Below are positions 1 through 32,000 of a DNA stretch of 32,000 bases, piece after piece. Numbering within the stretch: position 1 is the stretch's first letter; every line of letters begins with the position of its first letter. The stretch lies in NCBI RefSeq assembly GCF_000734015.1, contig NZ_CP008796.1, positions 30,001 to 62,000 on the forward strand. Reading direction: 5' to 3'. The DNA comes from Thermodesulfobacterium commune DSM 2178. GTDB lineage: Bacteria > Desulfobacterota > Thermodesulfobacteria > Thermodesulfobacteriales > Thermodesulfobacteriaceae. The position numbers and the translations under genes were made by a program. The notes beneath the pieces are model-generated. The model was given only the letters and a program-made list of their open reading frames with translations, ran no database searches and was not told the origin of the DNA.

Positions 1-1
1 C

Positions 2-895
2 ACCCGTATTTTTGACGAAAAGGGATATAAAAGGGTGAGTCCTTTTTTTATCCCGATGATCATACCTAACATGGCAGCAGGTCAGGTGGCCATCAACTTT
101 GGGGCCAAAGGGCCTAACCTTGCGGTGTGTACCGCCTGTGCAGCAGGCAACCATGCGATAGGAGAGGCCTATCGTTTGATAAGAGAAGGGCAGGCAACCA
201 TCATGATCTGTGGGGGGACAGAGAGCATGATCACCCCCTTGACCATAGCAGGTTTTTCGGTGATGAAGGCCCTTTCTACCAGAAATGATGAGCCTGAAAG
301 GGCTTCCCGGCCTTTTGATGCTAGTAGAGATGGGTTTGTAATTGCAGAAGGATGTGGGATTTTAGTCCTTGAGGAGCTTGAGCATGCCTTAAAAAGAGGG
401 GCCAAGATATATGCAGAGCTGATAGGCTATGGGTTAAACGCAGATGCCTATCATATGACCGCACCTTCTCCTGACGGCGAAGGGGCGGCAAGGTGTATGG
501 AGCTTGCGTTAAAGGACGCAGGGATTTTGCCTCAACAGGTAGACTACATAAACGCCCATGGCACAAGCACACCCCTTAACGATGTGGCAGAGACCAAGGC
601 CATCAAAAAGGTTTTTGGTGAGCATGCCTATAAACTTATGGTTTCTTCCACCAAGTCTATGACAGGACATCTTCTTGGGGGTGCTGGAGGGCTTGAGGCG
701 GTTTTAACGGTTATGGCTGTTTATGAGGGGGTGGTACCTCCTACGATCAACCTTGAAAACCCAGACCCTGAGTGTGACCTCGACTATGTGCCTAACCAGG
801 CAAGAAAGGCAGACATCAGGATAGCCATGTCAAATGCCTTTGGTTTTGGAGGCACCAACGCCACGCTGGTTTTTAAAAAATGGGAGGGAAAATAA
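2..895 (+). CDS. fabF: 3-oxoacyl-[acyl-carrier-protein] synthase II (KAS II), 5' end cut by window edge
   Basis: Frame is open from nt 2 ([19 protein letters not shown]...), so the listed Met at 35 is internal. C-terminal KAS II hallmarks [39 protein letters not shown]. Stop at 893-895. Confidence 0.93.
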
Positions 896-899
896 ACCG

Positions 900-1343
900 A
901 TGAAGATTGCCATTGCCTCAGACCATGCAGGGTATTTTTTAAAAGAAAAGATAAAAGATTTTTTAGCCAAAGAAGGGCATGAGGTGGTAGATGTAGGGTG
1001 TTATTCTCATGTGGCGGTGGATTATCCTGAGTATGGGGTCAAGGGAGTAGAAAAGGTGCTACAGGGTGAGGTGGAAAGGGCTATCCTTATCTGTGGGACA
1101 GGGATAGGGATGAGTATTGTGGCCAATCGGTTTTTTGGGATAAGGGCTGCCCTTTGTCATGAGCCCTTTTCTGCCAAGATGGCAAGGCTTCACAACGATG
1201 CCAACGTGCTTGTCCTTGGCGGAAGGATGATTGGGGACGGGATGGCGGTGGAGATCGTTAAAACCTTTTTAGAAACACCCTTTGAAGGAGGAAGACACGA
1301 GCGCAGGCTCGAACTTATAGAAAAACTTAAGAATCTTAGATGA
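900..1343 (+). CDS. rpiB: ribose-5-phosphate isomerase B (RpiB/LacAB family)
   Basis: MKIAIASDHAGY, ICGTGIGMSIVANR and HNDANVLVLGGR are RpiB signatures. Started at the ATG at 900 (4 nt after the fabF stop) rather than the track's 834, whose extra 22 aa overlap fabF and have no family counterpart. Confidence 0.9.
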   Translation: MKIAIASDHAGYFLKEKIKDFLAKEGHEVVDVGCYSHVAVDYPEYGVKGVEKVLQGEVERAILICGTGIGMSIVANRFFGIRAALCHEPFSAKMARLHNDANVLVLGGRMIGDGMAVEIVKTFLETPFEGGRHERRLELIEKLKNLR

Positions 1344-1717
1344 ACCTACTTGGTATAGGGGTAGACTTAGTATACTTACCAAGGATAGAGAAAATTTATT
1401 CTGCCTATCCAAAACGTTTTTTAGAAAAGGTTTTTCATCCTAAGGAGGTATCTTTAGCGTTAAAACGCAAAGATACCCCTGTCTATTTAGCTTCATGCTT
1501 TGCGGCTAAGGAGGCCTTTTACAAGGCCTTAGGTGGGTATCAACCCTTTGTCTGGCAAGAGATAAGCCTTCTTAGAGACCCTCAAACAAAAAAGCCGTTC
1601 ATAGAGATAGAAGGCAGGGCTTTAGAGGTTTTTAGAGAAAGAGGTGGAAGGGATTGTCTGGTTAGCCTTTCTCATGAAAAGGATTATGTGGTATGTATGG
1701 TAGTAATAACTGGATAG
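1340..1717 (+). CDS. acpS: holo-[acyl-carrier-protein] synthase (4'-phosphopantetheinyl transferase)
   Basis: GIGVDLV N-terminus plus FAAKEAFYKALG and SLSHEKDY motifs typical of AcpS. 125 aa. ATGA start/stop overlap with rpiB (1340-1343). Confidence 0.88.
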   Translation: MNLLGIGVDLVYLPRIEKIYSAYPKRFLEKVFHPKEVSLALKRKDTPVYLASCFAAKEAFYKALGGYQPFVWQEISLLRDPQTKKPFIEIEGRALEVFRERGGRDCLVSLSHEKDYVVCMVVITG

Positions 1718-1732
1718 GAGAGGGGTAGGGTT

Positions 1733-3301
1733 ATGCAGGTGGTAAAGGCCTCTGAGATGAAGGCTCTCGACGAATGGTTTATAAAAGAGGTAGGGGTTCC
1801 GGCTGAGGTGTTGATGGAAAGGGCGGGGCTTTCTGTGGCTGAGGCTATTTTTGAGGCCTATCCGGTAGAAACCTACGGCAGTGTGCTTGTGGTGTGCGGG
1901 CCAGGAAATAACGGTGGAGACGGGATGGTATGTGCCAGGCACCTGGTAAACCTTGGCTATGAGGTCGAGGTGGTACTTCTTGCAGAAAAAGAAACCTATC
2001 AGGGAGAGGCCTTGACCAACCTTAAGGTCCTTGAAAACTTAGGTTTTATGCCAGAAGAGGTGGGGTATATCGTTGAGTTTAGAAAGGTACTTTATGATTT
2101 TTCTCCTGAGATAATGGTGGATGCCATCTTTGGGACAGGGCTTAAAAGGCCTATCGAGGGAAATCTGGCTGCCATCGTTGAGGAAATAAACCTTTATCGA
2201 GAAACCAGGGGATGCAAGGTGGTTGCGGTAGACATGCCTTCTGGGGTGTGTGCTGATACAGGTGAGGTGCTTGGAACAGCTGTAAAGGCAGACCTTACCG
2301 TTACGTTTGAGCTACCCAAGGTAGGACAGTTTTTTTATCCGGGAAAAGAGTATGTGGGAAGGCTTAAGGTTTGTCCTATTGGGTTTTTCAAACCTTTGGT
2401 GGAAAAGAAGGCGCCTAAGAGGTATTTGATAGATTTGGAGTGGGCCAAAAAGGTATTCAGGCCGCGTAAAGGTTATACCCATAAAGGGCTTTTTGGACAT
2501 CTTCTTGTGTTAGCAGGAAGCAAGGGTAAGAGTGGGGCTGGGTTGCTTTCGGCATTGGGTGGTTTAAGGGCAGGGGCTGGGCTTGTGACCTTGGCCTCAA
2601 CCAGGAGTCTTCAGCCGGTATATGCATCTATGCTACCTGAAGCTCTGACTGCAGGGCTTGAAGAAGGCCCGAGAGGAGAGGTTAGTTATGCCAATCTTGA
2701 GTCCTTGCTTGACCTTTGCGAAAAGAAAACCGCCTTGGTGGTAGGCCCTGGACTTGGTTTAGGGGAAGAGGTAAAAAGGCTTTTCTGGGAGTTGTTAGAA
2801 AGGGTCAAGGTTCCGGTGTTGATCGATGCAGACGGGTTAACCATAGCCTCTGAAAACCCTGAAAGACTTAAAGAGCTTCCCTGTCCAAAGGTCCTTACCC
2901 CTCATCCAGGAGAGGCTGAGAGGTTGCTTAAAATTTCTAAGAAGGAGATTTTAAGAGACCCTTTAACCTCAGCTAAAAGGCTTTCTGAGATGACAGGTGC
3001 GGTGGTGGTGCTAAAGGGACCACATACGGTGATTTCTTCCCCTGACGGAAGAGAGGGGATTTCTGTCTGGGATGTGCCTGGGCTTTCTCAGGGAGGCACA
3101 GGGGATGTGCTTTCTGGGGTGATAGGAGCCTTGATGTCTCAAAGGTATGAGGTGTTTGAAGCAGCTTGCTTGGGGGTGTTTTTACACGGATGGGCAGGAG
3201 AAAAGCTTGCCTCTGAAAAAGGACCTTTCGGGTATCTGGCTTCAGAGGTGGCTAACAAAATCCCAGAAGTTTTAAAGGAGATATGTGATGATAGACCTTA
3301 G
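1733..3301 (+). CDS. nnr: bifunctional NAD(P)H-hydrate repair enzyme (epimerase + ADP-dependent dehydratase, YjeF family)
   Basis: N-terminal YjeF_N part (VVCGPGNNGGDG) fused to a C-terminal carbohydrate-kinase-like part (GPGLG, LKGPHTV, GGTGDVLSG). 522 aa, normal for the fusion. Confidence 0.9.
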   Translation: MQVVKASEMKALDEWFIKEVGVPAEVLMERAGLSVAEAIFEAYPVETYGSVLVVCGPGNNGGDGMVCARHLVNLGYEVEVVLLAEKETYQGEALTNLKVLENLGFMPEEVGYIVEFRKVLYDFSPEIMVDAIFGTGLKRPIEGNLAAIVEEINLYRETRGCKVVAVDMPSGVCADTGEVLGTAVKADLTVTFELPKVGQFFYPGKEYVGRLKVCPIGFFKPLVEKKAPKRYLIDLEWAKKVFRPRKGYTHKGLFGHLLVLAGSKGKSGAGLLSALGGLRAGAGLVTLASTRSLQPVYASMLPEALTAGLEEGPRGEVSYANLESLLDLCEKKTALVVGPGLGLGEEVKRLFWELLERVKVPVLIDADGLTIASENPERLKELPCPKVLTPHPGEAERLLKISKKEILRDPLTSAKRLSEMTGAVVVLKGPHTVISSPDGREGISVWDVPGLSQGGTGDVLSGVIGALMSQRYEVFEAACLGVFLHGWAGEKLASEKGPFGYLASEVANKIPEVLKEICDDRP

Positions 3302-3668
3302 AAGGTTTCCAAGATGCCCTACCAGGATTAAGGCTTATTTGCCGGGGTCTGAAGAGGCATACGAGGTGCTTAATGTTTCTTACAAGGGATGTTTTATCCG
3401 AACCGATAAGCTTATTCCTTTACGGAAGATGGTTCTTTTTGAGATAGAAATTCCTGAGGTAGGAGTGATCCCTGTTTATGGGCTGGTGGTACATCATGGC
3501 ACAGAAGAACAGCCAGGGTTAGGGATAGAGATCCTGGACATCGAACGAGAGCTTTTACCTGTGTGGAACTATTATCTAAAAGCCCTTTTAAACATAGAGG
3601 AGGCCAAAAAGGCTTATCAAAGATATTTGAAAACCTCTCAAAAGGTTGAAAATCCTCAGTCTGGTTAG
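3288..3668 (+). CDS. stand-alone PilZ domain protein (putative c-di-GMP receptor)
   Basis: Both halves of the PilZ c-di-GMP motif are visible: RRFPR (RxxxR) then NVSYKG ((D/N)xSxxG) 24 residues later. AAGGAG SD sits 7 nt before the ATG at 3288 (the track's 3285 is a GTG one codon earlier). Overlaps the nnr 3' end by 14 nt. Confidence 0.7.
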   Translation: MIDLRRFPRCPTRIKAYLPGSEEAYEVLNVSYKGCFIRTDKLIPLRKMVLFEIEIPEVGVIPVYGLVVHHGTEEQPGLGIEILDIERELLPVWNYYLKALLNIEEAKKAYQRYLKTSQKVENPQSG

Positions 3669-3671
3669 GGT

Positions 3672-4475
3672 TTGATGTTTAGTCTAATTGAGGTCCTGTT
3701 GATAGCGGTCTTGAGTTTAGCGTTAGGTAGTTTTTTTAACGTGGTTATCTACCGATGGTCAGAGGGTTTGTCTGTACTAAGGCCTGTCAGGTCTTTTTGT
3801 CCAAGGTGTAAAACTGAGCTTAAGTGGTATCACAACATTCCTGTTTTGTCTTATGTTATGCTTAAAGGAAGATGTGCTTTTTGTCAAAATCCAATCCCTC
3901 TCACCTATCCTCTGGTAGAGGTCCTAACCGCGGTGGTTGGAGTAGCTGCTTATTTAAAGTTTAAACCCTGGTATGGCTGGGCTACCTTTTTGGTTTTCTG
4001 GGTTTGGTTGATAATCCTTCTGGTGATAAGTTTTATCGACCTTAGGGTTAAGGAAATACCAGATAAGCTCAGTTTTGGTTTGATGTTGGCAGGACTTACG
4101 GCAAGTTTGTTAGGGTTAAACCCTCTGGTTGGTTTTGAAGAAAGTGTGGTTGGGATGTTAGCAGGGGCAGGCCTTCTTTTTCTGATTAACGAGGTCTACT
4201 ATCTTTTTGCTAAAAGAGATGGGCTTGGGATGGGAGATTTTAAGCTGATGGCTGGGATAGGTGCTTTTTTGGGGTATAAAAGTTTTTACTGGGTGGTGTT
4301 GATAGCCTCTTTTTCAGGGATTTTTGCCTTTTTTTTGGCAGTTCTGTGGTATCGATTAAAAGGGAAATCTAAAGACTTAAGCTTAAAAACAGAAATTCCT
4401 TTTGGGCCTTTTTTAGCCCTTGGGGCTGGTGTTTACACCTTTTTTGCAGAATTTTTTAAGACTTTTCTATCTTAA
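3672..4475 (+). CDS. pilD: prepilin peptidase / N-methyltransferase (peptidase A24 family)
   Basis: N-terminal Cys pairs CPRC...CAFC, polytopic membrane body, Asp motifs IDLRVKEIPD and GMGDFKLMAGIGAFLG typical of type IV prepilin peptidases. Start is TTG 3672 or ATG 3675. Confidence 0.87.
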   Translation: MMFSLIEVLLIAVLSLALGSFFNVVIYRWSEGLSVLRPVRSFCPRCKTELKWYHNIPVLSYVMLKGRCAFCQNPIPLTYPLVEVLTAVVGVAAYLKFKPWYGWATFLVFWVWLIILLVISFIDLRVKEIPDKLSFGLMLAGLTASLLGLNPLVGFEESVVGMLAGAGLLFLINEVYYLFAKRDGLGMGDFKLMAGIGAFLGYKSFYWVVLIASFSGIFAFFLAVLWYRLKGKSKDLSLKTEIPFGPFLALGAGVYTFFAEFFKTFLS

Positions 4476-6574
4476 TTTGCCTTAACAAGGTTTTCTTGAG
4501 AAGGAATTTTGATCACGATCGAGGTTCCTTTATCTTTCTTTCTGTAAAAATTTATGGTTCCTTTATGAAGGTCTATGATGGAGTATACCATGATAAGGCC
4601 TGTCCCTAAGTCTTTCAGGCTTAAAAGGTCTCCTTGGTTTATCTTTTCCACGACCTCTTGAGGCACTCCTTCTCCTGTGTCCTCTATTTTTAAGATTACC
4701 CAGCCTTCTTCTCTGGCAAGGGAGATTGAGAGTTCTCCTTTTTCTTGCATAGCCTTGATGGAGTTGTCAAACAGGTTTACCCACACCCTTTTTAACTGAA
4801 ACTTGTCAAACCAGCATTCTCCTTCGTCCTCTACCTTAAGCCTAAACTTTACCTCAGGATAGGCTATCTCATACAGAGAGATTACCTCTAACAGGCTTTC
4901 TAAAAGGGTGCCTTTTTCCAGGTTTAGCTCAGGTTTTTTGGTAAAGTAATGAAAGTCGGTGGCAAGTTTGCGAAGTTCTTCGATGTATTTTTCGATGATG
5001 TTGGTGGTTCTAAGTAAGACCTCTTTTTTCTCTCCTTCTAATGTTTTTTCAAGCTGTCTTTTAAGTCTTTCTACAGAGAGTTTGATAGGGGTTAAAGGAT
5101 TTTTTATCTCATGGGATACCCTTAAGGCTACCTCCTTCCAGAAAGAAAGCCTTTTTAGGCGTTCCTTTTCCTCTAAGTTTTCTACGATCAAGAGATATTC
5201 GTGGGTTTTTAAAAATTCAAGCTTAAGAAGGGTAATCCCTAAGCTAAACTCCTTCTGTTCTGTAGACCAGGAAAGGGTGGTGTAAAAGGGGTTGGTTAGG
5301 TCTATCTGGGATAAAAGGGCAGGAAGGTTAAGTTTGTCTATCAGGTCTTGTGGGGATTTAACTTCATAGTGTTTTAAAAGATGGTTAAGGCTCTGGTTAG
5401 AGAACTTGACGGTTAGGTCAGGGGTAAGGACCAGGATCCCTACAGGCAGATGATCAAGCACAGAAAGAAGGTAGCGGTTGTAGTTTTGGACCTCCTCTTC
5501 GTATTCTTTGATCTTTTTTGTCATCTCGTTAAAAGCCTCTACCAGCCTTCCTACCTCGTCGTCCAAAGGGGTGAGGCCTTTTAGTTCTTCCAGGTTGAAG
5601 TCTTTTTTAGAGATCTTTTGGGCTGCGATCACCAGGTTTTGTAAAGGTTCAGTAAGGTTTCTACCAAGTTTACTTCCTACCCATACCCCTACAAAAACCA
5701 CCAAAAGTAAAACCAGAGCTCCTGCAGTCATCAAAAACTGTTTAAAGGTTCTAAAGTATCTTTTTTCTACCAGTTCTTTTTCTCCTGAAAACTCTTCTAA
5801 CCTTAGGAATTTACCGATGGCTAAGATAAGGGGTTGGCCTTTTGAGTCGTAAAAGGGGATAAACACCCTTAGATAGGGACTTGAGTTAACCAGAGAGATT
5901 TCAGAAAGAGGGATTTTAGAGGCTTTTAGTCTTTCAAGAAAAGAAGGGGCAATCCCGATCTTTTGAGAAATCTCAGAGGAATAGGTTCTCTTTTTTAGGT
6001 TGCCTTGCCAGTCAAAAACTTCTATAGAGTCTACCCTCATAAAATAACGATACCTTTCTCTCAGGACAGAGCTTTTGATTTCTTCGGTTTGGGAAAGATA
6101 ATCTGTTATGATCTGTTGTCCTTTGCTAAGAAGGTCTCTTTCGATGTCTTTTATGTAATCCTCAGGTTTTAGAAGAACGGTTAACACCCTTTCTTCGAAA
6201 AATTCTTTAAGCCAGTAGTCTAAGGTTTTTTTAAAGAAAAAGAAACTTCCAAGCACAAGCACAACCGAAGGAAAAACGATAGAGATAAAGTAGATAAAAA
6301 AGAGCTTTACTTTAAGGCTTTTAGATACTTTTTTTATCTGGATTTCATAGAAAATCTTGATGACATACCTGAAGATAAAGTAAAGAAGAAGTAAAATAAG
6401 GATAAGGTTTATCTGAAACAGGAAAAACAGAAAAAGGTTTTTTTGAGAGGTAGAAAAAAGAGAAAGGTCGAAGAGGTTAAACTCAACCCATAGAGAAATG
6501 GTGAGGACTATCAAAAGTCCTAAGAAAATTTTGTGCCTTTTGCAAAAAGTCTTAATCCTTGCGATAGATAACAT
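4472..6574 (-). CDS. membrane sensor histidine kinase, NtrY-like (TM region-HAMP-PAS-HisKA-HATPase)
   Basis: Several N-terminal hydrophobic segments. HAMP-like LTEPLQNLVIAAQKIS...EVGRLVEAFNEM. PAS-like LLSVLDHLPVGILVL. H-box RVSHEIKNPLTPIKLSVERLKRQ, the NtrY-type wording. N box NLFDNSIKAM, G boxes EDTGEGVP and GTGLIMV. No response regulator gene on either side. Confidence 0.85.
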   Translation of the reverse strand: MLSIARIKTFCKRHKIFLGLLIVLTISLWVEFNLFDLSLFSTSQKNLFLFFLFQINLILILLLLYFIFRYVIKIFYEIQIKKVSKSLKVKLFFIYFISIVFPSVVLVLGSFFFFKKTLDYWLKEFFEERVLTVLLKPEDYIKDIERDLLSKGQQIITDYLSQTEEIKSSVLRERYRYFMRVDSIEVFDWQGNLKKRTYSSEISQKIGIAPSFLERLKASKIPLSEISLVNSSPYLRVFIPFYDSKGQPLILAIGKFLRLEEFSGEKELVEKRYFRTFKQFLMTAGALVLLLVVFVGVWVGSKLGRNLTEPLQNLVIAAQKISKKDFNLEELKGLTPLDDEVGRLVEAFNEMTKKIKEYEEEVQNYNRYLLSVLDHLPVGILVLTPDLTVKFSNQSLNHLLKHYEVKSPQDLIDKLNLPALLSQIDLTNPFYTTLSWSTEQKEFSLGITLLKLEFLKTHEYLLIVENLEEKERLKRLSFWKEVALRVSHEIKNPLTPIKLSVERLKRQLEKTLEGEKKEVLLRTTNIIEKYIEELRKLATDFHYFTKKPELNLEKGTLLESLLEVISLYEIAYPEVKFRLKVEDEGECWFDKFQLKRVWVNLFDNSIKAMQEKGELSISLAREEGWVILKIEDTGEGVPQEVVEKINQGDLLSLKDLGTGLIMVYSIIDLHKGTINFYRKKDKGTSIVIKIPSQENLVKAN

Positions 6575-7100
6575 CGAAAGGAAGGGTGTTTTCTGCCCTT
6601 AAACGGATTTTATGCTGGTTTTTGGTAAACCTTAAGTCTTTAGAAAGATGGGTTTGGTAGGTAATTTCTACGTTGGTCTTAAGATAAAGACTTGAGAGGT
6701 CGTTTGTAACCTGAAACCTTAAGGGATAGGAGTCTAAAAACTGGATTTTTAACACCAGGTCTTCTGGATTTTCAAAACTTTTTATACCAAAGTTGTCTTC
6801 TAAAAAATAAAGGTTTTCTTCTGGGCTGTAGTATAGCTTTTGAATGTATAATTCTTTATGGATGAGAACGTCAGGTAAAAGAAAACGTTTTTTAAACACC
6901 TCAAAGGAAAACCTGAGGTAAATCGGATTTTTTTGTTCCTTTAGAGACAAAAGTATCTCCTGTGTAGGAAAATCCTGGTAGAAAAGACTCAGGATAAGCT
7001 GATCTTGAAAACGGTAAACCTTGATCTTAGCCATCTTAAACCCAAACGCAGGGCTGATAAAACAGAAAAAGAGGATGAGGGTTAAGAGGATTTTTTTCAT
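6552..7100 (-). CDS. exported protein, DUF4390-like (family often found next to ntrY)
   Basis: Signal peptide MKKILLTLILFFCFISPAFG. About 180 aa with a beta-rich pattern resembling DUF4390 as I remember it (family call from memory, not searched). ATGA overlap with the upstream gene (7097-7100) and 23-nt overlap with the kinase gene indicate an operon. Confidence 0.55.
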   Translation of the reverse strand: MKKILLTLILFFCFISPAFGFKMAKIKVYRFQDQLILSLFYQDFPTQEILLSLKEQKNPIYLRFSFEVFKKRFLLPDVLIHKELYIQKLYYSPEENLYFLEDNFGIKSFENPEDLVLKIQFLDSYPLRFQVTNDLSSLYLKTNVEITYQTHLSKDLRFTKNQHKIRLRAENTLPFDVIYRKD

Positions 7101-7591
7101 AGGGTTAAGTCATACCTTGCGTGTTTTCTTACGATTTCCTTTTGGGTAAAAAGGACTTCATATTCCTTAAGCCCAAACTCTTCGGAAATCCCTTTTATAA
7201 GGGATAAAACCTCTTCTCTGGATTTGCCGTGGACCATCGTGTAAAGGTTATAAGGCCAGTCAGGATAGGTTTTTCTAAGGTAGCAATGGGAGATATAGGG
7301 TCTTTGAGCTAAGGCTTGGCCTACCTCTTCTGCCCTTTCTTCTTCTACCTTCCAGGCAACCATGGCGTTGCCTTCTATACCTGCAAGGTTGTGCCTTAAA
7401 GTGATCCCAAGTCTGGTGATTACCTTTTTTTGGAAAAGACTTTTTATAGCCTCAAAAACCTCTTCCTGAGAAAGGTTGTGCTTTTTAGCTATCTCCAAAA
7501 AGGGTTTTTCACAAATCGGAAGCCCAGCAATCAACTCTTTTAAAACCAGTAACTCTGTCTGAGAAAGCTCAAGCTTCTTCAAAGGTACCAC
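7097..7591 (-). CDS. AhbA/AhbB/NirDLGH-family protein (siroheme decarboxylase-like, Lrp/AsnC fold with N-terminal HTH)
   Basis: N-terminal wHTH-like segment (LLVLKELIAGLPICEKPFLEIAKKHNLSQEEVFEAIKSL...ITRLG). C-terminal block ISHCYLRKTYPDWPYNLYTMVHG closely matches the (V/I)SHxYxR...WPYNL(F/Y)TM(I/V)H signature of NirD/AhbA-type proteins. GTG start at 7591. Confidence 0.6.
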   Translation of the reverse strand: MVPLKKLELSQTELLVLKELIAGLPICEKPFLEIAKKHNLSQEEVFEAIKSLFQKKVITRLGITLRHNLAGIEGNAMVAWKVEEERAEEVGQALAQRPYISHCYLRKTYPDWPYNLYTMVHGKSREEVLSLIKGISEEFGLKEYEVLFTQKEIVRKHARYDLTL

Positions 7592-7999
7592 CTTTTTGTA
7601 TCTTAAGATAGCATTTAACTATGATTTTTCAACCAACAAAGACAAGGGTAAAATTTATGGTGTTTGTTTAGTTGAGTTTATCGCGTCTACCTCGTTAGGG
7701 TAAAAATTTCTATACTGCTCGGGTAGTGAAAACATAAGGTATCTAATTTGTAATACTTCTACTTCCTTTTCTGTTTTAAATTAGATGGGTTAATTAGAAT
7801 ATTGTAGGGAATCAATCTTTCAGCAAGTTTTTTTAGGTATATAACTTTAAGGTTTTGTTTTTCTAACACCACTGCCTATTGACAAAAACTGTTTCTGTAT
7901 TAACCTCCTTTTAGTAATACTTTTTAACAATTTTTGTGTTTTGGTGTTAGGTAGTTTTTACGGTTTGGTCGAGAAATAAGATTAGGTGGAGGAGGCAGG

Positions 8000-8425
8000 A
8001 TGGAGTATCTTAGTTGGTTGGTAGATTATGGGATCATCGGGTTTTTACTGGTTTTAAGTGTGATATCTATAGCGATAGGTATAGAGAGAGTGGGTTATTA
8101 TAAAAGGGTTGACCTTGCTAATTACAAACATCCTAAGGAGCTTGAGGTAGATTTAACGAGAGGGCTTTATGTGATTGCTACCGTAGGTGCCAATGCGCCT
8201 TATATAGGGCTTTTAGGAACGGTGTTAGGGATTATGCTTACCTTTTATACCATCGGTCAGGAAGGAATGGTTGACAGTAAAAGGATCATGGTAGGTCTGG
8301 CCTTAGCGTTAAAGGCAACGGCTGTGGGGCTTTTGGTAGCCATACCTTCTACGGCTTTTTATAACTATCTTTTAAGAAAGGTAAAAGAAAAGATAGCCTT
8401 ATGGGAGATCCAGGGTAATCGATAA
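8000..8425 (+). CDS. exbB: MotA/TolQ/ExbB-family proton channel protein (short ExbB type)
   Basis: 141 aa. Conserved APYIGLLGTVLGIMLTF and LALKATAVGLLVAIP transmembrane motifs. Strong SD GGAGGAGG before the ATG. Followed directly by exbD and tonB. Confidence 0.8.
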   Translation: MEYLSWLVDYGIIGFLLVLSVISIAIGIERVGYYKRVDLANYKHPKELEVDLTRGLYVIATVGANAPYIGLLGTVLGIMLTFYTIGQEGMVDSKRIMVGLALALKATAVGLLVAIPSTAFYNYLLRKVKEKIALWEIQGNR

Positions 8426-8440
8426 CCAAGGGGTGTTTTG

Positions 8441-8821
8441 ATGGAAGAAAAAGAGTTTGACTACATAAACGTGATTCCTTTGGTAGACATCATGCTGGTT
8501 CTTTTAACGATAGTTCTTGTTACCGCTACCTTTATCGTGCAGGGAAGTATTCCTGTCAACCTGCCTAAGGCCAAAAACGTTGAGACTTCTGATATAAGAA
8601 GTTATCAGATAACCCTTACTAAAGAGGGAGAGGTGTTTTTTGAAGGAAGAAAGGTGACCTTGAAAGAGCTTGAAGACCTGGTGGAGAGTTTAAAAGGAGA
8701 GGTTCAGGTTTCTATCTTAGCAGATAGATCTTCTCAGGTGCAAGGGCTGGTTGACCTCCTTGACCTGTTAAAAAAACATGAAATAAAACGGGTTTCTATA
8801 AAAACCGAAGTAATAAGATAG
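8441..8821 (+). CDS. exbD: biopolymer transport protein ExbD/TolR
   Basis: INVIPLVDIMLVLLTIVLV membrane anchor followed by PVNLPKA and a periplasmic domain, typical ExbD/TolR. ATG at 8441 (the track starts one codon earlier at TTG 8438). Confidence 0.85.
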   Translation: MEEKEFDYINVIPLVDIMLVLLTIVLVTATFIVQGSIPVNLPKAKNVETSDIRSYQITLTKEGEVFFEGRKVTLKELEDLVESLKGEVQVSILADRSSQVQGLVDLLDLLKKHEIKRVSIKTEVIR

Positions 8822-9571
8822 ATGGTTTCGATAAAACATTTTTCTACTTCCTTTTTTATACATCTTTTTATCTTGCTGAGTTTTTTAACATTTTTTAGGT
8901 TAAGTGAAATAGGAAGGGCTAAATACATAGAAATAGACCTTGAAGCCTATTCAGGCTCTCAGCTTACCCAAGAAAAATCTACCCAGGCGTTAGCTACTGA
9001 AAAAACTGCAAAGCCCTTTCAACCAACCCAAAACCAACCAGATAAATCTCAGTCTTTAAAGGAAGAACTAACTCCTCCTGCTAAGAAAGAAAATGCAGTT
9101 TCTGAGGTTGTCCCATCTAAAGAGAGTAGTATGCCTAAGGAAACTTTTTCTCAAACGACTTCTTCTCATGGACCAGGTAGTGGAGGTTCTCAAGTTAGTA
9201 GCTCAGCTAAAGAAGGGACTTCTAAACCGAGTGAGGGGCAGGGAGGGCTTTCTGGTTATGGGGAGAGAAAAGACCAAGAGAAGGTAGCCCAGCATTTTCT
9301 TTCCCAAAAGTTTTCTATCATTTCTGACATCGTAAGAAAACATGTGCAGTATCCCTATTTAGCCAGAAGGATGGGATGGGAGGGTAAGGTGGTAGTTTCC
9401 TTTGTGCTAACCAGACAGGGAGAGGTAAAAGAGGTCAGGGTGGTTCAATCGTCTGGTTATAAGGTTTTAGACGAAAATACCATTGCTACTTTGCAGGGGT
9501 GTGCTAAATATTTCCCGGTACCACCGGTAGACATAAAAATTACCCTTCCTGTAGTCTATAAGTTGAATTAA
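8822..9571 (+). CDS. tonB: TonB-family energy transducer
   Basis: N-terminal anchor, then a long low-complexity linker, then a TonB C-terminal domain (VQYPYLARRMGWEGKVVVSFVLTRQGEVKEVRVVQSSGYKVLDENTIATL). ATG abuts the exbD stop. Confidence 0.75.
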   Translation: MVSIKHFSTSFFIHLFILLSFLTFFRLSEIGRAKYIEIDLEAYSGSQLTQEKSTQALATEKTAKPFQPTQNQPDKSQSLKEELTPPAKKENAVSEVVPSKESSMPKETFSQTTSSHGPGSGGSQVSSSAKEGTSKPSEGQGGLSGYGERKDQEKVAQHFLSQKFSIISDIVRKHVQYPYLARRMGWEGKVVVSFVLTRQGEVKEVRVVQSSGYKVLDENTIATLQGCAKYFPVPPVDIKITLPVVYKLN

Positions 9572-9605
9572 AATAAGTTTTTCAAAAGTCTTATATGGGA
9601 GGGTT

Positions 9606-11581
<1,976 letters not shown>

Positions 11582-11603
11582 TTATTTTTCTCCCTAAAGA
11601 GGT

Positions 11604-12806
11604 TTATTTTAAGCAGGAAATAAGGTGGCCAAGTTTTTCTTTTTTGGTTTTAAGGTAGTTGTAGTTTTCTGGTCTGGGAGGTATTTCTATAGGAACTCTT
11701 TCTACTATCTTCATTCCATACCCTTCAAGTCCTATGATTTTCCTTGGGTTGTTAGTCATGAGCCTTATTTGTTTTATACCAAGGTCTTTTAAGATCTGGG
11801 CTCCTATTCCGTAGTCTCTAAGGTCTGGTTTGAACCCTAACGCTAAGTTGGCTTCTACTGTATCTTTTCCTTCGTCTTGAAGTTTATAAGCCTTTAATTT
11901 GTTTAAAAGACCTATTCCTCTTCCCTCTTGTCTGAGATAAAGGAGAACCCCTTTTCCTTCTTTGCCTATCATTTCCATAGCTTTTTTAAGTTGAGGCCCG
12001 CAATCGCATCTCAGTGAGCCAAAAACATCTCCGGTTAGACATTCAGAATGCACCCTTACCAAGATGGGATTTTCGTCTATCTCCCCCATGACCAAGGCTA
12101 TGTGGGTGGCGTTATCTATAAAGTTTGAGTAGGCTATCAACTTAAAGGTACCAAAGGCAGTAGGCAATAAGGTCTCTACCTCTCTTTTAACCAAAGATTC
12201 GTTTTGGATACGGTAGGCTATAAGGTCTTTGATGGTGATTATTTTTAGCCCAAATTCTTCGGCAAATTTTTCTAAGTCAGGAAGTCTTGCCATGGTGCCA
12301 TCATCCTTCATCACCTCACAGATAACCCCAGCTGGTTTAAGACCAGCAAGTCTTGCCAGGTCTACGGCAGCTTCTGTATGTCCAGCCCTAACCAGAACCC
12401 CTCCTTTTCTGGCTATGATGGGAAAAACATGACCAGGGGTAATAAAGTCCTGAGGGGTACTTTTATCGTCGATAACCAGCTTTATGGTATAAGCCCTGTC
12501 ATACGCAGAAATACCTGTGGTGATCCCATGTCTTGCGTCTATAGACACCGTAAAGGCAGTCCCAAAGGGGTCTATCCCTCTTCTTGGTTGCAAAGGAAGT
12601 TGAAGCCTGTCTGCGATTTCCTGGGTGATGGCTAAACAGATAAGACCTCTTCCATATTTAGCCATAAAATTGATGGCCTCAGGGGTTACCTTTTCAGCAG
12701 CCAAAATAAGGTCTCCTTCGTTCTCTCTGTCTTCATCGTCTACGACGATGATAAGCTTGCCCTGCTTTAAGTCTTCTAACGCTTCTTCCACAGTGCTTAT
12801 AGGCAT
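11604..12806 (-). CDS. ribBA: bifunctional 3,4-dihydroxy-2-butanone-4-phosphate synthase / GTP cyclohydrolase II
   Basis: RibB part ([32 protein letters not shown]) fused to RibA part ([32 protein letters not shown]). 400 aa. Confidence 0.96.
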
Positions 12807-12908
12807 CTACTTGGCCTCCTTATCCCCTTAGAGGTTGTTTTAGGTTTTAATTTTGAAAAATCGTTTTAATATAATAAAACTCAATTAAATTTTAGCAACC
12901 ATAAGCTT

Positions 12909-14465
12909 ATGCAAAAAATGAAAAAGATAGAAAGTTTAACCAAGTCTGCAACCTCTGTAACCATAGCAGTCTTTATCAGTCGTATTTTAGGGCTGGTAAG
13001 GGAACAGGTGCTTGCCTATTTTTTTGGGGCAGGAAAAAGTATGGATGCCTATGTGGTAGGTTATCGCATCCCTAACCTTCTAAGAGACCTTTTTGCTGAG
13101 GGGGCACTTGGGTCAGCTTTTGTTAAGGTTTTCAGCTCTACCTTAGAAAAAGAAGGGCCTGAAAAAAGTTTTAAGATAGCTCAAGTCATTCTTTCTAACC
13201 TCCTTTTGATTTTAGGGGGGATAGTAATCCTTGGGATGTTTAGTGCTGACTGGATAGTAGGGCTTATTGCCCCTGAGTTTACCAAAGATCCGGCTAAGTT
13301 TGACCTAACGGTAAAACTTACTCAGGTTATGATGCCCTTTCTTCTTTTTATAAGCCTTTCCTCAGTTTTGGCAGGGATGCTTAATTCCTTAGGGGTGTTT
13401 TTTTTACCGGCCTTTTCGTCAAGTATCTTTAACATAACCTCAGTTTTGGTGGGGGTTTTAGGCTATTTTTTGTGTATAAGCCTTAACATAAATCCTATCT
13501 ATGCCATGGCAGTAGGGGTCACCTTGGGAGGGTTTTTACAGTTCTATTTTCAATATCCTGAGGTGAGAAAAAGAGGTTTTTCTTTCAGGTTTTCTCCTGA
13601 TTTTAAGGACCCTTATTTTAAAGAAGTTTGCAGGTTGATCTTACCGGTAATACTTGGGCTTTCAGCCGTACAAATCAACATCTTTATCAACACCTTTTTC
13701 GCCACTTCTTGCGGAGAAGGAGCGGTTTCTTGGTATAGTTATGCCTTCAGGATTATGTATGTGCCTTTAGGACTTTTTGGGGTAGGGCTTTCACAGGCCT
13801 TACTTCCTGAGCTTTCAAGGGCTGTTGCCAGGAAAGATTTGGCCTCTGCCAAAGACACCTTTTCTCGTGCGTTGGTGGTTTCTCTAAGCCTTTCTTTACC
13901 TTCAGCAGTTGGTCTTTACTTCTTGGCTCAGCCAGTGGTAGAGGTGCTTTTTGAAAGAGGAAAGTTTAGCAGTTTAGATACGATAAACACCGCAGAGATT
14001 TTAAAGATTTTAGCCCTGTCTTTGCCTTTTTACGGGCTCTCAAAAACTGCGGTCCCGCTTTTTTATTCGTTGGGTAAAACGATCATTCCTTCCTTAGGAA
14101 GTATCCTTTCAGTGTTTGCAAATTTAACCGTAATACTTCTTACCATCAAAGCCTTAGGGATAAAAGGGGTAGCCTTAGGAACCTCTCTTTCTTTGGTTTT
14201 TCAGTGCATGTTTTTGCTTTTGTTTAGCTCTTTGCTTTTCAAACAAATTCCTTTAAAATTTTTACTAAGAAGTCTTTTTACCCTTGGGATAGCAGTTTTA
14301 GCCTTAAGTGGGATTTTAATTTTTTTAGCACATTTTGGATTTAACAGCTGGGTTTACCTTATTACAGCCATACCCTTAGGAGCCATCGTATTTTTAGGGA
14401 CTTGTAAGATTTTAGGGCCTCAAGAGACCTACCTTTTTTGGGTTAAGCTGCTTAAAAGAGGTTAG
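12909..14465 (+). CDS. murJ: lipid II flippase MurJ (MviN family)
   Basis: N-terminus ISRILGLVREQVLAYFFGAGKSMDAYVVGYRIPNLLRDLFAEGALGSAFV is the MurJ signature. 518 aa polytopic. The alternative ATG at 12918 cannot be excluded. Confidence 0.9.
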   Translation: MQKMKKIESLTKSATSVTIAVFISRILGLVREQVLAYFFGAGKSMDAYVVGYRIPNLLRDLFAEGALGSAFVKVFSSTLEKEGPEKSFKIAQVILSNLLLILGGIVILGMFSADWIVGLIAPEFTKDPAKFDLTVKLTQVMMPFLLFISLSSVLAGMLNSLGVFFLPAFSSSIFNITSVLVGVLGYFLCISLNINPIYAMAVGVTLGGFLQFYFQYPEVRKRGFSFRFSPDFKDPYFKEVCRLILPVILGLSAVQINIFINTFFATSCGEGAVSWYSYAFRIMYVPLGLFGVGLSQALLPELSRAVARKDLASAKDTFSRALVVSLSLSLPSAVGLYFLAQPVVEVLFERGKFSSLDTINTAEILKILALSLPFYGLSKTAVPLFYSLGKTIIPSLGSILSVFANLTVILLTIKALGIKGVALGTSLSLVFQCMFLLLFSSLLFKQIPLKFLLRSLFTLGIAVLALSGILIFLAHFGFNSWVYLITAIPLGAIVFLGTCKILGPQETYLFWVKLLKRG

Positions 14466-14494
14466 GTTAAAAATTTAAAAACCGGGAGGGAGAG

Positions 14495-15865
14495 ATGAAA
14501 GTAAGTCCCTATATCTTTAGAGAGTATGACATTCGCGGAAAGGTTGGGAAAGATTTTACCGAGGAGATAGTAAGAGAAATAGGAAGGGCCTATGGGACGA
14601 TGGTTAGACGCAGTGGAGGAAAAAGGGTGGTTAGTGGAAGAGACGGAAGGCTTTCTTCAGAAGCCCTTCAAAGGTGTTTGATCGAAGGGATTTTATCTAC
14701 CGGGGTAGAGGTTTTAAACATCGGACTTACCCCTACCCCGGTGATGTATTATTCCCTCTTTCGTTTGCCAGAAGTTGACGGTGGTATACAGGTTACCGGT
14801 TCTCACAACCCACCAGAGTTTAACGGACTAAAGATCTGCTTAGGTAAAGACACCCTTTTTGGTAAACAAATACAGGCCTTAAGAGAACTGATAGAAAAGG
14901 AAGACTATGAAAAGGGATCAGGGAAAGTAGAAGACATAGATGTACTTTCTGATTACATAGAATATGTTAGCTCAAACGTTGAACTTAAGAGACCAGTAAA
15001 GGTATGTCTTGACCCTGGTAACGGGGTTTGTGCTCTGACAGCACCAGAGATTTTTAAACGTTTAAACTGCGAGGTTGAATGTCTTTTTTGTGAGATAGAC
15101 GGAAACTTTCCTCACCATTTCCCAGACCCTGTCGTTCCAGAAAACCTGAAATGGCTAAAAGAAAAGGTAGTTTCTGAAGGGTATGAAGCTGGTTTTGGGT
15201 ATGACGGAGACGGAGATAGACTTGGGGTGATAGACGAAAAGGGTAACATCATCTGGGGAGACAGGCTTCTTTATGTGTTTGCCAAGTTTTTACTTAAAAA
15301 ACATCCTGGAGCTAAGGTTATCGCTGAGGTTAAGTGTTCGAGAACTTTGTTTGAAGGGGTGAAAAAGTTGGGAGGTCTTCCTATCATGTGGAAAACAGGA
15401 CATTCTTTGATAAAAAACAAGATGAAAGAGGAGGGGGCTATTCTTGCAGGAGAGATGAGCGGACACATGTTTTTTGCAGACAAATGGTTTGGTTTTGACG
15501 ATGGGGTTTATGCCTCTCTCAGGCTGGCAGAAATCCTTTCTCAAACAGAACAGCCTCTTTCTGAAATACTTAAAGAACTGCCGGTTATGTATGCTACCCC
15601 AGAGATAAGGGTTGAATGCCCAGATGAGGTTAAGTTTAAGGTGGTGGAAAGGTTGGTGGCTAAGTTTAAACAAGAAGGACTCAACGTAGTAGACATAGAC
15701 GGTGCAAGGGTTGAATTTCCTGAAGGATGGGCCTTGGTTAGAGCCTCAAACACCCAACCGGTGTTGGTCCTAAGGTTTGAAGCTGAAACAGAAGGGTTTC
15801 TTGAAACTTTAAAACAGAAAGTTTATCAAGCCTTAGACGAAGTTTTAAAAGAAATAAACCCCTAA
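14495..15865 (+). CDS. phosphomannomutase/phosphoglucomutase (alpha-D-phosphohexomutase family)
   Basis: IFREYDIRG, active-site loop TGSHNPPEFNG (PMM/PGM type rather than GlmM), metal loop GYDGDGDRLG, sugar loop GEMSGHMFF. GGGAGGGAG SD. Confidence 0.88.
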   Translation: MKVSPYIFREYDIRGKVGKDFTEEIVREIGRAYGTMVRRSGGKRVVSGRDGRLSSEALQRCLIEGILSTGVEVLNIGLTPTPVMYYSLFRLPEVDGGIQVTGSHNPPEFNGLKICLGKDTLFGKQIQALRELIEKEDYEKGSGKVEDIDVLSDYIEYVSSNVELKRPVKVCLDPGNGVCALTAPEIFKRLNCEVECLFCEIDGNFPHHFPDPVVPENLKWLKEKVVSEGYEAGFGYDGDGDRLGVIDEKGNIIWGDRLLYVFAKFLLKKHPGAKVIAEVKCSRTLFEGVKKLGGLPIMWKTGHSLIKNKMKEEGAILAGEMSGHMFFADKWFGFDDGVYASLRLAEILSQTEQPLSEILKELPVMYATPEIRVECPDEVKFKVVERLVAKFKQEGLNVVDIDGARVEFPEGWALVRASNTQPVLVLRFEAETEGFLETLKQKVYQALDEVLKEINP

Positions 15866-15876
15866 AAGGGAGTCTG

Positions 15877-16359
15877 ATGGAATCCTTCGAGCATCTACTC
15901 CAAATTCTTCCTATTCCTTACAAAACTAAAAAGGCTATACGAGCCTTGAAACTGGCTAAGTCTTTGTGGCCTAAGCTTTTAGACAGAGAATTAGCCTTAT
16001 GCTCAAATCCTATAAGGTATGAAGAAGGTACCTTAGTTGTAGAGACCTCAGACTACTACCATCTCCAACAGCTTCAACTAAAAGGTAGAGAAATTATAGA
16101 AGCCCTTGAAAAAGTAGCGCCTGAAAAAGAAAAACCACTTTTTGTTGACCTTAAGATAGTAATAAATCCTTTGATCTTCGAAAGATTAACTAAAAATAAA
16201 CAGTTGGTAAACTCAAAAGAAGGGGTTTTAAGGGTAAATCCCGAAGACGTTAAAGAACTTGAAAAAACCTTACAAAACCTGAAAGACCCTGAACTTGCGA
16301 AGTTGTTTAAAGGATTATTAAAGACATACTTCAAGGCTAAAAAGATTCAAAAAATTTAA
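15877..16359 (+). CDS. DUF721 (DciA-like) domain protein
   Basis: N-terminal 80 aa (LWPKLLDRELALCSNPIRYEEGTLVVETSDYYHLQQLQLKGREIIEAL) follows the DUF721 pattern as I recall it. The Lys-rich C-terminal half is unassigned. AAGGGAG SD. Confidence 0.5.
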   Translation: MESFEHLLQILPIPYKTKKAIRALKLAKSLWPKLLDRELALCSNPIRYEEGTLVVETSDYYHLQQLQLKGREIIEALEKVAPEKEKPLFVDLKIVINPLIFERLTKNKQLVNSKEGVLRVNPEDVKELEKTLQNLKDPELAKLFKGLLKTYFKAKKIQKI

Positions 16360-16397
16360 CAAAATCAAACTTTCCAACCCAAAAACTTATAGATTTG

Positions 16398-16426
16398 ATA
16401 AAAACCCCTGGGGTAACCCCCAGGGG
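16398..16426 (-). terminator. rho-independent terminator of the small exported-protein gene
   Basis: Minus-strand RNA CCCCUGGGGG-UUA-CCCCAGGGG (stem arms 16405-16413 / 16417-16426) followed by UUUUUAU (16398-16404), 18 nt after the stop at 16444. On the plus strand there is no U tract after the hairpin. Confidence 0.72.
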
Positions 16427-16443
16427 AAGATGTCTAAGAAAGC

Positions 16444-16662
16444 TTACTTCTTTTCAGGAGCGGCTGCAGGAGCAGCTTCCTTCTTTTCTTCGGCTTTCTT
16501 TTCGGCTTTTTTGGCTTTCTTAGCTTTCTTGGCTTTCTTTTCTACCTTCTTTTCAGCAGCAGGAGCAGCAGCCTTGTCAGCTGCAGGGGCAGCCTGTTCA
16601 GCTGCAAAAACAGGGGATACTAAAAGAGCTAAAGCAGCAACTAAACCTAATACCTTTTTCAT
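16444..16662 (-). CDS. small exported Lys/Ala/Glu-rich low-complexity protein (72 aa precursor)
   Basis: Sec-type signal peptide MKKVLGLVAALALLVSPVFA|AEQ. Strong SD AAGGAGGGAGG 6 nt before the ATG. Own promoter-like element upstream and terminator downstream. The overlapping plus-strand ORF (16430-16681) lacks all of these. Confidence 0.7.
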   Translation of the reverse strand: MKKVLGLVAALALLVSPVFAAEQAAPAADKAAAPAAEKKVEKKAKKAKKAKKAEKKAEEKKEAAPAAAPEKK

Positions 16663-16701
16663 AACCTACCTCCCTCCTTAAAGTTTTTTGTCTTGTATAT
16701 T

Positions 16702-16717
16702 AGCAAAAAGGATGCCC
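16702..16717 (-). promoter_or_regulatory. candidate sigma-54 (RpoN) -24/-12 promoter
   Basis: Minus strand GGGCATCCTTTTTGCT: GG (16716-16715) and GC (16704-16703) have the exact consensus spacing of TGGCAC-N5-TTGCW. GGCA and TTGCT match the consensus. Predicted TSS near 16691, giving a 29-nt leader. Confidence 0.5.
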
Positions 16718-16790
16718 AAATTTTTGAGGTTTGAAAATTAGGTTTTAAAAGGGGTTTTCCCTAAGTATGGGTTTGAAAAAACAGACACTT

Positions 16791-16846
16791 TGCAAAAATT
16801 GCACAGAGGTTTTTATGCAAAAATTACACAAGGTTAATTATTGCAA
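16791..16846. repeat. 25-bp direct repeat (2 full copies + partial) each carrying a TGCAA-N3-TTGCA dyad; candidate activator-binding sites
   Basis: tgcaaaaattgcaca (16791-16805) and tgcaaaaattacaca (16816-16830) are 25 bp apart. A third TTGCAA half-site at 16841-16846 keeps the same phase. Dyad centres are about 106 and 131 bp upstream of the predicted TSS. Confidence 0.55.
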
Positions 16847-17950
16847 GGTTGGGTCTTTTTTTTGTCCGGTAAGGATGGCTATAAGGTCTTTTACACTGAT
16901 GATCCCTTGTTTTTTAAGCAGATGTCCGTTTGTTCCGCTTATAAAGATACCTTCTTCGTAGTTTCCCATCCAGGCAGCACTCAGTTTCTCAGCTATACAA
17001 AAACCTACCTGAGAAGCCTTTTCTCCTTTTTTGCAAGGGGTTAAACAGTTGGAAACACAACCTTTAAAGTCTCGGTATCCTGCAAGGAATTTTTCTACAA
17101 AAGGTGTTTTGACTACCCTTAAAGGATATCCTACAGGAGAGTTGATCAGGATTATGTCTTCTGGGTTAAGTCTAAGGAGTATTTCTTTATAAATTTGAGG
17201 GGCGTCATACTCATAGGTACAGATAAACCGGGTAGCGATCTGCACCCCTGAAGCCCCCAGTTCTAAATATTTCTTGATATCTTGATAGCTCCAAACACCA
17301 CCAGCTACGATAACCTTAAGGTCCCCCCAGTTTTTGGCTTCTTCAAGCACCTCTGGTAACAAACTTTCTAATTGATATTCCTTTTTAAAGCAATCTTCTT
17401 TATGAAACCCTTGATGTCCTCCTGAAAGAGGCCCTTCTAAGACCACAGCATCTGGTAGTCTTTGGTAGCGTTTTTCCCAGGTTTGACAGATAAGCTTTAA
17501 AGCTCTGGCAGAAGAGACGATAGGTATTAGGGCTATGTCAAAACCTTTTACGTATTCTGGGAGTTTCAGAGGTAGCCCTGCTCCTGAGATGATAGCATCA
17601 GCCCCTGCCTCAGCAGCGTCTCTTACCACCCTTGGGTAATCTGTGATCGCACAAAGCACATTTACCCCGATCGCACCTCTACCTTGAGAAAGCTCTTTAG
17701 CCTTTTGAATAATCCTTTTTAGTGCCTCTCGGCTGTGGGTGTTTTCAGGTCCTATGGGTCTACCAAATTTGTCTTTTTTAACCAGCTCAGGGAAGCGATA
17801 CCCTGTACCTACGGCTGAAACAACCCCCATCGCTCCTTCTTTAGCCACAGCTCCTGCTAAATTTTCCCAAGAGATACCTACCCCCATTCCTCCTTGAATG
17901 ATAGGCACATCTAAGGTGATTTTTCCTATGGTAAGTTTGGGTAAACCCAT
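16838..17950 (-). CDS. NAD(P)H-dependent flavin oxidoreductase, nitronate monooxygenase / FabK-like family
   Basis: N-terminal PIIQGGMGVGIS...LAGAVAKEGAMGVVS, mid GADAIISGAGLP, and EGPLSGGH TIM-barrel FMN motifs of the NMO/FabK family. C-terminal extension has four Cys. Confidence 0.75.
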   Translation of the reverse strand: MGLPKLTIGKITLDVPIIQGGMGVGISWENLAGAVAKEGAMGVVSAVGTGYRFPELVKKDKFGRPIGPENTHSREALKRIIQKAKELSQGRGAIGVNVLCAITDYPRVVRDAAEAGADAIISGAGLPLKLPEYVKGFDIALIPIVSSARALKLICQTWEKRYQRLPDAVVLEGPLSGGHQGFHKEDCFKKEYQLESLLPEVLEEAKNWGDLKVIVAGGVWSYQDIKKYLELGASGVQIATRFICTYEYDAPQIYKEILLRLNPEDIILINSPVGYPLRVVKTPFVEKFLAGYRDFKGCVSNCLTPCKKGEKASQVGFCIAEKLSAAWMGNYEEGIFISGTNGHLLKKQGIISVKDLIAILTGQKKDPTLQ

Positions 17951-17966
17951 ACCAATTTTTTCCTTT

Positions 17967-18884
17967 TTAGACTATTTCTAACATCTTTTTTACAGCGTTA
18001 TAAGCCTTGACCCTTATTTCTTCTTCTACTACCACTTCAAACTCAAGGTTTTCTAAAGAGGACAAAAGGTTTTCTAAGGTAATTTTTTTCATCGAGGGGC
18101 AAACCATCTTTTCTGGGGCAGGATGATAAAATTTTTTGTCAGGGTTTTGTTGAGATAAAGGGTATAGCAGGCCTACCTCAGTTCCTATGATAAACTCCTG
18201 ATTTGGGAGTTCTTTAGCTAATCTTAACATTCCGCTGGTTGAGGCTACCCTGTCTGCCAAGTCTATAACCTCAGGTCTACACTCAGGATGGGCGATAAAA
18301 AGGGCCTCAGGATGAGCTTTTTTGGCCTCTAACACTTCTTCAGGGGTAAGAAGATGATGAAAAGGGCAAAAACCTTCAAAATAAATGATCTTTTTGTCAG
18401 GATAAAACCTCTGGGTATAACGGGCAAGGTTCATGTCTGGAAGCATGATAATCTGTTTTTCTTTAAACGTTCCCACTACTTTTACTGCATTAGCAGAGGT
18501 ACAGCATACATCACTTAAAGCCTTCACCTCAGCGGTTGAGTTAACATAGGTGACAACCGGTGCATCTGGATAGGCCTCTTTTAGGCGTAACACATCCTCA
18601 GGGGTTATCATGTCAGCCATCTCACAACAGGCACTTCCTACAGGTAAGAGGACCTTCTTTTTGGGTGATACGATTTTAGCGGTTTCTGCCATAAAATAAA
18701 CACCACAAAAAACGATAACCTCAGCGTCCGTTTTACTGGCTTTAAGACTTAACTCTAAAGAATCTCCTCTTAAGTCTGCAATGTCCTGTATCTCAGGAGG
18801 TTGATAGTTGTGGGCCAAAATGATGGCCTTTCTCTTTTCTTTTAGCTCAAGGATCCTCTCTATGAGCCTTTGCCTTTCCATCAA
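17967..18884 (-). CDS. nadA: quinolinate synthase
   Basis: ILAHNYQPPEIQDIADLRGDSLELS N-terminus and three-fold repeat architecture with conserved Cys. 305 aa. GGAGG SD. Confidence 0.92.
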   Translation of the reverse strand: MMERQRLIERILELKEKRKAIILAHNYQPPEIQDIADLRGDSLELSLKASKTDAEVIVFCGVYFMAETAKIVSPKKKVLLPVGSACCEMADMITPEDVLRLKEAYPDAPVVTYVNSTAEVKALSDVCCTSANAVKVVGTFKEKQIIMLPDMNLARYTQRFYPDKKIIYFEGFCPFHHLLTPEEVLEAKKAHPEALFIAHPECRPEVIDLADRVASTSGMLRLAKELPNQEFIIGTEVGLLYPLSQQNPDKKFYHPAPEKMVCPSMKKITLENLLSSLENLEFEVVVEEEIRVKAYNAVKKMLEIV

Positions 18885-18931
18885 GCCTCCTTAAAGACTT
18901 AAATTTATCATTTTAGTAAAAATATACGATT

Positions 18932-19777
18932 TTAATTTATTTTTTCAAGCAAGTTTTTAAGGTTTTGGTAGCAAGAAAAAGGAACAGAAAGGTTGTTAAG
19001 CCCTTTACCGAGTTTTATGTCAGGTTTGTTAGCGCCGTGAAAATCACTTCCTCCGGTAACGATAAGGTCAAGTTTTTGGGCTGTTTCAAGCAAAAATCGG
19101 GTAAAATCCTGGTTATGTTCGGTATAGTAGGCTTCAACCCCCATCAAACCTATATCTTTCAGCCAGGATAAGTATTTATAAAGGTCGGCATAAGAGAGTT
19201 TTAAGGTAAAAGGGTGGGCTAAAACAGGTATACCTTTAGCCTGTCTAATTTGGTTAATCGCCTCTTCAGGAGAAAGGAGGGCCTTAGGTACGTAAGCTAA
19301 GGCCCCTTTTTTTAAATATTTCTGGAAAGCCTCTTCAAAGGTTTTAACCACACCTTTTTTAACCAGAAGGTTGGCAATATGAGGTCTTCCTATCTCCCCT
19401 TGGGCGATTTCTTCTAACTCTTCTAAGGTAATATCTATTCCTGCTTGTTGAAGTTTTTCTATCATTTTTTGGTTACGGGTGTCTCTAGCTTTTTGTAAAA
19501 TCTCTAAGGTAGATTGTATTTCAGGGATTTCAGGTTGTAAAAAATAACCTAACAGATGAAAATGCCCTGGTCCTTCAAACTTAATGCTTATCTCGACCCC
19601 GCAAAGAAAGGGAAGGTCTACCTCTTTAGCAGTGAGATAGGCCTCTTTAAGTCCCTGGGTGGTGTCATGGTCTGTAAGGGCTAAGGCTTGTAATCCCTCT
19701 TTCTTGGCTAAAATTACCAACTCCTTAGGGGAAAAGGTTCCGTCAGAGGCGGTAGAATGGGTGTGAAGGTCAACCAA
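18932..19777 (-). CDS. PHP-domain phosphoesterase (TrpH/YciV-like)
   Basis: VDLHTHSTASDG metal motif, LTDHDT, HPF...and GGSDFHG motifs of the PHP family. 281 aa. Confidence 0.82.
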   Translation of the reverse strand: MVDLHTHSTASDGTFSPKELVILAKKEGLQALALTDHDTTQGLKEAYLTAKEVDLPFLCGVEISIKFEGPGHFHLLGYFLQPEIPEIQSTLEILQKARDTRNQKMIEKLQQAGIDITLEELEEIAQGEIGRPHIANLLVKKGVVKTFEEAFQKYLKKGALAYVPKALLSPEEAINQIRQAKGIPVLAHPFTLKLSYADLYKYLSWLKDIGLMGVEAYYTEHNQDFTRFLLETAQKLDLIVTGGSDFHGANKPDIKLGKGLNNLSVPFSCYQNLKNLLEKIN

Positions 19778-19780
19778 AAT

Positions 19781-21451
19781 TTAACCCCCTTTTTTCTTGT
19801 TTTGATAAGAGGCTTTGATAAAGTCCTTAAAAAGAGGATGGGGGGCGATAGGTTTAGATTTAAACTCAGGATGAAACTGGACCCCTACAAACCAAGGATG
19901 GTCTGAGATCTCTACTATCTCTACCAGCTCTCCGTCAGGAGAAGTCCCTGTGATCTTAAGCCCGGCTTTTTCTAATTCCTCTCTATAACGATTGTTAAAC
20001 TCATAACGATGTCTGTGTCTCTCAAAAATCTCATCTTGTTGATAAGCCTCCCAGGCTTTCGAGCCTTTTAAAAGTCTGCAAGGATAAGCCCCAAGGCGCA
20101 TCGTGCCACCCAAATCACAACCCTCTTCTCTTATTTCTATCTTGCCTGTACGGTAGTTATACCATTCTTTCATAAGATAGATTACTGGATAAGGGGTTTG
20201 GGGGTCAAACTCTGTAGAGTTCGCCTCTTTCCACCCAAGGACATTTCTTGCAAAATCTATCACCGAAAGCTGCATCCCTAAACAGATCCCAAAAAAGGGA
20301 ATTCCTTTTTCTCGGGCATACTTGATGGCTAAAAGTTTGCCTTTAACCCCTCTTACTCCAAACCCTCCAGGGACAAGAATCCCGTCGGCATCTTTAAGGA
20401 TCGAGGCTACGTTTTCCTCGGTAAGTTCATCAGAATTTACAAACTTTAGGTTTACCCTTAGCTTGTTAGCGATGCCTCCATGTACTAAAGCCTCGTTAAG
20501 GGACTTATAAGAATCTTTCAGGTTTACGTATTTTCCCACGATGGCTATGGTTACTTCGTCTTCAGGGTTTTTATAGATTTTTACTATCTCTTCCCAAAGG
20601 GAAAGGTCAGGCTCTCTGGTCCACATGTTAAGGTATTCTATGATTTTCTTATCTAAGCCCTCTTGATGAAACACCAGCGGTATCTCGTAGATACAGTCTA
20701 CGTCTTTGGCAGTGATCACTGCATCGTCTTCTACGTTACAGAAAAGGGCTATCTTTTTCTTGATGTCTGTAGGTAAAAACCTGTCAGTCCTGCATAAAAG
20801 GATGTCAGGTTGAATTCCGATAGCCCTTAATTCTTTTACGCTGTGCTGGGTAGGTTTGGTTTTTAACTCCCCTGCGGTTTTGATGTAAGGTACATAGGTG
20901 AGATGGATAAAAAGGGCGTTATCTCTACCAAGTTCATATCCTAACTGTCTTATAGCCTCAAGAAAAGGAAGACTTTCTATATCACCCACCGTCCCCCCTA
21001 TCTCTACGATAGCTACGTCTACGTTGTCTTCTGCTAAACTTAAAATAGCTTGTTTTATTTCGTCGGTAACATGGGGTATGATCTGGACGGTGCCACCTAA
21101 GAATTCCCCTTTTCTTTCTTTGGTGATAACTGAATAGTAGATTTTACCTGAGGTGTAGTTGTTTTTACTTCCCATCTGAGCCTGGGTAAACCGTTCGTAG
21201 TGTCCTAAGTCAAGGTCTGTTTCAGCTCCGTCTTCAGTAACATAAACCTCTCCGTGTTGAAAAGGGTTCATCGTGCCAGGGTCTACGTTGATGTAAGGGT
21301 CAAGTTTTTGGAAGGTAACTCTTAATCCTCGAGCTTCAAGCAAAGCCCCTATAGCAGCCGCAGCAAGCCCTTTTCCTAAAGAGGAAAGTACTCCTCCTGT
21401 GATAAAAATAAACTTAGTATGGACTTTTATCCTGTTCCTGGGCTTTCTCAT
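19781..21451 (-). CDS. pyrG: CTP synthase
   Basis: [30 protein letters not shown] and the glutaminase domain GICLGMQ...HRHRYEFN. 556 aa with a short basic N-terminal extension ([11 protein letters not shown]). Start is 3 nt after the upstream gene's stop. Confidence 0.96.
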
Positions 21452-21454
21452 ACC

Positions 21455-22630
21455 TCACACACTCCTTTTTAGGATTTTCCATTTGGTTGAGGTGGTGTTT
21501 AAACTTTTCAATCCCTCTTTTGTGACTAAAAAGGTTTCCTCTACACCAATTACTCCAACCTCAGGGAGGTGAAACTTAGGTTCTAAGGCTATCACCATGT
21601 TTTCTTTTATGGTCATTTTTTGTTTTTTCCCAAGGACAGGAGGTTCATCTATCTGCAGACCTACTCCATGTCCTATAAAACCTAAGTCTCCGTCAGAATA
21701 CATAAAATAACTGCCAAGACCGGTTTTTTCAGCTAACTCCTTAGCTTTAGCAAAGATCTCATCTCCGTTTAAACCTGGCTTTATGAACTCCTTGAGTTCC
21801 TTTAAGATATAAAGACTTCCCTGATAAACTTCATGGGCATAAGGCAGTTTTTTAAAACTAACCATCCTGGTCTGGTCTATGTAGTAGCCCTGGTGATAAC
21901 CACTGAAGTCTATAAGAATAGGTTCATCTTCTTTTAAGATTTTCTTATAACTTGCCCCTCCCGGAAAACAAGGTACTCCCTCACCTCCTTCTCCTGTATA
22001 AGAGGGAGTAGCTTTAAGACCTTCTTTACCAGAGATAAGGTATCCAAAGGTGAGTTCAAATCCGTTTAAAGACCTAGTAAGTCCAGGATGACCTAATATC
22101 CTTAGTTCTTTTTCTAAAATAGCACTGGCTTCTAACTCTTTAATTCCTGGTTTGAAGTGAGGTAAAGCCCTTTTAAGAGCTTTATCAAGCATCTTTCCTG
22201 CTTTTCTGATACATTCGATCTCATAGGGGGTTTTAACCGCCCGTGTTTCTAAGATAAGTTGATCTATGGCAATAAAAGAATAACCCTCAAGCAGTGCCTG
22301 ATATCTTAAAAAATCTCTTACAGGGATGTTTTCTTTTTCTATGCCTAACGAGCCTTTAGAACGAAGAGAAGAGATGATTAAAGGTAGTTCTTTTAGGCTT
22401 TTTATGGGTTCACAGGGAATTAAAGTTTCCTTTTTAGCCCTCTCCCAAGGACGGTTTATCAAAAGCTTTACTTCCTTAGGGCTTATCAAAAGAAATCCTT
22501 TGGCAAAGGTTCCGCTAAAATAAAAGATGTTGAGAGGGTTTATAATCAAGGCTAAATCGATTTGGTGCTGGTTAAGAAGTTGTTGAAACCTTTGGAGACG
22601 GAACTTTACTTCATCGGTTTGCAGGTTCAT
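21455..22630 (-). CDS. M24-family metallopeptidase (Xaa-Pro aminopeptidase/dipeptidase-like)
   Basis: Creatinase/prolidase N-domain followed by a pita-bread fold with IDFSGYHQGYYIDQTR, GHGVGLQIDEPP, ALEPKF and GVEETFLVT metal-ligand motifs. Confidence 0.85.
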   Translation of the reverse strand: MNLQTDEVKFRLQRFQQLLNQHQIDLALIINPLNIFYFSGTFAKGFLLISPKEVKLLINRPWERAKKETLIPCEPIKSLKELPLIISSLRSKGSLGIEKENIPVRDFLRYQALLEGYSFIAIDQLILETRAVKTPYEIECIRKAGKMLDKALKRALPHFKPGIKELEASAILEKELRILGHPGLTRSLNGFELTFGYLISGKEGLKATPSYTGEGGEGVPCFPGGASYKKILKEDEPILIDFSGYHQGYYIDQTRMVSFKKLPYAHEVYQGSLYILKELKEFIKPGLNGDEIFAKAKELAEKTGLGSYFMYSDGDLGFIGHGVGLQIDEPPVLGKKQKMTIKENMVIALEPKFHLPEVGVIGVEETFLVTKEGLKSLNTTSTKWKILKRSV

Positions 22631-23615
22631 CTTTTTTTTCTTGTTCCTTTTGTTCTGTTTGTGAAGAGGCTTCTTGTTCTATTTTTTTTAATCTTTCGGC
22701 GATGGCTAAAACGGTGTTAGCATAAGGTTCACTTAGGTTGTACTTCATGATAACAGCTTTTTTCTCTTCTACTGTTCCGTTCAAGTTGTAGCCTTCTTTT
22801 TTTAGGTAGTTGGCTATGCTAGCTAAGGCGTCTTCCATCTTAAAAAGGTCTACCTTGCCGTCTTGGTCCCAATCGTAACCATAGATTACGTAACTTTTGG
22901 GTACAAACTGGGGATAACCAAAGGCTCCAAAGATAGACCCTTTGATAGAGAAAGGATCCCATTTATTTTGATAGCAGATGGTAAGAAAGTGTAAAAGCTC
23001 GTTATAAGCCCAGTTACTTCTTTTAGCGATGATGTTTGAATTTCTTTCGTCATCTAACGAAATAGTTTCGTCATACACAAAGTTTTTAAGCAAATCTTTA
23101 TTACCTGAAAGGGTAAGGCTAAAAAACACGTTAAATACAGGAAATTTTCCGGTGTTTTGTCCAAGATTGGTTTCAACCAATAAAATCGCCACTATTACCT
23201 CTTTATCAACCCCAAAGTTTTTTTCTAAGTTTTCGAGAAACTCTAAGTTCTCTTTTAAAAAGTTTTTAGCCCGCTCAACCCTCTGGTCTTCTAAAAACTG
23301 ATGGTAAGGTAATTTGGTTTCTTTCCAGGTAAGTCTTTTTATCATCAGGTTGGGAAGATAGGCAAGCTCAGGAGAAGAAAAAACCTCTTCTATGTATTCT
23401 TCAGGAACCTTCCCTTTAAGGTCATTTTTTATGCGGTTTTTAAGGTCTTCTACATAAGGTTTAAGCAAAGGATCATTAGCCAAAACTTTTACAGGTTTTA
23501 CAGCAGGGTGAAAAAGGATACCTAACAGCCCTAATAATAACCCTAAAATTATTAGGGAAAAACTCCAGACTACCCTGCTTTGGCTAAATTGAGTAAAGAA
23601 CCCTTTAATATGCAT
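22611..23615 (-). CDS. lytic murein transglycosylase (MltB/SLT_2-like), membrane-anchored
   Basis: N-terminal anchor VVWSFSLIILGLLLGLLGILF. Catalytic region ILLVETNLGQNTG and GAFGYPQFVPKSY typical of MltB-type enzymes. AAGGGA SD. 46-nt overlap with the aconitase 3' end. Confidence 0.75.
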   Translation of the reverse strand: MHIKGFFTQFSQSRVVWSFSLIILGLLLGLLGILFHPAVKPVKVLANDPLLKPYVEDLKNRIKNDLKGKVPEEYIEEVFSSPELAYLPNLMIKRLTWKETKLPYHQFLEDQRVERAKNFLKENLEFLENLEKNFGVDKEVIVAILLVETNLGQNTGKFPVFNVFFSLTLSGNKDLLKNFVYDETISLDDERNSNIIAKRSNWAYNELLHFLTICYQNKWDPFSIKGSIFGAFGYPQFVPKSYVIYGYDWDQDGKVDLFKMEDALASIANYLKKEGYNLNGTVEEKKAVIMKYNLSEPYANTVLAIAERLKKIEQEASSQTEQKEQEKKDEPANR

Positions 23616-25510
23616 TCTCTTTCCCTTTCTGTGAGTTCAGCTAAGGCCCAAACCTCACCTTTCCCTTTGATTATAATTTTAACCCTTTTTTCCCCTTTTT
23701 CTATCAAGTTTCGAATGTTTTCTATGATAAAACTATCTCCTTGAGAGATTTTTTCATAGTCTGCCGGGTTTTCAAAGGTAAGAGGCAAGATTCCAAAGTT
23801 AATCAGGTTGCTTCTGTGGATCCTGGCAAAGGATCTGGCCAATTTTACCCTTACCCCTAAATACCTTGGGGCTAAGGCTGCATGTTCCCTTGAGGAACCT
23901 TGCCCGTAGTTTTCTCCTCCTACAATCCCTACAGCCAATCCTTTTTCTTTTAGCTCTAAAGATTTTTTAGCAAAATCTGGGTCTACGTTTTTGTATACAA
24001 ACTGGCTGATTGCCGGTAGGTTACTTCTTAAAGGTAAAATTTGGGCTCCAGCAGGCATGATATGGTCGGTTGTGATGTTATCTCCTACCTTTAACACAAA
24101 AATCCCTTCTAAGGTTTCAGGAAGAGGGTCAAACGGTGGAAGAGGAGCTATGTTAGGCCCTCTTATGATTTCTACTTTTTTTGCCTCATCTTCTGGTAGA
24201 GGTGGTATTAGAAGGGTGTCGTTTATAATAAACTTTTCTGGAAGAACTACCTCTGGATATTCTCCTAATTCTCTTGGGTCGGTTATTACCCCTTTGATGG
24301 CAGAGGCTACCGCGGTTTCAGGAGAGACTAAATATACGAAATCAGGGTTTGTGCCAGAACGTCCTGGGAAGTTTCTGGTAAAAGTTCTTAGAGAGATGGA
24401 GTTAGTAGGAGGGGCTTGTCCCATACCAATACAACCTAAGCATCCACTTTGGTGAAGCCTTGTGCCTCCCTCTAACAGGGATTTTAATCCTGAAAGTACT
24501 ACCAGATTTTCAAGCACCTGAAGAGACCCAGGGTTTACCTCAAAAGAGACGTCAGGATGCACTTTATATTTTTCAAGTACCTTAGCTACAACCAGCAGGT
24601 CTTTTAACGAAGAATTGGCACAAGACCCTATGATAACCTGAGCCACAGGTTTACCTGCCTCTTCTGCAACCCTTTTTACGTTGTCAGGAGAAGAGGGACA
24701 GGCGCAAAGAGGTTCTAACTTGGAAAGGTCAACCTCTATGATTTCGTCATACTGAGCGTTTTCGTCAGGCAAAAGTTCTACAAAGTCCTGTTCTCTTCCC
24801 TGAGCTATCAGCCATTTACGGGTAATTTCATCAGATGGGAAAATACTGGTGGTTGCTCCCATTTCTGTACCTAAATTACAGATGGTAGCCCTTTCAGGTA
24901 CGCTAAGATACTTTATCCCGGGGCCAAAATACTCTAAAATTTTCCCTAAACCACCTTTTACCGTAAGTTTAGAAAGAAGATAAAGAGCAATGTCTCTTGC
25001 TGTTACCCAAGGCTGAAGTTTTCCCTCTAAATAAACTCCTACTATCTTAGGAGTTCTAAGATAAAAGGGCTTTCCTGCCATAGCCATCGCTACATCAAGG
25101 CCACCTGCACCTATGGCAATCATTCCACATCCGCCAGCAGTAGGGGTATGGCTGTCAGAACCTAACAAGGTTTTACCAGGCCTGGCAAACCTTTCCAAAT
25201 GCACCTGATGACAGATCCCGTTCCCTGGCTTAGAAAACCAAATCCCATAACGTTTGGCTATACTTTGTAAAAACCTGTGGTCGTCTGCGTTTTTAAAATC
25301 ACTCTGTAAGATGTTATGGTCTACATAAGATACCGAAAGTTCTGTTTTTACTCTGTCTATACCTATGGCTTCAAACTCAAGATAAGCCATCGTCCCGGTT
25401 GCATCTTGGGTAAGGGTTTGGTCTATCTTGATGGCGATTTCTTCTCCAGGCACTAAACGCCCAGACACTAAATGGTTTTCTAAAATTTTGTAAGCCAAAG
25501 GTTTCCCCAT
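23570..25510 (-). CDS. aconitate hydratase, short 'Aquifex-type' member of the aconitase superfamily
   Basis: 646 aa. IDQTLTQDATGTMA, GSDSHTPTAGG, GSCANSS, Fe-S Cys region CLGCIGMG and swivel-domain GENYGQGSSREHAAL motifs. Domain order as in the single-chain putative aconitases of Aquificae/thermophiles. Confidence 0.87.
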   Translation of the reverse strand: MGKPLAYKILENHLVSGRLVPGEEIAIKIDQTLTQDATGTMAYLEFEAIGIDRVKTELSVSYVDHNILQSDFKNADDHRFLQSIAKRYGIWFSKPGNGICHQVHLERFARPGKTLLGSDSHTPTAGGCGMIAIGAGGLDVAMAMAGKPFYLRTPKIVGVYLEGKLQPWVTARDIALYLLSKLTVKGGLGKILEYFGPGIKYLSVPERATICNLGTEMGATTSIFPSDEITRKWLIAQGREQDFVELLPDENAQYDEIIEVDLSKLEPLCACPSSPDNVKRVAEEAGKPVAQVIIGSCANSSLKDLLVVAKVLEKYKVHPDVSFEVNPGSLQVLENLVVLSGLKSLLEGGTRLHQSGCLGCIGMGQAPPTNSISLRTFTRNFPGRSGTNPDFVYLVSPETAVASAIKGVITDPRELGEYPEVVLPEKFIINDTLLIPPLPEDEAKKVEIIRGPNIAPLPPFDPLPETLEGIFVLKVGDNITTDHIMPAGAQILPLRSNLPAISQFVYKNVDPDFAKKSLELKEKGLAVGIVGGENYGQGSSREHAALAPRYLGVRVKLARSFARIHRSNLINFGILPLTFENPADYEKISQGDSFIIENIRNLIEKGEKRVKIIIKGKGEVWALAELTERERECILKGSLLNLAKAG

Positions 25511-25543
25511 CTTTTCCTCCTTAGAAGATTTACTGAGGTTGTT

Positions 25544-26221
25544 TTACAACTCTCCAAAACACTCTGGGAAAAGGGCCTTAAACTTTTCTAAGGTCTTTTC
25601 TACTTCCGGTTGTATTGACTTGAATTTTTCAGTTTTTATCGAAAAAAGAACAAATTCCGAGATAGAAAATGAGGTGTAAAGGCAAAACTCTTTAGGTTTA
25701 GGCTCAAAAACAAAGAAAAAGTTGGTAAGATAGGGGGTAATTTTTAATAAATCTTCGCTGTTACCATCTATCCTCAGGTTAAAGATTATGTGCTTAGCCT
25801 TTAAAAAGGCAGGAAGCTCGGTTTTTCCTGCCGTGGTTAAAAGCTCTAAAAGGATATCTTGAGACACAACGATGGAATGTTTGGGAGAAACGTCCTTTAA
25901 AAACTCAGAAGGAAGCTCTTTAGAAAGAAGAAGATAAAGGTTTTTAACTAGTTTCAAGTCTATATGTTGAGAAATGATCTCCCTTAAGGCATAAACAGAA
26001 AGGGTAAGGAGATACTCCCTTTTCCCGATTTCGTCAAACTTTATTCCGGTAGGGGTGCGCTCTAAAAATTTATAAACCGGGCTATCACTTGAGGCCTTTA
26101 TCCTTAATGTAAGATAGAAAAGCTTAAAGGCCTCTTCTAAAGGCAGTTTCAGCTGTTGCTTAACTACCGACAAAAACTCTTTTGGGTCTTCTGGTAAGCT
26201 ACCTATCCAGTTAAACCTCAT
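25544..26221 (-). CDS. hypothetical protein (no recognisable motif)
   Basis: 225-aa ORF co-directional with and tightly spaced between ispD (30 nt) and the aconitase gene (33 nt). Composition is like neighbouring genes. No catalytic or binding motif recognised by eye. Confidence 0.6.
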   Translation of the reverse strand: MRFNWIGSLPEDPKEFLSVVKQQLKLPLEEAFKLFYLTLRIKASSDSPVYKFLERTPTGIKFDEIGKREYLLTLSVYALREIISQHIDLKLVKNLYLLLSKELPSEFLKDVSPKHSIVVSQDILLELLTTAGKTELPAFLKAKHIIFNLRIDGNSEDLLKITPYLTNFFFVFEPKPKEFCLYTSFSISEFVLFSIKTEKFKSIQPEVEKTLEKFKALFPECFGEL

Positions 26222-26251
26222 GAAAACAAAGCAATCCTTAATAAAGTTTGG

Positions 26252-26944
26252 TTAAAATAATGTTTCTATTTTACAATCAATTAACTTTTCTGCAAGGATA
26301 AGGTCCTCTTTAAAAGTGATTTTAAAGTTTAGCCAAGAACCTTCTACTACATAAACAGGATGGCCAAAATAGGTTAAAAGAGAACTTTCGTCTGTGAACT
26401 CTAACCCCCTGGCTATGGCCTCATCAAGACAGGTTTTCAAAAGGTTAGCCTTTATTCCTTGAGGGGTTTGGATATGAAACAGATTTTCCCTGGGCACGTT
26501 AGCTTTCACAAGGTGATCTTTCACTAAATTTAAGGTATCCCTTACAGGGATAGCCGGGACAGAGGCTCCATAAGAACGAGTAGCTTCTATCACCCTTTTT
26601 ATAAGGGATTCGGGAACAAAAGGCCTTACGGCATCATGCACAAGGAAGACTTCTGTTTCTAGAGGGGCTATTTTAACCGCTTGATAAACTGACCTCTGTC
26701 TGGTTGTGCCACCCTCAACTATTTTTAACACCTTTCTGAGGTTAAAGCTTTTGATCAGGTTTTCGGTATGTTCTAAATAAAGTGGGTGGGTAGCTATGAT
26801 TATCCCGTCTATCTGAGGGGCTTTTTCAAAGGCTAAAAGGGTTCTTACTAAAAGAGGTATTCCCTTCAGGTCTAAGAACTGTTTGGGGAGGGATTCTCCC
26901 AGCCTCTCTCCTTTTCCTGCAGCAGGGAGTATAGCAACTACCAT
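26252..26944 (-). CDS. ispD: 2-C-methyl-D-erythritol 4-phosphate cytidylyltransferase
   Basis: MVVAILPAAGKGERLG...PKQFLDLKGIPLL N-terminus is the IspD signature. Started at ATG 26944 (230 aa). The track's GTG at 27055 adds 37 unrelated residues and runs into aroC. Confidence 0.88.
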   Translation of the reverse strand: MVVAILPAAGKGERLGESLPKQFLDLKGIPLLVRTLLAFEKAPQIDGIIIATHPLYLEHTENLIKSFNLRKVLKIVEGGTTRQRSVYQAVKIAPLETEVFLVHDAVRPFVPESLIKRVIEATRSYGASVPAIPVRDTLNLVKDHLVKANVPRENLFHIQTPQGIKANLLKTCLDEAIARGLEFTDESSLLTYFGHPVYVVEGSWLNFKITFKEDLILAEKLIDCKIETLF

Positions 26945-27014
26945 AGGCCTTCTGATTTGTTTTTTTAGGTTTAGAATTATAATAAACAAAAACAGAAAAT
27001 AAAGGGGAAAAGAC

Positions 27015-28109
27015 ATGTCAGGAAATAGTTTTGGGGTTTTATTTAGGGTTACCACCTTTGGAGAATCTCATGGTAAGGCCCTTGGAGCGGTGGTAGAGGG
27101 ATGTCCACCTGGTTTAACCTTGTCAGAGGAGTATATTCAGAAAGAAGTAGATAAAAGACGGTCTAAGGAGTTTATCGGGCAAACCCCTCGTAAAGAAAAG
27201 GATCGGGTGGAAATTCTTTCTGGGGTTTTTGAAGGATATACGACGGGAACTCCGATAGGGATTTTAGTGTATAACACCGACGTAAAGTCTTCTGCCTATC
27301 AACAGCTTAAAGAGGTGTTTAGACCAGGCCATGCAGATTTTACCTATCATATGAAATACGGAGGTTTTAGAGACTACAGAGGAGGAGGAAGAAGTAGCGG
27401 AAGGGAAACGGTGGTAAGGGTAGCTGCCGGAGCTGTAGCTAAAAGGGTGCTTGAAGAATATGGGATATCTGTGGTAGCATATACCATTGCTCTTGGTGGG
27501 GTAGTTGCTGAAAAAAGAGACCTTGAGTTTATTTATCAAAATCATCTTTATTGCCCTGATGAGGAGGCCTATTTAAAGATGTGCCAAAAGATTGAAGAAG
27601 CAGTTAGAGAGGGAGACTCTTTAGGAGGGGTGGTAGAGGTTTTAGCGAGGGGAGTGCCTGCAGGACTGGGAGAGCCAGTTTTTGATAAACTTGAGGCTGA
27701 TCTATCTAAGGGTTTGATGAGTATAGGGGCGGTAAAAGGGGTAGAGGTGGGAGCTGGTTTTAAGGCTGCTCAACTTAAAGGCTCTGAAAATAACGACCCT
27801 ATCTCTTCTCATGGATTTTTAAAAAACGATGCCGGAGGGATCTTAGGAGGGATTTCTTCAGGGCAAGATATAGTTTTAAGGGTTGCGGTAAAACCTATCC
27901 CCAGTATAAGAAAACCTCAAAAGACGATAAATCTCCAAAAAGAAGAGTTAGACCTTATCATAGAAGGAAGACATGATGTTTCTGCAATACCACGGATTGT
28001 TCCTGTGGTAGAGGCTATGGTTAGGATCGTGCTTGCAGACCATCTTTTAAGGCAGTTAGCCTATCTGGCCTTTCAGCAAAGATTACGTTTCCCTAACTTT
28101 TGGGGTTAA
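27015..28109 (+). CDS. aroC: chorismate synthase
   Basis: [27 protein letters not shown] and [10 protein letters not shown] signatures. 364 aa. AAGGGGA SD. Confidence 0.96.
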
Positions 28110-28125
28110 AGGTTTTTAGGTTGGT

Positions 28126-29607
28126 TTAGCCTAAAAATTTACGCAGATAACCTGCTTCTACTATCAGGCTGGTAGCTTGCGAGGAAAGTCCTTTTTTAAG
28201 GTTTTTAAGTAGGGTAGAAGTGACTTCTTTATGTTCCTCGTTTGGCTCATAGTTAAGGTTTAAAATATTTAGGAGGTTCAGAGCTTTGATAATTTTGTTT
28301 TTGACCTCTTCAGGCATAAGGTCTAAGCATTTTGGGTTAAAATATTGGAGAGCTTTAGAAAAATCAAACTCTAAGTTGTGGTAATAGTTTTTAAGTTCAT
28401 GTAACTCTTCTTTGGTTAAAGCGTTTAACCCAAAGATTTCAGGGGGAAGACCTATAGAATAACAGGCAGCACAAAAGCTTATAACCCTTGGGAGCACTAT
28501 CCCATGAAGGCTTCTTGAGTAACCAAAAAGGCCTATATGGAGTTTTCTCATCCTTCTTTTTGGTACAAATTTGGCTAATTCGTTTATCGCAGGAGCAATC
28601 GGGGCGATGGTAGCTTTATACTCTTCTGAAATCTTTTGGATTATTTTTTGACAAAATTCAAAGTCTATGTCTGAGATAGGATGTCTGATAAAAGTTTTTA
28701 CTTTTTTGATCCCTGAAATTACATCCTCTACCGGAAAATCATATTTAAAGGCAGACTGAACGGTAAAGGTTTCTACCGAAGAATACTCAGAAAGAACCTT
28801 TTCTACGGTGTAAGGAGAAAAGTTCCCTCTAAAAACAGGGGTTCCTACCCCTAATATAGGATAAACCTCTACATCATGCTTTAAGGCAAAACTTTCTAAT
28901 TTTTTTAAGGCAATTTTAACCCCTAAAACAGCACTTATAAGCCCATAGTTTAACGCCGGGTCAGATCGAGCTAAAAACACCCGAAGATAGGTCAGATTTT
29001 TGTCTTTAACATACTCTTCCAAGATTCGATCTATGTTAAAAAAGGATTCGATGTTTTCAAAAAGTGGAATAACGTTGATACTTTCAGGTAGAAACTCACC
29101 TACCCACTCAGCTACCGTGATGTCTCCTGGGTAAATAGGTTGATGTTGGAGACCAGCGATAAAGTTTTTGTAGTAATAATAAACCCGGTTGAGTTCCTTG
29201 GCTGAAGTGGTCATTGGGAGTATTACCTCAAAAATCGGAGGAGGATGATCCTTTAAGAAGATACGGGCTGCATCCATAGACCGAGGGATACTTTCTAAGG
29301 CCTCAACTAAAATTTTAGCCTCATCTTTTTCTACCGTGGGGTTAGGGATTCTAAGGGTGATAAAACAGTCCTTGCCTAAAAGATGTCTTTTAAAAAAATT
29401 AGGATACTTACTATAAAGCTTTTTAACCACAAAGTCGTCTACCTCTTTGCCTTCACTGTCCCACATCTGTTCATCGCAACCTAAATGAGAAAAGGCATAA
29501 TAGGCCTCTTGGATCTCGTCTTCACCTGACATGTCAGGATGCTCTGCAAAAAAAGGCATGGAAACGTTATCTGGATGTTGGGTAGACATCACCCTTGGAA
29601 CCTTCAT
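28126..29607 (-). CDS. ppcA: phosphoenolpyruvate carboxylase, archaeal type
   Basis: MKVPRVMSTQHPDN N-terminus and DEQMWDSEGKEVD motif are characteristic of the ~500-aa archaeal-type PEPC, not the ~900-aa bacterial Ppc. I prefer ATG 29607 (GAGG SD 5 nt upstream) over the track's GTG 29613. Confidence 0.85.
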   Translation of the reverse strand: MKVPRVMSTQHPDNVSMPFFAEHPDMSGEDEIQEAYYAFSHLGCDEQMWDSEGKEVDDFVVKKLYSKYPNFFKRHLLGKDCFITLRIPNPTVEKDEAKILVEALESIPRSMDAARIFLKDHPPPIFEVILPMTTSAKELNRVYYYYKNFIAGLQHQPIYPGDITVAEWVGEFLPESINVIPLFENIESFFNIDRILEEYVKDKNLTYLRVFLARSDPALNYGLISAVLGVKIALKKLESFALKHDVEVYPILGVGTPVFRGNFSPYTVEKVLSEYSSVETFTVQSAFKYDFPVEDVISGIKKVKTFIRHPISDIDFEFCQKIIQKISEEYKATIAPIAPAINELAKFVPKRRMRKLHIGLFGYSRSLHGIVLPRVISFCAACYSIGLPPEIFGLNALTKEELHELKNYYHNLEFDFSKALQYFNPKCLDLMPEEVKNKIIKALNLLNILNLNYEPNEEHKEVTSTLLKNLKKGLSSQATSLIVEAGYLRKFLG

Positions 29608-29645
29608 AACCACCTCTATCTAAAAAAGTTTTTTGAAGACTCCAT

Positions 29646-29876
29646 TTAATTAAAACTAACAGAGGTTTCTAATATTTCAATCTCAAGTTTTTCTTTAAGA
29701 TATTCTAGGAGGTCATTTACAAAAATAAGATTTTTAGGATAAAAATAGATTTTAGTCAAACCAGACTTAGGATCTAATATGGTTAGACTTGATAGATGGT
29801 CATAGCCTTCAAGTATAAACTTGAAGAAGGCAATCTGAGAAGGATTAACCTTAACCAGAAAGTATCCACTCCGCAT
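29646..29876 (-). CDS. small DUF4911-like protein
   Basis: 76 aa. IAFFKFILEGYDHLSSLTILDP resembles the (F/L)ILEGYDGL core I associate with DUF4911 (from memory). 32 nt upstream of ppcA. The start codon sits only 5 nt after the csp terminator U-tract and has no SD. Confidence 0.5.
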   Translation of the reverse strand: MRSGYFLVKVNPSQIAFFKFILEGYDHLSSLTILDPKSGLTKIYFYPKNLIFVNDLLEYLKEKLEIEILETSVSFN

Positions 29877-29880
29877 TTAG

Positions 29881-29907
29881 CAAAAAGGAAGGGGGAAGAC
29901 CCCCTTC
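29881..29907 (-). terminator. rho-independent terminator downstream of csp
   Basis: Minus-strand RNA GAAGGGGG-UCUU-CCCCCUUC (29907-29888) followed by CUUUUUG (29887-29881). Begins 27 nt after the csp stop. Confidence 0.78.
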
Positions 29908-29934
29908 TGTGATTTTAAAAGCCAGAACTATGGT

Positions 29935-30171
29935 TTATTCGCTTTTAGGTGATCTTCCTAGATTGCCGCTGTTGACGACCTTCACCTTTGAAGCTTGCTC
30001 GCCTTTAGGACCTTGCACTACCTCAAACTCTACCACTTGTCCTTCCTTAAGGGTCTTGAATCCAGACATTTCTATGGCAGAGTAATGTACAAACACATCT
30101 CCGCCATCATCCTTGGAAATGAAGCCATACCCCTTTTTCTCGTCAAACCACTTAACCTTACCTCTAAACAT
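29935..30171 (-). CDS. cold-shock domain protein (CspA family)
   Basis: [15 protein letters not shown] (RNP1) and DVFVHYSAI (RNP2) motifs. 78 aa with a 12-aa C-terminal tail beyond the usual CSD. AAGGAGG SD. Confidence 0.93.
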
Positions 30172-30207
30172 GTTACTAAAACCTCCTTTAAGTTTTTCTA
30201 TTAGTTA

Positions 30208-30236
30208 TACTTAACCTCAAAAAATTTATTTGTAAA
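30208..30236 (-). promoter_or_regulatory. possible sigma-70-type promoter of csp
   Basis: Minus strand TTTACA (30236-30231), 17-nt spacer, TAAGTA (30213-30208). The -10 is weak, so this is tentative. It sits directly downstream of the A/T-tract block. Confidence 0.25.
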
Positions 30237-30240
30237 GGGG

Positions 30241-30272
30241 TAAATTTTAAAATTTTAAAAATTTTTAAAAAT
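30241..30272. repeat. AnTn tract block (A3T4 A4T4 A5T5 A5T)
   Basis: taaattttaaaattttaaaaatttttaaaaat read directly from the sequence. Near-palindromic pure A/T run in the csp/MFS divergent intergenic region. Confidence 0.6.
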
Positions 30273-30401
30273 AGTTTAAAACTGAAGGTTTGTGTGGGAT
30301 TGAGGAAAAGGTTGTCGTTTGATGAGTCTGAGAGGTGTTTTTTTTAAGATTTGTTTAAACAGATTGCTATTTTAGAAAATAAAGCTAAAATTTTAAAATA
30401 A

Positions 30402-31640
30402 ATGGAAATTGGTATAAGGAACTTTTTGGCTTTTTTAGACCTTTCTGAAAATCCTATTAAGATTAAAAATTTCAGATATTTTATTTTAGGACACTTTATT
30501 TCTTTTACCGGTTCTTGGACTTATAACACTGCTATTGTTTGGCTGGTTTATGAGCTAACCCGGTCTTCTTTTTATTTAGGTATCTTTAGTTTGTTTAACT
30601 CTTTACCTACTTTTGTTTTTAGTTTTTTGGCAGGATTAATCATAGACCGATTTGACCGAAAAAAACTTTTAACATGGGTGGTGTTTTTAGGGATTTTGCC
30701 TTCAGTTTTGTTGGGTTTCATTACTCAAGAGGGAAGGTTAAGTTTTTGGCTGGTAGTGTTGATAAACATGTTGGCTGTTAGTCTTGCCTCTGTTGACACC
30801 CCTTTGAGACAGGTGTTTATCAGCGAAATAGTTCCGTCAACCTACCTTACCAAAGCTATATCTTTCCAGGCTCTTTCTTTTAATACAGCCAGGATGGTTG
30901 GTCCTTTTTTAGCAGGTCTTATCATTACTTATGGACAGCTTTATCAATGTTTTTATTTTAATGCCCTTTCTTATCTACCTTTTTTTCTCTTTCTTTTATT
31001 TTTTATCAAATATCAAAAATCCTATCAGATAGACCTTGAAAATAAGAAAAATTTTATAGAAGCATTTAAAGAAGTTTTTACTTTGTTTAGAAAACAACGA
31101 GCACTTCCTGCTGTTATAGGTATGGTTTTTAGCTTTACTTTTTTTGGAGCTTCTATTCTCATTTTGTTTCCGATAATTGTTGACAAATTATTCGGAGGAG
31201 GCGGAAAAGAGTTTGGTCAACTTTCTTCTATGGTAGGTATAGGGGCTATTCTTGGCTCGGTTTATATAATTTTAGGGAAAGTTAAAAACAAACTTTCTAA
31301 ACTCTGGGTTTCTACTTGTATTTTTGCCTTAGGGGCTTTAGGGTTGGTGTGGTCTAAAATTTGGTGGTTAACCCTCTTTTGTTGTCTCCTTTTAGGTTTT
31401 TCTTTTACTAATTTTTATCCGATAGCCAACTCATACCTTCAAGAAAATACCCCTACAGAAATAAGAGGTAGGGTGATGAGTTTTTTTACTCTTTCTTTTT
31501 TAGGGGTTCATCCCTTAGGGAGTTTTTTAGCAGGGGTACTTGCAGAAAAGGTAGGTGTAGGATGGCTGGTAAGTTTTTATGTATTAAGTTTAGTTTTAGT
31601 AAATTTTTTTCTTTTAAATATTGCTAAACTAAAAAAATAG
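30402..31640 (+). CDS. MFS transporter (MFS_3 / EntS-like subfamily)
   Basis: About 12 predicted hydrophobic segments. N-terminal FRYFILGHFISFTGSW...AIVWLVYELTRSSFYLG...LAGLIIDRFDRKKLL matches the EntS-like MFS pattern. No obvious SD. Confidence 0.85.
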   Translation: MEIGIRNFLAFLDLSENPIKIKNFRYFILGHFISFTGSWTYNTAIVWLVYELTRSSFYLGIFSLFNSLPTFVFSFLAGLIIDRFDRKKLLTWVVFLGILPSVLLGFITQEGRLSFWLVVLINMLAVSLASVDTPLRQVFISEIVPSTYLTKAISFQALSFNTARMVGPFLAGLIITYGQLYQCFYFNALSYLPFFLFLLFFIKYQKSYQIDLENKKNFIEAFKEVFTLFRKQRALPAVIGMVFSFTFFGASILILFPIIVDKLFGGGGKEFGQLSSMVGIGAILGSVYIILGKVKNKLSKLWVSTCIFALGALGLVWSKIWWLTLFCCLLLGFSFTNFYPIANSYLQENTPTEIRGRVMSFFTLSFLGVHPLGSFLAGVLAEKVGVGWLVSFYVLSLVLVNFFLLNIAKLKK

Positions 31641-31669
31641 TTTATTAATTTCTCAGAGAGGGTTTAGAA

Positions 31670-32000
31670 ATGGTAGAGCTAAAAAAGATTGTAGAAACCC
31701 TAAATCTTGATGAGTGTGCTAGAGATTTAGATTTGTATGTGATGATTCTTGAACAGGATAAGGTAGTTTATTTAAACAAGGTGGCTGAAGAAAATTTAGG
31801 ATACACAAAAGAAGAGCTTCTAGAAAAAGGAATAGGGGGATTTTTAGCCTACCATCCTAATTTCCTGACAGAGCTAAAAAAAGAACTTTTAAAAAAGCAT
31901 AAGCATAAAACTATAATTAAATTTCTAACCAGAGAAGGTAAGATTATTACGTTGGAGGCTTTTTTTTATAAGGTAGAGTTGACTCCACAGAAAATTTTTA
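31670..32000 (+). CDS. PAS-domain-like protein, 3' end cut by window edge (ORF absent from supplied track)
   Basis: ATG at 31670 preceded by GAGAGGG. Frame is open for 110 codons to the window end (MVELKKIVETLNLDECARDLDLYVMILEQDKVVYLNKVAEENLGYTKEELLEKGIGGFLAYHPNF...TREGKIITLEAFFYKV), a PAS-like pattern. Confidence 0.5.
   Translation, partial: MVELKKIVETLNLDECARDLDLYVMILEQDKVVYLNKVAEENLGYTKEELLEKGIGGFLAYHPNFLTELKKELLKKHKHKTIIKFLTREGKIITLEAFFYKVELTPQKIF

Follow-up and report, generated by a model that had tools for sequence, protein, structure and literature searches.

Organisation of the locus

The window, i.e., the whole 32-kb stretch of Thermodesulfobacterium DNA that we analysed, carries on its minus strand a small gene whose ATG lies at 16662-16660. 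The genes 5' of it are PHP-nadA-NMO, where NMO is a nitronate-monooxygenase-family gene, and the intergenic gap measures 175 bp (16663-16837). The features of the gap and its flanks, which include candidate sites for an enhancer-binding protein (bEBP), are the following:

16841-16846, no strand assigned: TTGCAA, palindromic and half-site-like, a possible weak third site within the final codons of NMO
16791-16840, no strand assigned: two 25-nt tandem direct repeats, 76% identical, with one dyad in each
16816-16828, no strand assigned: distal dyad TGTAATTTTTGCA (TGTAA-TTT-TTGCA, one mismatch), centred at -131, candidate bEBP site
16791-16803, no strand assigned: proximal dyad TGCAATTTTTGCA (TGCAA-TTT-TTGCA, perfect), centred at -106, candidate bEBP site
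16750-16787, no strand assigned: variable 38-bp spacer that separates the dyads from the promoter-proximal block, 68-74% identity among alleles
16718-16749, minus strand: conserved A/T-tract block TTTTAAAACCTAATTTTCAAACCTCAAAAATTT, directly 5' of the -24 element and inside a segment of 97-100% identity
16702-16717, minus strand: sigma-54 -24/-12 element GGGCATCCTTTTTGCT, read from the sequence, with GG at 16716-16715 and GC at 16704-16703
16697-16705, minus strand: extended -10-like TGcTAATAT, read from the sequence, overlapping the -12 element
16691, minus strand: predicted transcription start, placed by standard sigma-54 geometry 12 nt 3' of the -12 C
16663-16690, minus strand: 5' leader, read from the sequence, with Shine-Dalgarno AAGGAGGGAGG at 16679-16669
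16444-16662, minus strand: gene for a 72-aa pre-protein, a 20-aa signal peptide plus a Lys/Ala-rich basic peptide of ~52 aa
16405-16426, minus strand: predicted intrinsic terminator CCCCTGGGGGTTACCCCAGGGG followed by TTTTT

An earlier note on this DNA had described the sigma-54 element, the leader, the gap, the dyads and the third site, and all of these are present where it placed them. The predicted terminator at 16426-16405 indicates that the small gene is monocistronic. The ~52-aa peptide has a pI of 9.8, a net charge of +8 and a (KKA)n core, and probably serves as a polycation of the periplasm or envelope that the cell makes in envelope-related stress. The identical 72-aa protein was found in 47 blocks of the assembly index, of which 22 contigs bearing it were read, and the family to which it belongs has 617 members at E<=1e-3.

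An RNA element in the gap was also considered. An Rfam search of the gap gave sub-threshold noise only and folding revealed no unusual RNA structure (z = -0.5), and this candidate was ruled out on these two grounds.

The sigma-54 element and its chance expectation

The GG and GC of GGGCATCCTTTTTGCT are separated by 10 nt, as in the sigma-54 consensus, and the -12 C lies 40 nt from the ATG of the 72-aa gene. Written as GGGCAT-N5-TTGCT (16717-16702), the element agrees with the consensus at 9 of 11 positions with exact spacing, and the -26 position is a G instead of the consensus T. The hyfA promoter of E. coli, TGGCATCCTTTATGCA, which is a validated site, differs from it only slightly. A start near 16691 would give a leader of 29 nt.

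For the exact pattern GGCAY-N5-TTGCW, GGGCATCCTTTTTGCT is the sole match in the 32-kb window, and GGCA-N6-TTGC occurs once against 0.73 expected. We also derived a weight matrix from a published seed table of 52 validated sigma-54 sites, which themselves score between 8.4 and 20.5 bits with a median of 17.1. At 15.3 bits, GGGCATCCTTTTTGCT is the top matrix match of the window and falls inside the range of validated sites. However, the core is not significant by itself, since 9 of 40 shuffles of the window match or exceed this score. Taken alone, the core match is thus at chance level for 32 kb, as the earlier note had itself conceded.

This chance level is one of two points in favour of there being no dedicated promoter at all, with the small gene read through from PHP-nadA-NMO and all motifs arising by chance; the other is the lack of a predicted terminator between NMO and the small gene. 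We consider such read-through very improbable, as other lineages, in which the small gene has different and often divergent neighbourhoods, still keep a -24/-12 element at the same distance.

Conservation of the element across the small-protein family

The comparison draws on relatives of the small protein in 12 lineages, comprising Thermodesulfobacterium-like bacteria, Desulfuromonadaceae, Syntrophus and metagenomic bacteria. In 11 of these 12 (the window, L091/L099, L095, L100, L104, L105, L106, L107, L108, L109 and L110), the gene is preceded by TGGCAY-N5-WTGCW (GG-N10-GC), whose -12 C lies 40-47 nt from the ATG. Gene neighbourhoods differ between lineages without any relation to one another, and the small gene is often divergent from the adjoining gene. 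Apart from the element, which alone is conserved, the surrounding sequence is unalignable between lineages, and an alignment of 11 sequences proved too diverse. By analytic calculation for the eight lineages scored, the chance of a sigma-54 match at that position is 3e-5 to 7e-4 per lineage. A metagenome scan for related loci returned three loci only, and a scan of genome contigs with the NMO gene returned only one other Thermodesulfobacterium.

It is this comparative evidence, and not the core match, that decides in favour of the sigma-54 promoter, which is very probably genuine, and the central claim of the earlier note, a bEBP-dependent sigma-54 promoter driving a small exported-protein gene, is strongly supported by the comparison of orthologues. 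The note had also proposed to look at orthologous regions for both parts of the promoter; there the -24/-12 element is kept in 11 of 12 lineages, whereas the dyad motif of the window is not common to the other lineages.

A sigma-70 reading of the same segment

The extended -10-like TGcTAATAT at 16705-16697 does not figure in the account of the earlier note. It would predict nearly the same start as the sigma-54 element. The hexamer is not conserved, as the allele L001 reads TGCCAATAT (CAATAT) and L105 and L107 are without a -10-like hexamer at the equivalent place, and the extended -10 reading was ruled out for this reason.

Transcription by the housekeeping sigma-70 from this sequence, with a coincidental GG-N10-GC and the dyads serving as classical activator or repressor sites, would have in its favour that TG-n-TAATAT is a reasonable extended -10 with a start near 16690, and that the exceptional lineage L102/L103, which is without the sigma-54 element, has TGaTATAGT and an upstream palindrome instead. 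Set against this are the variability of the hexamer and the fixed distance at which GG and GC are kept in 11 of 12 lineages. There is also no -35, and a promoter scan of 16300-17000 gave no -35/-10 pair, in line with the statement of the earlier note that the gap holds no convincing one. In addition, -106 and -131 are too distant for class I or class II activation of a sigma-70 promoter. Together, these points make sigma-70 transcription improbable, and the sigma-54 promoter is the reading that we follow below.

Dyads upstream of the promoter

With at most one mismatch, the dyad motif TGCAA-N3-TTGCA occurs four times in the window against 0.75 expected, and four occurrences were reached in 0 of 100 shuffles. 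Across 800 kb surveyed, the dyad and the sigma-54 site occur together at orthologous loci only. Two dyad-symmetric sites at -106 and -131 also have the layout of a bEBP enhancer, which is found ~80-150 bp upstream. The earlier note had called the dyads phased. This does not hold, because their centres are 25 bp apart, or about 2.4 helical turns, so that the two dyads are not on the same face of the helix, as enhancer sites typically though not necessarily are, and TTGCAA lies another 21.5 bp away. Within each dyad, 8 bp separate the centres of the half-sites, a short distance for a typical bEBP dimer with Fis-type DNA-binding domains.

Comparison of four variant alleles (L001, L082, L084 and L085) shows that both dyad cores are unchanged in all four, and that the five substitutions in the dyad region are all beside the cores. 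Since the alleles are only 3-7% diverged at neutral sites, the invariance of the 26 dyad bases speaks only weakly for constraint. The conservation of TTGCAA at 16841-16846 is uninformative, as it lies within coding sequence. Identity among the alleles is 97-100% in the promoter-proximal segment (16663-16749) and 93-97% at third codon positions of the NMO gene, compared to 68-74% in the spacer at 16750-16787. The A/T-tract block TTTTAAAACCTAATTTTCAAACCTCAAAAATTT is partly recognisable in L091, and could possibly be a bend or a nucleoid-protein site that helps looping.

Other lineages have dyads of different motifs at -85 to -130. The nearest ones do not carry the motif of the window, as L091 has CGACA/TGTCG arrays and L095 has CCnCAAATGnGG, and in 7 of the 8 lineages outside the Thermodesulfobacterium-like set a dyad resembling TACCnCAAATGAGGTA has its centre between -125.5 and -129.5. 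These upstream dyads, together with the invariance of the dyad cores among alleles, make it likely that the dyads of the window act as the bEBP enhancer of the sigma-54 promoter, a role predicted here from sequence.

The sigma-54 promoter could also be real while the TGCAA-N3-TTGCA repeats are not its enhancer. The repeats could then have arisen by a tandem duplication that is neutral, or could be bound by an unrelated protein (e.g., at a LysR-type T-N11-A site, or by a nucleoid protein), and the true activator site would lie elsewhere, e.g., at 16718-16749 or inside the NMO gene. The absence of a dyad motif shared with other lineages agrees with this, as do the compatibility of a 13-bp dyad with T-N11-A, the close spacing of the half-sites for bEBP dimers, the non-integral number of helical turns in a 25-bp repeat, and the low power of the allele comparison. 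However, the position at -106/-131, the duplication and the dyad symmetry form a textbook enhancer layout, dyads lie in the same zone in every other lineage that bears the sigma-54 element, and no other nearby gene start is available for them to regulate. The substitutions among alleles also spare the dyad cores. We therefore regard a non-enhancer origin of the repeats as unlikely, and retain the dyads as the predicted enhancer.

RpoN, activators and the candidate kinase

In the congener Thermodesulfobacterium sp. TA1, a single RpoN, complete in its three domains, is listed along with 14 bEBPs (PMC12316311 supplements). The 32-kb window contains neither rpoN nor bEBP genes, which bears out the expectation of the earlier note that the activator is not encoded in it, and no bEBP gene was found near the small gene in any locus examined. 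The earlier note had further pointed to an NtrY-like kinase in the window, whose usual partner NtrX is a bEBP. This link finds no support, as the kinase at 4472-6574 has domain matches to HAMP, HisKA and HATPase_c only, there is no adjacent response regulator, and nothing ties the kinase to the promoter. Its best NCBIfam models are WalK, AtoS and PnpS, all far below their cutoffs, and it adjoins a prepilin peptidase, a 182-aa protein of unknown function and an AsnC/NirD-like protein. The window as a whole holds no response regulator.

In the literature we found nothing on sigma-54 or rpoN in Thermodesulfobacterium beyond a 2025 survey of a congener, no experimental promoter mapping in this genus, and nothing relevant on sigma-54 control of Asr, the peptide compared below. 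The Geobacter RpoN regulon paper makes no mention of guaB, GSU2195/GSU2196 or a lysine-rich, small or periplasmic protein.

Proposed mechanism

Collectively, we estimate a probability of roughly three in four that the gap is a dedicated sigma-54 promoter, with the dyads as bEBP sites, for the monocistronic gene of a small exported lysine-rich, Asr-like peptide. Sigma-54 RNA polymerase would bind GG(-24)/GC(-12) at 16717-16702 in vivo and form a closed complex that would be unable to open unaided. A bEBP encoded elsewhere in the genome would place its dimers on the two TGCAA-N3-TTGCA dyads at -106 and -131, and would oligomerise once its signal is received. The bEBP could then reach the closed complex through looping of the intervening A/T-tract DNA, and its ATP hydrolysis would power promoter opening. 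Transcription is expected to start near 16691 and to end at the terminator at 16426-16405.

Significance

The combination of a sigma-54 promoter and upstream activator sites is known from textbooks, and the element taken alone contributes little. Although this type of promoter is ordinary, it also precedes relatives of this unannotated protein in many distant bacteria. The comparative evidence makes this an unusually secure promoter call in Thermodesulfobacterium, which can serve as an anchor for sigma-54 regulons in thermophilic sulfate reducers. That sigma-54 control is kept across distant lineages while the enhancer motif changes points to a conserved, signal-gated envelope function, and the small-protein family offers a compact natural system for the co-evolution of bEBPs and enhancers.

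A broader proposal, which we hold tentatively and at slightly less than even odds, is that an unannotated family of at least 617 members, consisting of exported lysine-only polycations of ~50 residues ((KKA)n, pI ~10), represents a sigma-54 regulon of one gene that is conserved across Thermodesulfobacteriota (Thermodesulfobacterium, Desulfuromonadaceae and Syntrophus), with a clade-specific enhancer motif at ~-105 to -130. If true, this would be a widely conserved bEBP-controlled envelope response that was not recognised before, with a periplasmic disordered polycation analogous to Asr as its effector.

Comparison with known systems

In E. coli glnAp2, the NtrC sites lie at -108 and -140, each a 17-bp TGCACC-N5-GGTGCA, and are 32 bp (3 turns) apart. 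The locus described here resembles glnAp2 in having a -24/-12 element with two tandem dyads ~105-140 bp upstream (-106/-131 compared to -108/-140), and activation through DNA looping is implied in both. The two differ in the site itself, which is a 13-bp TGCAA-N3-TTGCA here, in the spacing between sites, which is 25 bp here, and in the target, which is nitrogen assimilation for glnAp2 and a small exported peptide here. The Aquifex aeolicus NtrC1-NtrC4 proteins provide a thermophile parallel of sigma-54 and bEBPs, with Fis-type domains on upstream dyads, an arrangement that is putative in our case.

In E. coli, sigma-54 promoters likewise drive zraP and pspA, whose products are small stress proteins of the envelope or periplasm, and hyfA shares nearly the same element. 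These three promoters agree with the view, proposed in PMC3162934, that sigma-54 has control of the cell exterior. A difference is that no cognate two-component system adjoins the small gene here, and the small protein is unrelated to ZraP, Spy and PspA, to which only sub-threshold matches at the level of the signal peptide were obtained.

The peptide also resembles Asr, the acid-shock repetitive basic periplasmic protein of Enterobacteria (NCBIfam NF033636). Asr, too, combines a signal peptide with a short, Lys/Ala-rich, low-complexity basic periplasmic peptide, and its gene is likewise of the stress type and monocistronic. It is the best family match of the small protein, at a sub-threshold 25.2 bits against a cutoff of 50, and of every other family member tested. 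Eight relatives score 17-31 bits. As these scores, too, are under the 50-bit cutoff, the small protein is not a member of Asr, and the resemblance is one of composition and architecture only. The His/Gln-rich repeats of Asr are absent from the small protein. Furthermore, asr has a sigma-70 promoter controlled by PhoB/RstA, whereas the small-protein family has sigma-54 promoters.

Gene arrangement and promoter core

Direct reading of the minus strand of 16400-17100 found all the motifs listed in the earlier note where it had placed them, and gives the following layout:

16838-17950, minus strand: NMO-family (nitronate monooxygenase) gene, 370 aa, stop codon at 16840-16838
16846-16841: TTGCAA
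16828-16816: second dyad copy, one mismatch
16803-16791: perfect dyad, TGCAA-TTT-TTGCA
16717-16702, minus strand: sigma-54 element GGGCATCCTTTTTGCT, GG and GC separated by 10 nt
16662-16444, minus strand: small ORF, 72 aa, with a strong Shine-Dalgarno sequence (AAGGAGGGAGG) ahead
16426-16405: terminator downstream of the small ORF, GC-rich hairpin and T-run
Between NMO gene and small ORF: intergenic gap, 175 bp

Each dyad is part of a 25-nt direct repeat, and the two repeats share 76% identity. Because the next gene, dciA, is convergent on the small gene, the latter is monocistronic.

The promoter core by itself is not beyond chance. GGCA-N6-TTGC occurs once in the window against 0.73 expected, in line with the earlier caveat that such a match could arise about once by chance. 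On a weight matrix built from 52 validated sigma-54 promoters (S2 table of PMC12316311), which themselves score 8.4-20.5 bits (median 17.1), the element is the top match in the window at 15.3 bits, a score attained by 9 of 40 shuffled windows. The second-best match (TGGCACAAACCCTGAT, 24341-24356, minus strand, 14.6 bits) lies within the aconitase ORF, has GA in place of GC at -12, and is probably due to chance. The dyad pattern is enriched, with four matches at up to one mismatch against 0.75 expected, and this number was reached in none of 100 shuffles. Two of the four are the dyads in the gap, and the others lie in serS and in the phosphoglucosamine mutase gene. The serS copy, an exact 13-mer of the distal dyad (TGTAATTTTTGCA, 11102-11114, plus strand), is within the coding region, far from gene starts, and probably reflects chance.

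Conservation of the sigma-54 element in the small-protein family

Small relatives that share a signal peptide and a KKAKKAKK core were recovered by protein search. A profile search yielded 617 relatives at E<=1e-3; every one carries a hypothetical annotation, and the labels of some read Desulfuromonadaceae, Syntrophus or 'Proteobacteria'. DNA was compared from 12 lineages of this family, in which the small gene sits in unrelated contexts, with neighbours that include ftsK, a MinD-like ATPase, an MFS transporter, guaB and a PNPOx-family gene. A sigma-54 element is found in 11 of the 12, with the -12 C 40-47 nt ahead of the ATG, and upstream regions anchored on the GC do not align beyond the element.

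Table. Sigma-54 elements by lineage (L, fetched DNA locus), with coordinates of the TACCnCAAATGAGGTA-like dyad where found
Window: GGGCATCCTTTTTGCT
L091/L099: TGGCATGAGTTATGCA
L095: AGGTATACTTTTTGCA
L100: TGGCACGGCTGATGCT; 1597-1610
L104: TGGCACAACTAATGCA; 4833-4846
L105: TGGCACAACATCTGCA; 2333-2346
L106: TGGCATGGCTCGTGCT; 689-702
L107: TGGCACCAGTTCTGCA; 737-750
L108: TGGCACAACACATGCT; 5832-5845
L109: TGGCACAGCAAATGCA
L110: TGGCATCTGTTCTGCA; 5834-5847

For the eight lineages scored, the chance of an equally good match in a 12-nt positional window, computed from local base composition, is 3e-5 to 7e-4 per lineage. The distant relatives thus provide the decisive evidence for the predicted sigma-54 promoter, and the near-fixed distance from the ATG in 11 lineages supports the proposal of the earlier note. 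A sigma-70 promoter was considered as the cause of the conservation and rejected: the -10-like hexamer downstream of the GC is missing in L105 and L107, and therefore this reading fails to explain it. The exception among the 12 lineages, L102/L103, lacks the sigma-54 element and looks like the same gene rewired to sigma-70 plus a repressor, with an extended -10 (TGaTATAGT), an upstream palindrome (ACATTAGAATTTTCTAATGT) and a leader hairpin (CCCTC...GAGGG) at L102 ~900-1096 and L103 ~310-504 (proteins P0009/P0010/P0016). Gene callers lengthened some orthologues (P0004, at L099 3322-3570, and P0006) by 15 residues (MHVFKQKLKRGGGVV…). These extensions begin at an ATG inside the -12 element (ATGCAT), run through the leader and Shine-Dalgarno sequence, and are annotation artefacts.

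The 32-kb window holds no rpoN or bEBP (sigma-54 enhancer-binding protein) gene, as expected from the earlier statement that the activator is not encoded there. Retention of the element in three Thermodesulfobacterium-like lineages is indirect evidence that sigma-54 is in use. For Thermodesulfobacterium sp. TA1, a 2025 survey (PMC12316311) lists a single RpoN, complete in its three domains (F1847_05130), alongside 14 enhancer-binding proteins.

Variation among close relatives

The assembly index records the exact 72-aa protein in 47 blocks; gene order is identical in all 22 of the contigs with it that were read. Four variant alleles of the gap (L001, L082, L084 and L085) keep the 13-bp cores of both dyads identical to the window; the five substitutions in the dyad region of L082 all lie beside the cores. 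The promoter-proximal 87 bp are 97-100% identical across alleles, the intervening 38 bp (16787-16750) only 68-74%, and third codon positions of the adjacent NMO gene 93-97%. This footprint-like pattern is, at such low divergence, only modest evidence of constraint. The stretch 16750-16787 would be a spacer, hypervariable or replaced by recombination, that separates two conserved blocks.

In Thermodesulfobacterium thermophilum DSM 1276 (L001), the -12 element is TTGCC, which keeps the GC and alters the leading T of the extended -10-like TGcTAATAT that overlaps it. The site (5233-5249) thereby becomes quasi-palindromic, and its opposite strand, TGGCAAAAAGGATGCC, likewise reads GG-N10-GC, directed back into the NMO gene. 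The small-protein orthologue there (~5290-5400) has a deletion in its Ala/Pro-rich part (…AAEQAAPAAEKKVEKK…); the low-complexity region differs in length between close species. The window NMO gene has 98% identity with its T. thermophilum counterpart. Its next nearest relatives (loci L002-L045, 67-77% amino-acid identity) are all Aquificaceae/Aquificota, with no further Thermodesulfobacteria among the best 80 loci, which suggests lateral transfer between Aquificota and Thermodesulfobacterium.

Upstream dyads

The dyads are centred at -106 and -131 from the predicted start. An upstream dyad enhancer would be a family trait with clade-specific sequence, because other lineages also have dyads 85-130 bp upstream, with differing motifs. 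In L091 a CGACA/TGTCG array spans -70 to -86. L095 has CCTCATTTGGGG at -120 and CCCCAAATGGGA at -101, related to a TACCnCAAATGAGGTA-like dyad of 14-16 bp that is centred -125.5 to -129.5 from the predicted start in seven of the eight lineages that do not belong to the Thermodesulfobacterium-like group. The latter looks like a position-locked candidate enhancer for some bEBP, and the family-wide dyads support an enhancer role for the window dyads by analogy, not homology. Two features count against this role: the half-site centres are 8 bp apart, which is short for Fis-type bEBP dimers, and the 25-bp repeat corresponds to 2.4 helical turns, so the dyads are not phased as had been described. Looping may be helped by a bend in the conserved A/T-tract block (16718-16749).

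The suggested NtrY/NtrX link found no support. The kinase at 4472-6574 has only HAMP, HisKA and HATPase_c domains, its NCBIfam matches are generic and far under their cutoffs, no response regulator adjoins it, and nothing ties it to the promoter. This 700-aa orphan HAMP histidine kinase lies close to a PilZ-domain protein and a prepilin peptidase (A24) (3285-6574). Elsewhere in the window, 28126-29613 (minus strand) encodes a full-length archaeal-type phosphoenolpyruvate carboxylase in a bacterial genome (PF14010 and TIGR02751, both ~600 bits).

Comparison with known systems

The small protein has a predicted cleavage site at VFA|A, and the mature peptide of ~52 residues contains 17 Lys, 20 Ala, 8 Glu and no Arg (pI 9.8, net charge +8; relatives similar). 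No Pfam family matches it. Among NCBIfam models, every member tested scores best against Asr, an acid-shock basic protein, but the 17-31 bits reached fall short of the 50-bit cutoff; the protein is like Asr in composition and architecture, yet not a member. Our guess at its role is that of a polycation produced under stress for the periplasm or envelope.

Collectively, a sigma-54 promoter upstream of the small gene is well supported (probability about 0.9), and the dyads probably act as its enhancer. A sigma-54 promoter with upstream sites is a well-known kind of element. The mildly novel aspect is that sigma-54 control persists across Thermodesulfobacteriota in a family of tiny, unannotated, exported polycations while the enhancer motif turns over. 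The NtrC sites at glnAp2 lie at -108 and -140, and the window dyads, at -106 and -131, fall in the same classic enhancer zone.
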